Sequence record: NC_008515.1
Strand: one strand, 5' to 3'
Origin: Escherichia phage RB32
DNA: 64,000 nt
The notes under the pieces: generated by a model
Databases searched by the model: none
What the model saw: the letters and a program-made list of their open reading frames with translations, nothing else
Told to the model about the DNA's origin: nothing
Made by a program: the position numbers and the translations under genes
Shown: positions 1 to 64,000 of the stretch, piece by piece
Layout of the letters: every line of letters starts with the position of its first letter
Numbering within the stretch: position 1 is the stretch's first letter

Positions 1-138
1 CCAATCACGTACGCGTTTACGATAATGTCTTCCTTGATACCAGTATCCTACCCAATTTACAGGTACTAATAAAAATGGAACTATTAATGGAAGAATTAGC
101 ATTAACACAAGTATTTCGCTAGAATCAATATCAGTCAT
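1..138 (-). CDS. Partial ORF at window edge; hydrophobic small protein, start codon uncertain (ATG at 136-138 or further upstream)
   Basis: Open minus-strand frame running off the window start; translation ...MTDIDSSEILVLMLILPLIVPFLLVPVNWVGYW... has a likely TM segment; GGAGG 13 nt upstream of the ATG. Confidence 0.3.
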   Translation of the reverse strand, partial: MTDIDSSEILVLMLILPLIVPFLLVPVNWVGYWYQGRHYRKRVRDW

Positions 139-250
139 AACATCTAAAACACCTCCAATAATCAATAGAATTACAAATGATATGAGTATAACAGGACCTA
201 TTAATACATCAGTAGAAATTAGCTGACGCTTTAGTTCATACTTCAAAGGT

Positions 251-859
251 TTACTTGGAAGGTATAGTGATGGCTTTGACATATTCTCTACATTCCTTAA
301 CAAATTTTTCTAATAATAAATCACTTTCAAAATTAGGATTTTCTACGAATTTATCAAAAAGATCATCAATAATAGTAAAGATATTCTTTTTACTAAGAAT
401 ACGTTTATTTTCATGCTTCGTTTCAGAATCAACTATAAGAGTAAAGAAATATTTCTTGCCCTGAAATTTTACCGTAGTATCAATATAGAATAAATTTGAC
501 TTTTGTAAATTACGTTTAAACCATGCGTCACTTAAACTATAAACACCGAGATAATCATAATCGTCGTTTAAATAACATACTGTCCATTCAGGAGAAATGA
601 AATCAGTAAATTCAACATCAAAATCACACGTCAATAAATGAATTGATTCAATACTGTTAATAAGTATTCCAGGACGTATTAAAGACTTTTTACCTCTGGA
701 AAATCTTCCAGAAAGACTTTCATCAGTTTCATATGAAGAACCCCAATAATAATTACGTCCTTCTGCCATACGTTTAAGAGCATTTAGTAATTGGTCTGGA
801 ACATCAACTTGTCTTTGGAATTCTTCAAACATTGAATTGAAATCACTTTGCATTTTCAT
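251..859 (-). CDS. Hypothetical protein, 202 aa
   Basis: ORF track; compact arrangement with neighbouring minus-strand genes; no motif recognised. Confidence 0.6.
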   Translation of the reverse strand: MKMQSDFNSMFEEFQRQVDVPDQLLNALKRMAEGRNYYWGSSYETDESLSGRFSRGKKSLIRPGILINSIESIHLLTCDFDVEFTDFISPEWTVCYLNDDYDYLGVYSLSDAWFKRNLQKSNLFYIDTTVKFQGKKYFFTLIVDSETKHENKRILSKKNIFTIIDDLFDKFVENPNFESDLLLEKFVKECREYVKAITIPSK

Positions 860-880
860 TCCTATTTACTCCAAGTAATA

Positions 881-894
881 GGGGCCGAAGCCCC
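881..894 (-). terminator. GC hairpin GGGGCCGAAGCCCC just downstream of the 901..1494 gene; terminator or RNA-stabilising hairpin
   Basis: Perfect 5-bp GC stem with tetraloop; same hairpin recurs near 43011 and 63430. Confidence 0.4.
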
Positions 895-900
895 TTATCA

Positions 901-1494
901 TTATTTCAGAGAATTAATATATTCCTGAACATCGGCAGAGGTAGTTTCAACCCCAGAAATATTGCCATTAAAGGTTTCAACTCGAGCAAGAGTATCTTCA
1001 ATATCAACCTTAGTCAGTGCTGCAATTTCAACTACATCATCGGCAGTACTAATTCCAAGTGCATTCGCTGCTCGAGTTTCACGGATATATTCCAATTTAA
1101 CTGCAAGTTCTTGGCGAGCATCATCCAATTCAACTACTTTCTTGGCGATTTCAATTCGCATTTCAGCATACCCATCAGCTTTAGTAGTTAACTGTTCAGC
1201 TGTTCGACGATATAGCAAGCCGAGTTTAGCATGCATTGTTACATCTTGACCTTCGGAAAGAAGCTTGCGAATTTCACGCTCTTTTGATTCGGCCTGCTTA
1301 TTCTTTTCGACAATAAGTTCACGAATACGCTTTTCTTCATTAATAGATTTAACAGAAGCAGTTTTTAGATCTTTAATTTTATCAAGCAATTTTGCTGCTG
1401 CGGCAGTATACTGCTCTTCAACAGATAGATTTTTAGCCATAGCAGAACCAAGTTTAGTGCGAATAAACTCAACAATTTTCTTCAGTGTGTTCAT
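901..1494 (-). CDS. Coiled-coil protein, 197 aa; possible PspA/IM30-like fold (tentative)
   Basis: Charged heptad-like sequence throughout; segments resemble E. coli PspA in spacing ([14 protein letters not shown] vs KLSETRARQQAL) by eye only. Confidence 0.6.
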
Positions 1495-1537
1495 AGTATT
1501 TCCTTAGGTTGATTAGAAATTAAAATCTGCAGAAGAA

Positions 1538-2071
1538 TTATATCATGCTACTTAAGAGATGTAAACTATTTTTAATTTTACAAATTCGTTCAGCTTCTTC
1601 AACAGCGGCAGTGATAATGCTTTTAGCTATAGGAGTACTAATATTAGTAGCTTTTACACTTAACACGATTTCTTTATCTTTACCAGGCCAACCCCACGAT
1701 TTTTCACCATGAGTGCCTTTAATTACAGCAGACACCTCAAGTGAGCATCCATTATCGCATGTTTTTACATTAACAACCCAAGTGTCACTTTTCTCAACCG
1801 GTTTATCCCAGTAAATATTAAGAATACGTGGGACATCAAATTTAGCAGGGCAAATCTTAACCGTAAGACCTTCGCTTTCTAGCCAATTAATAAGAGGGCG
1901 TTCATACATGCGGCGATGTGGGCTTTGAACTCGACAAGCTTTGTACCCATTGCTTGCGGCTTCACTAAGCTCTTCTAATACATGCTTTTGCATTATTGAT
2001 AAGATACCATCAAAAGATTTTTCGGAAGTTTCATTCAGTTCGGTATAAAGAGACATAACAGTTTTCCTCAA
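1538..2071 (-). CDS. Hypothetical protein, 177 aa, several Cys residues
   Basis: ORF track; no recognised motif. Confidence 0.6.
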   Translation of the reverse strand: MRKTVMSLYTELNETSEKSFDGILSIMQKHVLEELSEAASNGYKACRVQSPHRRMYERPLINWLESEGLTVKICPAKFDVPRILNIYWDKPVEKSDTWVVNVKTCDNGCSLEVSAVIKGTHGEKSWGWPGKDKEIVLSVKATNISTPIAKSIITAAVEEAERICKIKNSLHLLSSMI

Positions 2072-2112
2072 ATTATAGGCTCATAATATCTCAATCATGA
2101 GCCTATGTAAAC

Positions 2113-2388
2113 TTATTTCATATTATTGAAATATTCTTCTGCGATTTCGTCGTTATCATGGTAAACTTTAGAAGACAGTTTAACATAACCTTCAGCAGTG
2201 AACATGTTAATCACAACCTTTACAGTATACCACTGACCATCTTCATTACCCATTACTGCGTAAGTTTCAAACATCGGATGATCAGGACCGATAACTTTAA
2301 TATCATTCACTGTACGACCGAAATCTTCTGAAACACATTTCATAAAGAAGTTGAACAGTTCGCCGTAATTATCCATTTCATTCTCCAA
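2113..2388 (-). CDS. Hypothetical small acidic protein, 91 aa
   Basis: ORF track; preceded by an early-promoter-like module (GTTTACA ... TGGTACTAT) and SD-like GGAGAATGAAATG. Confidence 0.6.
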   Translation of the reverse strand: MENEMDNYGELFNFFMKCVSEDFGRTVNDIKVIGPDHPMFETYAVMGNEDGQWYTVKVVINMFTAEGYVKLSSKVYHDNDEIAEEYFNNMK

Positions 2389-2394
2389 ATTGTT

Positions 2395-2455
2395 TTCTGT
2401 ATCAGTAGTTGATAGTTGTATAGTACCATGGAAGAACAGGGATGTAAACAGTTTT
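2395..2455 (-). promoter_or_regulatory. T4 early-type promoter module (-35 GTTTACA, extended -10 TGGTACTAT) upstream of 2113..2388; related to the repeated modules at 6324-7434
   Basis: Reverse complement reads GTTTACATCCCTGTTCTTCCATGGTACTATAC; shares CAGTAGTTGATAG and TGTAAACA..TTTGTGAAA blocks with the other copies. Confidence 0.4.
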
Positions 2456-2587
2456 GTGAAAAAATTTTTAAAAAGTTTTATGGAATTCTAGGGTCAGGAG
2501 GGACAATTAAAAGGTAGGATAATATATTATAAAGGGTATAAACTAAATGATGCCTAGAGAGACAAGGAAAGGCCTAGATACCAAAAA

Positions 2588-2610
2588 GCCCCAACCTTTC
2601 GGCTGGGGCT
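2588..2610 (-). terminator. Intrinsic terminator downstream of the IP-like gene 2618..3091
   Basis: Minus strand reads AGCCCCAGCCGAAAGGTTGGGGCT followed by TTTTT. Confidence 0.6.
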
Positions 2611-2617
2611 AAGAATG

Positions 2618-3091
2618 TTATTTGATTTGTTTAGCAGACCAAATGCGGTCTTTAATAATTTTTTGGATGTCTTCAACATACTCAAGAGAGTGAGCATGTG
2701 GGTTATCTTTGAAACTATAAGCACGAGCTAACTTTTGACCTTCAGTTTTGATTACTAAAAGCTCTTTAAGGATAGCTTCATATCTGGAGATAATTCCTTT
2801 AACGATATTTTTCTCTTGTGTGACTTTAGGATCTGCTTTAGGAGCAGGTTTACCTGAAGCCTTTGCAAAAGCAGCTCCAGTAGCAACTAAACTTTTCCAA
2901 GCCATACTAACTGCATTCCCTGTAAATCCTTCGGCTTTCATATCACGAGCAAATTGGAATCGTGATTCATCGGAAGCATCTTTATAGGAATATTTACCCG
3001 CGGCAATGGCTGCTTTTGCGACAGCTTGAATTTCGGTGCTAGATGCTTCATTTAACACCGCTTCATTTAAAAATTGAGCATATGATTTCAT
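2618..3091 (-). CDS. Internal-protein-like protein with capsid targeting sequence (MKSYAQFLNEA), 157 aa
   Basis: N-terminus matches the T4 IP capsid-targeting/gp21 cleavage pattern (LNE|A); late promoter upstream; flanked by near-identical hairpins. Confidence 0.65.
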   Translation of the reverse strand: MKSYAQFLNEAVLNEASSTEIQAVAKAAIAAGKYSYKDASDESRFQFARDMKAEGFTGNAVSMAWKSLVATGAAFAKASGKPAPKADPKVTQEKNIVKGIISRYEAILKELLVIKTEGQKLARAYSFKDNPHAHSLEYVEDIQKIIKDRIWSAKQIK

Positions 3092-3127
3092 CTTATTTCC
3101 TGTTTTAATTCGGGGTTTTAATATACT

Positions 3128-3135
3128 TATTTATA
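3128..3135 (-). promoter_or_regulatory. T4 late promoter TATAAATA (minus strand) upstream of IP-like gene
   Basis: Plus strand TATTTATA; about 37 nt upstream of the ATG at 3091. Confidence 0.5.
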
Positions 3136-3141
3136 CTAAAA

Positions 3142-3165
3142 AGCCCCAACCTTTCGGTCGGGGCT
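3142..3165 (-). terminator. Intrinsic terminator at the end of the tRNA/stable-RNA transcription unit
   Basis: Minus strand AGCCCCGACCGAAAGGTTGGGGCT + TTTTT; near-identical to hairpin at 2588-2610. Confidence 0.6.
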
Positions 3166-3214
3166 AAGCCTTGCGGCAACCTTGTCGGGGTTCCACCTGC
3201 TAAGGCAAGTGTTT

Positions 3215-3481
3215 GTACGAAACGCCGGGATTCGAACCCGGTTATTAAGCAGTTGACGCTACTCAATATTTTTAAAAGGCCATATCTCGACCATATCCGA
3301 ACGTTCCGTCAAAAACGCTACTCGGCTTACGGCAAAGATATTTCCTCGAATCGATAATTCGGTGCGCCGTTTCTGCTGTGATGTAAGAGGGCATCAACAA
3401 ATCATAAAGATTTATTAACACAATTCCTTACTCAGGGAACATCAGTCCGACGACTTACCGGTAGCGACCCGGTTTCTTGTT
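3215..3481 (-). ncRNA. Stable small RNA region downstream of tRNA-Arg (positional equivalent of T4 species 1/2 RNAs rnaC/rnaD); boundaries approximate
   Basis: No credible ORF; tRNA-like T-arm CCGGGTTCGAATCCCGG near the 3' end (plus 3226-3245); position matches T4 layout. Confidence 0.35.
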
Positions 3482-3558
<77 letters not shown>

Positions 3559-3561
3559 TAA

Positions 3562-4227
3562 TTAAAATTTCATTTTTCGACCTTTAAACCATCCTTCTGG
3601 AATTGGGTCAGTTTTCTTAATACGTTTAGAAACTTTTTCATCTAATGAATGAATCCACATCATACCAAATTGGGAATTCTTTTCGCCCTGTTGGTGTTTA
3701 TTTCTGGCGTGAGATTCTTTCATTTTATTAATAGTTTCAGGAGTATGATGCTTATTTAAAAATCTGCTATTATTTAAAAATTTTTCCCTGTATTCAGGAG
3801 TTGACCACAAGCGTTTAAATACATTTGAACCATGTTTACGATATTTTTCTTGAAGTAAAATATCATTTTTAAAACGTGACTTAAACGATTTAGCTCCTTT
3901 TAAACTAGCGTCTTTCTTCTGGTTTAGCATCCTAGGAATATTTATATGGTCCCATCCACCTTCACCACCAAGTTTTAAATTATACACATCTGGTCTATTT
4001 AAAAACTCTTCTGTGACAATATTTTTCTCGGCTTCAAGCATAGATTCTTTATCATCAAAATACTCTAATATTTCTTTAGAAAAATTTTCTATACCATATT
4101 TATCTTGGGCTCTTTTTAATAATTTACCAGAACCCATATATCCATCATCTAAATTTTCGGTAGAATGCACACCAATATAAATTTTATTATTAATTTTATT
4201 TGTTATTTTATAAGTGTAATGGAACAT
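3562..4227 (-). CDS. segB: GIY-YIG homing endonuclease SegB, 221 aa
   Basis: N-terminal YKITNKINNKIYIGVHS GIY-YIG motif; sits inside the tRNA cluster as in T4; same length as T4 SegB. Confidence 0.85.
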   Translation of the reverse strand: MFHYTYKITNKINNKIYIGVHSTENLDDGYMGSGKLLKRAQDKYGIENFSKEILEYFDDKESMLEAEKNIVTEEFLNRPDVYNLKLGGEGGWDHINIPRMLNQKKDASLKGAKSFKSRFKNDILLQEKYRKHGSNVFKRLWSTPEYREKFLNNSRFLNKHHTPETINKMKESHARNKHQQGEKNSQFGMMWIHSLDEKVSKRIKKTDPIPEGWFKGRKMKF

Positions 4228-4268
4228 AAATATCTCCTATTTCTAAGAGTATTTATGTTCCCAAAATA

Positions 4269-4340
4269 TGGCCCTGGGTGGAATTGAACCACCATCTGGC
4301 GATTATGAGTCGCTTGCTTGAACCTTCCAGCTACAGGGCC
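4269..4340 (-). tRNA. tRNA with anticodon CAT (T4 tRNA-Ile-like, AUA-reading after modification, or Met); no encoded CCA
   Basis: Acceptor GGCCCTG/CAGGGCC, anticodon loop CTCATAA, T-arm GGTGG TTCAATT CCACC. Confidence 0.75.
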
Positions 4341-4341
4341 T

Positions 4342-4417
4342 TGGTGCTGATTGACGGAATCGAACCGCCGACCTTCTCATTACAAGTGAGTTGCTCTACC
4401 TACTGAGCTAAATCAGC
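4342..4417 (-). tRNA. tRNA-Thr (anticodon TGT), CCA encoded
   Basis: Acceptor GCTGATT/AATCAGC, D-arm GCTCAGTAGGTAGAGC, anticodon loop CTTGTAA, T-loop TTCGATT. Confidence 0.85.
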
Positions 4418-4419
4418 AA

Positions 4420-4506
4420 CGGAGGCGATAGGATTTGAACCTATGAGTCGCCGGAGCGACTGCCGGTTTTCAAGACCGGTGCATTAAACCACTCTGCCAC
4501 GCCTCC
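4420..4506 (-). tRNA. tRNA-Ser (anticodon TGA), long variable arm
   Basis: Acceptor GGAGGCG/CGCCTCC, anticodon stem CCGGT/ACCGG with loop CTTGAAA, long variable arm, T-loop TTCAAAT. Confidence 0.85.
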
Positions 4507-4508
4507 AG

Positions 4509-4582
4509 TCTCCATACAAGGATTTGAACCTTGGACCTCCTGATCCCAAATCAGGCGCTCTACCAAACTGAGCTACACGGAG
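4509..4582 (-). tRNA. tRNA-Pro (anticodon TGG)
   Basis: D-arm GCTCAGTTTGGTAGAGC, anticodon stem CCTGA/TCAGG with loop TTTGGGA, T-arm CAAGG TTCAAAT CCTTG. Confidence 0.8.
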
Positions 4583-4592
4583 TAAATTAAAT

Positions 4593-4666
<74 letters not shown>

Positions 4667-4671
4667 AAATT

Positions 4672-4758
4672 TGGTGCGAGAAGTGGGACTCGAACCCACA
4701 AGGAAATCATTCCGCAGCATTTTAAGTGCTGTGCCTTTACCAATTTGACCATTCTCGC
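4672..4758 (-). tRNA. tRNA-Leu (anticodon TAA), long variable arm, CCA encoded
   Basis: Acceptor GCGAGAA/TTCTCGC, anticodon stem CAGCA/TGCTG with loop CTTAAAA, T-arm GTGGG TTCGAGT CCCAC. Confidence 0.85.
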
Positions 4759-4759
4759 G

Positions 4760-4832
4760 CTGGGAATAAAGGACTCGAACCTTTGCATCTAGCAGTCAAA
4801 GTGCTATGCCTTACCAACTTGGCTAATTCCCA
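4760..4832 (-). tRNA. tRNA-Gln (anticodon TTG)
   Basis: Acceptor TGGGAAT/ATTCCCA, anticodon stem TAGCA/TGCTA with loop CTTTGAC, T-arm AAAGG TTCGAGT CCTTT. Confidence 0.85.
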
Positions 4833-4918
4833 ATTATTAACAAAGGCTCTCAAGCAAGAACCCTTGATGATAGAGGGTATTAATCAGTGCGGTATGAGTT
4901 AATAATAACAAATAATTC

Positions 4919-5434
4919 TTAAAGCAAATTAAACATTTTAACAGTCGGCAAAACAATTTCTTTTTCTATATAAGAGTATTTAACACTCTCAACTACACGC
5001 AGAAAATCATAATCATAATATTCAGAAGCACTGCCTAAAATATTAATAAGTCCTTCAAACACTTTATTACCATTCACAAAGAATAAATCAAATACACGTT
5101 CTTCATCTTCTTCGGATTTATTACCAAGGTCAACTTCTATATCAAAGACCTTTTTAATGAATTCTGGATAAAGTTGGTCTGAGAACAGTCCTTCAACCAA
5201 GTATTCATAAATAAAAAGCGATTGCTCGCTGAACAAGCCATTACCACAATAACGTTCAGCTTTAGTACTAGAATGTCTGCTTTTAAACTTCTTTAAAAGA
5301 TATTGAAATTGTAAGATTTCATGCTCTTCTACGCCAAACAGTGTTTTAGTTTTATAGTTGTCACCATCATTTTCCCAGGTAGTGACATCAATTACGTAAC
5401 CCTGCGGAATTGTAGTACCTAAACAAATATTCAT
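4919..5434 (-). CDS. Hypothetical protein, 171 aa (last gene of a 4-gene operon)
   Basis: ORF track; start overlaps the stop of the upstream gene. Confidence 0.6.
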   Translation of the reverse strand: MNICLGTTIPQGYVIDVTTWENDGDNYKTKTLFGVEEHEILQFQYLLKKFKSRHSSTKAERYCGNGLFSEQSLFIYEYLVEGLFSDQLYPEFIKKVFDIEVDLGNKSEEDEERVFDLFFVNGNKVFEGLINILGSASEYYDYDFLRVVESVKYSYIEKEIVLPTVKMFNLL

Positions 5435-5727
5435 TTGCTCACCATATTAATGTAAGTATATTCAATACATTCAAGACCCAAAGGATTTTTGAAAATATCA
5501 TATTCAAGAGGACCTTTTTCCGTTTCAATAAAGAAATCAAAATTTACTGTATTAAATTTACGGTCTTCCTTCACTAATTTAACCTGAGAAGATGAACGAT
5601 CAATGTAAACCTTTTCAACCTCAAAACATGTTAAAACACCATAATCATCAATCAAGGCTTTGGCTGCTTCTTGATCATATTTATATCCATTTTCAACGGA
5701 TGATACTTTCGCATAAAGAATCATCAT
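5431..5727 (-). CDS. Hypothetical protein, 98 aa
   Basis: ORF track; translationally coupled to both neighbours. Confidence 0.6.
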   Translation of the reverse strand: MMILYAKVSSVENGYKYDQEAAKALIDDYGVLTCFEVEKVYIDRSSSQVKLVKEDRKFNTVNFDFFIETEKGPLEYDIFKNPLGLECIEYTYINMVSK

Positions 5728-6137
5728 TAACCTCTATCAACAATAGCATGAGTATGGGCATTTACAATTTGCCACCAGTCGAAACGATTAGAACCATATT
5801 CTGGTTTATTTTCATTTTCTTTAATGATATCACGCAGTTTATCTTCTGTTTCAGCATACGCAATTAAATCATCATACCCACCACAAGGATAATAATTATC
5901 ACCTGCGAATAAAAGAAAATTTACCTTAGATGGATTTACGTAATAATGGTCTTTAGGATATTTAGTTCCTCTCCAATCAGTTACTTCAACATAACGGTAA
6001 GAAAATCCATTTTTACTTTCAATCCAACTCCACGCTTCAAAAGGAGTATTAAAAACTCTATCAGGTATTAAATTACCTTCAAAATGAGAAGGATTTGCAT
6101 AATCCCCGGCATAAACATAATATTCGTTAATACTCAT
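5727..6137 (-). CDS. Hypothetical protein, 136 aa, aromatic-rich
   Basis: ORF track; abuts the upstream 61-aa ORF with no gap. Confidence 0.6.
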   Translation of the reverse strand: MSINEYYVYAGDYANPSHFEGNLIPDRVFNTPFEAWSWIESKNGFSYRYVEVTDWRGTKYPKDHYYVNPSKVNFLLFAGDNYYPCGGYDDLIAYAETEDKLRDIIKENENKPEYGSNRFDWWQIVNAHTHAIVDRG

Positions 6138-6323
6138 TTATTCACCTTTAGAAATTTTATCCATAACGATAGCAATTAAACCAATTAAAAATGCTACTAC
6201 AAGTGAAAACACATTTTCTGCTGTAGTTAATAATCCGCATATAAATCCAACAAACATTGAAAAACTAAAAGCAGAAGCAGAAATTGCAATAGCAACATTT
6301 CGAATTAATTCACAACGTTTCAT
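6138..6323 (-). CDS. Small membrane protein, 61 aa, two predicted TM helices
   Basis: Hydrophobic segments AIAISASAFSFSMFVGFICGLL and FSLVVAFLIGLIAIV; first gene after an early-promoter module. Confidence 0.5.
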   Translation of the reverse strand: MKRCELIRNVAIAISASAFSFSMFVGFICGLLTTAENVFSLVVAFLIGLIAIVMDKISKGE

Positions 6324-6391
6324 TTTATTCTCCTCAGTAGTTGATAGGGTAATAGTATCACTACCCCATCTAAAAGTAAACGGTTTATAAA
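6324..6391 (-). promoter_or_regulatory. Repeated early-promoter module (variant A) with SD, upstream of the 4-gene operon
   Basis: Reverse complement: GTTTACTTTTAGATGGGGTAGTGATACTATTACCCTATCAACTACTGAGGAGAATAAAATG; near-identical copy at 7035-7104. Confidence 0.5.
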
Positions 6392-6700
6392 CTATTTTAT
6401 TCCGCGTGATGCAATTGTGTTCTGCCGTTTAGCACCAGTTTGTTTAAAATCATGATTGTCGATTTGATCGGTACGAGCAACTCCGAATGATGATTTGATT
6501 TTAGCTTTAGATCCTTTAGTTATAGAAATAAACATCTCGGAAGCCCCTTTCTTAAAGTCCGAGGCGATTACTTCAACGCCGTTCTTAGCAAGTGACTTCA
6601 GAATTGCCTCAGCATACTCATCGTCAAGACTCGCCTGAGTATTAATAACGAATGTCTTTGGCGCAGCCGCTTCATTGATAAATTCTTTAAATGTTTTCAT
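6392..6700 (-). CDS. Internal-protein-like protein with capsid targeting sequence (MKTFKEFINEA), 102 aa
   Basis: N-terminal CTS with (I)NE|A cleavage motif; own early promoter; at the T4 ipI locus position. Confidence 0.7.
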   Translation of the reverse strand: MKTFKEFINEAAAPKTFVINTQASLDDEYAEAILKSLAKNGVEVIASDFKKGASEMFISITKGSKAKIKSSFGVARTDQIDNHDFKQTGAKRQNTIASRGIK

Positions 6701-6761
6701 TTTATTTTCCTAATTAATTTTTGATGAGATAATAGTATCACTACCCTATTTAAAAGTAAAC
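6701..6761 (-). promoter_or_regulatory. Repeated early-promoter module (variant B)
   Basis: -35 GTTTAC and TGATACTAT -10 on minus strand; shares AATAGTATCACTACC core; near-identical copy at 7363-7434. Confidence 0.5.
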
Positions 6762-7034
6762 TCATTTTAAATAAATTGCGTATTTTTTATAACCCGCTGA
6801 CTCATGACGAAGACCCTTATCATTAGCAAAACGCTCAATGTTGTTAATTTGATTCTGATCAAGTTCAGAGATGTCAAACACGAAAAAGTTACGTTTGTTA
6901 CCAACTGTTATATAGTCAGTTAAATCAATATCATATAGGTAATTGATGTCAGCAATCAAAGTCTTGACAGCTTTGCTAATTTTTACTTTTTCGTTAAAAG
7001 CAGCTTCAGAAATAAATTCTTGATACGTTTTCAT
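6762..7034 (-). CDS. Internal-protein-like protein with capsid targeting sequence (MKTYQEFISEA), 90 aa
   Basis: N-terminus almost identical to the canonical T4 IP targeting sequence; ISE|A cleavage motif. Confidence 0.7.
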   Translation of the reverse strand: MKTYQEFISEAAFNEKVKISKAVKTLIADINYLYDIDLTDYITVGNKRNFFVFDISELDQNQINNIERFANDKGLRHESAGYKKYAIYLK

Positions 7035-7104
7035 TTTATTCTCCTCAGTAGTTGATAGGGTAATAGTATCACAGCTAAAACCCTATGTAAACAACTTTGT
7101 GAAA
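7035..7104 (-). promoter_or_regulatory. Repeated early-promoter module (variant A copy)
   Basis: CTCCTCAGTAGTTGATAGGGTAATAGTATCAC ... TGTAAACAACTTTGTGAAATTA repeat. Confidence 0.5.
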
Positions 7105-7362
7105 TTACTTTAAATCTTCTAATCGTTTCTTCATCTTAGAACCATTTTTAGCGATTTCTCCTGCATCGGAGCATAATGCTAAAAGCGCTTTAACTTTAGT
7201 TTGGTCTCCTTTAAAAGATGAAGGATCGACTGCAGCAGCAAGTTCTTTAATACGAGAGAAAAGACGCTCAGCTTCAGCTAAAGCCATTCCAAGCTTTACT
7301 TCCATACCGTGGGAAGATTCAGTGATAGTAGTTTTTGTAGCAAACTCTTTGAAAGTTTTCAT
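7105..7362 (-). CDS. Internal-protein-like protein with capsid targeting sequence (MKTFKEFATK...ITE|S), 85 aa
   Basis: CTS-like N-terminus, own early promoter, adjacent to 57B where T4 carries ipI. Confidence 0.65.
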   Translation of the reverse strand: MKTFKEFATKTTITESSHGMEVKLGMALAEAERLFSRIKELAAAVDPSSFKGDQTKVKALLALCSDAGEIAKNGSKMKKRLEDLK

Positions 7363-7434
7363 TTTATTTTCCTAATTAATTTTGATGAGGTAATAGTATC
7401 ACTACCTCATCAGCATGTAAACAACTTTGTGAAA
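7363..7434 (-). promoter_or_regulatory. Repeated early-promoter module (variant B copy)
   Basis: TCCTAATTAATTTTGATGAGGTAATAGTATCACTACC ... TGTAAACAACTTTGTGAAATTA repeat. Confidence 0.5.
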
Positions 7435-8119
<685 letters not shown>

Positions 8120-8120
<1 letters not shown>

Positions 8121-8845
8121 TATAGTACCTTTAGTGTATTTTTAATTTTAGAAAAAAGTTCTTCAAGAGAACCATCGTTTGTAATTACTAAATCGCCATC
8201 ACGAATTGGCAATCCAGCTTCTGTAATATGTGTATCATTGGATTTTTGACCAGGACGAACTACATGAATTACTGTAGCACCCATCGCCCTAGCCGCATCC
8301 ATTTCATGATCTTGACGGGTATCAGGAACGATATAATAATCATAACCTGAGTTAAATTTATCAAGATAATCTAAAGCAAATAATTTTACCCAGTACATGC
8401 GGTCGAAGTTATTAACAATCAAATCCGTACCTAGGGCTTGCATCAGACGACGGACTGACCATTGATCTTCAATATTATTTATAACGTCAATAATCTTGTT
8501 AAATGCTACGGAATTAACTGATTCTTTTCCTTCGTCATCAAAAACAAACACACCTTTAATTGGGCTTTTACCATTAAGATAGCAAAATGCTTGTTCCATA
8601 ATCGTGATTACTTCTAATTTAGTCAGATTTAAATTAGTCTCACGATCATAGTCAATTCCTTCAAACTCTTTACGAGTTAAGCAAGGATAGTCAGTGTTTG
8701 CTGCAAATACTCCCCATGCATAAGCCAATGCATCCTTAATAGGACCAGCAAGTTGGTATTTAACTGCAGAATAATTGCTCATGATAAAATCAGCAGTAGT
8801 ATCTTTTCCACTACGCTTTACACCGCTTAAAAAGATTAGTTTCAT
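8120..8845 (-). CDS. 1: gp1 deoxynucleoside monophosphate kinase
   Basis: P-loop GVKRSGKDTT; start taken at internal ATG with GAGGAG SD, giving 241 aa as in T4 (ORF track has a 13-codon extension). Confidence 0.85.
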
Positions 8846-8894
8846 GTGTTTCTCCTCAAATTTAATTAAGATTATAACACACAAAACTGAAGCA

Positions 8895-9425
8895 TTAAAC
8901 TTCTGCTATAATTTTTCCATCTTTTTCTACTTGAAAATAGGTGTAAGGAATCGTTGCAGTACATACTAAAGCCGGGTCTGAATCTTCTGTGTAGCTAAAT
9001 TCTACTTCAGATAGGTCAGAAACCCAAGGCTTATAAAAATTTATTGACATCACTATTTCAGTTTTGCTATTATCTAAGATGTAAAGCGTAATGTACTCAG
9101 GACCTGTTTTTTGGGCAGTATTTTCACCTGTAAGATAGTTGCTAGTTCCTAGCATCCATTCATACATTCCTATCCACGACTTAAGTTCTTCATCAACTAT
9201 AAATCTCACAATGAGTGGATCATACTCAAATGTAACACCTGGACGTTGTGCTCGGCCCAGTCCAAACGGCCCAGTCACGGTATCAGTAACAGGTATTCTA
9301 ATTCCTGGAATAGGAACTGACTGAGCATTTAAAGTAAAAGCAGATGTAGTATTACTATGTGGTATTGATACTACAAAGTTAGTTGTATTTGCTTGGTTAA
9401 AAATTTGTTGCAGAGCTTGCGACAT
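8895..9425 (-). CDS. 3: gp3 tail completion/sheath stabiliser
   Basis: Start taken at internal ATG (MSQALQQ...) with GAGGA SD, giving 176 aa as in T4. Confidence 0.8.
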   Translation of the reverse strand: MSQALQQIFNQANTTNFVVSIPHSNTTSAFTLNAQSVPIPGIRIPVTDTVTGPFGLGRAQRPGVTFEYDPLIVRFIVDEELKSWIGMYEWMLGTSNYLTGENTAQKTGPEYITLYILDNSKTEIVMSINFYKPWVSDLSEVEFSYTEDSDPALVCTATIPYTYFQVEKDGKIIAEV

Positions 9426-9531
9426 ATATTCCTCATAATGCTTTATAACTGTTGGTGGTATAATGGGTCTAAGTCCCTTCCATTCAATTCCATTTAGAAC
9501 AAACAATAGAAAAGAATGGAAGATAATAGAA

Positions 9532-10191
9532 TTAATTTATTAGACTTCTTAAACGAGCAGAAGTCATAAATGGAAATTTTTCTAAAGTTGGCTTTCGCCA
9601 ATATCTTGGATGACAAGTTGATTTAAAATCAAGAACAATTTTCTTTGCTTCATCAATAGTGTTAACTCCAAAGTTATCTAACATTATTTTCTTTTCTTTT
9701 TCCCACCGTTTATTAGCTAAAGCAGATTGAAGCTTTTTGTTTTTAAATGTGTCATTTTTTCTAGAATGAGTTGTTCCTTGTGTCGGACTCCATCCTCTTC
9801 CTAAAATAAATCCCTCAGGAATTATATCTCCATCATGCAATTTTATACATCTTTTACCATTATTATAATATTTTCGTCCAGTTTGTGTATTTGAAATATT
9901 ATTTGCATGTTTTCTTTTTAACCAACCATAAACTTTATTATTTCTCCTAACATATTTAGTTGAAACCGTCATTTTTATGGCTGCATAAGATAATTTTAAA
10001 GAATTTGGGTGTATTTTTACTAATAGCTGATGTGCAACATAATGCTCTTCTGGAGTTAAATCAACCAAGTTAGAAGCATCATTACTACCGCCTAAACATT
10101 TCGGAATAATATGATGTCTTTCTTTATATCCAGTAAGGGCTCTATTGCGAGCCCTATCAATTAGTGAATTATAAATTTTTTCATAATTCAT
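9532..10191 (-). CDS. Freestanding HNH homing endonuclease, about 219 aa
   Basis: HNH/His-Me motif [29 protein letters not shown]; ATG overlaps the gene 2 stop (ATGA); T4 has no gene between 2 and 3 as I recall. Confidence 0.8.
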
Positions 10192-11015
10192 CGTACATTG
10201 CTCCAAACTTTGTTTGCAGAGAAACGTTTTCCTTTGGAGTAGAAGCTTTGGAGTGGCATTAACACAACGTTCGCCCAGTCTTTCGGGGCGATTTCAACAA
10301 GGCTACCCATAATATTACCAGGTATATATGCCTTAATCATTTGGTCTGCACCCCTAAATCCTTTCACTTGACTCCAATCAATTTTTAATTTCGTTTTATT
10401 AGTAATAGTAGGTGTATTTGCATATTGCTTTAAAAGCTCTTCTAGAAACTGTTGACGAGCTTTAGGTGGAATATAGTGCAAGTTTAATCCATACATTAAA
10501 TTATGCTTACCTAAACCAAGGTAAATTATTAAAGGAAATTTATCCCAGTAAGGAAGAGTTTCCTTGTGTTTAGCATCATAAGCAAAAGCATATATTCGTC
10601 CCGGCTGCGGGCGAACAACTTTATGTCCTTTTACTTGCTTAATAGTTTCAGCAAACCATTTTCTGGTTTTATTATTAATTGCTGCACCTTCATTACGAAT
10701 TTTATCGCGCAATGTTTGTCTGAATGAATTTATCATAAGCAGTTGTCTTTCTTGCTTATTGAGCTTATTCATTGGTTTTGATTCAAGCTTTTGAATCTTT
10801 TCAGCCGTTTTAATTCCCGAAGCATATTTTGACATTGCCGAAGTAAACGTAGAGTATTTGATTCCTCTTTCTTCAGCAAATTGCTTTCCTGTCATTCCTT
10901 TTGCTTTGGCCTTTTTATATTCAAGACCTATCTGAATCCATTTCTTTTCGTTTAATGATTGCTTAACCTTTGGAACTTGGGGTGTGCTTTCATTAATTAT
11001 TTGAAAAATAGCCAT
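10188..11015 (-). CDS. 2: gp2 DNA end-protector protein
   Basis: 275-aa ORF at the conserved position between 4 and 3; basic protein. Confidence 0.85.
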
Positions 11016-11467
11016 TATGCCCCCTTAAAGCCAAGAGCTCGTAATCCATCTTCTGTTAGAATTCTAAATTTTATTCCACGCTTTTCAGCTAAAGCTTGCG
11101 CTGCTTTCCATTTGTCAGTATTAACAGAATATGTATAAATTTCATTCATAAATCTTTTCTTCGCTGCGGTTGTTAGATGTGCTGGTTTAACTGGTGGTTG
11201 TGTTTCTTTTTTAGGCTTTATTTCAATAAAAAATTCTTGTCCAGAAGAATCTTTCATCCAAATATCCATGAAGTATCTACGTTTTTTCCCTTCTGCATTA
11301 CAAAAATAAGGAATTACTGCTGTTTCACTACCCCATGCAATAATTTCTGGATTTTTATCTAACCATTCAAAAAAGAATTTTTCCCAATTTGATCTATACG
11401 TAATTTTTTTAGGGTCACCTCTATATTTTGATATATTTTTAGGAACCCATTTTCCAGAATATGCCAT
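11015..11467 (-). CDS. 4: gp4 head completion protein
   Basis: 150 aa; sequence and position match T4 gp4. Confidence 0.85.
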
Positions 11468-11478
11468 TGGATTCTCCT

Positions 11479-11501
11479 TATAAATAGATAATATATTTAT
11501 A
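11479..11501. promoter_or_regulatory. Divergent late promoters: TATAAATA on plus (11479-11486, gene 53) and on minus (11494-11501, gene 4)
   Basis: Exact T4 late-promoter octamers on both strands between divergent late genes. Confidence 0.55.
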
Positions 11502-11514
11502 AACAGGAGGGCCC

Positions 11515-12105
11515 ATGCTCTTTACATTTTTTGATCCGATTGAATATGCGGCCAAAACGGTGAATAAAAACGCGCCGACTATTCCTATGACAGATATTTT
11601 TAGAAACTATAAAGACTATTTTAAACGCGCTCTTGCGGGATACCGCTTACGTACTTATTATATTAAAGGTTCACCACGCCCGGAAGAATTAGCAAATACT
11701 ATATATGGAAATCCACAGTTGTATTGGGTTTTATTGATGTGTAATGATAATTATGATCCATATTATGGATGGATTACTTCGCAAGAAGCAGCTTATCAAG
11801 CATCTATACAAAAATACAAAAATGTAGGTGGAGACCAAATAGTATATCATGTGAACGAGAACGGTGAAAAATTTTATAATTTAATATCATACGATGATGA
11901 TCCATATGTTTGGTATGACAAAGGCGATAAAGCTAGAAAATATCCTCAATATGAAGGAGCACTTGCTGCTGTTGATACGTATGAAGCGGCTGTTCTTGAA
12001 AATGAAAAACTTCGTCAAATAAAAATAATAGCAAAATCAGACATCAATTCATTTATGAACGACCTTATACGTATAATGGAGAAATCTTATGGAAATGATA
12101 AGTAA
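11515..12105 (+). CDS. 53: gp53 baseplate wedge protein
   Basis: 196 aa; position immediately upstream of gene 5. Confidence 0.9.
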   Translation: MLFTFFDPIEYAAKTVNKNAPTIPMTDIFRNYKDYFKRALAGYRLRTYYIKGSPRPEELANTIYGNPQLYWVLLMCNDNYDPYYGWITSQEAAYQASIQKYKNVGGDQIVYHVNENGEKFYNLISYDDDPYVWYDKGDKARKYPQYEGALAAVDTYEAAVLENEKLRQIKIIAKSDINSFMNDLIRIMEKSYGNDK

Positions 12106-13816
12106 TAACCTTAATTGGTTTGTTGGTGTTGTTGAAGATAGAATGGACCCATTAAAATTAGGTCGTGTTCGTGTTCGTGTGGTTGGTCTGCATCCACCTC
12201 AAAGAGCACAAGGTGATGTAATGGGTATTCCAACTGAAAAATTACCATGGATGTCAGTTATTCAACCTATAACTTCTGCAGCAATGTCAGGAATTGGAGG
12301 TTCTGTTACAGGGCCAGTAGAAGGAACTAGAGTTTATGGTCATTTTTTAGACAAATGGAAAACTAACGGAATTGTCCTTGGCACGTATGGTGGAATAGTT
12401 CGCGAAAAACCGAATAGACTTGAAGGATTTTCTGACCCAACTGGGCAATATCCTAGACGTTTAGGAAATGATACTAACGTACTAAACCAAGGCGGAGAAG
12501 TAGGATATGATTCCTCTTCTAACATTATTCAAGATAGTAACTTAGACACTGCAATAAATCCCGATGATAGACCACTATCAGAGATTCCAACCGATGATAA
12601 TCCAAATATGTCAATGGCTGAAATGCTTCGCCGTGATGAAGGATTAAGATTAAAAGTTTATTGGGATACCGAAGGATATCCGACAATTGGTATTGGTCAT
12701 CTTATCATGAAGCAGCCAGTTCGTGATATGGCTCAAATTAATAAAGTTTTATCAAAACAAGTTGGTCGTGAAATTACAGGAAATCCAGGTTCTATTACAA
12801 TGGAAGAGGCGACGACTTTATTTGAGCGTGATTTGGCTGATATGCAACGTGACATTAAATCGCATTCTAAAGTAGGACCAGTCTGGCAAGCTGTCAACCG
12901 TTCTCGTCAAATGGCATTAGAAAATATGGCATTTCAGATGGGTGTTGGTGGTGTAGCTAAATTTAACACAATGTTAACTGCTATGTTAGCAGGAGATTGG
13001 GAAAAAGCGTATAAAGCCGGTCGTGATTCATTATGGTATCAACAAACAAAAGGCCGTGCATCCCGTGTTACCATGATTATTCTTACGGGAAATTTAGAAT
13101 CATATGGCGTTGAAGTGAAAACCCCAGCTAGGTCTCTATCAGCAATGGCTGCTACTGTAGCTAAATCTTCTGACCCTGCTGACCCTCCTATTCCAAATGA
13201 CTCGAGAATTTTATTCAAAGAACCAGTTTCTTCATATAAAGGTGAATATCCTTATGTGCATACAATGGAAACTGAAAGTGGACATATTCAGGAATTTGAT
13301 GATACCCCTGGGCAAGAACGATACAGATTAGTTCATCCAACTGGAACTTATGAAGAAGTATCACCGTCAGGAAGAAGAACAAGAAAAACTGTTGATAATT
13401 TGTATGATATAACCAACGCTGATGGTAATTTTTTGGTAGCCGGTGATAAAAAGACTAACGTCGGTGGATCAGAAATTTATTACAACATGGATAATCGTCT
13501 TCACCAGATAGATGGAAGCAATACAATATTTGTACGTGGCGACGAAACGAAAACTGTTGAAGGTAATGGAACTATCCTAGTTAAAGGTAATGTTACTATT
13601 GTAGTTGAAGGCAATGCTGACATTACAGTTAAAGGAGATGCTACCACTTTAGTTGAAGGAAATCAAACTAATACAGTAAATGGAAATCTTTCTTGGAAAG
13701 TTGCTGGGACAGTTGATTGGGACGTTGGTGGTGATTGGACAGAAAAAATGGCATCTATGAGTTCTATTTCATCTGGTCAATACACAATTGATGGATCGAG
13801 GATTGACATTGGCTAA
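12089..13816 (+). CDS. 5: gp5 baseplate hub / tail-associated lysozyme
   Basis: 575 aa; central T4-lysozyme-like domain (DEGLRLKVYWDTEGYPTIGIGH); C-terminal VxGxxxxx beta-helix repeats. Confidence 0.95.
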   Translation: MEMISNNLNWFVGVVEDRMDPLKLGRVRVRVVGLHPPQRAQGDVMGIPTEKLPWMSVIQPITSAAMSGIGGSVTGPVEGTRVYGHFLDKWKTNGIVLGTYGGIVREKPNRLEGFSDPTGQYPRRLGNDTNVLNQGGEVGYDSSSNIIQDSNLDTAINPDDRPLSEIPTDDNPNMSMAEMLRRDEGLRLKVYWDTEGYPTIGIGHLIMKQPVRDMAQINKVLSKQVGREITGNPGSITMEEATTLFERDLADMQRDIKSHSKVGPVWQAVNRSRQMALENMAFQMGVGGVAKFNTMLTAMLAGDWEKAYKAGRDSLWYQQTKGRASRVTMIILTGNLESYGVEVKTPARSLSAMAATVAKSSDPADPPIPNDSRILFKEPVSSYKGEYPYVHTMETESGHIQEFDDTPGQERYRLVHPTGTYEEVSPSGRRTRKTVDNLYDITNADGNFLVAGDKKTNVGGSEIYYNMDNRLHQIDGSNTIFVRGDETKTVEGNGTILVKGNVTIVVEGNADITVKGDATTLVEGNQTNTVNGNLSWKVAGTVDWDVGGDWTEKMASMSSISSGQYTIDGSRIDIG

Positions 13817-14345
13817 TATACTTCCAATGAGCGCTGATTTAGGAGAATCCATGGAAGGTTCTTCTATCGACGTCACCTTTACCGCTCAATTAGAAACGGG
13901 TGAAACGTTAGTATCTATAAATATAACTAGTTACGAAGAAACTCCTGGGGTTTTAGTAGAAGAAAATCGCTTATATGGAACATATGAATCTGTATTTGGT
14001 TTCGGAAATGACGCGTTGAAATATCGTTTAGGCGATGAATTTAAAACTGCTGCTTCATGGGAAGAACTTCCTACTGATTCTGATACTCAGTTGTATTTGT
14101 GGAAAGCTCCTCAAAATCTCCAGAAGACATTCACTTACGAAGTAACATTAATATATGACTACCAAGAACAAAGTGAATCTGGGGGTTCTGGCAGTAATTC
14201 TAGGTCATCTTCTGATACTACTGAACCGACGGATCCTCCTGCTCCAGTAAGAAAAACTCTCGTTAAAAATTATACTAAAACTATAGTTGGAAATTGGAGT
14301 CGTTGGGCTAATAAATTGAGAAGCTATGTGTATGAGAGGCCATAA
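13788..14345 (+). CDS. 5.1: gp5.1-like protein (start possibly internal)
   Basis: ORF between 5 and 5.4 as in T4. Confidence 0.7.
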
Positions 14346-14639
14346 ATGTCAGGATTAAGTTATGATAAGTGTGTTACTGCTGGCCATGAAGCGTGGCCTC
14401 CAACAGTTGTGAATGCTACACAAAGCAAAGTATTCACTGGAGGAATTGCTGTTCTAGTAGCAGGCGATCCAATTACAGAACATACAGAAATTAAAAAGCC
14501 ATATGAAACACATGGCGGAGTGACACAACCTAGAACTTCTAAGGTATATGTCACTGGAAAGAAAGCTGTTCAAATGGCTGATCCAATATCATGCGGTGAT
14601 ACTGTGGCTCAGGCATCATCTAAAGTATTCATTAAATAG
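14346..14639 (+). CDS. 5.4: gp5.4 PAAR-repeat spike tip protein
   Basis: 97 aa, position directly after 5.1; matches T4 gp5.4 size. Confidence 0.8.
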
Positions 14640-14647
14640 GATTTAAA

Positions 14648-16630
14648 ATGGCAAATACCCCTGTAAATTATCAATTAACAAGAACAGCAAATGCTATTCC
14701 CGAGATATTCGTCGGGGGTACATTTGCTGAAATAAAACAAAACCTCATTGAATGGCTTAATGGCCAAAATGAATTTTTGGATTATGATTTTGAAGGCTCA
14801 AGATTAAACGTTCTGTGTGACCTTTTGGCTTATAATACGCTGTACATTCAACAGTTTGGTAATGCTGCTGTGTATGAAAGCTTTATGCGTACTGCTAACT
14901 TACGAAGTTCAGTTGTTCAAGCTGCACAAGATAACGGATATTTACCTACTTCAAAATCCGCTGCACAGACCGAAATTATGTTAACGTGTACAGACGCATT
15001 GAATAGAAATTACATTACTATTCCTCGTGGTACTCGCTTTTTAGCATATGCAAAAGATACTTCTGTTAATCCATATAACTTCGTTTCTACCGAAGACGTT
15101 ATTGCTATTCGTGATAAAAATAACCAATATTTTCCACGTTTAAAACTTGCTCAAGGACGTATCGTAAGAACTGAAATCATTTATGATAAATTGACACCTA
15201 TTATCATTTATGATAAAAATATTGATAGAAACCAGGTTAAATTATACGTTGATGGAGCGGAATGGATTAACTGGACAAGAAAGTCAATGGTTCATGCTGG
15301 TTCTACATCAACAATTTACTACATGCGTGAAACTATTGATGGAAATACTGAATTTTATTTTGGTGAAGGTGAGATTTCCGTTAATGCGGCAGAAGGAGCA
15401 TTGACCGCTAATTATATTGGAGGTCTTAAACCTACCCAGAACTCTACAATTGTTATTGAGTACATCAGTACTAACGGTGCAGATGCGAACGGCGCAGTCG
15501 GATTTTCGTATGCAGATACATTAACAAATATAACTGTCATCAATATTAATGAAAATCCAAACGACGACCCAGATTTTGTCGGAGCAGATGGCGGCGGTGA
15601 TCCAGAAGATATTGAGCGTATTCGCGAATTAGGTACTATTAAACGCGAAACCCAGCAACGCTGCGTAACCGCAACTGATTATGATACATTTGTCTCAGAA
15701 AGATTTGGTTCTATTATTCAAGCTGTTCAGACTTTCACTGATTCTACTAAACCTGGGTATGCATTTATTGCTGCTAAACCTAAATCAGGATTGTATTTAA
15801 CTACTGTACAGCGTGAAGATATTAAAAATTATCTCAAAGATTATAATTTAGCGCCTATTACACCGTCAATTATTTCTCCTAATTATCTTTTTATTAAGAC
15901 TAATTTAAAAGTCACATATGCTTTAAATAAACTACAAGAATCCGAACAGTGGCTTGAAGGTCAAATAATTGATAAAATTGATCGTTATTATACCGAAGAT
16001 GTAGAAATTTTTAACTCATCTTTTGCCAAGTCTAAGATGTTAACTTACGTAGATGATGCAGATCATTCTATCATTGGTTCATCAGCGACTATTCAAATTG
16101 TTCGTGAAGTACAAAACTTCTATAAAACACCTGAAGCGGGTATTAAATATAATAATCAAATAAAAGACCGTTCTATGGAATCTAATACGTTTTCATTTAA
16201 TTCTGGACGAAAAGTTGTAAATCCTGATACTGGTTTAGAAGAAGATGTATTATATGACGTTCGTATAGTATCAACAGACCGAGATTCTAAAGGAATTGGC
16301 AAAGTTATTATTGGTCCATTTGCTTCTGGCGATGTTACAGAAAATGAAAACATTCAACCATATACAGGCAACGATTTTAACAAATTAGCAAATTCTGATG
16401 GACGTGACAAATACTATGTTATCGGTGAAATAAATTATCCAGCTGACATGATTTATTGGAATATCGCTAAAATTAATTTAACATCTGAAAAATTTGAAGT
16501 CCAGACTATTGAATTATATTCTGACCCGACCGATGATGTTATCTTTACTCGCGATGGTTCACTGATTGTATTTGAAAATGACTTACGTCCACAATACTTA
16601 ACTATCGATTTGGAGCCTATATCACAATGA
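14648..16630 (+). CDS. 6: gp6 baseplate wedge protein
   Basis: 660 aa, gene order. Confidence 0.9.
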   Translation: MANTPVNYQLTRTANAIPEIFVGGTFAEIKQNLIEWLNGQNEFLDYDFEGSRLNVLCDLLAYNTLYIQQFGNAAVYESFMRTANLRSSVVQAAQDNGYLPTSKSAAQTEIMLTCTDALNRNYITIPRGTRFLAYAKDTSVNPYNFVSTEDVIAIRDKNNQYFPRLKLAQGRIVRTEIIYDKLTPIIIYDKNIDRNQVKLYVDGAEWINWTRKSMVHAGSTSTIYYMRETIDGNTEFYFGEGEISVNAAEGALTANYIGGLKPTQNSTIVIEYISTNGADANGAVGFSYADTLTNITVININENPNDDPDFVGADGGGDPEDIERIRELGTIKRETQQRCVTATDYDTFVSERFGSIIQAVQTFTDSTKPGYAFIAAKPKSGLYLTTVQREDIKNYLKDYNLAPITPSIISPNYLFIKTNLKVTYALNKLQESEQWLEGQIIDKIDRYYTEDVEIFNSSFAKSKMLTYVDDADHSIIGSSATIQIVREVQNFYKTPEAGIKYNNQIKDRSMESNTFSFNSGRKVVNPDTGLEEDVLYDVRIVSTDRDSKGIGKVIIGPFASGDVTENENIQPYTGNDFNKLANSDGRDKYYVIGEINYPADMIYWNIAKINLTSEKFEVQTIELYSDPTDDVIFTRDGSLIVFENDLRPQYLTIDLEPISQ

Positions 16631-19600
16631 CAGTAAAAGCACCTTCAGTCACTAGTCTCAGAATTTCCAAGTTATCCGCTAATCAGGTGCAAGTACGCTG
16701 GGATGACGTTGGTGCTAATTTCTACTACTTTGTAGAAATCGCTGAGACAAAATCAAACTCGGGAGAAAATCTCCCGAGTAATCAATATCGTTGGATTAAT
16801 TTAGGATATACAGCAAATAATAGTTTCTTTTTTGATGATGCTGATCCATTGACATCATACATTATCAGAGTAGCTACAGCTGCGCAAGATTTTGAGCAGT
16901 CTGATTGGATTTATACAGAAGAGTTTGAAACTTTTGCTACAAATGCTTATACATTTCAAAACATGATTGAAATGCAATTAGCCAATAAATTCATTCAGGA
17001 AAAATTTACTCTTAATAATTCTGATTATGTTAATTTTAATAATGACACTATAATGGCTGCATTGATGAATGAATCATTTCAATTCAGCCCATCGTATGTT
17101 GATGTCTCATCAATCAGTAATTTTATTATTGGTGAAAACGAGTATCATGAAATACAAGGTTCTATTCAGCAAGTATGTAAGGATATTAACCGAGTTTATT
17201 TGATGGAATCAGAAGGAATTCTATATCTTTTTGAGCGCTATCAACCTGTAGTTAAAGTGTCCAATGATAAAGGACAAACCTGGAAAGCTGTAAAGCTCTT
17301 CAATGACCGTGTAGGATATCCTTTATCTAAGACTGTATATTACCAATCTGCAAACACAACATACGTTCTAGGATACGATAAGATTTTCTATGGCCGTAAA
17401 TCGACTGACGTTAGATGGTCAGCAGATGATGTCAGATTCAGTTCGCAGGATATAACATTTGCTAAATTAGGAGACCAACTTCATTTAGGATTCGATGTTG
17501 AAATCTTCGCTACTTATGCGACTTTACCAGCGAATGTATACCGCATTGCAGAAGCTATTACTTGCACCGATGATTACATCTATGTTGTCGCCAGAGACAA
17601 AGTTAGATACATAAAAACTAGTAATGCACCTATAGATTCTGATCCATTATCTCCAACATATTCGGAAAGACTTTTTGAACCTGATACAATGACTATAACT
17701 GGAAATCCTAAAGCAGTATGCTATAAAATGGATTCTATCGGTGATAAAGTTTTTGCTCTTATTATTGGTGAAGTTGAAACATTAAATGCCAATCCGAGAA
17801 CTTCAAAAATAATTGATTCTGCCGATAAAGGAATATATGTTTTAAATCATGCCACGAAAACATGGAAAAGAGTTTTTGGCAACACTGAAGAAGAAAGAAG
17901 ACGTATTCAACCTGGATATGCGAATATGTCAACTGACGGTAAATTAGTTTCTCTATCTTCGAGTAATTTTAAATTTTTAAGTGATAACATTGTTAATGAC
18001 CCTGAAACTGCAGCGAAATATCAGTTAATTGGTGCTGTTAAATATGAATTTCCTCGTGAATGGCTAGCTGATAAGCATTATCATATGATGGCATTTATAG
18101 CAGATGAAAAATCTGATTGGGAAACTTTTACGCCTCAGCCGATGAAATACTATGCAGAACCATTCTTTAACTGGTCTAAAAAATCTAACACACGCTGTTG
18201 GATAAACAACTCTGACAGAGCTGTAGTAGTTTATGCTGATTTAAAATACACCAAAGTTATAGAAAATATTCCGGAAACATCACCAGATAGATTAGTTCAT
18301 GAATACTGGGATGATGGTGATTGTACGATAGTAATGCCAAATGTTAAATTCACGGGATTTAAAAAATACGCGTCTGGGATGCTTTTTTATAAGTCTTCTG
18401 GTGAAATAATTTCTTACTATGATTTTAACTATCGAGTGAGAGACACAGTTGAAATAATTTGGAAGCCAACTGGAATATTTTTAAAAGCATTTTTACAAAA
18501 CCAAGAGCGTGAAACTCCTTGGTCCCCGGAAGAAGAGCATGGATTAGCTGATCCTGATTTAAGACCATTGATTGGCACAATGATGCCTGATTCTTATTTG
18601 CTACAGGATTCTAATTTTGAGGCATTCTGCGAAGCATATATTCAGTATCTTTCCGATGGATATGGAACTCAGTATAATAATTTACGAAATTTAATTCGTA
18701 ACCAATATCCGCGAGAAGAGCACGCGTGGGAATATTTGTGGTCAGAGATATATAAAAGAAACATTTATTTAAATGCTGATAAACGTGATGCTGTTGCAAG
18801 ATTTTTTGAATCACGTAGCTATGATTTTTATTCTACTAAAGGAATTGAAGCATCATACAAATTTCTTTTTAAAGTTCTTTATAATGAAGAAGTTGAAATT
18901 GAAATTGAATCTGGGGCTGGTACTGAATATGATATAATCGTTCAATCTGATTCTTTGACCGAAGACTTAGTAGGACAAACGATTTATACAGCCACAGGAA
19001 GATGTAATGTTACTTATATAGAAAGAAGTTATTCTAATGGTAAATTGCAATGGACCGTAACTATTCATAATCTTTTGGGAAGATTAATTGCCGGTCAAGA
19101 AGTTAAAGCAGAAAGACTCCCTAGTTTCGAAGGCGAAATTATTCGCGGGGTTAAAGGAAAGGATTTGCTTCAAAATAATATAGACTATATTAATAGAAGT
19201 AGATCATATTATGTAATGAAAATTAAATCCAATTTACCTTCTTCCCGCTGGAAATCTGACGTTATTCGTTTTATTCATCCAGTAGGATTTGGATTTATAG
19301 CAATTACCCTTTTAACGATGTTTATTAATGTTGGTTTAACTCTTAAACACACAGAGACTATAATTAATAAATACAAAAACTATAAATGGGATTCTGGATT
19401 GCCTACTGAATATGCTGATAGAGTAGCTAAATTGACTCCAACTGGTGAAATTGAGCATGATTCGGTAACAGGCGAAGCAATTTATGAGCCTGGCCCAATG
19501 GCTGGTGTAGAATATCCTCTTCCTGATGACTATAATGCTGAAAATAACAATTCAATATTTCAAGGTCAATTGCCGTCTGAACGACGTAAATTAATGAGTC

Positions 19601-19725
19601 CTTTATTTGATGCATCTGGAACAACATTTGCGCAATTTAGAGATTTAGTTAATAAACGTCTAAAAGACAATATAGGAAATCCAAGAGACCCTGAAAATCC
19701 AACACAGGTTAAAATAGATGAATGA
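16627..19725 (+). CDS. 7: gp7 baseplate wedge protein
   Basis: 1032 aa, gene order. Confidence 0.9.
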   Translation: MTVKAPSVTSLRISKLSANQVQVRWDDVGANFYYFVEIAETKSNSGENLPSNQYRWINLGYTANNSFFFDDADPLTSYIIRVATAAQDFEQSDWIYTEEFETFATNAYTFQNMIEMQLANKFIQEKFTLNNSDYVNFNNDTIMAALMNESFQFSPSYVDVSSISNFIIGENEYHEIQGSIQQVCKDINRVYLMESEGILYLFERYQPVVKVSNDKGQTWKAVKLFNDRVGYPLSKTVYYQSANTTYVLGYDKIFYGRKSTDVRWSADDVRFSSQDITFAKLGDQLHLGFDVEIFATYATLPANVYRIAEAITCTDDYIYVVARDKVRYIKTSNAPIDSDPLSPTYSERLFEPDTMTITGNPKAVCYKMDSIGDKVFALIIGEVETLNANPRTSKIIDSADKGIYVLNHATKTWKRVFGNTEEERRRIQPGYANMSTDGKLVSLSSSNFKFLSDNIVNDPETAAKYQLIGAVKYEFPREWLADKHYHMMAFIADEKSDWETFTPQPMKYYAEPFFNWSKKSNTRCWINNSDRAVVVYADLKYTKVIENIPETSPDRLVHEYWDDGDCTIVMPNVKFTGFKKYASGMLFYKSSGEIISYYDFNYRVRDTVEIIWKPTGIFLKAFLQNQERETPWSPEEEHGLADPDLRPLIGTMMPDSYLLQDSNFEAFCEAYIQYLSDGYGTQYNNLRNLIRNQYPREEHAWEYLWSEIYKRNIYLNADKRDAVARFFESRSYDFYSTKGIEASYKFLFKVLYNEEVEIEIESGAGTEYDIIVQSDSLTEDLVGQTIYTATGRCNVTYIERSYSNGKLQWTVTIHNLLGRLIAGQEVKAERLPSFEGEIIRGVKGKDLLQNNIDYINRSRSYYVMKIKSNLPSSRWKSDVIRFIHPVGFGFIAITLLTMFINVGLTLKHTETIINKYKNYKWDSGLPTEYADRVAKLTPTGEIEHDSVTGEAIYEPGPMAGVEYPLPDDYNAENNNSIFQGQLPSERRKLMSPLFDASGTTFAQFRDLVNKRLKDNIGNPRDPENPTQVKIDE

Positions 19726-20722
19726 TTCAAGTGTTATCTATCGTGCGATAGTTACTTCAAAATTTAGAACAGAAAAAATGTTGAATTTTTATAATTCAAT
19801 TGGAAGTGGTCCGGATAAAAACACTATCTTTATCACATTTGGAAGATCAGAACCGTGGTCATCAAATGAAAATGAGGTGGGCTTTGCCCCACCTTATCCT
19901 ACCGATTCTGTATTAGGTGTAACTGACATGTGGACTCATATGATGGGAACAGTAAAAGTTCTTCCATCTATGCTTGATGCAGTTATTCCTCGTCGAGATT
20001 GGGGAGATACTAGATATCCGGATCCATACACATTTAGAATTAATGATATTGTAGTGTGCAACTCAGCTCCTTACAACGCTACTGAATCAGGCGCGGGATG
20101 GTTAGTGTATCGCTGTTTAGATGTTCCTGATACTGGAATGTGCTCAATAGCATCTTTAACTAATAAGGATGAATGCCTTAAATTAGGTGGAAAATGGACT
20201 CCTTCTGCTAGGTCAATGACTCCTCCTGAAGGCCGAGGAGATGCTGAAGGAACAATTGAACCCGGCGATGGATATGTATGGGAATATCTTTTTGAGATTC
20301 CGCCTGATGTATCTATAAATAGATGCACGAATGAGTATATTGTAGTTCCTTGGCCTGAGGAATTAAAAGAAGACCCGACTAGATGGGGGTATGAAGATAA
20401 TCTCACTTGGCAGCAAGATGATTTTGGGTTAATTTATCGTGTTAAAGCTAATACAATTCGTTTTAAAGCATATTTAGATTCAGTTTATTTTCCTGAAGCT
20501 GCATTGCCGGGAAATAAAGGATTTAGACAAATATCGATAATTACAAATCCTCTTGAAGCTAAAGTTCATCCAAATGATCCAAACGTTAAAGCTGAAAAGG
20601 ATTATTATGATCCTGAAGATTTAATGAGGCATTCGGGTGAAATGATTTATATGGAAAATAGGCCACCTATTATTATGGCAATGGATCAGACAGAAGAAAT
20701 CAATATTCTGTTTACATTTTAA
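19718..20722 (+). CDS. 8: gp8 baseplate wedge protein
   Basis: 334 aa, gene order. Confidence 0.9.
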   Translation: MNDSSVIYRAIVTSKFRTEKMLNFYNSIGSGPDKNTIFITFGRSEPWSSNENEVGFAPPYPTDSVLGVTDMWTHMMGTVKVLPSMLDAVIPRRDWGDTRYPDPYTFRINDIVVCNSAPYNATESGAGWLVYRCLDVPDTGMCSIASLTNKDECLKLGGKWTPSARSMTPPEGRGDAEGTIEPGDGYVWEYLFEIPPDVSINRCTNEYIVVPWPEELKEDPTRWGYEDNLTWQQDDFGLIYRVKANTIRFKAYLDSVYFPEAALPGNKGFRQISIITNPLEAKVHPNDPNVKAEKDYYDPEDLMRHSGEMIYMENRPPIIMAMDQTEEINILFTF

Positions 20723-20727
20723 ATTAA

Positions 20728-20745
20728 GGGAGCCCATGGGCTCCC
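20728..20745 (+). terminator. Hairpin GGGAGCCCATGGGCTCCC + T-run after gene 8
   Basis: Perfect palindrome followed by TTTTTCTTT. Confidence 0.55.
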
Positions 20746-20753
20746 TTTTTCTT

Positions 20754-20761
20754 TATAAATA
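20754..20761 (+). promoter_or_regulatory. Late promoter TATAAATA for gene 9
   Basis: Exact octamer about 25 nt upstream of the ATG. Confidence 0.55.
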
Positions 20762-20785
20762 CTATAAACTCATAAGGAAACCGCT

Positions 20786-21652
20786 ATGTTCATTCAAGAA
20801 CCAAAGAAATTGATTGATACCGGCGAAATTGGTAACGCTTCTACTGGTGATATCTTATTCGACGGTGGTAATAAAATTAATAGTGATTTTAACGCAATTT
20901 ATAACGCGTTTGGCGATCAACGTAAAATGGCAGTAGCAAATGGCACTGGAGCTGATGGTCAAATTATCCATGCTACTGGATATTATCAAAAACACTCTAT
21001 CGCGGAGTACGCAACTCCAGTAAAAGTTGGCACTAGACATGATATTGATACTTCTACCGTAGGTGTTAAAGTTATCATTGAAAGAGGCGAACTTGGCGAC
21101 TGCGTTGAATTTATTAACTCGAATGGATCAATATCAGTTACTAATCCTTTAACGATTCAAGCTATTGATTCAATTAAAGGCGTTTCAGGTAATTTAGTAG
21201 TAACTAGTCCATATAGTAAAGTTACTTTACGTTGTATTTCATCTGATAATTCTACGTCAGTTTGGAATTATTCTATTGAAAGTATGTTTGGGCAAAAGGA
21301 ATCACCAGCTGAAGGTACACGGAATATTTCTACATCTGGATCAGTTGACATTCCACTATTTCATCGCACTGAATACAATATGGCTAAATTGCTAGTTACG
21401 TGCCAATCAGTAGATGGAAGAAAAATTAAAACAGCAGAAATAAATATTCTTGTGGATACTGTTAATTCAGAGGTCATTTCTTCTGAATATGCTGTCATGC
21501 GAGTTGGGAATGAAACCGAAGAAGACGAAATCGCTAATATTGCATTTAGTATTAAAGAAAATTACGTAACGGCGACTATAAGTTCTTCAACTGTCGGTAT
21601 GAGAGCAGCAGTTAAAGTTATCGCTACGCAGAAAATCGGGGTGGCTCAATAA
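20786..21652 (+). CDS. 9: gp9 baseplate protein (long tail fibre socket)
   Basis: 288 aa, gene order. Confidence 0.9.
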   Translation: MFIQEPKKLIDTGEIGNASTGDILFDGGNKINSDFNAIYNAFGDQRKMAVANGTGADGQIIHATGYYQKHSIAEYATPVKVGTRHDIDTSTVGVKVIIERGELGDCVEFINSNGSISVTNPLTIQAIDSIKGVSGNLVVTSPYSKVTLRCISSDNSTSVWNYSIESMFGQKESPAEGTRNISTSGSVDIPLFHRTEYNMAKLLVTCQSVDGRKIKTAEINILVDTVNSEVISSEYAVMRVGNETEEDEIANIAFSIKENYVTATISSSTVGMRAAVKVIATQKIGVAQ

Positions 21653-23457
21653 TGAAACAAAATATTAATATCGGTAATGTTGTAGATGATGGTACAGGTG
21701 ACTACCTGCGTAAAGGTGGTATAAAAATAAATGAAAACTTTGATGAGCTTTATTATGAACTCGGTGATGGTAATGTTCCATATTCAGCCGGTGCTTGGAA
21801 AACTTATAATGCTTCATCTGGGCAAACATTAAAAGCTGAATGGGGAAAATCATACACTATTAATACTTCGTCTGGAAGAGTAACACTGCAACTTCCTAAA
21901 GGAACTGTTAATGATTATAATAAAGTAATTAGAGCTAGGGATGTATTTGCAACATGGAATGTTAATCCAGTTACTTTAGTAGCCGCTTCTGGTGATACTA
22001 TCAAAGGATCATCGTCATCGGTTGAAATTAACGTTCAATTTAGTGATTTAGAGCTAGTTTATTGCGCTCCGGGCCGTTGGGAATATGTCAAAAATAAACA
22101 AATTGACAAAATTATTAGTTCAGACATTAGCAATGTAGCTCGTAAAGAATTTTTAGTCGAAGTTCAAGGACAAACAGACTTTTTAGATATTTTCCGTGGA
22201 ACTAGTTATAATGTTAATAACATCAGAGTAAAACACCGCGGTAATGAATTGTATTACGGCGATGTTTTTAGCGAAAACAGTGACTTTGGCTCTCCAGGGG
22301 AAAATGAAGGAGAATTGGTTCCTCTTGATGGATTTAATATTAGATTAAGACAGCCTTGTAATGTTGGTGACACTGTTCAAATTGAAACATTTATGGATGG
22401 TGTATCGCAGTGGAGAAGTTCATACACAAGACGTCAAATAAAAATATTAGATTCAAAATTAACATCAAAAACTTCTTTGGAAGGAAGTATTTACGTTACT
22501 GATTTATCGGCAATGAAATCAATTCCATTCTCCGCATTTGGATTAATTCCAGGAGAACCTATTAATCCTAATTCTCTTGAAGTTCGTTTTAATGGAATTT
22601 TACAACAACAAGCTGGAACAGCCGGATATCCTCTGTTTTTATGTGAAGGTGCTAATTCAGATACGCAAGAAGGATGTATATCTCTTGGCGGTGAATGGAA
22701 AGAATCAAACACAGATTATTCTATAGAATATGAAGATGGAAAACCGATCAGTCTTTTATTTGATAGAAAATTTGAATCAGGCGATATAATCGTTATAACG
22801 TGGTTCAATAATGATTTAGGAACTCTTTTGGAAAAAGATGACATTATTGAATTAACTGATGAACGCTATGTTAGCAAAGGATCATCTACTGAAGTTACTG
22901 GTGATGTAGCCTTAACTGATTTTGATAAAATCGGTTGGCCAAATGTTGAAAAAGTTGATTCTTATACTAGAACGTATAATTCAATATCATCTATTTTCGA
23001 TAGCATTTATCCCATTGGTTCAATTTATGAAAATGCTATAAACCCAAATAATCCAGTAACTTATATGGGATTTGGTTCATGGAAATTATTTGGTAAAGGG
23101 CAGGTTTTAGTAGGATGGAATGATGATGTCACAGATCCAAACTTTGCATTAAACAATAATGATTTAGATTTTAGCGGAAATCCTTCACATACCGCCGGTG
23201 GAACAGTTGGTACAACATCAGTAACGCTTGAAAACGCAAATCTTCCTGCGACTAAAACTGATGAAAGAGTTTTAATTGAAGACGAAAATGGATCAGTTAT
23301 TATTGGAGGATGTCAATATGACCCAGACGAAACTGGTCCTATATATACAAAATATCGTGAAGACTACGCAACAACAAACTCTTCACATACTCCTCCTGCT
23401 AATATTAGTAATATTCAACCGTCTATTACTGTATACCGTTGGATAAGGATTGCATAA
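21652..23457 (+). CDS. 10: gp10 baseplate wedge protein
   Basis: 601 aa, gene order. Confidence 0.9.
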
Positions 23458-24116
23458 TGAGTTTACTTAATAATAAAGCGGGAGTTATTTCCCGCTTAGC
23501 AGATTTTCTTGGTTTTAGAACTAAGAAAAATGATATTTCGGTTATGAATAATCAGCCAGTAGGTGCTGTAACAATTTCACAAATAGCAAAAGGTTTTTAT
23601 GACCCAAATGTAGAATCTGCTATCAATGATGTTAGAAATATGGCAGAGCAACAGGTTGGAGCTGTATTAGTTAATATAAGTGGCGTATCTCCTACTGGCG
23701 TGCAGCAAACAGACTATTGGTCATTTGAAGGAACTGTTACTGATACTTCAGCCAAACCAGGTGACCCAGTTATTGTTAATATGTTTGGCATTCCTGTTAA
23801 AGCTACTAATGGAATGACTTCAATCGAATTTACCAGTGCCGTTAGAATAGCTCTACAGGAAATGGTTGCAAAATTTATTGCAATTGATTCATTTGAAGAC
23901 CATCCTACCATAGGAAATAAAATACAAGTTAAGTATTTAGATAACCAAGAACATATCTTAGAACAATACTCTGATAAAGGAATTACTTTCAAACAAGAAA
24001 TAATTTCTCCTTCTAAACCTGGATACGGAACTTGGCAATTATTAGGTGCGCAAACTGTCACGCTAGATAGTCACACACAACCTACAGTATTTTATTATTT
24101 TGAGAGAATAGCATGA
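23457..24116 (+). CDS. 11: gp11 baseplate wedge / short tail fibre connector
   Basis: Start at ATG overlapping the gp10 stop (TAATG), giving 219 aa as in T4; ORF track extension starts at TTG. Confidence 0.9.
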
Positions 24117-25663
24117 GTAATAATACATATCAGCACGTATCAAATGAATCAAAATATGTTAAATTCGATCCAGTAGGATCGAATTTTCCTGACACTGTTA
24201 CGACAGTGCAGTCTGCATTATCAAAAATAAGTAATATTGGCGTAAATGGTATTCCTGATGCAACTATGGAAGTTAAAGGAATAGCAATGATTGCGTCAGA
24301 GCAAGAGGTTTTAGATGGAACTAATAATTCTAAAATCGTTACACCCGCTACATTAGCAACAAGATTATTGTATCCAAATGCTACTGAAACTAAATATGGT
24401 TTAACACGCTATTCAACAAATGAAGAAACGTTAGAAGGCTCAGATAATAATTCATCAATAACACCACAAAAACTGAAATACCACACTGACGATGTGTTCC
24501 AAAATAGATATTCGTCTGAGTCGTCAAACGGGGTTATTAAAATATCATCTACACCTGCAGCTTTGGCTGGAGTTGATGATACTACGGCAATGACTCCATT
24601 AAAAACCCAAAAACTTGCAATAAAATTAATTTCACAAATAGCTCCTTCCGAAGATACTGCATCAGAATCTGTGAGAGGTGTAGTTCAATTATCTACTGTT
24701 GCGCAAACTCGTCAAGGAACTCTCCGCGAAGGATATGCAATTTCTCCGTATACCTTTATGAATTCTGTTGCAACACAAGAATATAAGGGTGTTATACGTT
24801 TAGGAACACAATCGGAAATTAACAGTAATTTAGGAGATGTTGCAGTAACAGGTGAAACATTAAATGGTCGAGGAGCTACTAGTTCTATGCGTGGAGTAGT
24901 TAAATTAACGACGCAAGCCGGTATTGCCCCCGAAGGTGATGGCTCTGGAGCATTAGCATGGAACGCAGATGTAATTAATACTCGCGGTGGACAAACTATT
25001 AACGGTTCTTTAAATTTAGACCATCTTACAGCAAATGGAATTTGGTCACGCGGCGGTATGTGGAAAAATGGCGATCAACCTGTTGCCACTGAAAGATATG
25101 CGTCCGAAAGGGTTCCAGTTGGAACTATTATGATGTTTGCGGGTGATTCTGCACCTCCAGGTTGGATTATGTGTCATGGTGGAACTGTGTCAGGAGACCA
25201 ATATCCTGATTATAGAAACACAGTTGGAGCAAGATTTGGTGGTGATTGGAATAACCCCGGCATTCCTGATATGAGAGGTCTTTTCGTTAGAGGAGCTGGA
25301 ACAGGCGGTCATATTTTAAATCAACGAGGACAAGATGGTTACGGGAAGGATAGACTTGGCGTAGGATGTGACGGAATGCATGTTGGTGGTGTCCAGGCAC
25401 AACAAATGTCATACCATAAACACGCTGGTGGATGGGGAGAATACCAAAGACATGAAGCTCCATTTGGCGCGTCCGTTTATCAAGGATATCTTGGAACTAG
25501 AAAATATTCCGACTGGGATAATGCTTCATACTTCACTAATGATGGATTTGAATTAGGTGGACCGAGAGATGCCCTTGGTACACTTAATCGTGAAGGATTA
25601 ATTGGTTATGAAACTAGACCATGGAATATATCATTAAACTATATTATTAAAATTCATTACTAA
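24113..25663 (+). CDS. 12: gp12 short tail fibre
   Basis: 516 aa, gene order; T4 gp12 is a few residues longer as recalled. Confidence 0.9.
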
Positions 25664-25672
25664 GGATTACAA

Positions 25673-27130
25673 ATGATTGAATTAAAAGATTTACCTTTTG
25701 TTGATAGCGTTCCTGGCGAAGGTCAGGAACGTATTTCATGGATTAAAAATGGTGAAGAAATACTAGGAGCTAGTACTAAGTATGGAAACGATGGATCAAT
25801 GAATAGACCAACTGTTTCTGTGTTTAAAAACGTCGAGGTTCTTGATGAAAATGTGGGAATTCTTAAAACTGCCATTGAAACATCACAGAAAGATATTAAA
25901 ACAATTCAAGGAGTTTTAGATGTATCAGGAGATATAGAAGCACTATCGCAGATCAGTGTTAATAAAAATGACATATCAAATTTAAAGACACTTACTAATG
26001 AACACACTGATATATTAACTGGAACTAATAATACAGTTGACAAAATTATTGCTGATATAGGTCCATTTAATGATGAAGAAAATTCTGTTTATAGAACAAT
26101 TAGAAATGATTTATTGTGGATTAAACAGGAATTAGGACAATATTCTGGCCAAGATATTAACGGTCTTCCTGTTGTTGGTAATGCTAGCACAGGAATGAAA
26201 CACAGAATAATAACAAATAGTACATTATTATCTTCACAAGGCATTCGTTTAAGCGAATTAGAAAATAAATTTACTGAATCTGACGTAGGATCATTAACTG
26301 TTGAAGTTGGTAAATTACGTGATGAACTTGGTAATAAACCGGTAGATTTTGGACCAAATATTTATAATAGATTAAACACTATAGATGATAAACAAACTTT
26401 AATAAATTCTGATATAGCAGAAATTAAATCTTCTATTGGATACCCAGAAAATGTTTCTATAATAACAGAAATTAATAATAACAAAAGTAGCATTGAATCT
26501 ATTAATAATGAATTAAATCAGAGTGAAGGTGTTAAACAGCGCTTAACGGCTATTGAAACTTCTATAGGTTCAGATGATATTCCTTCTAGTATTAAAGGAA
26601 AAATTAAAAATCACACAACTTCTATTGAGTCTTTAAACGGAATTGTTGGTGAAAACACTTCGTCTGGTTTAAGAGCGAATGTTTCGTGGTTAAATCAAAT
26701 TGTTGGAACTGACTCCAGCGGAGGACAACCGTCTCCTTCTGGATCTCTATTAAATAAAGTTTCAGTGCTTGAAGGAGAAGTTTCAGTTTTAAACAATAAT
26801 GTTCAAAATATACAAGTTGAAATAGGAAATAATAGAACAGGAATTAAAGGTCAAGTTATTGAACTTACTTCACTTATAAATGGAAATAATCCTGACGGAT
26901 CAACTGTTGAAGAACGAGGATTAACTAATTCTGTAAAAACGAATGAAACCAACATTGCGGCAGTCACACATGAAGTAAATACAGCTAAAGACAATATATC
27001 CTCTTTACAGAGCAGCGTTCAAGCTCTACAAGAAGCAGGTTATATTCCTGAAGCTCCAAAAGATGGCCAAGCTTACGTTCGTAAAGACGGCGAATGGGTA
27101 CTACTTTCTACCTTTTTATCACCAGCATAA
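25673..27130 (+). CDS. wac: Fibritin (whisker antigen control)
   Basis: Long coiled-coil heptads and C-terminal foldon [27 protein letters not shown]. Confidence 0.95.
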
Positions 27131-27162
27131 CATGGGGGCCGCAAGGCCCCAAAGGATTTTAA

Positions 27163-28864
<1,702 letters not shown>

Positions 28865-28905
28865 TAAATATTATAAACTAATTAAAGCCCAGATTAGGAG
28901 AAATC

Positions 28906-32043
<3,138 letters not shown>

Positions 32044-32074
32044 ATATATTAAAGCATATTAAAGAGGATTAAAA

Positions 32075-34054
32075 ATGACTTTATTATCTCCGGGCATTGA
32101 GCTCAAAGAAACTACGGTTCAAAGCACCGTGGTTAATAACTCTACTGGTACAGCAGCTTTGGCCGGTAAATTCCAGTGGGGTCCTGCTTTTCAGATTAAA
32201 CAGGTTACAAATGAAGTAGATTTAGTTAATACTTTTGGTCAACCAACCGCTGAAACTGCTGACTATTTTATGTCTGCGATGAATTTCTTGCAGTACGGAA
32301 ATGACTTACGAGTAGTTCGTGCTGTTGATAGAGATACCGCTAAAAACTCATCTCCGATTGCCGGTAATATTGAATACACAATTTCTACCCCAGGTAGTAA
32401 CTACGCAGTTGGAGATAAAATCACGGTCAAATATGTTTCAGATGCTATTGAAACTGAAGGTAAAATTACTGAAGTAGACACAGATGGAAAAATTAAGAAA
32501 ATTAATATTCCTACTGCAAAAATTATCGCTAAAGCTAAAGAAGTCGGTGAATATCCAACACTAGGTTCTAACTGGACTGCGGAAATTTCTTCATCTTCCT
32601 CTGGTTTAGCTGCAGTAATAACTCTTGGAAAAATTATTACTGATTCTGGTATTTTATTAGCTGAAATTGAAAATGCTGAAGCTGCTATGACAGCGGTTGA
32701 CTTTCAAGCAAATCTTAAAAAATACGGAATTCCAGGAGTAGTAGCGCTTTATCCAGGCGAATTGGGCGATAAAATTGAAATTGAAATCGTATCTAAAGCT
32801 GACTATGCAAAAGGAGCTTCTGCATTACTCCCAATTTATCCGGGCGGTGGTACTCGCGCATCTACTGCTAAAGCAGTGTTTGGATATGGACCACAAACTG
32901 ATTCACAGTACGCTATTATAGTTCGTCGCAATGATGCTATTGTTCAAAGCGTTGTTCTTTCAACTAAGCGTGGTGAAAAAGATATTTACGATAGTAACAT
33001 CTATATCGATGACTTTTTCGCAAAAGGCGGCTCAGAATATATTTTTGCAACTGCACAAAACTGGCCAGAAGGCTTCTCTGGAATTTTAACTCTGTCTGGT
33101 GGATTATCATCAAATGCTGAAGTAACAGCAGGAGATTTGATGGAAGCTTGGGACTTCTTTGCTGACCGTGAATCTGTTGACGTTCAACTGTTTATTGCAG
33201 GTTCTTGTGCCGGTGAATCTTTAGAAACAGCATCTACCGTCCAAAAACACGTCGTTTCAATTGGGGATGCTCGCCAAGATTGCTTAGTATTGTGTTCTCC
33301 TCCGCGTGAAACTGTGGTTGGAATTCCTGTAACTCGTGCAGTTGATAACTTAGTCAATTGGAGAACTGCAGCAGGTTCATACACTGATAATAACTTTAAT
33401 ATCAGTTCAACCTATGCAGCAATTGATGGTAACTACAAGTATCAGTATGACAAATATAATGATGTGAATCGTTGGGTTCCATTAGCAGCTGATATTGCTG
33501 GTTTATGCGCAAGAACTGATAACGTATCTCAGACTTGGATGTCACCAGCTGGTTATAATCGTGGCCAGATTCTTAACGTTATTAAACTTGCTATTGAAAC
33601 TCGCCAAGCTCAGCGCGACCGTTTATACCAAGAAGCTATCAACCCGGTAACCGGTACAGGTGGTGATGGTTACGTATTGTATGGTGATAAAACAGCTACT
33701 TCTGTTCCTTCTCCATTTGATCGTATTAACGTTCGTCGTCTGTTTAATATGTTGAAAACGAATATCGGACGTAGTTCAAAATATCGTTTGTTCGAATTAA
33801 ACAACGCGTTTACTCGTTCATCATTCCGCACAGAAACTGCCCAATACTTACAGGGAATTAAAGCTCTCGGTGGAATTTATGAATATCGTGTAGTTTGCGA
33901 TACAACAAATAACACTCCGTCAGTAATTGATAGAAATGAGTTTGTTGCAACATTCTACATCCAACCGGCTAGAAGCATTAACTACATTACCTTGAACTTC
34001 GTAGCAACTGCTACTGGTGCAGATTTCGATGAGTTAACTGGTCTTGCAGGTTAA
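32075..34054 (+). CDS. 18: gp18 tail sheath protein
   Basis: 659 aa; TATAAATA late promoter at 32039-32046. Confidence 0.95.
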   Translation: MTLLSPGIELKETTVQSTVVNNSTGTAALAGKFQWGPAFQIKQVTNEVDLVNTFGQPTAETADYFMSAMNFLQYGNDLRVVRAVDRDTAKNSSPIAGNIEYTISTPGSNYAVGDKITVKYVSDAIETEGKITEVDTDGKIKKINIPTAKIIAKAKEVGEYPTLGSNWTAEISSSSSGLAAVITLGKIITDSGILLAEIENAEAAMTAVDFQANLKKYGIPGVVALYPGELGDKIEIEIVSKADYAKGASALLPIYPGGGTRASTAKAVFGYGPQTDSQYAIIVRRNDAIVQSVVLSTKRGEKDIYDSNIYIDDFFAKGGSEYIFATAQNWPEGFSGILTLSGGLSSNAEVTAGDLMEAWDFFADRESVDVQLFIAGSCAGESLETASTVQKHVVSIGDARQDCLVLCSPPRETVVGIPVTRAVDNLVNWRTAAGSYTDNNFNISSTYAAIDGNYKYQYDKYNDVNRWVPLAADIAGLCARTDNVSQTWMSPAGYNRGQILNVIKLAIETRQAQRDRLYQEAINPVTGTGGDGYVLYGDKTATSVPSPFDRINVRRLFNMLKTNIGRSSKYRLFELNNAFTRSSFRTETAQYLQGIKALGGIYEYRVVCDTTNNTPSVIDRNEFVATFYIQPARSINYITLNFVATATGADFDELTGLAG

Positions 34055-34170
34055 TACGGTGCATTCTAAAGGCCTGTTTCGGCAGGCCATATAAATACAC
34101 TATATCCTTAATTCTTTAATTCTATATGCCCTAGGTTAAACATAGGGATATAAATACTACAGAGGCTAAT

Positions 34171-34662
34171 ATGTTTGTAGATGATGTAACACGAGCGTTT
34201 GAATCTGGTGATTTTGCTCGACCTAACTTATTCCAAGTAGAAATTTCTTATCTTGGACAAAATTTTACGTTTCAATGTAAAGCCACTGCTTTACCAGCTG
34301 GTATTGTAGAAAAAATTCCAGTCGGATTTATGAACCGTAAAATTAACGTAGCAGGCGATCGTACATTCGATGACTGGACTATTACAGTAATGAATGATGA
34401 GGCGCATGATGCACGCCAGAAGTTTGTTGACTGGCAAAGCATTGCTGCTGGGCAAGGAAACGAAATTACTGGTGGAAAACCAGCAGAGTATAAAAAGAGT
34501 GCTATTGTACGCCAATATGCTCGTGACGCTAAAACTGTAACAAAAGAAGTCGAAATTAAAGGCCTGTGGCCTACTAACGTGGGTGAACTTCAGTTAGATT
34601 GGGATTCAAACAATGAAATCCAAACCTTTGAAGTAACTCTCGCTCTCGATTATTGGGAATAA
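34171..34662 (+). CDS. 19: gp19 tail tube protein
   Basis: 163 aa; two TATAAATA promoters upstream (34090-34097, 34149-34156). Confidence 0.95.
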   Translation: MFVDDVTRAFESGDFARPNLFQVEISYLGQNFTFQCKATALPAGIVEKIPVGFMNRKINVAGDRTFDDWTITVMNDEAHDARQKFVDWQSIAAGQGNEITGGKPAEYKKSAIVRQYARDAKTVTKEVEIKGLWPTNVGELQLDWDSNNEIQTFEVTLALDYWE

Positions 34663-34694
34663 AATGAATGGGGAGAAATCCCCATCCTGCTTAA

Positions 34695-36319
<1,625 letters not shown>

Positions 36320-36320
<1 letters not shown>

Positions 36321-36562
36321 TGGAAGGTTTAATTGAAGCTATTAAATCAAACGACCTCGTAGCCGCTCGTAAATTATTTGCTGAAGCCATGGCTGCAAGA
36401 ACGATTGATTTAATTAAAGAAGAAAAAATCGCTATCGCTCGTAATTTCTTAATCGAAGGTGAAGAACCTGAAGACGAGGATGATGACGAAGATGGTGATG
36501 ATAAAGACGACAAAAAAGACAAAGACTCTGACGAAGATGACGAAGACGAGGATGATGAATAA
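36320..36562 (+). CDS. 67: gp67 prohead core protein with acidic C-terminal tract
   Basis: 80 aa; [11 protein letters not shown]... low-complexity tail. Confidence 0.85.
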
Positions 36563-36987
36563 TGCTTCTGATCCCTGAAACTCATGAATTAGTTCTCGAG
36601 AATGTCGAAGCACTTATTTCTGAAGCACAGGGTCGCTTTGACGAATTGTCTTCTGCTTTAAATAAAGACGATATAAATACAATTGTCGAGAATATGCTTG
36701 ATGATGAAACTGATTTAGCAGTTGCATTAGCTTCTATTAATGAAAACATGCCGTTAAATGAATTCATTGTTAAGCACGTTTCAGCTCGTGGTGAAATTAC
36801 ACGTACTAAAGACCGCAAAACACGTGAACGTAATGCATTTCAAACCACTGGGCTGTCTAAAGCAAAACGTAGACAAATTGCTCGCAAAGCTACCAAAACG
36901 AAGATTGCCAATCCAGCAGGTCAATCTCGTGCTCAGCGTAAGCGTAAAAAAGCTCTTAAACGCCGTAAAGCATTAGGATTAAGCTAA
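36562..36987 (+). CDS. 68: gp68 prohead core protein
   Basis: 141 aa, gene order. Confidence 0.85.
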
Positions 36988-37640
36988 TGAATGAACCCCA
37001 ATTACTAATTGAAACTTGGGGTCAACCTGGCGAAATTATTGATGGTGTGCCAATGCTCGAATCCCACGATGGAAAAGACTTAGGTTTAAAACCGGGTTTA
37101 TACATCGAAGGAATATTCATGCAAGCGGAAGTCGTCAATAGAAATAAACGTCTTTATCCAAAACGCATATTAGAAAAAGCGGTAAAAGACTATATTAATG
37201 AGCAAGTTTTAACTAAACAAGCTCTCGGAGAATTAAATCATCCTCCACGCGCTAATGTTGACCCGATGCAAGCCGCTATCATTATAGAAGATATGTGGTG
37301 GAAAGGAAATGACGTATACGGACGAGCTCGTGTTATTGAAGGTGACCATGGTCCTGGAGATAAATTAGCAGCTAATATTCGTGCCGGATGGATTCCAGGA
37401 GTTTCTTCTCGTGGATTAGGTTCATTGACTGACACAAATAAAGGTTATCGTATCGTAAACGAAGGATTCAAATTAACTGTAGGTGTTGATGCAGTATGGG
37501 GCCCAAGTGCTCCAGATGCATGGGTAACTCCTAAGGAAATTACCGAATCACAGACGGCGGAAGCCGATACAAGTGCCGATGACGCCTATATGGCTCTCGC
37601 AGAGGCCATGAAAAAAAGCGTTATAAATATTATTATCTAA
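36987..37640 (+). CDS. 21: gp21 prohead core protease
   Basis: 217 aa, position between 68 and 22. Confidence 0.9.
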   Translation: MNEPQLLIETWGQPGEIIDGVPMLESHDGKDLGLKPGLYIEGIFMQAEVVNRNKRLYPKRILEKAVKDYINEQVLTKQALGELNHPPRANVDPMQAAIIIEDMWWKGNDVYGRARVIEGDHGPGDKLAANIRAGWIPGVSSRGLGSLTDTNKGYRIVNEGFKLTVGVDAVWGPSAPDAWVTPKEITESQTAEADTSADDAYMALAEAMKKSVINIII

Positions 37641-37656
37641 ACAACAGGACTACAAA

Positions 37657-38466
37657 ATGCTTAAAGAACAACTGATTGCTGAAGCGCAAAAAATTGATGC
37701 TTCCGTTGCTCTTGATAGTATTTTCGAATCAGTTAATATTTCTCCGGAAGCAAAAGAAACTTTCGGCACTGTATTCGAAGCTACCGTCAAGCAGCACGCC
37801 GTTAAATTAGCTGAATCTCATATCGCTAAAATTGCTGAAAAAGCAGAAGAAGAAGTAGAAAAAAATAAAGAAGAAGCCGAAGAAAAAGCTGAGAAGAAAA
37901 TCGCTGAGCAAGCTTCTAAATTCATTGACCATCTTGCGAAAGAATGGCTCGCTGAAAATAAATTAGCAGTTGATAAAGGCATCAAAGCCGAACTGTTTGA
38001 ATCCATGCTTGGTGGATTAAAAGAGCTCTTTGTTGAACACAACGTTGTTGTTCCAGAAGAATCAGTTGATGTTGTGGCTGAAATGGAAGAAGAGTTGCAA
38101 GAACATAAAGAAGAATCAGCTCGTCTGTTCGAAGAACTCAATATGCGCGACGCATATATCAATTATGTGCAGCGTGAAGTGGCATTGAGCGAAAGTACTA
38201 AAGATCTGACTGAGTCTCAAAAAGAAAAAGTCTCTGCTCTGGTCGAAGGTATGGATTATTCAGATGAATTCTCAAATAAATTGAGTGCCATCGTAGAAAT
38301 GGTGAAGAAGTCTAATAAAGATGAAAGCACTATTACTGAGGGTATAAATACTCCTGATACTGAAGCAGCCGGACTGAATTTCGTCACTGAAGCTGTAGAA
38401 GATAAAGCTGCACCTGGTGCAGAAGATATTGTAAGTGTATATGCGAAAGTCGCATCTCGTTTCTAA
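37657..38466 (+). CDS. 22: gp22 major prohead scaffolding core protein
   Basis: 269 aa, coiled-coil, acidic. Confidence 0.9.
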   Translation: MLKEQLIAEAQKIDASVALDSIFESVNISPEAKETFGTVFEATVKQHAVKLAESHIAKIAEKAEEEVEKNKEEAEEKAEKKIAEQASKFIDHLAKEWLAENKLAVDKGIKAELFESMLGGLKELFVEHNVVVPEESVDVVAEMEEELQEHKEESARLFEELNMRDAYINYVQREVALSESTKDLTESQKEKVSALVEGMDYSDEFSNKLSAIVEMVKKSNKDESTITEGINTPDTEAAGLNFVTEAVEDKAAPGAEDIVSVYAKVASRF

Positions 38467-38484
38467 TTTTAAAGGTTAACACAA

Positions 38485-40050
38485 ATGACTATCAAAACTA
38501 AAGCTGAACTTTTGAACAAATGGAAGCCATTACTGGAAGGTGAAGGTTTACCGGAAATTGCTAATAGCAAACAAGCGATTATCGCTAAAATCTTTGAAAA
38601 CCAGGAAAAAGATTTCCAGACAGCTCCAGAGTACAAAGACGAAAAAATCGCTCAGGCGTTCGGTTCTTTCTTAACAGAAGCTGAAATCGGTGGTGACCAC
38701 GGTTACAATGCTACTAACATCGCTGCTGGTCAGACTTCTGGCGCAGTAACTCAGATTGGCCCAGCTGTTATGGGTATGGTACGTCGTGCTATTCCTAACC
38801 TGATTGCTTTCGATATTTGCGGTGTTCAGCCGATGAACAGCCCGACCGGTCAGGTATTCGCACTGCGCGCAGTATATGGTAAAGACCCAATCGCTGCCGG
38901 CGCTAAAGAAGCATTCCACCCAATGTATGGTCCAGATGCAATGTTCTCTGGTCAGGGTGCTGCTAAGAAATTCGCAGCTCTGGCTGCTAGCACACAAACC
39001 ACAGTAGGTGATATCTATACTCACTTCTTCCAGGACACTGGTACTGTGTATCTGCAGGCTTCTGCTCAAGTAACAATTAGTTCTACTGCAGATGATGCAG
39101 CTAAATTAGATGCTGAAATTAAGAAACAAATGGAAGCTGGTGCACTGGTAGAAATCGCTGAAGGTATGGCTACTTCTATCGCTGAACTTCAGGAAAGTTT
39201 CAACGGTTCCACCGATAACCCATGGAATGAAATGGGCTTCCGTATCGATAAACAAGTTATCGAAGCTAAATCGCGCCAGCTGAAAGCTGCTTACTCTATC
39301 GAATTAGCACAAGACCTCCGCGCTGTTCACGGTATGGATGCTGATGCTGAACTGTCTGGTATTCTGGCTACAGAAATCATGCTGGAAATCAACCGTGAAG
39401 TCGTTGATTGGATTAACTACTCAGCTCAGGTTGGTAAATCTGGTATGACCCTGACTCCGGGTTCTAAAGCTGGTGTATTTGACTTCCAGGACCCAATCGA
39501 TATTCGTGGTGCTCGCTGGGCAGGTGAATCCTTTAAAGCTCTGTTGTTCCAGATTGACAAAGAAGCAGTTGAAATTGCTCGTCAGACCGGTCGTGGTGAA
39601 GGTAACTTCATTATCGCTTCCCGTAACGTAGTTAACGTTCTGGCTTCAGTTGATACCGGCATTTCTTATGCTGCACAGGGTCTGGCTACCGGCTTTAACA
39701 CTGATACTACCAAGTCAGTATTTGCTGGTGTTCTGGGTGGTAAATACCGTGTATATATCGACCAGTATGCTAAACAGGATTACTTCACTGTAGGTTATAA
39801 AGGTCCGAACGAAATGGATGCTGGTATTTACTACGCTCCATATGTAGCTCTGACTCCACTGCGTGGTTCTGATCCGAAGAACTTCCAACCAGTAATGGGA
39901 TTCAAAACTCGTTACGGTATCGGTATCAACCCATTTGCAGAATCCGCTGCTCAGGCTCCGGCTTCTCGCATCCAGAGCGGTATGCCTTCTATTCTGAATA
40001 GCCTTGGTAAAAACGCTTACTTCCGCCGTGTATATGTTAAAGGTATCTAA
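38485..40050 (+). CDS. 23: gp23 major capsid protein
   Basis: 521 aa; T4-codon-optimised highly expressed gene. Confidence 0.95.
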   Translation: MTIKTKAELLNKWKPLLEGEGLPEIANSKQAIIAKIFENQEKDFQTAPEYKDEKIAQAFGSFLTEAEIGGDHGYNATNIAAGQTSGAVTQIGPAVMGMVRRAIPNLIAFDICGVQPMNSPTGQVFALRAVYGKDPIAAGAKEAFHPMYGPDAMFSGQGAAKKFAALAASTQTTVGDIYTHFFQDTGTVYLQASAQVTISSTADDAAKLDAEIKKQMEAGALVEIAEGMATSIAELQESFNGSTDNPWNEMGFRIDKQVIEAKSRQLKAAYSIELAQDLRAVHGMDADAELSGILATEIMLEINREVVDWINYSAQVGKSGMTLTPGSKAGVFDFQDPIDIRGARWAGESFKALLFQIDKEAVEIARQTGRGEGNFIIASRNVVNVLASVDTGISYAAQGLATGFNTDTTKSVFAGVLGGKYRVYIDQYAKQDYFTVGYKGPNEMDAGIYYAPYVALTPLRGSDPKNFQPVMGFKTRYGIGINPFAESAAQAPASRIQSGMPSILNSLGKNAYFRRVYVKGI

Positions 40051-40065
40051 TCTTTGACGATTTAA

Positions 40066-40090
40066 GGGACCTTCGGGTCCCTTTAGTTGT
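40066..40090 (+). terminator. Intrinsic terminator after gene 23
   Basis: GGGACCTTCGGGTCCC hairpin followed by TTTAGTTGTTTTT. Confidence 0.7.
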
Positions 40091-40133
40091 TTTTATGGTA
40101 TAAATAAATCATATAAACCAAAAGGAAAGCGCA

Positions 40134-41417
40134 ATGGCTAAAATCAACGAACTTCTGCGCGAATCAACCACAACGAATAGCAACTCAATCGGTCGCCCAA
40201 ATCTCGTTGCTTTGACTCGCGCTACCACTAAATTAATATATTCTGACATTGTAGCAACGCAAAGAACTAATCAACCTGTTGCTGCTTTTTATGGTATCAA
40301 ATACCTTAACCCAGATAACGAATTTACATTTAAAACTGGTGCTACTTACGCTGGCGAAGCTGGATATGTAGATCGAGAACAAATCACGGAATTAACAGAA
40401 GAGTCTAAATTAACTCTCAATAAAGGCGATTTATTCAAATATAATAATATCGTTTATAAAGTATTAGAAGATACACCATTTGCTACCATTGAAGAAAGCG
40501 ATTTAGAATTAGCTCTTCAGATTGCAATTGTTCTTTTAAAGGTTCGTCTATTTTCTGACGCAGCGTCAACAAGCAAATTTGAAAGCTCTGATAGCGAAAT
40601 TGCGGATGCTAGATTCCAGATTAATAAATGGCAAACCGCCGTTAAATCTCGTAAACTTAAAACTGGCATTACAGTTGAATTGGCTCAAGATTTAGAAGCA
40701 AACGGATTCGACGCTCCTAATTTCCTGGAAGATTTGCTTGCAACTGAAATGGCAGATGAAATCAATAAAGATATTCTGCAGTCTTTGATTACAGTATCAA
40801 AACGTTATAAAGTTACAGGAATTACTGATACTGGATTCATTGATTTGAGTTATGCATCTGCTCCTGAAGCAGGTCGTTCATTATACCGAATGGTATGTGA
40901 AATGGTTTCGCATATCCAAAAAGAATCAACTTATACAGCAACGTTCTGTGTTGCTTCAGCTCGTGCTGCTGCGATTCTTGCTGCATCAGGTTGGTTAAAA
41001 CATAAACCAGAAGATGATAAATATCTTTCACAAAATGCCTACGGGTTCTTAGCTAATGGTTTACCGCTTTATTGCGATACTAACAGCCCATTAGATTATG
41101 TAATCGTTGGTGTAGTAGAAAATATTGGCGAAAAAGAAATTGTTGGGTCAATTTTCTATGCTCCGTATACAGAAGGTCTTGACTTAGATGACCCTGAACA
41201 TGTAGGTGCATTTAAAGTTATAGTTGACCCAGAAAGTTTGCAGCCATCTATCGGTTTATTAGTTAGATATGCTTTATCTGCAAATCCTTACACTGTAGCA
41301 AAAGATGAAAAAGAAGCAAGAATAATTGATGGTGGAGACATGGATAAAATGGCGGGTCGTTCAGATTTGTCTGTTTTATTAGGTGTTAAGCTACCAAAAA
41401 TTATTGTTGATGAATAA
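40134..41417 (+). CDS. 24: gp24 capsid vertex protein
   Basis: 427 aa; late promoter TATAAATA at 40099-40106. Confidence 0.95.
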   Translation: MAKINELLRESTTTNSNSIGRPNLVALTRATTKLIYSDIVATQRTNQPVAAFYGIKYLNPDNEFTFKTGATYAGEAGYVDREQITELTEESKLTLNKGDLFKYNNIVYKVLEDTPFATIEESDLELALQIAIVLLKVRLFSDAASTSKFESSDSEIADARFQINKWQTAVKSRKLKTGITVELAQDLEANGFDAPNFLEDLLATEMADEINKDILQSLITVSKRYKVTGITDTGFIDLSYASAPEAGRSLYRMVCEMVSHIQKESTYTATFCVASARAAAILAASGWLKHKPEDDKYLSQNAYGFLANGLPLYCDTNSPLDYVIVGVVENIGEKEIVGSIFYAPYTEGLDLDDPEHVGAFKVIVDPESLQPSIGLLVRYALSANPYTVAKDEKEARIIDGGDMDKMAGRSDLSVLLGVKLPKIIVDE

Positions 41418-41423
41418 AACAAA

Positions 41424-41445
41424 GGGACCTTTCGGTCCCTTTTTA
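41424..41445. terminator. Bidirectional terminator between gene 24 (+) and rnlB (-)
   Basis: GGGACCTTTCGGTCCC hairpin flanked by A-run and T-run. Confidence 0.65.
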
Positions 41446-41446
41446 T

Positions 41447-42451
41447 TTAACTTACCAATTCAATCCAAGCCGGACGAAGTACATCTTGTACCATTTTAAC
41501 TAATTCCTTTTTAATCAAAGAAGGATTATCCGCTTGAGTTAGAGTAATACCTTCACGAGAAGTTTCTTCCAAAATATCTTGAACAGTTAGTCCCATCACC
41601 TTTCCAAAATCTTTTGGACCAATTTCGCCAATTTTAGAAATAACGTTATTTATCCGGTTCAGTGTAACGTAGCAAGCTAAAATTCCCAGCAATTTATTAT
41701 CAGCTTCTGACAGCTCAACTTTAGCTTTAATAGGCTTATCAGACTTTTTCTTTTCGCTAAATTTAGAGTTCTTGCATTTAATCGCTACACGATTGCCATT
41801 AGGCATCCAAGAAGGATAACAAGGTTTCAATACATATCCTTCAGCGGTAAATACTTCGCCTTTTGCTTTGGCATTCCAGACGCATTTATTTGCATCAACT
41901 AATCCAGCATGGTCTACTGTAAAATTATAATCTTGGACGACAGAATCTAAATCATTTGGCAATTTAATAAGCTCTTCAAATTTACCACGACCTAAAAGTG
42001 GAGCCATTTTAAATTTAAATGTATTACAGAATGATTCCATCATATAATCATCGACATAAGTCACATCACCACTTTCTGTAGTGACAATAATGTCAAATAC
42101 ATAAAAATCTTTATCGCCATAATCGACATTCTTCTGAATGCCAGGTCCAGCGAATTCGCCAAAGACTTGATAAGATACAACCGCTGAGGTTTCCATAATA
42201 TCTTGTACTGCTTTAATAGAATCTTTGTAATTCTTTAGAATAATTTCATACCCAAAGAAATCTTCAGCAGGAAGAATCGGTCCAGTACGTTTAGCACAAG
42301 TTGCTTTATCGCGCTCAATAATCAACGAGAAATTTGTACCATGAATCTTTTCACGAGCTACCCATTCGCCGCCAGTCAATCCCAAGCTATAAAGTTTTTC
42401 AATAAATTTAGAGTTGTAATGATTTTCAAGACTGCTATACTTTTTAAACAT
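41447..42451 (-). CDS. rnlB: RNA ligase 2
   Basis: 334 aa; nucleotidyltransferase motif I KIHGTN. Confidence 0.9.
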
Positions 42452-42460
42452 AATTAATCC

Positions 42461-42739
42461 TCAAAATGTAATTTCTAACCAATCACCATCACGCTGATCA
42501 CTATTAACTTTAAAGCTGAATCCTTCTTTTCTCAGCCAATCACCAATTTCTTCAGTAATCAATTTATCACGAGCAGTACAATAATAACTAAAATATGTTT
42601 TACCTTGTTCAGCTGCTTTATTAGCAAGTTCCGAAAAATCTTTAATAAAACACTCTAGCTTAAACTGTTTGCTTTTAAGTGCTTTTTCGCGTAATTGATT
42701 AGCAAAAGATTCATTTTCATAAAGATCATACTGTTCCAT
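42461..42739 (-). CDS. Small conserved protein (T4 24.2 position)
   Basis: 92 aa ORF between rnlB and hoc. Confidence 0.6.
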   Translation of the reverse strand: MEQYDLYENESFANQLREKALKSKQFKLECFIKDFSELANKAAEQGKTYFSYYCTARDKLITEEIGDWLRKEGFSFKVNSDQRDGDWLEITF

Positions 42740-42941
42740 TTTTCACCTTTTTATTAATATGTCTTTTTCTATAGACAACTTTTTCTCGAGTCTCAAATTT
42801 ATTCTTAGCAGTCATAGCTCGAGCCCATAATACAGCCACTTCTTTTGCCTGTAAGTTCAATTCACGAGCAATTTCAATGAATGACTTTCCAGACTCATGA
42901 AGAGTAAACACCACAACCTCAGTTCTCATAATCAATCTCAT
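42726..42941 (-). CDS. Small basic protein with possible HTH (T4 24.3 position)
   Basis: 71 aa; segment SFIEIARELNLQAKEVAVLWARA resembles an HTH. Confidence 0.55.
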   Translation of the reverse strand: MRLIMRTEVVVFTLHESGKSFIEIARELNLQAKEVAVLWARAMTAKNKFETREKVVYRKRHINKKVKNGTV

Positions 42942-43029
42942 GTTATCGAGTTGGTGCCATTATATACATCATTTTCTGATTGTGTTTTGTGTGCTTTCAA
43001 AATGAAGAAAGGGGCCGAAGCCCCTACGA

Positions 43030-44160
43030 TTATGGATAGGTATAGATGATACCAGTTTCTAAAGCAGTTTTATGAATGATGTATCCATTACGCGATTCTT
43101 GGACATCAACTTCTGGATAATCTTTCATCATCTTCTGGAGAGTGTAACGATGCAAGTAGTACTTACTATCTGGATCGTCAGTTTTCCAATCTTTACCTTC
43201 TTCGGTCATTTTTTGGATTTCATCCATAACCCACCAACCGCACCAGATGTAAGCTGAAGTACGATGTGGAAGAGGATGAACATAAGGCAATTCACCTTCT
43301 GGTTCTGGAGCAACTTTATCAGTTACCTGAACTTGACCTTCTGCTGTAATAGTTTTGCTATCATAATCAGTAGCAGTAACAGTTGCAGTAACTTCAATAG
43401 TTTGACTTCCAATAGATGAGGTATCAACTGTATACACATTAGTCGATCCTTCTACAGGAGAAGAGTCTTTCTTCCATGAATAAGTAATTTGCGCTTCTTC
43501 TGGAGCATCAGTGACATTAGCAGTAAATGTAGCCGAAGCATCTTGCTGAACATTAATAGAAGGAGGAGTCAATGTAACCTGTGGATTCATTGTCTTTTTA
43601 TTAACCGTCAATGATACTTCATTGGAAGTAACTTCCTTTTCATTATAATTTTCTGCAGTTACTTGGGCTACACACTTAATTTTTTTAACTCCGCTTGTAG
43701 TAGGAGTATAATTGAATGTAGCAGAAGTTGCTTCGCCCACAGGAGAATCGTCAACGTACCATTGATACGTAGCAGTTGCGCCCGATGGCTGCGAAGCTAA
43801 AGCAGCAGTAAATTCAACAGCTGTTCCGATTACTCCAGCAGCAGGACTATCAGGAGTTACAGCTAAGGTAGTTGTCTGCGTCTTATTTTGAACTGTGATA
43901 GTTGTACTAATTTCAGCTGTTTCAGCTTCAGCTTCTGGAACTGTATTTGTTGCAACCACTTTAATAGTCTTTTGACCAGCAGGTCCTTTTAATACATAAT
44001 TAAAGGTTGCTTCAGCTCCATCCTGTGGAACATTATCTACACTCCAAGCATAGGTAATAGTTCCACCTTCAGTTTGACCACTGGGTGCAGCAGTAAACTG
44101 CTTGGTTTCATCAATAACCCCCGTTGGTGTTTTAGGAGTTATATCAACTGTAAAAGTCAT
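43030..44160 (-). CDS. hoc: Hoc, highly immunogenic outer capsid protein
   Basis: 376 aa; repeated Thr/Val-rich Ig-like modules; GGGGCCGAAGCCCC hairpin downstream. Confidence 0.9.
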   Translation of the reverse strand: MTFTVDITPKTPTGVIDETKQFTAAPSGQTEGGTITYAWSVDNVPQDGAEATFNYVLKGPAGQKTIKVVATNTVPEAEAETAEISTTITVQNKTQTTTLAVTPDSPAAGVIGTAVEFTAALASQPSGATATYQWYVDDSPVGEATSATFNYTPTTSGVKKIKCVAQVTAENYNEKEVTSNEVSLTVNKKTMNPQVTLTPPSINVQQDASATFTANVTDAPEEAQITYSWKKDSSPVEGSTNVYTVDTSSIGSQTIEVTATVTATDYDSKTITAEGQVQVTDKVAPEPEGELPYVHPLPHRTSAYIWCGWWVMDEIQKMTEEGKDWKTDDPDSKYYLHRYTLQKMMKDYPEVDVQESRNGYIIHKTALETGIIYTYP

Positions 44161-44169
44161 AAGTTATCC

Positions 44170-44850
44170 TTATTTTAATGTTACGAAAGAAGAATTACGT
44201 GTTTCACGAATTAGAACTGATCCGTCACGATTAATGTAGTAAATTAAGCTAAATAAAGTTTGGTGTGCCGATGCGTGTTCAAAACTAGTTGGGTGAGATT
44301 TCCAATCTGGAGTTTCAGCAATCCACTGGTAAATCCACCAAGGAACAGTGCAGAATCCTGGATTTTTTCCAATCAGCTGAAGATTCGGGCTAAAGTTTTT
44401 CGGAAGAGTAAATACAGACGGCTTTTCAGATTCAATAATCTCAGCTACAGCCTGTTCGAATTTTTCTTCAACAAAAGGAGTATCTTCAATTAAAACATCG
44501 GTATTTTCAGGAATTTTATCCGTTTCTACTACTTCAATTTTAATGTCAGATTTAACCGGAGAATCAATCAGAAGTGCTGCTTCTGGATTGACTTCTTCAT
44601 CGTCATATTTTAACCCCTCTGCGGCATCAGCAGCATTGATTAAGTCTTTAATAGATAACCCATCAGTCTCTGGCATAGGTTCACTAGCGAGCTTCTGGAG
44701 GGCTTCTTCAATATCAATAACGATATTATCAAAAGATTTATTCTTTTTGACCTTTATACCAAACTGTTCAGCATATTCAGCTAATTTAGCTTTAGCTTCT
44801 TTATTATCATCAAGAGCCTTCAGCTCTGCAATATAATCTTTATCTATCAT
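44170..44850 (-). CDS. inh: Inh, inhibitor of prohead protease gp21
   Basis: 226 aa, position between hoc and uvsW. Confidence 0.85.
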   Translation of the reverse strand: MIDKDYIAELKALDDNKEAKAKLAEYAEQFGIKVKKNKSFDNIVIDIEEALQKLASEPMPETDGLSIKDLINAADAAEGLKYDDEEVNPEAALLIDSPVKSDIKIEVVETDKIPENTDVLIEDTPFVEEKFEQAVAEIIESEKPSVFTLPKNFSPNLQLIGKNPGFCTVPWWIYQWIAETPDWKSHPTSFEHASAHQTLFSLIYYINRDGSVLIRETRNSSFVTLK

Positions 44851-44900
44851 AATATTTCCTCAGTATAAATATAGATATATTTATTACATGGTATTTAGAC

Positions 44901-46412
44901 ATGACTGACATTAAAGTACATTTTTATGATTTTAGTCACGTGAGAATTGATTGTGAAGAAAGTACATTTCATGAACTCCGTGATTTCTTTAGCTTTGAAG
45001 CTGATGGGTATCGTTTTAATCCGAAGTACAGATATGGCCACTGGGATGGACGAATCCGTCTTTTAGATTATAATCGTCTTCTTCCATTCGGCTTAGTCGG
45101 GCAAATTAAAAAGTTCTGTGATAACTTTGGCTATAAAGCCTGGATTGACCCACAAATTAACGAAAAAGAAGAATTATCAAGAAAAGATTTTGATGAATGG
45201 CTTTCTAAATTAGAAATCTATTCAGGAAATAAAAGAATTGAACCACACTGGTATCAAAAAGATGCAGTGTTTGAAGGATTAGTTAATCGTCGTAGAATTC
45301 TTAATCTTCCAACATCCGCTGGTAAATCGTTAATTCAAGCTTTGCTTGCGCGATATTATTTGGAAAATTATGAAGGTAAAATTCTTATCATTGTTCCAAC
45401 AACTGCTCTGACAACTCAGATGGCTGATGACTTTGTTGACTATCGTTTATTCAGTCATGCAATGATAAAGAAAATCGGTGGCGGAGCATCAAAAGATGAT
45501 AAATATAAAAATGATGCACCAGTCGTTGTTGGTACATGGCAAACTGTAGTAAAACAACCGAAAGAATGGTTCTCACAGTTTGGAATGATGATGAATGATG
45601 AATGCCATCTTGCTACAGGAAAAAGTATTTCATCTATCATATCAGGTCTAAATAACTGCATGTTTAAATTTGGTCTATCAGGTTCATTACGTGATGGCAA
45701 AGCCAATATCATGCAGTACGTTGGAATGTTTGGTGAAATATTTAAGCCAGTAACGACTTCTAAATTAATGGAAGATGGACAAGTAACTGAGTTAAAAATT
45801 AATAGTATTTTTCTTCGTTATCCTGATGAGTTTACTACTAAATTAAAGGGAAAAACTTACCAAGAAGAAATAAAAATTATTACTGGGCTTAGTAAAAGAA
45901 ATAAATGGATCGCTAAATTAGCTATTAAGCTTGCGCAAAAAGATGAAAACGCTTTTGTCATGTTTAAACATGTATCGCATGGTAAAGCTATTTTCGATTT
46001 AATTAAAAATGAATACGATAAAGTTTATTACGTATCAGGGGAAGTTGATACCGAAACCCGCAATATAATGAAAACCTTAGCTGAAAATGGTAAAGGAATA
46101 ATTATAGTAGCTAGTTATGGTGTATTTTCTACTGGTATTTCAGTTAAAAATCTGCATCACGTTGTTTTAGCGCACGGTGTTAAATCAAAAATCATTGTAT
46201 TACAAACAATCGGTCGTGTATTACGTAAGCATGGTTCTAAGACAATAGCAACAGTCTGGGACCTCATAGATGATTGTGGTGTTAAGCCAAAATCTGCTAA
46301 TACGAAAAAGAAATATGTTCATTTGAACTATCTTTTAAAACACGGCATTGATCGTATTCAGCGCTACGCAGATGAAAAATTTAATTACGTAATGAAAACA
46401 GTTAATTTATAA
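44901..46412 (+). CDS. uvsW: UvsW RNA-DNA/DNA-DNA helicase
   Basis: 503 aa; Walker A PTSAGKS and DECH box; TATAAATA at 44864-44871. Confidence 0.9.
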   Translation: MTDIKVHFYDFSHVRIDCEESTFHELRDFFSFEADGYRFNPKYRYGHWDGRIRLLDYNRLLPFGLVGQIKKFCDNFGYKAWIDPQINEKEELSRKDFDEWLSKLEIYSGNKRIEPHWYQKDAVFEGLVNRRRILNLPTSAGKSLIQALLARYYLENYEGKILIIVPTTALTTQMADDFVDYRLFSHAMIKKIGGGASKDDKYKNDAPVVVGTWQTVVKQPKEWFSQFGMMMNDECHLATGKSISSIISGLNNCMFKFGLSGSLRDGKANIMQYVGMFGEIFKPVTTSKLMEDGQVTELKINSIFLRYPDEFTTKLKGKTYQEEIKIITGLSKRNKWIAKLAIKLAQKDENAFVMFKHVSHGKAIFDLIKNEYDKVYYVSGEVDTETRNIMKTLAENGKGIIIVASYGVFSTGISVKNLHHVVLAHGVKSKIIVLQTIGRVLRKHGSKTIATVWDLIDDCGVKPKSANTKKKYVHLNYLLKHGIDRIQRYADEKFNYVMKTVNL

Positions 46413-46437
46413 GGGCTTCGGCCCTTTGGAGAAAAAG

Positions 46438-46668
46438 ATGTTACTAGAATTTAAACAATTTCTTTATGAAGCTTCTATTGATGAATTTATGGGTAAAATT
46501 GCCTCTTGTCAAACATTAGAAGGTTTAGAAGAACTTGAAGCTTATTATAAGAAAAGAGTCAAAGAAACTGAATTAAAAGATACTGATGACATCTCTGTGA
46601 GAGATGCTTTGGCAGGAAAAAGAGCTGAATTAGAAGATTCAGACGATGAAGTAGAAGAAAGCTTTTAA
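46438..46668 (+). CDS. uvsW.1: UvsW.1 small acidic protein
   Basis: ATG with GGAGA SD right after the uvsW hairpin; 76 aa (ORF track 80 aa begins at TTG). Confidence 0.75.
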   Translation: MLLEFKQFLYEASIDEFMGKIASCQTLEGLEELEAYYKKRVKETELKDTDDISVRDALAGKRAELEDSDDEVEESF

Positions 46669-46723
46669 ATTAAAAAAGGCCCAACCAAAAAGGAAGGGCC
46701 AAAACTATAGACTAAAGGTCACA

Positions 46724-46891
46724 CTATAGCAAAAGTTGTGTTTCATTTAATTGTTCTTCCGAACTTTCTGAAACTGGTAGTTCTTTAATGTAATTATAAC
46801 AAGGCCCAGGATGTACAGGACCTTTGTCTGTTTCAACAACCAATGCAGAATCGATTGGAGTTTTACAGACAACACAAATCTTATCTGACAT
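46724..46891 (-). CDS. Small Cys-containing protein, 55 aa (T4 uvsY.-2 position)
   Basis: ATG with GGAG SD; MSDKICVVCKTP...PCYNY; TATAAATA (minus) at 46917-46924; below the ORF-track length cutoff. Confidence 0.55.
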   Translation of the reverse strand: MSDKICVVCKTPIDSALVVETDKGPVHPGPCYNYIKELPVSESSEEQLNETQLLL

Positions 46892-46919
46892 GATTGTCTC
46901 CTCTAAATTATATATCTAT

Positions 46920-47216
46920 TTATACAACTCTCATATGCATATCAATGCCCATATCTTTAGAATAAAAATATTCATCAAGATATCCGGCAAATTTTCCTTT
47001 AATATAAAGGACATCTTCACCACATGGATGGTCGGCCAGGATACGAATATCCTGACGCTTAAGATTATGCTTTTTCATTAAGAATTGAATTTCCGTTTCA
47101 AATTCTTCTTCATAATTAAAAGCATCATCAATACTATATCTCTCATTATTTTCCAGCCTCAAATGCTCGCATGTCTTGAATATGCTTAATAGCAAATCCA
47201 CGTGATTTAATAGCAT
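46920..47216 (-). CDS. Small protein downstream of uvsY (T4 uvsY.-1 position); start uncertain
   Basis: ORF track 46920..47273 starts at TTG and overlaps uvsY by 128 nt; internal ATG at 47214-47216 has a GGAG SD. Confidence 0.45.
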   Translation of the reverse strand: MLLNHVDLLLSIFKTCEHLRLENNERYSIDDAFNYEEEFETEIQFLMKKHNLKRQDIRILADHPCGEDVLYIKGKFAGYLDEYFYSKDMGIDMHMRVV

Positions 47217-47559
47217 CAAGAGCTCCGCTACAGAAATCCAATAAAATCCCCCAATACTGTAACGAGGTATCAACCTTTAAAACATCCTTATCAGCTGATA
47301 GAACTGTCTTCATTTCTGATTTCTCGTAACGATCCATACTAAATTCATCACCATCTCCTCGTCCCGAGTAGTAGTCTAATTTAGCTTTAAGAGCAACTTT
47401 TTTCTGTGCGTCAATTCTAAGCATTTCCTTTTTAATACTTGAATGCTTATTAAGCCATTTACTATATAACATCACATTATTAGCTGCTTCATACTGTAAT
47501 TTAGTCGAATCTATAAACACATCTTTCTTCAATTCTTCTTGAAGATCTTCTAATCTCAT
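47146..47559 (-). CDS. uvsY: UvsY recombination mediator protein
   Basis: 137 aa as in T4. Confidence 0.9.
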   Translation of the reverse strand: MRLEDLQEELKKDVFIDSTKLQYEAANNVMLYSKWLNKHSSIKKEMLRIDAQKKVALKAKLDYYSGRGDGDEFSMDRYEKSEMKTVLSADKDVLKVDTSLQYWGILLDFCSGALDAIKSRGFAIKHIQDMRAFEAGK

Positions 47560-47625
47560 ATTGTTCTCTATTCAATTGTTATTGGATGGACTTAGATTCA
47601 TTATACCACGTTTATACGTGAAGCA

Positions 47626-48024
47626 TTATACTCTATTACTAGAAGCCAATTGCAGTTTTATCTGCTCAATATCATCGGGGTTATCGATGACCGAAAAGCG
47701 TATTTCTACTATCAGAGTATAATCATCATAAACGGGTATCACATTAACTGATAATTTATCAATACGCGGCTCATAGTTTCTTACTGCGCTTTCGATATTG
47801 CGCTCAACTGTATCAGCAGTAAGAGGAGTCATATTTTCAAAAAGCTGGTCTGATAAATCACATCCAAATTCAGGGTCAAACGGTCTTGAACCTTTTCTTG
47901 TTGTAATAATTCCCAAAAGACTGTTTTTAATTGACCTTAATCCAAGTGATCTGGAAACATCTTTGTTCCAATCCATTTTCATTTCCGGGTCAATATCAGA
48001 ATAAAGCTTATTAATATTTGCCAT
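47626..48024 (-). CDS. 25: gp25 baseplate wedge protein (lysozyme-like fold)
   Basis: 132 aa as in T4. Confidence 0.9.
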   Translation of the reverse strand: MANINKLYSDIDPEMKMDWNKDVSRSLGLRSIKNSLLGIITTRKGSRPFDPEFGCDLSDQLFENMTPLTADTVERNIESAVRNYEPRIDKLSVNVIPVYDDYTLIVEIRFSVIDNPDDIEQIKLQLASSNRV

Positions 48025-48650
48025 TATAGTAACTCAAAGAACTCTTTGAGGCCTCTTATTACGTGAGCATGGGTTTTTCCACACTCTGGACACTTAATTG
48101 GAACAGCCAAATAAACGGTAGGCTTTAAAAGCATATCTTTTATAGCTACAATATCTGACTCTGTGATGATAGAATATAAATCTTCTAGTTCCTTTTCATT
48201 TAAGTCTTCAACTGGAATGCTTTCCCCGTTAGCATGAATCGTTTCTATACATGATACTATCATGTGGGCTATATTTTTATCATCAAAAATTTTAGGGTAT
48301 CGGAATTTAATTTTAATGTCACCCAGTGTATACCAGAGGTCTTCTGGTGCATCTATTTGTGTGTGTAATAGATTTATATGGGTTGGTATTTCAGTTCCAC
48401 AGGTGCACTTCCAGGAGTTTTCGTGATTAACTTCGCCGAGAGAATGTGCCCATAAATGAATCAACAATAGTTCTGATTCTTGGCGGTTTAAATCTTTTGC
48501 ATTTGTGCAGTCTTTGATTAGCTTTTTAACAATTACTTCTACAGAACCATTATTTTTGGCAGTAATAAGTTCTAGATATTCTTTAAGCGTGAATGCGCGA
48601 CAATTGATTATTTTAGAACCAACTCTCACATCAAATTTGTATTCATACAT
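48024..48650 (-). CDS. 26: gp26 baseplate hub protein
   Basis: 208 aa as in T4. Confidence 0.9.
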
Positions 48651-48671
48651 ATTTAGCTCCTTTATTTATCA

Positions 48672-48683
48672 TATTTATAAATA
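48672..48683. promoter_or_regulatory. Overlapping divergent late promoters (TATTTATAAATA) for genes 26 (-) and 51 (+)
   Basis: TATAAATA readable on both strands within a 12-bp element between divergent late genes. Confidence 0.55.
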
Positions 48684-48700
48684 GAATAAAAGGAGCATCT

Positions 48701-49450
48701 ATGGCAAACATTATTCGTTGTAAATTACCAGATGGTGTTCATCGTTTTAAACCATTTACGGTAGAAGATTATCGAGATTTTTTGTTAGTTCGAAACGATA
48801 TAGAACATCGGTCACCACAAGAACAAAAAGAAATAATTACTGATTTAATTGATGATTATTTTGGAGACTATCCGAAGACTTGGCAACCATTTATATTTTT
48901 GCAGGTATTTGTAGGGTCAATAGGTAAAACAAAAGTACCAGTCACATTCGTATGTCCAAAATGTAAAAAAGAAAAGACAGTTCCATTTGAAATATATCAA
49001 AAAGAATTAAAGGAACCTGTTTTTGATGTAGCTAATGTTAAAATTAAATTAAAGTTTCCTTCTGAGTTTTATGAAAATAAAGCAAAGATGATTACTGAAA
49101 ATATTCATTCTGTTCAAGTAGATGAAATATGGTATGATTGGAAGGAAATTAGCGAATCAAGTCAAATAGAACTTGTTGACGCCATCGAGATAGAAACATT
49201 AGAAAAAATTCTCGATTCAATGAATCCTATTAATTTAACATTGCACATGTCGTGTTGTAATAAGTATGTAAAAAAATACACTGATGTAGTAGATGTGTTT
49301 AAGCTATTAGTTAACCCAGATGAAATATTTACTTTTTATCAAATTAATCACACACTTGTAAAAAGTAATTATAGCTTAAATTCAATAATGAAAATGATTC
49401 CTGCCGAGCGCGGATTCGTATTAAAACTGATTGAGAAGGATAAACAATAA
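48701..49450 (+). CDS. 51: gp51 baseplate hub assembly catalyst
   Basis: 249 aa. Confidence 0.9.
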
Positions 49451-50625
49451 TGAGTATGTTGCAACGCCCCGGATATCCAAATCTCAGCGTTAAATTATTT
49501 GATAGCTACGACGCTTGGAGTAATAATAGATTTGTTGAATTAGCTGCTACTATTACTACATTAACTATGCGGGATTCTCTTTATGGCCGAAATGAAGGAA
49601 TGCTGCAGTTTTATGATTCTAAAAACATCCATACAAAAATGGATGGAAATGAAATAATTCAGATTTCTGTAGCTAATGCAAACGATATTAATAATGTTAA
49701 AACACGAATTTATGGATGTAAGCATTTTTCCGTGTCAGTAGATTCAAAGGGTGATAACATCATTGCTATTGAATTGGGAACTATTCATTCTATAGAAAAT
49801 CTTAAATTTGGCAGACCGTTTTTCCCTGATGCAGGTGAATCTATAAAAGAAATGCTTGGCGTCATTTATCAAGACCGCACATTATTAACTCCAGCAATAA
49901 ATGCTATAAATGCTTATGTTCCTGATATTCCGTGGACTAGCACATTTGAAAACTATTTGTCATATGTAAGAGAAGTTGCTCTAGCTGTAGGAAGCGACAA
50001 ATTTGTATTTGTATGGCAAGACATCATGGGAGTTAACATGATGGACTATGATATGATGATAAATCAAGAACCATATCCAATGATTGTCGGTGAGCCATCT
50101 TTAATAGGTCAATTCATCCAAGAATTAAAATATCCATTAGCATATGATTTCGTTTGGTTGACTAAATCGAATCCTCACAAACGTGACCCAATGAAAAATG
50201 CTACTATCTATGCTCATTCATTTTTAGATTCTTCATTGCCAATGATTACTACAGGAAAGGGCGAAAACTCTATTGTAGTGTCAAGATCAGGTGCTTATTC
50301 TGAAATGACTTATAGGAATGGATATGAAGAAGCTATTCGTCTTCAAACTATGGCACAATATGACGGCTATGCTAAATGTTCTACTGTCGGTAATTTTAAC
50401 TTGACTCCTGGCGTTAAAATTATTTTTAATGATAGTAAAAACCAATTTAAAACAGAATTTTACGTTGATGAAGTTATCCATGAATTATCCAATAATAATT
50501 CAGTAACTCATCTATATATGTTCACTAATGCAACGAAACTGGAAACAATAGACCCAGTTAAGGTTAAAAATGAATTTAAATCTGATACTACCACTGAAGA
50601 AAGTAGTTCTTCCAATAAGCAATAA
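49450..50625 (+). CDS. 27: gp27 baseplate hub protein
   Basis: 391 aa. Confidence 0.9.
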
Positions 50626-51103
50626 AGAAGTTTCTATTCCTAAAATGGGTCTTAAACATTATAATATTTTAAAAGATGTTAAAGGTCCTGATGAAAATTT
50701 AAAACTTCTTATTGATTCTATTTGTCCGAATTTATCACCGGCAGAAGTTGATTTCGTTTCCATTCATTTATTGGAATTTAATGGAAAGATTAAATCTCGT
50801 AAAGAAATAGATGGATATACTTATGACATAAATGATGTTTATGTATGCCAAAGATTAGAGTTTCAATACCAAGGAAATACATTTTATTTTAGACCTCCTG
50901 GAAAATTTGAACAATTTTTAACTGTGAGTGATATGTTATCCAAATGCTTGCTTAAGGTCAATGATGAAGTTAAAGAAATTAATTTTCTTGAGATGCCAGC
51001 ATTCGTTTTAAAATGGGCAAATGATATTTTTACAACTTTAGCAATTCCTGGCCCTAATGGTCCAATAACTGGAATTGGCAATATTATTGGATTATTTGAA
51101 TGA
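50570..51103 (+). CDS. 28: gp28 baseplate hub distal subunit
   Basis: 177 aa; overlaps the end of gene 27. Confidence 0.85.
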
Positions 51104-52872
51104 AAAAGCCACAAGAAATGCAAACGATGCGTAGAAAAGTTATTTCAGATAATAAACCAACACAGGAAGCGGCTAAATCCGCTTCCAACACTTTATCTGG
51201 GCTTAATGACATTTCTACAAAATTGGATGATGCTCAAGCTGCTTCTGAATTAATTGCTCAAACTGTCGAAGAAAAATCGAATGAAATAATTGGAGCAATT
51301 GACAATGTAGAAAGTGCAGTGAGTGATACTACTGCTGGTTCTGAATTAATTGCTGAAACTGTTGAAATTGGCAACAATATTAATAAAGAAATCGGTGAAT
51401 CACTCGGGAGCAAATTAGATAAATTAACAAGTTTACTAGAGCAAAAAATTCAGACAGCTGGAATTCAACAGACTGGGACTAGTTTAGCTACAGTTGAAAG
51501 CGCTATTCCTGTTAAAGTCGTTGAGGATGATACTGCTGAATCTGTGGGTCCTTTATTACCGGCTCCCGAAGCAGTTAATAATGATCCTGACGCTGATTTT
51601 TTCCCTGCCCCTCAGCCAGTTGAGCCAAAGCAAGAATCACCAGAAGAAAAACAGAAAAAAGAAGCATTTAACTTAAAATTATCTCAAGCTTTAGATAAAT
51701 TAACAAAGACTGTTGATTTTGGATTTAAGAAATCCATTTCAATTAGTGATAAAATATCAAGCATGTTATTTAAGTACACCATCAGTGCTGCTATTGAAGC
51801 TGCTAAAATGACTGCAATGATATTGGCTGTTGTTGTTGGAATAGACCTGTTGATGGTTCATTTTAAATACTGGTCAGATAAATTTTCAAAAGCCTGGGAT
51901 TTATTTAATACTGACTTTACTAAATTCTCTAGCGAAACCGGAACATGGGGTCCTTTATTACAGAGCATCTTTGATTCTATTGATGAAATTAAAAAGTTCT
52001 GGGAAGCGGGAGATTGGGGTGGATTGACAGTAGCTATTGTAGAAGGGCTTGGAAAGGTTCTTTATAATTTAGGAGAACTTATTCAGCTTGGAATGGCTAA
52101 ATTATCTGCGGCAATTCTTCGAGTCATTCCTGGCATGAAGGATACCGCTGATGAAGTAGAAGGAAGAGCACTAGAAAATTTCCAAAATACTACAAATGCT
52201 TCTCTTAGCAAAGAAGACCAAGAAAAAGTTGCAAATTATCAATATAAAAGAATGAATGGAGACCTTGGTCCGATAGCAAAAGGGTTAGACAAAATTGCGA
52301 ACTGGAAAACTCGTGCATCTAACTGGATTCGTGGCGTTGATAATAAAGAAGCACTAACGACTGATGAAGAGAGAGCAGAGGAAGAAGAAAAATTAAAGCA
52401 ACTTTCTCCGGAGGAAGCTAAAATTGCTTTAATGAAAGCTAATGAAGCTCGTGCTGCTATGAATCGTTTTGATCAATACGCCGATTCAGCTGATATGAGT
52501 AAAGACTCAACAGTTAAATCAGTTGAAGCTGCCTATGAAGACCTTAAAAAACGGATGGATGACCCGGATTTAAATAATTCACCGGCAGTTAAAAAAGAAC
52601 TTGCTGCTAGATTTTCTAAAATTGATGCTACATATCAAGAGCTCAAGAAAAATCAGCCTAATGCCAAACCTGAAACTTCTGCTAAATCGCCAGAAGCAAA
52701 ACAAGTCCAGGTAATAGAAAAGAACAAAGCACAGCAAGCTCCTGTTCAACAAGCATCTCCTTCAATCAATAATACTAATAATGTTATTAAGAAAAATACT
52801 GTCGTTCATAATATGACACCTGTTACGAGTACAACTGCTCCTGGTGTATTTGATGCGACTGGAGTTAATTAA
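51100..52872 (+). CDS. 29: gp29 tail tape-measure / baseplate hub protein
   Basis: 590 aa, low-complexity Ala/Glu-rich. Confidence 0.9.
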   Translation: MKKPQEMQTMRRKVISDNKPTQEAAKSASNTLSGLNDISTKLDDAQAASELIAQTVEEKSNEIIGAIDNVESAVSDTTAGSELIAETVEIGNNINKEIGESLGSKLDKLTSLLEQKIQTAGIQQTGTSLATVESAIPVKVVEDDTAESVGPLLPAPEAVNNDPDADFFPAPQPVEPKQESPEEKQKKEAFNLKLSQALDKLTKTVDFGFKKSISISDKISSMLFKYTISAAIEAAKMTAMILAVVVGIDLLMVHFKYWSDKFSKAWDLFNTDFTKFSSETGTWGPLLQSIFDSIDEIKKFWEAGDWGGLTVAIVEGLGKVLYNLGELIQLGMAKLSAAILRVIPGMKDTADEVEGRALENFQNTTNASLSKEDQEKVANYQYKRMNGDLGPIAKGLDKIANWKTRASNWIRGVDNKEALTTDEERAEEEEKLKQLSPEEAKIALMKANEARAAMNRFDQYADSADMSKDSTVKSVEAAYEDLKKRMDDPDLNNSPAVKKELAARFSKIDATYQELKKNQPNAKPETSAKSPEAKQVQVIEKNKAQQAPVQQASPSINNTNNVIKKNTVVHNMTPVTSTTAPGVFDATGVN

Positions 52873-52880
52873 GGAATAAT

Positions 52881-53975
52881 ATGGCAATTGTTAAAGAAAT
52901 AACTGCTGATTTAATTAAAAAGTCCGGTGAGAAAATTTCAGCCGGACAGAGTACTAAATCAGAAGTAGGAACTAAAACATACACTGCCCAGTTTCCAACT
53001 GGGCGTGCTAGTGGTAATGACACTACAGGGGACTTCCAGGTAACAGATCTATATAAGAATGGATTATTATTTACTGCATACAATATGTCATCTAGGGATT
53101 CTGGAAGTCTTAGATCGATGAGATCTAACTACTCTTCTTCATCTTCGAGTATTTTACGTACAGCCAGAAACACTATTAGTAGTACAGTATCAAAACTATC
53201 AAATGGATTAATATCAAATAATAATTCAGGAACAATAAGTAAAGCTCCTATCGCAAATATTCTTTTACCGAGATCTAAATCCGATGTTGATACATCATCA
53301 CATAGATTTAATGATGTTCAAGAAAGTCTTATCAGCAGAGGCGGAGGTACTGCTACTGGAGTGCTAAGTAATATTGCTTCAACCGCAGTATTTGGGGCGT
53401 TGGAAAGTATAACACAAGGTATAATGGCTGATAATAATGAACAGATTTATACGACAGCCAGAAGTATGTATGGTGGTGCTGAAAATAGAACTAAAGTGTT
53501 TACATGGGATTTGACTCCACGTTCAACAGAAGATTTAATGGCTATTATTAATATCTATCAATATTTTAACTATTTTTCTTATGGTGAAACGGGTAAATCT
53601 CAATATGCTGCTGAAATAAAGGGGTATTTAGATGATTGGTATCGTTCTACGTTAATTGAACCTTTATCTCCGGAAGACGCAGCTAAAAATAAAACACTAT
53701 TTGAGAAAATGACATCGAGTTTAACTAACGTTCTAGTAGTTTCAAACCCGACAGTTTGGATGGTGAAAAACTTTGGTGCAACATCTAAGTTTGATGGAAA
53801 AACGGAAATATTTGGTCCATGCCAAATACAGAGCATAAGATTTGATAAAACACCTAATGGTAACTTTAACGGATTAGCTATTGCTCCAAACCTCCCTAGT
53901 ACATTTACTCTCGAGATTACTATGAGAGAAATTATCACGTTAAACCGTGCTTCTTTATATGCGGGGACTTTTTAA
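52881..53975 (+). CDS. 48: gp48 baseplate tail-tube cap
   Basis: 364 aa. Confidence 0.9.
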   Translation: MAIVKEITADLIKKSGEKISAGQSTKSEVGTKTYTAQFPTGRASGNDTTGDFQVTDLYKNGLLFTAYNMSSRDSGSLRSMRSNYSSSSSSILRTARNTISSTVSKLSNGLISNNNSGTISKAPIANILLPRSKSDVDTSSHRFNDVQESLISRGGGTATGVLSNIASTAVFGALESITQGIMADNNEQIYTTARSMYGGAENRTKVFTWDLTPRSTEDLMAIINIYQYFNYFSYGETGKSQYAAEIKGYLDDWYRSTLIEPLSPEDAAKNKTLFEKMTSSLTNVLVVSNPTVWMVKNFGATSKFDGKTEIFGPCQIQSIRFDKTPNGNFNGLAIAPNLPSTFTLEITMREIITLNRASLYAGTF

Positions 53976-54940
53976 TGTATTCTTTAGAGGAATTTAATAA
54001 TCAAGCAATAAACGCAGATTTCCAACGTAATAATATGTTTAGCTGCGTTTTTGCAACAACTCCATCAACTAAAAGCTCTTCGTTGATAAGTTCAATTAGC
54101 AACTTTTCTTATAATAACTTGGGCCTAAATTCAGATTGGTTAGGATTAACCCAAGGTGATATTAATCAGGGAATTACCACGCTAATTACAGCTGGCACAC
54201 AAAAACTGATAAGAAAATCAGGGGTTAGTAAATATCTTATTGGTGCCATGAGTCAACGTACAGTTCAAAGTTTATTAGGCTCATTTACAGTTGGTACATA
54301 TTTAATTGACTTCTTTAACATGGCATATAACTCATCTGGATTGATGATATATTCCGTAAAAATGCCAGAGAATAGATTATCCTATGAAACTGACTGGAAC
54401 TATAATTCTCCTAATATTCGTATAACTGGGAGAGAATTAGACCCTTTGGTTATTTCATTTAGAATGGATTCAGAAGCTTGTAACTATCGTGCAATGCAAG
54501 ACTGGGTTAACTCTGTTCAAGACCCAGTAACTGGATTACGTGCTTTGCCACAAGATGTCGAGGCAGATATTCAGGTTAATCTTCATTCTCGTAATGGATT
54601 GCCTCATACTGCGGTGATGTTCACCGGATGCATTCCAGTGTCAGTGAGCGCTCCTGAGTTATCATATGATGGAGATAACCAAATAACTACATTTGATGTT
54701 ACTTTTGCGTATAGAGTCATGCAGGCTGGAGCAGTTGATAGACAAGCTGCGCTTGAATGGCTTGAATCTGCTGCTATAAATGGTATTCAAAGCGTTCTCG
54801 GAAATAGTGGAGGTGTTACTGGACTATCTAATTCGCTTTCACGACTCAGTAGATTAGGGGGAACTGCAGGAAGCATTTCAAACATTAATACTATGACAGG
54901 AATTGTCAATTCGCAAAGTAAAATATTAGGAGCAATATAA
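53975..54940 (+). CDS. 54: gp54 baseplate tail-tube initiator
   Basis: 321 aa. Confidence 0.9.
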   Translation: MYSLEEFNNQAINADFQRNNMFSCVFATTPSTKSSSLISSISNFSYNNLGLNSDWLGLTQGDINQGITTLITAGTQKLIRKSGVSKYLIGAMSQRTVQSLLGSFTVGTYLIDFFNMAYNSSGLMIYSVKMPENRLSYETDWNYNSPNIRITGRELDPLVISFRMDSEACNYRAMQDWVNSVQDPVTGLRALPQDVEADIQVNLHSRNGLPHTAVMFTGCIPVSVSAPELSYDGDNQITTFDVTFAYRVMQAGAVDRQAALEWLESAAINGIQSVLGNSGGVTGLSNSLSRLSRLGGTAGSISNINTMTGIVNSQSKILGAI

Positions 54941-54943
54941 CAA

Positions 54944-54970
54944 TGGGGACCTTTCGGTCCCCATATTTTT
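54944..54970 (+). terminator. Intrinsic terminator after gene 54
   Basis: GGGGACCTTTCGGTCCCC hairpin + ATATTTTTATTT. Confidence 0.65.
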
Positions 54971-55259
54971 ATTTACGGAATGAAATGAAAGCAGCAACTG
55001 AAGCAACTAAACTGTCTTCAATATAAACTTCAATTTTTACCGGAGCTTCTGACTCGAATTTACCTGTTACTACACCCTGAAAAATACTTTCAGTCTGTTC
55101 TGGCTTTGAAAAATTTTCAGAAGGAAAAATTCCGAACTTTTTATCTGTTCCAAAAATTTTAATAAATTCATCGTAAACTGCTTCATTAAAAGCATTATCA
55201 GCAGGAATAACGCCTTCAACTACAAGTTCTTGACCTAAAAAGCGTAAAGAAGATTTCAT
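54969..55259 (-). CDS. Hypothetical protein, 96 aa (last gene of the alt transcription unit)
   Basis: ORF track; position between gene 54 and the Alt paralogs. Confidence 0.6.
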   Translation of the reverse strand: MKSSLRFLGQELVVEGVIPADNAFNEAVYDEFIKIFGTDKKFGIFPSENFSKPEQTESIFQGVVTGKFESEAPVKIEVYIEDSLVASVAAFISFRK

Positions 55260-55319
55260 TTTGTGTTCCTCATGTTATGTCAGTAAGACTACTATAACAC
55301 AACACGAGGGACTTGTAAA

Positions 55320-57377
55320 CTACATTTTGAACTTTTTAGACATTCCGTTGATGTTAACCAAAGAAGCTAAGATTTGAGAAACTTCATTTTCCTCTTCTTT
55401 TGATTCTTCTACAAGGAATTGATTAAATCCAGTCATTGGACGAACTTCACCAGTTTCCATTAGATGGTCGCCATCATATACTGATTCCTCTAATTGTTCA
55501 GAAGGAGGAACGATTGTACCTTCGATTAGATACTTGTTATAAGCAGTTTCTTTCATAAAGTACGTACTTACTTTATTAATCTTCAGTAAAATTCCACGCG
55601 GTAGAATAACTTCAGCTTCTGATGGAAATCCTGATAAATGACCTGGAACGATAACTTTGATTCGCTCAGCTCCTTTAATTACCATACCCACGCTAGTTTC
55701 AGCATCTTCATTGGCATATGTAGAATGACTACCCGTATGCATTAAATCTTCTGCATCAACGGAACCTTCTCCTTCACCAGAAAATACTGCGCCGGAATCA
55801 TCTAGAGCCATATAGTTTTTACCATGCTCACCGAAGATATTTGGTTTAAGCGATGTGGATACGAAGTTCTTGAAATAGAACATTTTATTTTCAATGTTAT
55901 GACGCAAAGTTTTAAAGGTAACTTCTTGTCCACGATAAAGCGTAGTTCCTGGAGGAAGAACCGAACCTTTAGCGAATGCAGAATCCAACGTCTCGATGTG
56001 CTTAATGGCACGTTCCATATATTCTTCACGGGTAGAATCTGGTTTACCCAAAAGGAACGAGTTCATTTCAACATATGAATCTGCACAATAATCTTCAATT
56101 ACATCAGATTCAGCTTGAGTTAATCCTTTTGGAGTTACTTCGGTGCTTGCGTATTCATATGCCTGAGCGGCAGATTCATTAATCAATTTATAAATGCCAT
56201 TCATTACAAATTGAATAATAGCTGTCTTTTCATCTGGCGTAGCTTTAGAACCTTTAACCAAATCATTGATAATTTTCTTAATAACATCAAAGCTATTAGA
56301 AATATTAATATCAGCAAGATCGCTTAAAATTTTATCAGTTTTATAATCAAAGAATTCTTTATTCTTTAAATATTCTTGAGAACCTTGATATGTTATATCG
56401 CTCTGCAACTTGATGGATGGATCACGTAAACGTGCATGGGCTAATGCAATATGATTTCGGAAGTTTTCTAGTTCATAATCGCTAGATTTAAAACGAGAAG
56501 CACTCCTCATACCACCGATAGCTCCTTTGCTGAAGTTTGAACCAATCTGAATAACGCCAGAGTTCATTGGTCCTTCTGCTTTATATACCGGAACTTTAGA
56601 TTCAAACTCTTGATATTTCTTAGCAGCGAAGCTATCACCCTGAAGTGAAGCATCAACAGTAGAATATTGAGCTTGTGCTGCTAATCGACGACTAATTTTA
56701 GTTTTCTGAATAACAGCTTGGTCCGTGCGCTTATCATTTTCTAAAGCAATAGAAGCAGCAACAGCGACAGCTTTAGGAACAGCATTACCTGTTTTAACGT
56801 CTACATAAACATCACCAACCTTTGATTCAACTTTTGTGAATAACTCAGTTGAAATAGGAGGTACACCTGGAATGTCTTCTAAATTGGCATTTTTACGGTA
56901 AACCATAATATATGCATACTTTTTATCATAGTCCCAGATTTCCTTTAAAAGAACATATCGACCTGCTCCTTTAGTACGTACTAAACGGTCAGCAATAACT
57001 TGCATTTGACGAGCAGCGCCATTTGTTTTACTTTTTAGTACGCGGAATAGGCATGCGTCAATTTTATACTGCTTCATTGTTTGAAGAGCAGTATCAAAAA
57101 CAGCATTAATGACACCAATTGGATTTCCACCCAAGTTTCTAAGCTTAACCAGCGATAATTTCTCGTTGACACCTATCATTACGATATGCATCATTTTATC
57201 GCCTGGCTTAACGTTTTTATTCGTATCACCACCAGAGGTGTATGTACAAAATCTAAATCCAGGAAGCACGCTTTCTTCGCCGGCTTGAATAGCAAAAATT
57301 TGTGGTATTTTATGCTTAGGATTTAAGTTAACAACCGGCGCCGAAGCGCCGTCAAATAATTCTGTAATAAGTTCCAT
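55320..57377 (-). CDS. Alt-family ADP-ribosyltransferase paralog, 685 aa
   Basis: N-terminal about 230 aa closely parallels the adjacent alt product (MELITELFD..., KIDAC, GRYVLLKE.WDYDKKYAYI); C-terminal ART motifs YRGQ...STS...EAEVILPRG. Confidence 0.8.
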   Translation of the reverse strand: MELITELFDGASAPVVNLNPKHKIPQIFAIQAGEESVLPGFRFCTYTSGGDTNKNVKPGDKMMHIVMIGVNEKLSLVKLRNLGGNPIGVINAVFDTALQTMKQYKIDACLFRVLKSKTNGAARQMQVIADRLVRTKGAGRYVLLKEIWDYDKKYAYIMVYRKNANLEDIPGVPPISTELFTKVESKVGDVYVDVKTGNAVPKAVAVAASIALENDKRTDQAVIQKTKISRRLAAQAQYSTVDASLQGDSFAAKKYQEFESKVPVYKAEGPMNSGVIQIGSNFSKGAIGGMRSASRFKSSDYELENFRNHIALAHARLRDPSIKLQSDITYQGSQEYLKNKEFFDYKTDKILSDLADINISNSFDVIKKIINDLVKGSKATPDEKTAIIQFVMNGIYKLINESAAQAYEYASTEVTPKGLTQAESDVIEDYCADSYVEMNSFLLGKPDSTREEYMERAIKHIETLDSAFAKGSVLPPGTTLYRGQEVTFKTLRHNIENKMFYFKNFVSTSLKPNIFGEHGKNYMALDDSGAVFSGEGEGSVDAEDLMHTGSHSTYANEDAETSVGMVIKGAERIKVIVPGHLSGFPSEAEVILPRGILLKINKVSTYFMKETAYNKYLIEGTIVPPSEQLEESVYDGDHLMETGEVRPMTGFNQFLVEESKEEENEVSQILASLVNINGMSKKFKM

Positions 57378-57380
57378 GAT

Positions 57381-59474
57381 TTATCCTTGAACGAACTTGT
57401 AAGGCATGTTTGTAATATCTATGCAAGACGCAATAATTCCAAGAGATGATTCTACTTTCTGTTTAACATTTGATGAAACAAATGATGCAAAGTCAACTCT
57501 GTCTTCTACTTCAATATCACCTGTCATTGCAACTACTTCGCCGGTTTCCATTAGACAGTCTCCGTCATAAATTACCGATTCGGTGAGTTCTTCTGTGGTC
57601 ATAACTTCAGCTTGAATGAGTTTTGTATTATTAGATGTTGTTCCGTCATTATTAGAAGCATCAGTTATTTTATTAACTTTGACCATCAACCCGCGCGGTA
57701 GAATAACTTCAGCTTCTGTTGCTATTCCGAGACTTCCTGGATATACAACATTAACTTTATGAGCTCCATCAATTGCCCATCCTATTTGAACTTTAACGTA
57801 TTCAGGATTTTCTTTATACGCTCTTATTTCGTTTGGATTAATAGTTATTCCTTCTTCATTTTTATCAACTGTTAATTCGTTACGAGCTTCTGGTTCTAAA
57901 AGACCAATACCAGCATGTGTAATTCCAAAACGTCCAAAAATGATAGGAGTTAAAGAAGTAGATACAAAATTTCTGAAATAGAACACTTTATTTTTAACTA
58001 GTGCTTCGTATATAGGAGCAGTCATACTTTGAGCACGATAAACTGTAATGCCTTCCGGTATGCGGTCACCATTTTCAAAAGCTGAATCTAAATTATTTAT
58101 AGCAGATTCAATTTCTTTTTCACTCATTACATCATATCGTTCTGGATTGTAACGACCTAAAAGAAGATTATTAATGTCTGTATATCCTGAACCACAATAC
58201 TCTCTAATACCGCGCTTTTGTGATGGAGTATATTTAGAACCATCACGGGCAATAGTAATATCAATCATTGGACCAGCACCAATTCCAGAAAAGCTATAAA
58301 TCATTCGTTTGAGGAATTTAGTTTTTGCTGCATTCCAGGCATTTTTAGTTATTTCTCCCCAGACTTCATCTGGTTGCCCTTTACGAGTTTTATTATGTTT
58401 ATCAAGCCAATTATCTTTATATTCTTCAAAGAATTTATTAACAGCTGCTGCGTATTTCTCTAAACATTTTATTGAAGTAGTTGGCTCATTTTTTATCGCG
58501 TTAAAAATTACATCTTTAATTTTTTCGGAAACTTCATCAACCTCACTTTTTGAAAAGAATTTATAGTCATAGTGAAGTTCATTCGCAGTTCCTTCGGCAA
58601 TAATTTTTGCTGCCTTAGTTTTAGAAGCTAATGAATTAATTCCAAGCTTCATTTCTTCTGCTTCGGGAATTAAAGGAGCGGTAGCAGGTTTATTGAAATT
58701 AGCTGCGGTAGATTCATACTTCTGGAATAATTCACTTTCAAACCTAGAAGATTCCAATGATTGACTTTGCGCAATTGCTCTACGGGAAATTTTAACTTTA
58801 ACGATTACAGCTTGGTCAGAACGTTTATCATTTTCTTGCGCAATAGATGCTGCAATTGCCTCATTTTTAGTTACTTGGGCTCCAGTATCTTTATTGATAT
58901 AAACATCACCGACCTTCGATTCAACTTTAGTAAAGAGCTCGGTACTAATTTCCGGAACTCCTGGAATGTCTTCTAGTGATACATTTTTGCGATGTATAAG
59001 AATATATGCATACTTTTTATCATAATCCCAGAGTTCCTTAAGAAGGACGTATCTACCACCTGAACGACTACGGATAAGTCTATCAGCAATAACTTGAATT
59101 TGTCGAGCTTGGCCAGCAGTTTTAGACTTAAGAATACGAAGCATACAAGCATCAATTTTATACTGACGCATCGTTTGCATTGCAACAGTAAAAACTGAAT
59201 TGATATAATTAATTGGGCTTGGACCAAGACCTTTTAATTTAGCAATTGAACCTTTAGCAGTTAATGTAAAAGGAACAATATGCATCATTTTATCGCCCAT
59301 TTTTAAATCGCGATTAGTATCACCTCCAGATGTATAGGTACATAAACGAAAGCCTGGTTGTTCAATTGCATCATCAACATGAACTGAAAAAATTTGCGGT
59401 ATTTTCTTCTTTGGATTTAAGTTTGTAATCGGAAGAGTAGTATCTTCGTCAAATAATTCTGTAATGAGTTCCAT
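57381..59474 (-). CDS. alt: Alt ADP-ribosyltransferase (injected head protein)
   Basis: Near-identical to T4 Alt as recalled (MELITELFDEDTTLPITNL...); R-S-E ART motifs; start taken at second Met. Confidence 0.85.
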   Translation of the reverse strand: MELITELFDEDTTLPITNLNPKKKIPQIFSVHVDDAIEQPGFRLCTYTSGGDTNRDLKMGDKMMHIVPFTLTAKGSIAKLKGLGPSPINYINSVFTVAMQTMRQYKIDACMLRILKSKTAGQARQIQVIADRLIRSRSGGRYVLLKELWDYDKKYAYILIHRKNVSLEDIPGVPEISTELFTKVESKVGDVYINKDTGAQVTKNEAIAASIAQENDKRSDQAVIVKVKISRRAIAQSQSLESSRFESELFQKYESTAANFNKPATAPLIPEAEEMKLGINSLASKTKAAKIIAEGTANELHYDYKFFSKSEVDEVSEKIKDVIFNAIKNEPTTSIKCLEKYAAAVNKFFEEYKDNWLDKHNKTRKGQPDEVWGEITKNAWNAAKTKFLKRMIYSFSGIGAGPMIDITIARDGSKYTPSQKRGIREYCGSGYTDINNLLLGRYNPERYDVMSEKEIESAINNLDSAFENGDRIPEGITVYRAQSMTAPIYEALVKNKVFYFRNFVSTSLTPIIFGRFGITHAGIGLLEPEARNELTVDKNEEGITINPNEIRAYKENPEYVKVQIGWAIDGAHKVNVVYPGSLGIATEAEVILPRGLMVKVNKITDASNNDGTTSNNTKLIQAEVMTTEELTESVIYDGDCLMETGEVVAMTGDIEVEDRVDFASFVSSNVKQKVESSLGIIASCIDITNMPYKFVQG

Positions 59475-59526
59475 CATATCCTCTCTAGTGTTTATTCTAT
59501 TTATAAAATTAAAGGCCCGAAGGCCT

Positions 59527-59715
59527 TTAATAATCTATTGGTAAGAGAGTACGATATATTTCAAACTTTGGACCTTTTTCATAGGCATCAAATGTTTCTG
59601 TGAATTTATTATAAGCATATGCATCTATAAATTCAATCATGATTTGTGATACAGAAGTAGAAACATCTCCACCTTCTTTTTGAGCCACGACAATTGTTTC
59701 TAAGTAAGCTTTCAT
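59527..59715 (-). CDS. Small hypothetical protein, 62 aa
   Basis: ORF track; overlaps the gene 30 stop by 4 nt. Confidence 0.5.
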   Translation of the reverse strand: MKAYLETIVVAQKEGGDVSTSVSQIMIEFIDAYAYNKFTETFDAYEKGPKFEIYRTLLPIDY

Positions 59716-61172
59716 AGACCAGTTACCTCATGAAAATCACCAAATACATCTTCGAATGTATTAGCTTTAGTTTTATCTTCACGTAAACGAATCGCAATCG
59801 GAAGAAATAATTTAACGTAATCAGTGCGGCCATCAGATTTTAACCAACCGTTGCATTCGCACTCTAGAATTTTTCCAATATAATAATTTTGGTTTTCCAT
59901 GATGCGAGTACGGTCAAGTTCATGTGATTTTACACCGGCTTTATCTTTTAAGCCTGAACCAGCATTTACTTTAATTTTTCCACACTCTGATTCAAGAATA
60001 AATCCACCTGCTTTAGTAGGGTCTTTACGGTGAGGATAAATTCCTACAATTTTTAAATCAACATCAATTACTTCTTTAAATTTATAGAGATTTTTTGAAC
60101 GAGCATTTTCCCACAATCCATCGGTATTTTTGAGAATAATACCTTCAAGACCTTGGTCAATATACTTTTTGTAAATAACCTTAGCTTCATCTAGGTTATT
60201 TACTACCTGGTTTTCAATTAAAATTACTTTATCATAGCCTGATGTCATTTGTTCTAGTTTAGAAAAACGTACATCATATTTTAAACGAAATGCTGGAAGA
60301 CCGTATACTTCTACCAACGGTACATAATCCCAGACCTGAAACTTCATGCATTGAGCTTCTTTTTCTGAAATAGTTCCTTTTAAAGATTTATTAGCGATTC
60401 CATTAGAAGCAGTACGTGATTCAGCTACTTCTGTGAAGTCTTTAGCTTTGCTAATTTCAGGAGTGTCAAAAAGAAAATCTAGGCCTTCTGATTCCTTTTT
60501 AACTTGCTCATGGTATACCAATTCGCCATCAATTAACACACCTTCTGGATGAATCTGGCGGGCTTCAGCAGTCATTTTGATTAACTCTTCCTTAAGAAGA
60601 TCTAATCCTAGGTATTCATTACCAGCTCGTGATAAAAGACGAACATCATCTAATTCATCACCTCTGACTTCAGCAAAGCACCGAGCTCCATCAGCTTTTA
60701 ATTGGGCAAAGGCTGGAAATTTGATATTCTTATTAATGCCTTTTTCATCATAAGAACTTGCCAGCATTTGAGGTTGTTCAGGAATTAAACCTGGCCAAAC
60801 TTTGTTTGCAATAGATACTGATGCACCGCATTCAAGGTCTCGCATCATCACCCGACGCAAAACTTCAACATCATCTTTTTTACCGTCAGTAATATATCCA
60901 GTTAATTCCTCAATTGCCGCATTTCCAGTCAATTTCCGAGTAGCTAACGTGAATTCAATGAAGTCAAGCATATCGGTAAGAGTCAACATTCCAAAACTCT
61001 GGGTAGCAATACCAGGTTTAGGCCATTTCTTGATATAATACTGTAACCCACGAGAATAAGTCAGACGATATACTCGTTTAAGCAATTCATTATCTTTATT
61101 CTTTTCAAGAATTGCTTGCTTCTGCTTAGTTGAACCAATAGATGCTATTTCGTTCAGAATTTTAAGAATCAT
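59712..61172 (-). CDS. 30: ATP-dependent DNA ligase
   Basis: N-terminus MILKILNEIASIGSTKQKQAILEKNK as in T4 ligase; KxDG adenylation motif FAQLKADGARCF. Confidence 0.95.
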   Translation of the reverse strand: MILKILNEIASIGSTKQKQAILEKNKDNELLKRVYRLTYSRGLQYYIKKWPKPGIATQSFGMLTLTDMLDFIEFTLATRKLTGNAAIEELTGYITDGKKDDVEVLRRVMMRDLECGASVSIANKVWPGLIPEQPQMLASSYDEKGINKNIKFPAFAQLKADGARCFAEVRGDELDDVRLLSRAGNEYLGLDLLKEELIKMTAEARQIHPEGVLIDGELVYHEQVKKESEGLDFLFDTPEISKAKDFTEVAESRTASNGIANKSLKGTISEKEAQCMKFQVWDYVPLVEVYGLPAFRLKYDVRFSKLEQMTSGYDKVILIENQVVNNLDEAKVIYKKYIDQGLEGIILKNTDGLWENARSKNLYKFKEVIDVDLKIVGIYPHRKDPTKAGGFILESECGKIKVNAGSGLKDKAGVKSHELDRTRIMENQNYYIGKILECECNGWLKSDGRTDYVKLFLPIAIRLREDKTKANTFEDVFGDFHEVTGL

Positions 61173-61438
61173 TGTTCATCCTTTAGAGTTTGGTTTACAG
61201 CTCTATTATAAATCAATTCATCATTAAGCTCAGTCAAAGACCTGTGGTACGTGGTTCTAACTTTATTTCCTTGCATCCAGTGCTTGACGTAAATGAAACC
61301 TTGCTCTACACATTTTTTAAAAATTCGTTCGTCTTTTTGAGCTCGGAATTCTGGATTGCATCTAAAAAATTGATTTACGTGACCGTAATCACGTGTAGTA
61401 TTACCTTCATTTTCATAAATAGTGTGAACGACAAACAT
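61169..61438 (-). CDS. Small protein (T4 30.1 position)
   Basis: 89 aa ORF coupled to ligase. Confidence 0.6.
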   Translation of the reverse strand: MFVVHTIYENEGNTTRDYGHVNQFFRCNPEFRAQKDERIFKKCVEQGFIYVKHWMQGNKVRTTYHRSLTELNDELIYNRAVNQTLKDEQ

Positions 61439-62277
61439 TAGAATGCTCCTTGGAAAATATTATCACCACTAGTAGGTCTATTATACAAATACTCTATGCC
61501 ACCAGGTTTAATATAGTTCCATGTCTGAAACGGATGTGTCTGATATGGATGATATAGATGATTATAAGGATTAAATCCAGGAGTTCTCCAGGTAGTGTTC
61601 CAAGGAAAAGAATCGTTTTTAATCATCTTTTCAATTACATCTTTTATAGCTTTTTCACTATCAAAACTTTCTTTATTTTCCTTCGATGGAAAAAGCTTAT
61701 TCTCGACATCATTCCATGTATAAACTCGCTGAGCAGTTTTTGGAATACTGTCACGCTCCCCTCGAGCCATCCAATAAACAGGAACATTTAATATTTCACT
61801 CGCATGATCGCAGTGATGAGCGAGATCGTCAATATAACAAATTACGTTATATTTCTCTTTTGCCTTTTTGAACAACTCTTCTTTTGAAGAATCATGACCA
61901 CACATCATTACTTCTGAGAAGGCACCAGGAAAAAGAGCATTCAAATTAAATTGGCGATTCAACAGAGCGTCAATAGAATCACCTAATGCTGTAACAGCTA
62001 CAAAATTATAATCTTCTTTTAATTTGTTAATTACACACAGGGCATCTTTATACGGAGACAAGTAACGAATAAAATCTGAACGATTGTATTTTTCAATTAA
62101 CTTGACGCCAAGTTCTTCGTCACAATTAAAGAGTTTACCTGGAGAAATAAATTTCTCATCTTGGATCATTTTTAAAATATGTTCTAACGGAAGATTATAT
62201 TTCTGGGCAAAATAAGGAAGGCCTGATTGCCAGCTTAAACATACTCCATCAATATCAGTCAAAATAGTTGGCTTCAT
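61438..62277 (-). CDS. HAD-superfamily phosphatase-like protein (T4 30.2 position)
   Basis: N-terminal HAD motif I LTDIDGV; 279 aa. Confidence 0.7.
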   Translation of the reverse strand: MKPTILTDIDGVCLSWQSGLPYFAQKYNLPLEHILKMIQDEKFISPGKLFNCDEELGVKLIEKYNRSDFIRYLSPYKDALCVINKLKEDYNFVAVTALGDSIDALLNRQFNLNALFPGAFSEVMMCGHDSSKEELFKKAKEKYNVICYIDDLAHHCDHASEILNVPVYWMARGERDSIPKTAQRVYTWNDVENKLFPSKENKESFDSEKAIKDVIEKMIKNDSFPWNTTWRTPGFNPYNHLYHPYQTHPFQTWNYIKPGGIEYLYNRPTSGDNIFQGAF

Positions 62278-62738
62278 AGAGAGTCTCTTAATAGATTTAA
62301 CACATCAATAAATTCAGCTTCGGTTAGTATTGTATCATCTTTTGTTAGACCACTAGCCATGCTGTGCTTCAAAACTTTTCCTTTCGAGGCTTGTAATGCA
62401 TCACGAAAGCCCCTGTTTTGGATCGCTGCTTCAAAATATGCATTTGTGTATAATTCTTTCCACGCTGGAGAGTATCTTGAAAATGGAACTCCAAGCCAGA
62501 ACAACGTGCCACGGTCCTGAGCTCTAGCATAAGCTCGTCCAGCTTGTTGGGCGGCAAGCCCGGATAAACCAAATATACGACGTTGTTGTTCAACATTTTT
62601 CACTTTGCATCCTTGGAGGAATCCTTCAAGACCTCCGAATTGAATACCATCCATGACGAAAGGCCATTGGGCGAAATTGCTTAATGCACATGATGGCCAT
62701 CTAAAATTGCTTCTAATCTCTAACTCAGACATTTTCAA
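62274..62738 (-). CDS. NADAR/YbiA-like (DUF1768) protein (T4 30.3 position)
   Basis: 154 aa; WPSCALSNF...FEAAIQNRGFRDAL pattern resembles NADAR domains (by eye). Confidence 0.6.
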   Translation of the reverse strand: MKMSELEIRSNFRWPSCALSNFAQWPFVMDGIQFGGLEGFLQGCKVKNVEQQRRIFGLSGLAAQQAGRAYARAQDRGTLFWLGVPFSRYSPAWKELYTNAYFEAAIQNRGFRDALQASKGKVLKHSMASGLTKDDTILTEAEFIDVLNLLRDSL

Positions 62739-62931
62739 TACTTATAATTTCAACATCAGCCCAATGACCATAGCAAGGAAGACGAAATTCAACTGGCCAG
62801 TTAGGGTCCTTTTCTAATATAATAGACTTAACTTGTGGTTCTTCATGTTCATCGGTATATGGACCTTTATATGTTACTTTATATGTGACCTTAATGTACT
62901 GAATTCCAAAAATCTTATTAATTATATTCAT
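62725..62931 (-). CDS. Small hypothetical protein, 68 aa
   Basis: ORF track; coupled. Confidence 0.5.
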   Translation of the reverse strand: MNIINKIFGIQYIKVTYKVTYKGPYTDEHEEPQVKSIILEKDPNWPVEFRLPCYGHWADVEIISIENV

Positions 62932-63125
62932 ACTAATTCCTTTAATCCGTAAATAGGAGATAATTCATCACCCATACGAATGTCTTCATTTCCATCTACC
63001 CAGGAAACAATATAAGCCTCTTTTATTTGAACACCACACCATTTAAATGGAGGTAGAACCTTAGAAATTAATCCAGGTATACCAACTCCCTTTAATTCAA
63101 CAGTTTGACCTAAAAAGAATTTCAT
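62928..63125 (-). CDS. Small hypothetical protein, 65 aa
   Basis: ORF track; coupled. Confidence 0.5.
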   Translation of the reverse strand: MKFFLGQTVELKGVGIPGLISKVLPPFKWCGVQIKEAYIVSWVDGNEDIRMGDELSPIYGLKELV

Positions 63126-63463
63126 TAGAACCTCATTTGAAAACCGTGCGATTTAACATTACCGCCGCCAATATCAGAAATGTTAATTTCACGCGCAATT
63201 GAAGGGTCAATGTCAATTTCACGATTGAGTTTAGTGATAGCTAAAGTATCACGCCCATTTACTGTACGAAATTCTAAAGGACAAACCACATCAACGTAAT
63301 TTTTAATCGATTCACTGGTAGGTTGCAAATGTGCAGAAAGGTCTTTGGGCGCCTTTGAGAAAACAACTTCACAGAAATTTTTGCGGGTGTCAAAATAAGT
63401 AGTCATAAACATAATGTTTTCCTCAGTAAGGGGCCGAAGCCCCTGTTTTATTTTAAATATCAA
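63125..63463 (-). CDS. Hypothetical protein; true start probably the internal ATG (about 95 aa) downstream of a hairpin
   Basis: GGGGCCGAAGCCCC hairpin and GAGGA SD lie inside the first 17 codons of the ORF-track call, which begins at TTG. Confidence 0.55.
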   Translation of the reverse strand: MIFKIKQGLRPLTEENIMFMTTYFDTRKNFCEVVFSKAPKDLSAHLQPTSESIKNYVDVVCPLEFRTVNGRDTLAITKLNREIDIDPSIAREINISDIGGGNVKSHGFQMRF

Positions 63464-63818
63464 ATTCGTTAAGAACTACATCAAAGATTGCTTCAAGATG
63501 CTCAGGTTTAGCTCTGTTACTCAGAATATGACGAATCCAAGTTTTAACCAAAAGCTTGCGATTAGCACCATTCCAGCAAGGATGAGTCCCTAAATCGCGT
63601 TGACGAAAATCATCATCCAAAGCAATTTTGAAGTTGGAACCTTCCATAGTGATGGAAACTGTAATACCATTTTCAAATCGCATATAAACGTAGTTAGGAG
63701 TCATATACTGTTCAATTTCGCATACTGATCCATTTTGATGTTTCCAAAGGCAGATGGTATCAATAGAACCTGCAATACCATTAGAAACATATTTACGTTC
63801 AAAGTTGATGTAGTTCAT
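63453..63818 (-). CDS. Hypothetical protein, 121 aa
   Basis: ORF track. Confidence 0.55.
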   Translation of the reverse strand: MNYINFERKYVSNGIAGSIDTICLWKHQNGSVCEIEQYMTPNYVYMRFENGITVSITMEGSNFKIALDDDFRQRDLGTHPCWNGANRKLLVKTWIRHILSNRAKPEHLEAIFDVVLNEFDI

Positions 63819-63887
63819 TTTTATTCTCCGAGATGTTTAATTGCAGTACAGGTATATAATATCATATCCTGTACCAAAGTAAACAAT

Positions 63888-64000
63888 TATTTTACTATTT
63901 TCCAATGCTGCATGTCAAGTTTACCAACTTTTTTCATCTTCTCAATCAAACGTTCGGCACGTTGGCGAGCTGTAACATAATGCCATTCGCCTAATTCATT
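63888..64000 (-). CDS. Partial ORF (C-terminal end) running off the window
   Basis: Open minus-strand frame ...ELGEWHYVTARQRAERLIEKMKKVGKLDMQHWKIVK ending about 63888. Confidence 0.3.

Follow-up and report, generated by a model that had tools for sequence, protein, structure and literature searches.

The 219-codon open reading frame (ORF) that lies between gene 2 and gene 3, at positions 9532..10191 of the 64,000-nucleotide stretch analysed here (the window), is probably a free-standing gene for a homing endonuclease of the T4 Mob (HNH) family that homes by the mechanism proposed below. The gene is no discovery in itself: its annotation as an endonuclease is already public in the RB33 record and, though uncharacterised, it belongs to a well-known kind and would not surprise a specialist. 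Literature searches for RB33, for ORF146c/VR7ORF161c and for "DNA end protector" combined with "homing endonuclease" found no study of the endonuclease gene.

Position, insertion and distribution of the endonuclease gene

The original prediction had described an HNH-motif ORF of about 219 aa between genes 2 and 3, leaving its strand unmentioned, with an ATG that overlaps the gene 2 stop (ATGA). The ORF was found as described, the quoted motif (...N...EHYVAH) included, and lies on the minus strand, and the overlap was read directly from the sequence. The features of the locus are as follows.

8895..9425, minus strand: gene 3 (tail completion / sheath stabiliser), the host gene on the downstream side (RB33 annotation)
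9426..9531, minus strand: 106-nt spacer from the endonuclease stop to the gene 3 start; the same spacer follows the gene 2 stop in T4
9532..10191, minus strand: endonuclease CDS (RB33_147), 219 aa, ATG at 10191
10188..10191, minus strand: ATGA overlap, in which the endonuclease ATG (10191-10189) shares bases with the gene 2 TGA (10190-10188), as read in the sequence
10188..11015, minus strand: gene 2 (DNA end protector; RB33 annotation), 275 aa, the host gene on the upstream side and the probable target

A 2.3-kb query around the endonuclease gene gave a 100% match to KM607001.1 (Enterobacteria phage RB33), in which the ORF is RB33_147 with the product label "putative site-specific intron-like DNA endonuclease"; the VR7 record carries a remark on similarity to "T4 MobB and RB32 ORF146c". 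The gene is free-standing, with the gene 2 stop on one side, an unchanged 106-nt spacer on the other, and both genes 2 and 3 intact. Its GC content was 29.5%, versus 35-37% in the flanks. A chance ORF can be dismissed, given the match to PHROG 655 "homing endonuclease" (E = 1e-58) and 2933 database homologues at E <= 1e-5.

Over the 64 kb, the sole difference between the window and KM607001.1 was one extra A (A7 versus A6) in the homopolymer at 37611-37617, at the end of gene 21 (ORF 36987..37640, plus strand). With this base, the C-terminus of the gp21 prohead protease reads ...AMKKSVINIII* (217 aa) versus ...AMKKAL* (212 aa) in KM607001.1, and later coordinates are shifted by +1. The extra A is probably a sequencing or version difference.

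As stated in the original prediction, T4 (NC_000866) has no ORF at the 2/3 junction, where only a 106-bp spacer separates the gene 3 end (75954) from the gene 2 start (76061). Alignment of this junction in RB33, T4, slur04 and CT01 defined an insert of 659 bp relative to T4, located exactly at the gene 2 end, with precise empty sites in T4 and slur04. In the same four-phage alignment, the endonuclease TAA falls where T4 has its gene 2 TAA, and the spacer downstream is almost unchanged.

The distribution was assessed in 499 Tequatrovirus-type records matching the gene 2 3' end. The gene was present, intact or frameshifted, in 35 records and as a remnant in 1, and ~463 were empty, so that ~90-93% of the Tequatrovirus-type relatives lack it. 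Neither T4 nor most of its relatives, then, carry an orthologue at this site, and the gene is confined to a small minority of phages that are otherwise ~98% identical. The encoded protein was >=99% identical over the aligned region in 33 of the 36 Tequatrovirus-type copies. Decayed copies were also found: in Shigella phage CT01 (L008:1733-1906) an internal deletion has left a 174-bp remnant with a 57-aa ORF, in FL23 and FL44 a frameshift divides the gene into two ORFs (FL23, L074:733-1391), and a fragmented copy lies behind a truncated gene 2 in L153:2368-3141. Sporadic presence, clean empty sites and decaying copies together constitute the population signature of a homing endonuclease gene.

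More distant homologues occupied the same site. RB33_147 matched 1068 phage records, mostly via its N-terminal module, and the C-terminal ~120 residues were found in only 76 phage records. Nine full-length homologues were inspected with their flanks (Citrobacter phage Ursula, Erwinia phage Cronus, Escherichia phages TH55, VR7 and QL01, Serratia phages X20 and SP1, Providencia phage PSTRCR_121 and Acinetobacter phage Morttis). In 9/9 the endonuclease gene lay directly after gene 2 and before gene 3, in 9/9 its start abutted or overlapped the gene 2 stop, and in every inspected case the C-terminal domain was confined to the gene 2/3 site. The homologous ORF encodes 216-225 aa and is full length in the eight annotated loci, and TH55, an unannotated record, aligns over aa 1-218. 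Between genera, identity to RB33 was 51-65% for the endonuclease, 58-74% for gp2 and 44-61% for gp3. Since endonuclease divergence tracks that of the flanking genes, the gene seems to have been long resident at the 2/3 site rather than to have jumped recently between genera; divergence parallel to the flanks would fit long residence as well as active homing. In IMG/VR, a first scan with a single gp2 protein as query yielded no loci with the endonuclease gene, and a second scan with a gp2 alignment as query yielded 77 loci, only 4 of which had an RB33-type endonuclease at the 2/3 junction.

The gene 2/3 junction is also an insertion hot spot in other T4-like phages (L120:2925-3458; L124:2313-3449; L133-L140, ~2440-3520). 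Inserts there include one unrelated ORF of the HNH type (177 aa, AP2-like tail) and one repeat-containing ORF of 378 aa, and in RB43-like contigs genes 2 and 3 are separated by ~1.1 kb of additional DNA. The divergent 4/53 junction, upstream of gene 4, was the site of another Mob-type HNH gene, similar in the N-terminal module only (46-56%), in TH55, in PSTRCR_121 and in several IMG/VR contigs (L006:546-860; L020:1337-1663; L021:1346-1672; L027:1611-1940; L010:1-245); RB33 and T4 have none at that junction.

Elsewhere in the window, the mobile endonuclease complement differs from that of T4, as had been proposed from the absence of segD and segE at the 23/24 and inh/uvsW junctions. Both genes are indeed missing, with spacers of 83 nt (23/24, 40051-40133) and 50 nt (inh/uvsW, 44851-44900), and segC is absent together with gene 5.3, so that 5.1 abuts 5.4 (0 nt, 14345/14346). 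One seg gene is present, in addition to the 2/3 endonuclease.

3562..4227, minus strand: segB, in the tRNA cluster

Two further loci were recorded in the window. The ADP-ribosyltransferase gene alt and a full-length tandem paralogue (alt.-2, hypothetical protein), 41% identical over ~700 aa, occupy 55320..57377 and 57381..59474 on the minus strand. The internal-protein locus (6392..7362, minus strand) holds three small genes, Ip7, Ip9 and Ip5, where T4 has the single gene ipI; this locus is a known hypervariable region.

Protein architecture and family membership

Alignment showed that aa ~1-95 of RB33_147 correspond to the conserved HNH module of T4 MobB/C/D/E, with 23 invariant columns that include M1, N2, Y3, Y7, H26, H27, P30, G34, G35, N41, H50 and H54. 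The Mob-module pattern (MNYxxIY...R...Y.E.HHIIP.C.GG.DD..NLV.LT..EH..AH.LL.KI) is present, and the HNH catalytic His/Asn/His are intact. A profile of the Mob-family alignment searched against the PDB matched the HNH domains of a group II intron maturase (6me0, E = 2e-4) and of McrA (6ghc, E = 9e-4), with E-HHI-P..GG.D..N.V.L....H aligned to both. The Pfam HNH models PF01844 and PF14279 scored below their gathering cut-offs (16.5 versus 21.4 bits and 17.8 versus 27.5 bits, respectively), because the Mob branch is too divergent for those models, and NCBIfam gave only a sub-threshold IscB HNH match for RB33_147.

The AlphaFold (AF2) model had a mean pLDDT of 90.8 and contained a beta-beta-alpha core (strands 24-27 and 42-45, helix 47-60; core pLDDT >95), followed by two helices, a beta-hairpin at 106-119, a low-confidence linker at ~130-150 (hairpin and linker together spanning ~aa 105-150) and a four-helix C-terminal domain. 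This last domain (~aa 150-219, pLDDT 88) is family-specific. Foldseek searches of the full-length AF2 model against the PDB gave HNH domains as top matches, none of them significant, and for the C-terminal domain on its own no match fell below E = 6. Pfam NUMOD modules were not found in RB33_147, and PF07460/PF22083 are present in some relatives. By analogy with the modular plan of the family (PMC2988022), the C-terminal domain is predicted to bind DNA.

Judged by alignment, with its intact HNH motif, RB33_147 is a member of the T4 Mob (HNH) family and not an orthologue of any of mobA-E, from which its C-terminal domain and its site differ. Orthology to mobB, the label used in some records, was rejected, as only the N-terminal module aligns. 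A packaging-associated HNH enzyme was also rejected: the gene is not beside the terminase genes 16/17 (29733-32043, ~20 kb away), and its distribution is sporadic.

The recoded end of gene 2 and expression of the endonuclease gene

Comparison of RB33 with T4 revealed two tight patches of substitutions, clusters A and B, around an invariant 29-mer near the end of gene 2, with essentially identical sequence beyond them. The features of this region and of the transcription unit are as follows.

10188..10208, minus strand: cluster B, the last gene 2 codons; T4 GTC TGG TCA AAT ATC TAA, RB33 GTT TGG AGC AAT GTA CGA TGA
10201..10204, minus strand: GGAG, putative Shine-Dalgarno (SD) sequence 9 nt upstream of the endonuclease ATG; the sequence was read directly
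10207..10235, minus strand: invariant 29-mer AAAGGAAAACGTTTCTCTGCAAACAAAGT, found whether or not an allele has the gene; candidate for the part of the target that binds the protein
10236..10253, minus strand: cluster A; RB33 CTC CAA AGC TTC TAC TCC (gp2 LQSFYS) versus T4 CTT CAG CAG TTC GTT TCA (LQQFVS)
11494..11501, minus strand: late-promoter consensus TATAAATA upstream of gene 4, the only perfect match upstream of the endonuclease gene on the coding strand

In protein terms, cluster B changes the gp2 end from VWSNI* in T4 to VWSNVR* in RB33. Among the 499 Tequatrovirus-type records, 36 had both clusters, namely the 35 with the gene and the CT01 remnant; ~15 gene-free records had cluster A only, and 448 were of T4 type. 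Cluster B was thus restricted to records with the endonuclease gene or its remnant. The phages with cluster A but not cluster B, for example vB_SsoM_113 and T4_ev151 (L068, L069), combine LQSFYS with a T4-type gene 2 terminus; they could have arisen by recombination or by precise loss, or could be resistant empty alleles. A gp2 end that resembles the RB33 cluster B terminus (...VWRNVR*) was also observed in an IMG/VR T4-like contig that has no endonuclease gene (L150:2419-3303); a 294-aa ORF lies directly behind its gp2, with no match to RB33 gp3 at E <= 1e-3.

Across genera, a variant of the Q-x-F-x-S motif (position 2 being S, N or A, and position 4 Q, Y or H) was found in 8 of 10 gene-carrying genomes versus 11 of 48 distinct gene-free loci (Fisher p = 0.0011, phylogeny not corrected for). 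At least four, arguably five, within-lineage contrasts agreed with this association (RB33/T4, SP1/L115, VR7/L096, PSTRCR/L141 and Morttis/L112). Exceptions occurred in both directions: in QL01 and the VR25-like L132 the gene occurs together with QQFV/QQFF, and L100, L111 and L121 (SFQ), as well as Sso113, have the variant motif and no gene. For MobE, polymorphisms of the carrier genome surround the mapped nick site, and a conserved block has been proposed to bind the C-terminal domain (PMC2790892). By analogy, the T4-type QQFV region may lie at or near the nick or cleavage site, and the invariant block would be a candidate binding site; in view of the exceptions, we offer the nick-site reading of QQFV as a hypothesis. 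Cluster A is accordingly a candidate for a resistant variant of the cleavage or nick site, for the 5' arm of a hairpin that pairs with the SD sequence, or for both, and the recoded gene 2 ends as a whole suggest a resistant target site, an SD-sequestering hairpin, or the two together.

The same recoding may bear on expression. The GGAG owes its existence to the gene 2 Ser codon, AGC in RB33 and TCA in T4; in other genera, the conserved Trp codon and the codon that follows it give similar UGGAG or UGGAA strings. The ATGA overlap suggests that translation of the endonuclease is coupled to that of gene 2. On the coding strand, no TATAAATA was found between the gene 4 promoter and the endonuclease ORF, and a scan for sigma-70 promoters and terminators gave counts at or below shuffle expectation. 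As the only perfect late promoter upstream is that of gene 4, we infer that the endonuclease gene is co-transcribed late from it, on a 4-2-(endonuclease)-3 message. The T4 gene mobE is likewise a promoterless cassette whose start overlaps the nrdA stop (UAAUGA), and hairpins that sequester the ribosome-binding site (RBS) have been documented for I-TevI, I-TevII, I-TevIII, segB and Aeh1 mobE (PMC2988022).

Proposed mechanism, alternative explanations and known systems

In the mechanism that we propose, the endonuclease gene is a cassette without a promoter of its own, and its late transcription, together with genes 4 and 2, would start at the gene 4 late promoter. Its translation would be low and would depend on coupling to the termination of gene 2, through the ATGA overlap and the element-made GGAG inside the last gene 2 codons. 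In a mixed infection with a gene-free phage, the C-terminal domain would bind the conserved 3' end of the rival's gene 2, and the HNH domain would nick or cut in the vicinity, the likeliest place being around the QQFV codons, ~55-65 bp upstream of where the gene is inserted. With the carrier genome as template, recombinational repair would then copy in the endonuclease gene together with the recoded gene 2 end, and the carrier genome would be shielded by its own substitutions in clusters A and B. MobA and MobE are reported to nick one strand and to be over-inherited in mixed infections (PMC2988022, PMC2790892), and biased inheritance, which the original prediction had suggested for this region, would be the standard expectation for a Mob family member. 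A more far-reaching reading, which we advance only tentatively, is that the cassette recodes gene 2, an essential gene, over its last ~22 codons and so achieves three things, namely self-resistance (changes of the QQFV -> QSFY type), supply of the SD sequence (TCA -> AGC) and hiding of that SD sequence by the paired patches, and that this arrangement has been kept at a single site in T4-like phages whose hosts are Escherichia, Serratia, Providencia, Erwinia and Acinetobacter.

A nuclease kept for its benefit to the phage, either as a weapon against gene 2 of co-infecting relatives or in a DNA-end or packaging role with gp2 and gp4, would account for the intact full-length homologues that share one site in 9 phages with hosts as different as Escherichia, Citrobacter, Erwinia, Serratia, Providencia and Acinetobacter, and for their divergence in parallel with the flanking genes, and beneficial roles have been reported for phage homing endonucleases (PMC11620839, PMC13096335). 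We nevertheless consider it unlikely, as ~93% of the Tequatrovirus-type records represent phages viable without the gene, phages with frameshifted and deleted copies are viable as well, the terminase genes 16/17 are ~20 kb off, and adjacency is the only sign of a functional tie to gp2. Still less probable is a relic, dead as a catalyst or not expressed, that linkage alone maintains. T4 does contain defunct endonuclease genes (the mobA remnant, I-TevIII), and the sub-threshold Pfam HNH scores and the failure to find a dedicated promoter upstream of the endonuclease gene would agree with decay; however, the HNH catalytic positions are all invariant across the family, 33 of the 36 Tequatrovirus-type copies share >=99% protein identity, the ORF is full length (216-225 aa) in eight annotated homologous loci, with TH55 aligning over aa 1-218, and the element has its own putative SD sequence and a start predicted to be coupled to gene 2.

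A different alternative concerns a single step of the mechanism. Clusters A and B could owe their existence to an RNA hairpin, CUCCAAAGCUU / AAGUUUGGAG, that sequesters the endonuclease SD sequence, rather than to immunity of the target, so that only ribosomes finishing gene 2 would start the endonuclease. The predicted duplex of RB33 cluster A with RB33 cluster B reached -10.3 kcal/mol, versus -4.0, -5.8 and -3.6 kcal/mol for mixed or T4 combinations, and the minimum-free-energy fold of 121 nt paired the two clusters (z = -2.3), but an 86-nt fold was no better than shuffles (z = -0.9) and z was around 0 in most homologues. Pairing of UUCCAG (Phe-Gln) with (U/C)UGGAA (Trp-Lys) is possible in several other genera, and RBS-sequestering hairpins are known in related endonuclease genes (PMC2988022). 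On the other hand, the RNAalifold consensus of 10 upstream regions from gene-carrying genomes comprised 6 pairs at -0.21 kcal/mol, with one covarying pair and a register different from that of RB33, and cluster A occurs apart from cluster B in ~15 gene-free phages. Because the RNAalifold helix is negligible, a conserved regulatory hairpin is treated as not established, and we regard the hairpin in place of immunity as possible but doubtful. The pairing of CUCCAAAGCUU with AAGUUUGGAG is in any case compatible with the immunity reading, and the two are not exclusive.

Taken as a homing endonuclease gene, the element changes no current concept, but it would give the T4 Mob family, which has few characterised members, one further insertion site (the 2/3 junction) and one further C-terminal specificity domain. 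The recoded gene 2 end offers an experimental handle on target recognition and self-protection, and the gene-carrying, empty sensitive-type, empty cluster-A-only and decayed alleles form a natural test set for target recognition, self-protection and low expression. If the three-effect cassette reading were true, the ~15 gene-free cluster-A-only Tequatrovirus-type records would represent naturally resistant empty alleles. Homing further predicts that gene 2-3 markers of RB33-like phages would be over-inherited in crosses or cocktails with gene-free T4-like phages.

Among known systems, T4 MobE resembles RB33_147 in its N-terminal HNH module (39% identity over the alignment, with the common pattern MNY..IY..HHIIP.C.GG.D..NLV.LT..EH..AH), in being free-standing, promoterless and sporadic, in a start that overlaps the stop of the upstream essential gene, and in the polymorphism of carrier genomes near the presumed target. 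However, MobE has 141 aa with a short, unrelated C-terminal part, lies between nrdA and nrdB and targets nrdB, and its nicking and preferential inheritance have been demonstrated experimentally (PMC2790892), whereas for RB33_147 both are predictions. T4 MobB, MobC and MobD, themselves uncharacterised (Table 1, PMC2988022), share the N-terminal module at 33%, 28% and 33% identity over the alignment, respectively, but their C-terminal halves are unalignable with RB33_147 and their sites are different (alpha-gt/alpha-gt.2, nrdG/nrdD and nrdC.11/mobD.1, respectively). The RB33-type gene is nonetheless labelled "mobB" in the CAM-21 record and "similar to MobB" in the VR7 record. The closest N-terminal module (68-69% over aa 1-94) belongs to the rpbA/gene 46 endonuclease of other Tequatroviruses (e.g. 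teqhad KMC25_gp068), which has a different C-terminal half, lies at a different site and is oriented differently relative to its neighbours. A shared N-terminal module with differing C-terminal halves indicates one catalytic module shuffled onto different DNA-binding modules. I-HmuI, the intron-encoded HNH nicking endonuclease of SPO1 (PDB 1U3E), consists of an HNH domain, an extended linker and DNA-binding modules and nicks in a strand-specific manner, and the same general plan would be expected for RB33_147.

Follow-up and report, generated by a model that had tools for sequence, protein, structure and literature searches.

Two tandem Alt-family ADP-ribosyltransferase genes in Escherichia phage RB32 and their relation to the alt locus of T4

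Gene content and layout of the alt locus

The window analyzed here is a stretch of 64,000 nucleotides from Escherichia phage RB32 (NC_008515.1), and its sequence is 100% identical to that of Enterobacteria phage RB33 (KM607001). Between DNA ligase/alt.1 and alt.-3/gene 54, the genomic position of the Alt family, lie two long minus-strand genes encoding products of 697 and 685 aa (Table 1). An earlier note on this DNA had described them as two tandem Alt-family ADP-ribosyltransferase (ART) genes, and we found both ORFs as described and Pfam PF03496 (ADPrib_exo_Tox) in both proteins (E = 5.6e-20 and 2.2e-37). The alt product would have 698 aa if read from an additional ATG at 59477, while the 685-aa gene is labelled "hypothetical protein, alt.-2" in the RB33 GenBank record. 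Only 3 nt separate the two genes, and the AAGGA Shine-Dalgarno sequence of the second falls within the 3' end of alt, an arrangement that suggests translational coupling of the 685-aa gene to alt.

The T4-type late promoter box TATAAATA occurs 24 times in the window versus 9.2 expected. One copy stands upstream of alt; the window scan detected none directly upstream of the 685-aa gene, and the nearest other box (58094-58101) is inside alt. The box upstream of alt likely drives both ART genes. Immediately beyond it, a terminator-like hairpin can be read from the sequence, which a simple terminator scan did not pick up. Downstream of the pair, alt.-3 has its own sigma-70-like promoter (55291-55319).

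Table 1 Features of the alt locus, in coordinates of the window
Feature	Position	Strand	Remarks
alt	57381..59474	-	697 aa, RB33_196; assigned as T4 Alt ortholog; annotated alt in KM607001
Internal alt cassette, codons ~248-588	57711..58735	-	central helical region and most of ART domain
Second Alt-family ART gene	55320..57377	-	685 aa, RB33_195
Codons 1-6, MELITE, N-terminal propeptide motif (ITE-6)	57360..57377	-	identical to that of T4 Alt; predicted cleavage site
Alt-specific N-terminal alpha/beta domain, aa 7-238	56664..57359	-	
Central helical region, aa 239-415	56133..56663	-	least similar to Alt
ART catalytic domain, aa 416-625	55503..56132	-	PF03496 covers 416-620
R482 codon	55932-55934	-	catalytic Arg
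S507-T-S509 codons	55851-55859	-	catalytic S-T-S
E587-A-E589 codons	55611-55619	-	catalytic E-x-E
Acidic C-terminal tail, aa 632-685	55323..55484	-	follows LEE-631, which aligns with LTE-619 of T4 Alt; predicted cleavage site
Stretch of second gene missing from T4	55340..57029	-	~1.69 kb, flanked by the 9-bp direct repeats CTAAAAAGT
T4-type late promoter box TATAAATA	59498..59505	-	~20 nt upstream of alt start; context TATAAATAGAATAAACACTAGAGAGGATATGATG
Hairpin AAAGGCCTTCGGGCCTTT, terminator-like	59511..59528	-	overlaps alt.1 stop codon, just upstream of alt late promoter
alt.-3	54969..55259	-	96 aa, DUF5498; downstream neighbor, outside the ART pair

Domain architecture and processing motifs of the two proteins

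The 685-aa and 697-aa proteins are 41% identical over their full length, and with an E value of 2e-162 (BLASTP) this likeness is not due to chance. Identity per 40-codon window is 56-75% in codons 1-240, 17-26% in codons 241-440 (the central helical region), 24-46% in codons 441-640 (the ART domain), and 29-53% in the tail. With about 67% identity in the N-terminal third as a whole against the values of the center, the proposed pattern of conserved ends and a divergent middle is borne out. Both proteins start with MELITELFD, and the ART motifs of the pair are LYRGQ/VYRAQ, FVSTSL in both, and an identical EAEVILPRG; in the pairwise alignment, both keep R/S-T-S/E-x-E, and the loss of catalytic residues envisaged in the earlier note was not seen. 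Because dS between the paralogs is saturated in every segment (1.2-1.5), the duplication is old and without recent gene conversion, and the N-terminal value of 1.5 rules out such conversion as the cause of the similar N termini. A search of NCBIfam found no family matching either protein.

The 697-aa protein matches phrog_802 ("Alt-like RNA polymerase ADP-ribosyltransferase") over its full length. The 685-aa protein matches the same profile in three pieces, at positions 2-241, 248-410 (the central region, E = 2.5e-21), and 412-674, revealing a collinear architecture, and the precomputed domains PF26846 and PF03496 occur together in its relatives. In the AF2 model, the central region is helical with pLDDT 80-92, while residues 629-685 have pLDDT <50, so the acidic tail is probably disordered. 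Residues R482, S507, S509, E587, and E589 do not vary among 20 family members. Three residues before the first catalytic glutamate stands the aromatic F584; this position of the ARTT loop is Phe in the 685-aa protein, Ile in the 697-aa Alt, and Pro in T4 Alt. Foldseek matched the ART domain of the 685-aa protein to Vis, C3, CDTa, VIP2, iota Ia, and C2-I (E = 2e-6 to 1e-3). Among solved structures, of which none is an Alt structure, a sequence search with the 685-aa protein returned nothing at E <= 0.01, and the family profile matched only C3-like and binary-toxin ARTs.

T4 Alt is cut by the prohead protease at ITE-6 and LTE-619, as mapped by mass spectrometry, and the propeptide described for it comprises no more than the first 6 residues (PMC5694885). 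The mass of mature T4 Alt computed from both cuts (68.2 kDa) equals the published value. Motifs for gp21, as distinct from cleavage itself, are present at both ends of each RB32 protein: ITE-6 and LEE-631 in the 685-aa protein, and ITE-6 and LTE-632 in the 697-aa protein. The C-terminal L-x-E-S-(V)-Y-D-G-D motif, cleaved in T4 Alt, is likewise conserved in the 685-aa protein, and nearly all members of the N-domain family carry LxE just ahead of a conserved (V/A/L)F-D, with E6 at least 90% conserved. A packaging/processing role alone does not describe the conserved N-terminal third, in which only residues 1-6 correspond to the propeptide and residues ~12-215 form an Alt-specific globular alpha/beta domain.

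About 40 copies of T4 Alt are packaged in the capsid and ejected with the DNA. Packaging has been demonstrated for T4 Alt only, and a search of the full-text literature, in which subscription journals are thinly covered, turned up neither a functional or proteomic study of the second paralog nor a list of its targets. The second enzyme might accordingly act late inside the producing cell, like ModA/ModB, with termini that serve another purpose. However, its conserved N-terminal MELITE and C-terminal motif, both cleaved in T4 Alt, and its retention of the entire Alt-specific N-domain make this quite improbable.

To place the N-domain itself, we searched 1.84 billion representatives exhaustively with phmmer. 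Only 69 clusters were recovered, almost all of 600-712 aa and, with few exceptions, consisting of Alt-like proteins of full length. No ART is detectable in three relatives that are short or partial (P0183, P0184, and P0185). At the level of sequence, this outcome rules out that the N-terminal third is a packaging module of general use; the idea survives at the level of structure only. All PHROG matches of the N-domain below E 0.01 are Alt-derived, and no other PHROG recurs from query to query. As a side observation, the Alt N-domain may have a weakly GNAT-like fold. None of 30 N-domains has a GNAT Pfam match even at E <= 10, which rules out GNAT homology at the sequence level. The GNAT motif before helix alpha3 is Q/R-x-x-G-x-G/A, and the conserved loop before helix 86-104 (GLGxDP; RNLGGNP in the 685-aa protein) is only partly like it. 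Fold matches of the N-domain in BFVD (probability 1.0, E = 1e-7 to 1e-4) include proteins named for zeta-toxin, ParB/sulfiredoxin, and cytidine deaminase domains, as well as large uncharacterized proteins of Erwinia, Dickeya, Shigella, and Vibrio phages.

Relation to T4 and occurrence among T-even phages

By alignment, we assign the 697-aa protein as the ortholog of T4 Alt. The two are 70% identical overall, with ~92-100% identity in residues 1-245 and the tail and 16-73% in the middle; the 685-aa protein, at 41% identity to T4 Alt, fails as its closest relative in the slot beside alt.1. Separately, alt carries an internal cassette swapped relative to T4. This stretch has no megablast-level similarity to T4 alt, while its flanks are 98% and 90% identical DNA, and dS against T4 alt is 1.0-1.45 inside the cassette versus 0.08 in the N-terminal block.

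Whether reference T4 has the second paralog had been left open; T4 keeps only a deleted remnant, annotated alt.-1/alt.-2, and the annotation of the T4 record states that these ORFs derive from an old alt duplication. Sequence comparison identifies the 685-aa gene as the intact form of these remnants and indicates that T4 lost it through a 1.69-kb deletion between the 9-bp repeats. Because T4 lost the second gene in this way, the gene is dispensable on laboratory hosts; alt itself is dispensable there too. The T4-type deletion junction is present in 91 phage records, from which it is clear that the second gene can be lost without obvious cost.

The intact paralog is found at ≥90% protein identity in about 400 phage records, below which there is a gap to <60%. 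At 96.5-100% identity, its members form, on this measure, a tight orthologous group. Against the T2 orthologs, dN/dS is 0.028 for the 685-aa gene (46 synonymous and 5 non-synonymous differences) and 0.055 for alt, and each paralog is under strong purifying selection. A decaying or catalytically dead duplicate could be read from the deleted remnant in T4 and 90 other records and from the second Alt copy of Moonvirus CF1, which is broken into two. However, the 685 codons are open and all catalytic residues are present, which together with the dN/dS value effectively rules out a pseudogene or dead enzyme; we regard this reading as hardly credible. In Shigella phage sb4, fragmented alt genes resemble assembly frameshifts rather than biology.

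Proposed function and comparison with known systems

We favor, with moderate confidence, a reading of the 685-aa protein as a second late-expressed, capsid-packaged, and injected arginine ADP-ribosyltransferase with targets different from those of Alt. Both genes would be read from the late TATAAATA promoter in front of alt, a step against which the missing box directly ahead of the second gene counts. Both proteins would enter the prohead core, where gp21 would cut each of them behind ITE-6 and again behind the C-terminal motif, LTE-632 in Alt and LEE-631 in the paralog. From the conservation of the T4 Alt motifs, the predicted mature masses are ~70 kDa for Alt and ~69 kDa for the paralog. 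Both enzymes would then be ejected with the DNA and, with the R-S-ExE triad intact in each, would ADP-ribosylate arginines of host proteins from NAD+. The least certain step is the last: because its central region and ARTT loop differ from those of Alt, the paralog probably recognizes different host targets, which may widen takeover or counter-defence. Retargeting to other host substrates, as the earlier note had proposed, is plausible and fits the divergent center, the ARTT loop, the purifying selection, and the conserved processing motifs, although the divergence of the central region amounts to a different sequence and not to proof of a different substrate.

T4 Alt is promiscuous, and the targets of the paralog and Alt may therefore overlap. 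In its full form, such overlap would make the second protein a redundant or dosage copy, packaged and injected to modify essentially Alt's targets (RNA polymerase alpha and others) and so to raise or secure activity. The identical catalytic motifs including EAEVILPRG, the termini and operon common to both paralogs, and the success of T4 without the second gene are consistent with this reading. However, 41% identity kept at a dN/dS of 0.03 in ~400 genomes is not expected of a redundant copy, nor are so dissimilar a center and a differing ARTT loop, and we consider it unlikely.

A more specific form of retargeting, drawn by analogy, would make the paralog chiefly a counter-defence effector, aimed at toxins or defence proteins of the host and not at its transcription machinery. 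Alt is reported to modify MazF. The alt-locus copy number varies from 1 to 3 across Tevenvirinae, which, together with the exchanged alt cassettes, is typical of host-virus conflict genes. The adjoining alt.-3 is tied to escape from CmdTAC, since C-terminal extension mutants of T4 Alt.-3 escape this system (PMC11618068). However, the nearly invariant orthologs of the paralog are unlike an ongoing arms race, and we rate this narrower reading as possible but rather doubtful.

More tentatively still than the preferred reading of a second injected enzyme, the alt locus as a whole may be a polymorphic-effector array, in which a constant scaffold of both propeptides and the GNAT-like N-domain carries middle-plus-ART cassettes that can be exchanged, with 1 to 3 copies in tandem. 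At the level of structure only, the fold of the N-domain may in addition serve for delivery or tethering in many non-Alt phage proteins with other effector domains. We would entertain this view without expecting it to hold.

The tandem Alt pair is no new finding, having been annotated and described in print before. In the RefSeq entries of T2, T6, and RB3, both genes bear the name "Alt-like RNA polymerase ADP-ribosyltransferase". A 2006 paper already discusses alt duplications and notes that of 44RR (PMC1524935), while a 2026 paper reports 43.29% identity between the two paralogs and, with an interpretation like ours, proposes diverged targets and an "expanded target range" (PMC13600099). What our analysis adds is useful but incremental, since the gene was already annotated and its likely functional divergence already suggested in print. 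Nearly all work on injected phage ADP-ribosyltransferases has been done on T4, which with its deletion belongs to the minority: of the close relatives sequenced, about four in five keep the conserved second enzyme, T2 and T6 among them. Should this enzyme be packaged and act on substrates of its own, what is described from T4 about the opening seconds of takeover would not give the full picture for most T-even phages, and the contrast between T4 and T2 then offers a ready genetic test.

Among the known systems, the second genes of T2 (YP_010073850), T6, RB3 (YP_009098580), Sf21 (gp189), and 6phi13/SHFML-11 encode orthologs of the 685-aa protein with 96.5-99.6% identity at the same position and show no difference of substance from the RB32 gene. 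T4 Alt shares with the 697-aa protein its position and its near-identical N-terminal 245 residues and tail, and with the 685-aa protein the three-part architecture, catalytic triad, both processing motifs, and operon; it differs in its overall divergence from the latter and in the replaced cassette of the former. Dhakavirus UGJNEcP4 has three tandem Alt copies rather than two between ligase/alt.1 and alt.-3/gene 54, and ORF187c of 44RR is a full-length Alt duplicate. These Tevenvirinae Alt arrays hold different paralog types, ~48% identical to the 685-aa protein. ModA and ModB of T4 are small and without the Alt N-terminal and central regions. They belong to the same R-S-E ART clade as Alt and are not injected (PMC5512222). 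Finally, the C3-like and binary-toxin ARTs (Vis, C3bot, CDTa, VIP2, iota Ia, and C2-I) share the fold of the 685-aa C-terminal domain at 14-21% identity, and C3cer and BEC-a are profile matches to the Alt family. In the C3cer alignment, as in the 685-aa protein, the residue three places ahead of the first catalytic Glu is aromatic. However, the C3-like and binary toxins are secreted bacterial proteins with eukaryotic targets, without the Alt N-domain or capsid delivery.

Tandem Alt-family genes and the T4 remnant

The two tandem ORFs encode proteins of 697 and 685 amino acids that align over their full length with 41% identity (E = 2e-162), and Pfam places the ADP-ribosyltransferase (ART) domain PF03496 in both. 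Identity between them is about 67% over residues 1-240 (56-75% per 40-residue window), 17-26% over residues 241-440, 24-46% in the ART domain, and 29-53% in the tail, while R482, S507, S509, E587, and E589 (685-aa numbering) are invariant in a family alignment (n = 20). Because of this identity profile, the shared PF03496 domain, and the invariant catalytic residues, the description in the earlier note of conserved ends, a divergent middle, and catalytic motifs in both proteins is correct; its coordinates and lengths for both ORFs are exact. The tandem Alt-family ART pair is real, was correctly identified there, and was already known. The divergent middle of the 685-aa protein matches phrog_802 positions 248-410 (E = 2.5e-21) and, judged by this profile, retains homology with the Alt family.

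Enterobacteria phage RB33 (KM607001) is 100% identical over 4.9 kb around the ART pair, and T2, T6, RB27, and many other Tequatrovirus genomes are 97.6-97.9% identical over the same 4.9 kb. Gene 54 lies on the opposite strand, beyond the terminator that follows alt.-3.

Features of the alt locus and regions of the 685-aa protein
Feature	Position	Strand	Remarks
DNA ligase, gene 30	59712-61172	minus	
alt.1, 62 aa	59527-59715	minus	Pfam Phage_blade, PF24647, E 7.5e-29
Late-promoter box TATAAATA	59498-59505	minus	upstream of alt
alt, 697-aa ORF	57381-59474	minus	named alt in RB33 record
Second ART gene, 685-aa ORF	55320-57377	minus	RB33 record: "hypothetical protein (alt.-2)"
Segment missing from T4, ~1.69 kb	55340-57029		counterpart in T4 (L001) at 4105-4113
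alt.-3, 96 aa	54969-55259	minus	DUF5498
Bidirectional terminator	54943-54964		between alt.-3 and gene 54
N-terminal alpha/beta domain	residues about 12-215		structure model
Helical middle	residues about 240-470		structure model
ART domain	residues about 470-625		structure model

The 697-aa protein is 70% identical to T4 Alt and the 685-aa protein only 41%; the former is the T4 Alt ortholog. In T4 the corresponding place is taken by the small ORFs alt.-1 and alt.-2, which a note in the T4 record derives from an old duplication of the beginning of alt. Their translation starts with MELITELFDGASAPV, which is the N terminus of the 685-aa protein and not that of Alt. The T4 DNA aligns to window positions 57426..57030 (95%) and resumes at 55339..54924 (97%); the 9-bp direct repeat CTAAAAAGT stands at both edges of the 1.69-kb segment in RB33. 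Since this repeat occurs twice in RB33 and once in T4, at the gap edges, T4 is a deletion derivative, in which alt.-1/alt.-2 are the product of a ~1.69-kb deletion between the repeats. Comparison of the T4 ORFs between 54 and alt, as the earlier note had proposed, thus identifies alt.-1 and alt.-2 as a remnant of the 685-aa gene. In 91 phage records, a 241-nt probe spanning the T4-type junction aligns without a break; a protein with 90% or more identity to the 685-aa protein is encoded in about 400. Having both genes is the usual state, and T4 departs from it.

Age of the duplication and variation at the locus

Sequence comparisons indicate that the 685-aa protein forms a discrete, conserved orthologous group, with 96.5-100% identity across records, next relatives below 60%, and a gap between. 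The second gene differs from its T2 ortholog by 46 synonymous and 5 non-synonymous changes (dN/dS 0.028); for alt and its T2 ortholog, dN/dS is 0.055. Because dS between the RB33 paralogs is saturated (1.2-1.5) in every segment, the duplication is old and the N-terminal similarity stems from constraint. Recent gene conversion as the source of that similarity is ruled out, as dS is saturated in the N terminus too.

Copy number at the locus varies. Dhakavirus UGJNEcP4 carries three tandem full-length Alt-like genes (L004 361-6624), Moonvirus CF1 has one intact Alt-like gene and one split into two ORFs (L005 1872-6123), and in RB69 and in many Klebsiella and Acinetobacter phages the match is confined to one place per record. 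The alt gene itself differs between T4 and RB33: the DNA is 98% identical over the first 247 codons and 90% identical after codon 588, with no megablast similarity across window positions 57711-58735 (codons ~248-588), and dS is 1.0-1.45 in this cassette versus 0.08 in the N-terminal block. This pattern indicates a mosaic gene with an exchanged internal cassette that takes in the central region and the greater part of the ART domain; fast local evolution of the middle was set aside in favor of cassette replacement on the block boundaries and the dS contrast. The RB33-type cassette is also the T2 type. The T4-type cassette is found in 174 phage records, and Sf21 combines a T4-type alt with an intact paralog, so cassette type and paralog presence assort at least partly independently. 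A bolder reading, in which the locus is a polymorphic-effector array built on a common delivery scaffold, seems to us rather unlikely.

Domain architecture and probable processing and expression

The full-length model of the 685-aa protein (mean pLDDT 74.9) has three regions. Foldseek matches its ART domain to Vis, C3, CDTa, VIP2, iota Ia, and C2-I in the PDB, while sequence and family-profile searches of solved structures returned no Alt structure. In C3-like and iota-like toxins, an aromatic residue of the ARTT loop touches the substrate. Alignment to C3cer places F584 of the paralog, three positions before the catalytic E-x-E, at this position, which is Y or F in most other second or third paralogs, Ile in RB33 Alt, and Pro in T4 Alt. 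As a basis for differing specificity, it is a concrete candidate alongside the dissimilar central region.

At the sequence level, the N-terminal domain is restricted to Alt-like proteins. A set of 1.84 billion proteins contains 69 clusters of it (50% identity), nearly all of 600-712 aa, and a C-terminal ART domain scored above the Pfam cutoff in 7 of 10 members checked, with a sub-threshold partial match in one more. Three metagenomic relatives (P0183, P0184, and P0185; 485, 541, and 221 aa) have the first ~140-160 residues of the domain and no detectable ART domain; they may be truncated contigs or carry other C-terminal modules. When model m7235d801d56c was searched against the predicted viral structures of BFVD with Foldseek, many non-Alt phage proteins matched this domain, ranked below the Alt family (probability 1.0, E 1e-7 to 1e-4, 10-15% identity). 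Some of these are named for zeta-toxin, ParB/sulfiredoxin, or cytidine deaminase domains; others are large uncharacterised proteins from phages of Erwinia, Dickeya, Shigella, and Vibrio. As a lead only, the fold may represent a module that ejected proteins have in common.

The prohead protease cuts T4 Alt after ITE-6 and LTE-619 to give a 68.2-kDa mature protein, as determined by mass spectrometry (PMC5694885); the computed mass of T4 Alt residues 7-619, 68.2 kDa, equals the published value. Both motifs are kept in RB33 Alt (ITE-6, LTE-632) and in the paralog (ITE-6, LEE-631), and an invariant Y-D-G-D...E-(T/S)-G-E follows the C-terminal one, past which the paralog tail has pLDDT <50 in the AlphaFold model. 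L-x-E just before the conserved (V/A/L)F-D is nearly universal in the N-terminal domain family, with Glu in at least 90% of members. These conserved motifs are the main argument for packaging and processing of the paralog, not a demonstration.

A GC hairpin, a T4 late-promoter box, a Shine-Dalgarno sequence, and alt follow alt.1 in that order; the hairpin overlaps the alt.1 stop codon, between alt.1 and the alt late promoter. The second gene is preceded by AAGGA and starts 3 nt past the alt stop codon, so co-transcription and translational coupling of the two genes are likely. A second exact TATAAATA box lies inside alt (58094-58101, minus strand), about 720 nt upstream of the second gene, and could provide the paralog with its own late transcript. 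The alt.-3 gene has its own sigma-70-like promoter (55291-55319, TTTACA-17-TATAGT with TG), which begins immediately beyond the second ART stop codon; T4 Alt.-3 mutants with a C-terminal extension escape the CmdTAC defence system (PMC11618068).

Relation to known Alt duplications

No experimental work on the second enzyme was found in a full-text literature search that had most subscription journals outside its reach, and its biochemical role would be of modest surprise. In T2, T6, RB3, and others, both genes bear the RefSeq name "Alt-like RNA polymerase ADP-ribosyltransferase". The record of Sf21 gp189 describes that protein as "distinct from T4 Alt... N-terminus similar to T4 Alt.-1". Duplications of alt, T4 alt.-1/alt.-2 among them, were listed in 2006 (PMC1524935). 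In a close relative described in 2026, two Alt-like paralogs share 43.29% identity and were proposed to have diverged in function, with a wider range of targets and stronger suppression of host defences (PMC13600099).

What the first reader, a model, noticed from the sequence alone, without database searches (positions are those of the whole stretch)
61438..62738. HAD-like phosphatase and NADAR-like protein encoded downstream of DNA ligase
The 279-aa ORF has a HAD motif I (DIDGV) and the next 154-aa ORF resembles NADAR/YbiA (DUF1768) domains, which have been linked to reversal of DNA ADP-ribosylation. Together with the two ADP-ribosyltransferases just upstream, this makes a local cluster of ADP-ribose-handling enzymes.
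Basis: inference. Interest (0 to 1): 0.45.

Follow-up and report, generated by a model that had tools for sequence, protein, structure and literature searches.

The report
Known anti-DarT NADAR plus uncharacterised HAD phosphatase
These are phage T4 genes 30.3 and 30.2 as carried by phage RB33: 30.3 is the already characterised AdfN enzyme that strips ADP-ribose from phage DNA to defeat the bacterial DarTG1 defence. Gene 30.2 is a conserved but untested nucleotidase-like HAD phosphatase that stays next to the DNA ligase gene and shows no evident link to ADP-ribose.

Summary
The window is Enterobacteria phage RB33, a T4-like phage (100% match). Both ORFs are real minus-strand genes, translationally coupled in the string 30.4-30.3-30.2-30.1-30 (ligase).

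**30.3, the 154-aa ORF.**
- The true start is probably the ATG at 62732, giving 152 aa.
- It is 98% identical to T4 gp30.3 (AdfN). AdfN is a published NADAR DNA ADP-ribosylglycohydrolase that counters DarTG1.
- E36, K43, H123 and the C-terminal helix are intact.

**30.2, the 279-aa ORF.**
- It has no direct Pfam hit.
- It has all four HAD motifs: D8xD10, T96, K132, D150-D151.
- Of 47 distant relatives, 16 hit Pfam NT5C.
- The substrate is unknown.

**Gene neighbourhood (77 related loci).** Ligase lies in the fetched locus after 30.2 in 71. The NADAR is adjacent in only 36 and sits about 65 kb away in phage 44RR2.8t.

**Verdict.** The NADAR/ART neighbourhood was already noted in the literature. 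Nothing places the HAD protein in an ADP-ribose module. Ordinary; low interest.

The parts
62274..62732 (-). [quoted passage not shown]
62625..62627 (-). AdfN catalytic Glu36 codon (T4 numbering; E38 of the 154-aa ORF)
   Evidence: Invariant in alignment A1. E36A impairs T4 AdfN (PMC11825919). Codon read.
62604..62606 (-). AdfN catalytic Lys43 codon (K45 of the 154-aa ORF)
   Evidence: Invariant in A1. K43A impairs T4 AdfN. Codon read.
62364..62366 (-). AdfN His123 codon, the histidine that replaces the last-strand Glu/Asp in phage gp30.3-type NADARs
   Evidence: Invariant H125 of the 154-aa ORF in A1. The subfamily hallmark is described in PMC11125620 and PMC11825919.
61438..62277 (-). Gene 30.2, a HAD-superfamily phosphatase-type protein with a helical C1 cap, NT5C-like; function untested
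62242..62256 (-). HAD motif I, D8-I-D10-G-V (nucleophile Asp and Asp+2)
   Evidence: D8, D10 and G11 are invariant in A2. D8 and D10 are invariant in 48 sequences down to 21% identity. Aligns with the N-M-D-G-V of the mouse cdN D12N variant 2jao.
61441..61617 (-). Disordered C-terminal tail of gp30.2 (residues 221-279), variable between genera
   Evidence: pLDDT 43-55 from about residue 225. Tails differ or are absent in other genera.
61483..61497 (-). IEYLY motif in the tail, resembling the gp45 clamp-binding motif LDFLF (hypothesis only)
   Evidence: Only 2 matches to [LIV][DE][FY]L[FYL] in 58 ORFs (18,725 aa) of the window; the other is the proven clamp-binding loop of the ligase. 'GIEYL' (with variants GVEYL, GLEYL, GIEYW, GIEYY) occurs in 17 of 57 long-tailed homologues.
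61169..61438 (-). Gene 30.1 (DUF3045), between 30.2 and the ligase gene
   Evidence: PF11243 at 2.9e-64. Annotation.
59712..61172 (-). Gene 30, ATP-dependent DNA ligase; the most constant neighbour of 30.2
   Evidence: PF01068 at 3.2e-33. Present in the fetched locus after 30.2 in 71 of 77 related loci; median gap 298 nt, largest 1536 nt.
57381..59477 (-). alt, the packaged ADP-ribosyltransferase
   Evidence: PF03496 at 2.3e-37. Annotation.
55320..57377 (-). alt.-2, a full-length second Alt paralogue
   Evidence: PF03496 at 5.6e-20. YR, STS and EAE motifs are visible in the translation. T4 has only short remnants here.

Best explanation
The region holds two separate early-gene enzymes of a T4-type phage (RB33). 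They are co-oriented and translationally coupled with the DNA ligase gene.

**(1) Gene 30.3 is adfN.** It encodes a small NADAR-fold N-glycohydrolase. The enzyme cuts ADP-ribose off guanine bases that the host toxin DarT1 puts on phage DNA, so replication can proceed in DarTG1-carrying hosts. The mechanism is shown experimentally for the 98%-identical T4 protein and is inferred here by orthology.

**(2) Gene 30.2 encodes a Mg2+-dependent phosphomonoesterase of the HAD superfamily.** The nucleophile would be Asp8 and the acid/base Asp10. The active site is covered by a helical C1 cap (about residues 12-88). The protein is most similar to 5'(3')-deoxyribonucleotidases (NT5C). It most likely dephosphorylates a small nucleotide-type substrate. 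The enzyme class is inferred from fold and motifs; the substrate is a guess.

**(3) The proximity of NADAR, HAD, ligase and the two Alt ADP-ribosyltransferases** is inherited T4-family gene order, not a dedicated ADP-ribose pathway.
For: **Identity of the region.** The window is 100% identical to RB33, and the record names these genes 30.2 and 30.3.

**30.3:**
- PF08010 at 1e-69.
- 149 of 152 residues identical to T4 gp30.3, full length.
- E38, K45 and H125 are invariant.
- AF2 pLDDT 81.5.
- The profile's best PDB sequence hit is YbiA, E 0.058, aligning the E..Q..K motif.
- Relatives at about 40% identity give sub-threshold Pfam NADAR hits, 0.003 and 0.014.
- Published genetics and biochemistry exist for T4 AdfN.

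**30.2:**
- Motifs I-IV are conserved.
- AF2 gives mostly pLDDT >90 for residues 1-200.
- Foldseek ranks cdN and mdN among the best hits, TMt 0.63-0.69.
- The profile's best PDB hit is cdN 2jao, E 0.06, aligning DxDGVLxxW/FxSGL.
- 1395 representative relatives were found. Of 47 sampled, 16 hit Pfam NT5C (best 4e-10), 14 hit Hydrolase and 8 hit HAD_2.

**Synteny.** Ligase lies in the locus after 30.2 in 71 of 77 loci (67 by the strict same-strand <=2.3 kb count). The NADAR lies just before it in 36 of 77. In phage 44RR2.8t the NADAR is about 65 kb from 30.2.
Against: - No direct Pfam, NCBIfam or PADLOC hit supports HAD for gp30.2. The sequence-only PDB hits are above E 0.05. The HAD call therefore rests on a predicted structure, on motifs and on transitive homology.
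- No experiment on gp30.2 was found.
- The nucleotidase guess could be wrong. Dehalogenases, epoxide hydrolases and sugar phosphatases score almost as well structurally.
- The stop/start overlap of 30.3 and 30.2, and their adjacency in several genera, leave room for a functional link.
- The published finding that T4 AdfN needs an unidentified T-even factor for full activity also leaves room for such a link.
Confidence: 0.8

Rival explanations
1. One reading: NADAR, HAD and the two Alt ARTs form one ADP-ribose-handling module. In it the HAD phosphatase processes a phosphorylated product of ADP-ribose or NAD turnover, such as ADP-ribose-1''-phosphate, ribose-5-phosphate, AMP or NMN.
For: - 30.3 and 30.2 overlap by ATGA.
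- They are adjacent in 36 of 77 loci from several genera.
- ARTs lie in the same fetched locus in 55 of 77 loci.
- The ART-NADAR early-gene neighbourhood has been noted in T4-like phages (PMC9503650).
- One distant HAD homologue (L075) lies 4.3 kb from an NMNAT-Nudix gene.
Against: - The NADAR is not adjacent in 41 of 77 loci and is about 65 kb away in 44RR2.8t, while the HAD gene keeps its place beside the ligase gene.
- The HAD protein's relatives are NT5C-type nucleotidases.
- ADP-ribose released by a NADAR has no phosphomonoester (established chemistry).
- AdfN alone removes ADP-ribose from DNA in vitro and, expressed ectopically, fully rescues RB69.
- Alt targets proteins, not DNA guanine (established knowledge).
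Confidence: 0.08
2. gp30.2 is a replication- or repair-associated phosphatase that works with DNA ligase. It could be a DNA 3'-phosphatase that heals nicks before sealing, possibly tethered to the gp45 sliding clamp through its C-terminal tail.
For: - The gene lies immediately before the ligase gene in 71 of 77 loci, down to about 40% identity.
- There is a weak PHROG polynucleotide-kinase hit at 0.0032.
- The disordered tail carries IEYLY, resembling the clamp-binding LDFLF or LDFLY of gp43, gp55, gp33 and the ligase loop.
Against: - The protein has a helical C1 cap of about 75 residues over the active site. By established knowledge of HAD enzymes, that is typical of small-substrate enzymes; the Pnkp phosphatase is capless.
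- The tail motif is lost in 93-94%-identical relatives (L004, L005) and absent in many genera. It does not covary with the ligase loop motif.
- Adjacency may simply be conserved T4 gene order.
Confidence: 0.1
3. gp30.2 is the unidentified T-even-specific factor that T4 AdfN needs for full activity outside a T-even infection.
For: - AdfN-T4 does not protect uninfected cells or T5/Bas25 infections, and the authors propose an additional T-even protein.
- 30.2 is the next gene and is translationally coupled.
- A 30.2 homologue lies beside the NADAR gene in the six loci L010-L015 at 74-75% identity. I take these to be RB69-type phages from contig size and identity; the genus was not checked. If so, this fits the full rescue of RB69 by AdfN-T4.
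- 30.2 and 30.3 have nearly the same distribution across phage records.
Against: - There is no mechanistic reason for a phosphatase to assist an N-glycohydrolase.
- The two genes are separated in more than half of the related loci.
- Roughly 280 annotated features per genome (284 in RB33, 296 in T4) are equally untested candidates.
- Co-distribution is expected for any two conserved family genes.
Confidence: 0.05

Closest known systems
T4 gp30.3 = AdfN (anti-DarT factor NADAR), Johannesman et al. 2025, PMC11825919; its in vitro activity is also reported in PMC11125620
   Same: 98% identical, same length and same gene position between 30.4 and 30.2. It has E36, K43 and H123 and the C-terminal helix that is truncated in RB69.
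   Different: Three conservative substitutions only (A67S, R107K, M125I relative to T4). The RB33 protein itself has not been assayed.
[quoted passage not shown]
   Different: His replaces the Asp/Glu of the last strand. There is no hit to Pfam NADAR PF08719 at E<=1, only PF08010. The gene is an orphan with no linked toxin, and T4 AdfN does not work as an antitoxin in uninfected cells.
5'(3')-deoxyribonucleotidases cdN/mdN and the S. epidermidis deoxyribonucleotidase-like protein 3bwv (Pfam NT5C, PF06941; HAD superfamily with C1 cap)
   Different: Only 16-20% identity. No direct PF06941 hit. There is an extra helix (residues 199-220) and a disordered 60-residue tail. Substrate unknown.
Phage T5 Dmp deoxynucleoside-5'-monophosphatase
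   Same: A phage-encoded enzyme with a DxDGT motif I that acts on dNMPs. It is the nearest functional precedent for a phage nucleotidase.
   Different: Not specifically related. hhalign probability is 1.8% and only motif I aligns. By established knowledge T4 reuses host dNMPs, so a general dNMPase role like that of T5 Dmp is unlikely.
Phosphatase domain of T4 polynucleotide kinase (Pnkp/PseT)
   Different: Pnkp is capless and acts on polynucleotide 3' ends. gp30.2 has a C1 cap.

Membership tests
NADAR superfamily | NADAR alpha+beta fold | tested here: met
NADAR superfamily | Conserved catalytic Glu and Lys in the first helix (E36 and K43 in T4 numbering) | tested here: met
   E38 and K45 of the 154-aa ORF are invariant in A1 and align with the YbiA SEHYFQAQK segment.
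NADAR superfamily | Match to the Pfam NADAR profile PF08719 | tested here: inconclusive
   No hit at E<=1 for the RB33 protein. Relatives P0020 and P0022 hit at 0.003 and 0.014, below the gathering score.
NADAR superfamily | Hydrolysis of guanine-N2-ADP-ribose | not testable with these tools
   Shown for the 98%-identical T4 protein (PMC11825919 and PMC11125620).
Phage gp30.3 / AdfN subfamily | PF08010 match, His in the last strand, intact C-terminal helix, position next to 30.2 and 30.4 | tested here: met
   PF08010 at 1e-69. H125 invariant. Full-length alignment to T4. Gene order.
HAD superfamily | Motifs I (DxD), II (T/S), III (K) and IV (DD) | tested here: met
   D8, D10 and K132 are invariant; T96, D150 and D151 are nearly invariant.
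HAD superfamily | Rossmann-like HAD core fold | tested here: met
HAD superfamily | Direct match to a curated HAD profile (PF00702, PF13419 or NCBIfam) | tested here: not met
   None at E<=1. Distant relatives do hit: 14 of 47 match Hydrolase and 8 of 47 match HAD_2.
NT5C 5'(3')-deoxyribonucleotidase family | PF06941 match and the nucleotidase-type cap with an aromatic residue 8 positions after the nucleophile | tested here: inconclusive
NT5C 5'(3')-deoxyribonucleotidase family | dNMP phosphatase activity | not testable with these tools
   No experimental report on gp30.2 was found.
Pnkp-type polynucleotide 3'-phosphatase | Capless (C0) HAD domain open to polynucleotide ends | tested here: not met
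   The model has five helices (residues 16-86) between motifs I and II.

The most novel reading that the evidence does not exclude
gp30.2 is not a free-standing nucleotidase. It is a replisome-associated phosphatase recruited to the gp45 sliding clamp through the IEYLY motif in its disordered tail, beside the clamp-bound ligase. It may also be the missing T-even factor that lets AdfN work fully during infection.
Probability: 0.07. Interest if true: 0.6.

Novelty: already known. Interest (0 to 1): 0.2.

Why it matters
The NADAR gene matters because it decides whether T-even phages can grow on DarTG1-carrying bacteria. That is already established for T4 and T2, so finding the orthologue in RB33 adds only the prediction that RB33 resists DarTG1.

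The HAD gene is one of the conserved T4-family genes with no assigned function. Placing it as an NT5C-like phosphatase that stays next to the ligase gene narrows the experiments needed. This is an annotation-level gain, and some GenBank and JGI records already call homologues HAD hydrolases or deoxyribonucleotidases.

Tried and rejected
- **Direct profile scans of gp30.2** gave nothing usable. Pfam returned only TPK_catalytic at 0.098. NCBIfam returned only thiamine diphosphokinase at 0.014, far below its cut-off. PADLOC returned nothing. PHROGs returned a family of unknown function.
- **PADLOC** gave no DarG-like hit for gp30.3.
- **Single-sequence PDB searches** were not significant.
- **Domain fusions** in longer gp30.2 relatives carried no informative Pfam domains.
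- **T5 Dmp as a characterised phage relative:** rejected (hhalign probability 1.8%). Dmp itself has no Pfam hit.
- **Literature searches** for 'gp30.2' and for 30.1/30.2/30.3 together found nothing on 30.2.
- **Covariation between the gp30.2 tail motif and each phage's own ligase clamp-binding loop:** none seen.
- **Contexts of the most distant homologues (L070, L075-L078)** were heterogeneous: clamp loader, UvsX, an exoribonuclease, and one NMNAT-Nudix gene. This is too thin to argue for an NAD link.
- **The afdb50 fold library** was unavailable.

Full report
**Source and gene map**

The 1.85-kb stretch around the finding is 100% identical to Enterobacteria phage RB33 (KM607001.1, genus Tequatrovirus). 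It is 97% identical to many T4-type phages. The record and the T4 reference name the minus-strand genes as follows:

| Gene | Window coordinates | Notes |
|---|---|---|
| 30.4 | 62725-62931 | |
| 30.3 | 62274-62732 | |
| 30.2 | 61438-62277 | |
| 30.1 | 61169-61438 | DUF3045 |
| 30 | 59712-61172 | DNA ligase |
| alt.1 | 59527-59715 | |
| alt | 57381-59474 | annotated start; the mechanical ORF runs to 59477 |
| alt.-2 | 55320-57377 | |

Start and stop codons overlap at each junction from 30.4 to 30 (ATGTCTGA, ATGA, TAATG, ATGA). No terminator-like site lies on the minus strand inside the string. The genes therefore look co-transcribed and translationally coupled.

**Checking the observation**

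- Both ORFs exist as described.
- DIDGV is residues 8-12 of the 279-aa protein.
- The 154-aa ORF is the mechanical reading from a TTG. The annotated start in RB33 and T4 is the ATG two codons later, giving 152 aa.
- The words 'downstream' and 'upstream' in the finding hold only for plus-strand coordinates. In the direction of transcription the two genes precede the ligase gene, and the ADP-ribosyltransferase genes follow it.

**Gene 30.3**

- *Profiles.* hmmscan gives Pfam PF08010 (Phage_30_3) at 1e-69 and no hit to Pfam NADAR PF08719 at E<=1.
- *Orthology.* The protein is 149/152 identical to T4 gp30.3 over its full length.
- *Literature.*
  - T4 gp30.3 has been renamed AdfN. Deleting it makes T4 and T2 unable to plaque on DarTG1 hosts, and expressing it rescues RB69.
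  - The purified protein removes ADP-ribose from DarT1-modified DNA. E36A and K43A variants and a 15-residue C-terminal truncation (the natural RB69 allele) are impaired. It does not counter the thymidine-modifying DarTG2 (PMC11825919).
  - An independent study showed guanine-ADP-ribose hydrolysis in vitro. It also defined phage 'gp30.3' NADARs by a histidine in the last strand, in place of Glu/Asp (PMC11125620).
- *Residues tested here.* E38, K45 and H125 of the 154-aa ORF (E36, K43, H123 in T4 numbering) are invariant in nine homologues down to 39% identity.
- *Sequence links to NADAR.* The family profile's best PDB sequence hit is YbiA (E 0.058) across the E..Q..K motif. Relatives at about 40% identity give sub-threshold Pfam NADAR hits.

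The NADAR reading is correct and the function is already known.

**Gene 30.2**

Direct scans find nothing significant in Pfam, NCBIfam or PADLOC, and only a PHROG family of unknown function. No paper on gp30.2 was found. The protein is 97% identical to T4 gp30.2.

*Motifs.* An alignment of 36 homologues shows the four HAD motifs: D8-x-D10-G11, T96, K132 and D150-D151. D8, D10, R108 and K132 remain invariant in 48 sequences down to 21% identity. The Asp two residues after the nucleophile marks phosphatases and mutases rather than dehalogenases (established knowledge of the HAD superfamily).

*Structure.* The AlphaFold2 model is confident for residues 1-220 (mostly pLDDT >90) and disordered from about residue 225.
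- Foldseek agrees. cdN and mdN have the best target-normalised TM-scores, 0.63-0.69.

*Sequence links.*
- The family profile's best PDB sequence hit is mouse cdN (2jao, E 0.06). It aligns DxDGVLxxW-x-SGL with NMDGVLADF-E-SGL.
- An exhaustive profile search finds 1395 representative relatives at E<=1e-3.
- Of 47 distant ones scanned, 16 match Pfam NT5C (best 4e-10), 14 match Hydrolase and 8 match HAD_2.

*Cap.* Five helices between motifs I and II (residues 16-86) form a C1 cap. By established knowledge that points to a small substrate rather than a polynucleotide end.

gp30.2 is therefore a HAD-superfamily, phosphatase-type enzyme nearest to the NT5C nucleotidases. The fold and motifs are shown here. 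Catalysis and substrate are inferred.

**Is there an ADP-ribose cluster?**

I fetched 77 related loci from IMG/VR with the gp30.2 profile and searched them with the window's proteins.

| Neighbour of 30.2 | Loci (of 77) | Detail |
|---|---|---|
| Ligase gene, downstream in the fetched locus | 71 | 67 by the strict same-strand <=2.3 kb count; median gap 298 nt, largest 1536 nt |
| NADAR gene, just upstream | 36 | |
| Alt-like gene, anywhere in the locus | 55 | |

- In Aeromonas phage 44RR2.8t the 30.3 homologue is at 65.5 kb and the 30.2 homologue at about 130 kb of the same genome.
- At genome level the two genes have almost the same distribution, in 1451 and 1509 phage records with very similar host breakdowns. 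That is expected for two conserved Straboviridae genes.
- The ART-NADAR neighbourhood in T4-like early regions has been noted before (PMC9503650).
- The known activities do not connect. AdfN reverses guanine modification made by a host toxin. Alt modifies host proteins (established knowledge).
- ADP-ribose has no phosphomonoester for a HAD phosphatase to remove.

I conclude that the HAD gene's link to ADP-ribose is unsupported. Its firmest association is positional, with the ligase gene.

**Side observation followed part-way**

- The disordered tail of gp30.2 contains GGIEYLYNRPTSG.
- The pattern [LIV][DE][FY]L[FYL] occurs only twice in the window's 58 ATG-started ORFs of at least 100 aa (18,725 residues). 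One match is here. The other is ligase residue 231, GLDFLFD.
- That ligase loop is the experimentally proven gp45 clamp-binding motif (Kd about 10 uM, crystal structure; PMC6212786).
- T4 gp43, gp55 and gp33 end in SLDFLFG, SLDFLYEAND and TLDFLL.
- 'GIEYL' with minor variants (GVEYL, GLEYL, GIEYW, GIEYY), usually followed by xxQPT, recurs in 17 of 57 long-tailed homologues from several genera.
- It is replaced in 93-94%-identical relatives (L004, L005). Other genera carry other tail motifs or no tail. It does not covary with the ligase loop motif.
- I rate clamp binding as a weak hypothesis.

**Open point in the literature**

T4 AdfN does not protect uninfected cells or unrelated phages, and an extra T-even factor has been proposed. 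gp30.2 is a candidate only by position. I give this about 5%.

**Verdict**

- The family calls are right.
- The NADAR is an already characterised counter-defence enzyme.
- The HAD protein is a conserved, uncharacterised NT5C-like phosphatase.
- The proposed ADP-ribose module is not supported for the HAD member.
- Novelty: already known at the family level. Interest: low.

Noticed in passing
window 55320-57377 (-): RB33 carries a full-length second Alt paralogue (alt.-2, 685 aa; PF03496 at 5.6e-20) with YR, STS and EAE motifs intact. T4 has only two short remnants (alt.-1, alt.-2) at this position. Its target is unknown.
   Followed up: partly
window 61483-61497 (-), gp30.2 residues 261-265: IEYLY lies in the disordered tail and resembles the gp45 clamp-binding motif LDFLF. 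Only two matches to the relaxed pattern occur in the window's long ORFs; the other is the proven ligase loop. The motif is conserved in several genera but lost in some close relatives.
   Followed up: partly
window 59712-61172 (-), ligase residues ~228-236: The RB33 ligase keeps the clamp-binding loop (ESEGLDFLFD). Across T4-like loci the loop motif varies (LDFLF, LGFLF, LFSMF, LDDIF, LDDMF, LFDMF) but is almost always present.
   Followed up: partly
window 62369-62596 (-): A 75-aa ORF sits in another frame inside 30.3. It corresponds to T4 30.3', annotated as an internal translation product. Its function is unknown, and it overlaps the adfN coding sequence.
   Followed up: no
L075 14858-15895 (+): In a distant phage contig, a 26%-identical gp30.2 homologue lies 4.3 kb upstream of a bifunctional NMN-adenylyltransferase/Nudix gene (PF01467 + PF00293). 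This is a single case and is not evidence of linkage.
   Followed up: partly
L044 and L047, 10001 onward: In two loci the ORF tracing of the gp30.2 homologue ran on to 703 aa, into the ligase reading frame. This may be a fusion, a frameshift or an artefact of my ORF tracing.
   Followed up: no
PHROG phrog_652 (profile length 296): gp30.3 matches only positions 126-272 of this 296-position PHROG profile. Some phage members of that family may therefore carry an N-terminal extension or fusion of about 125 residues.
   Followed up: no
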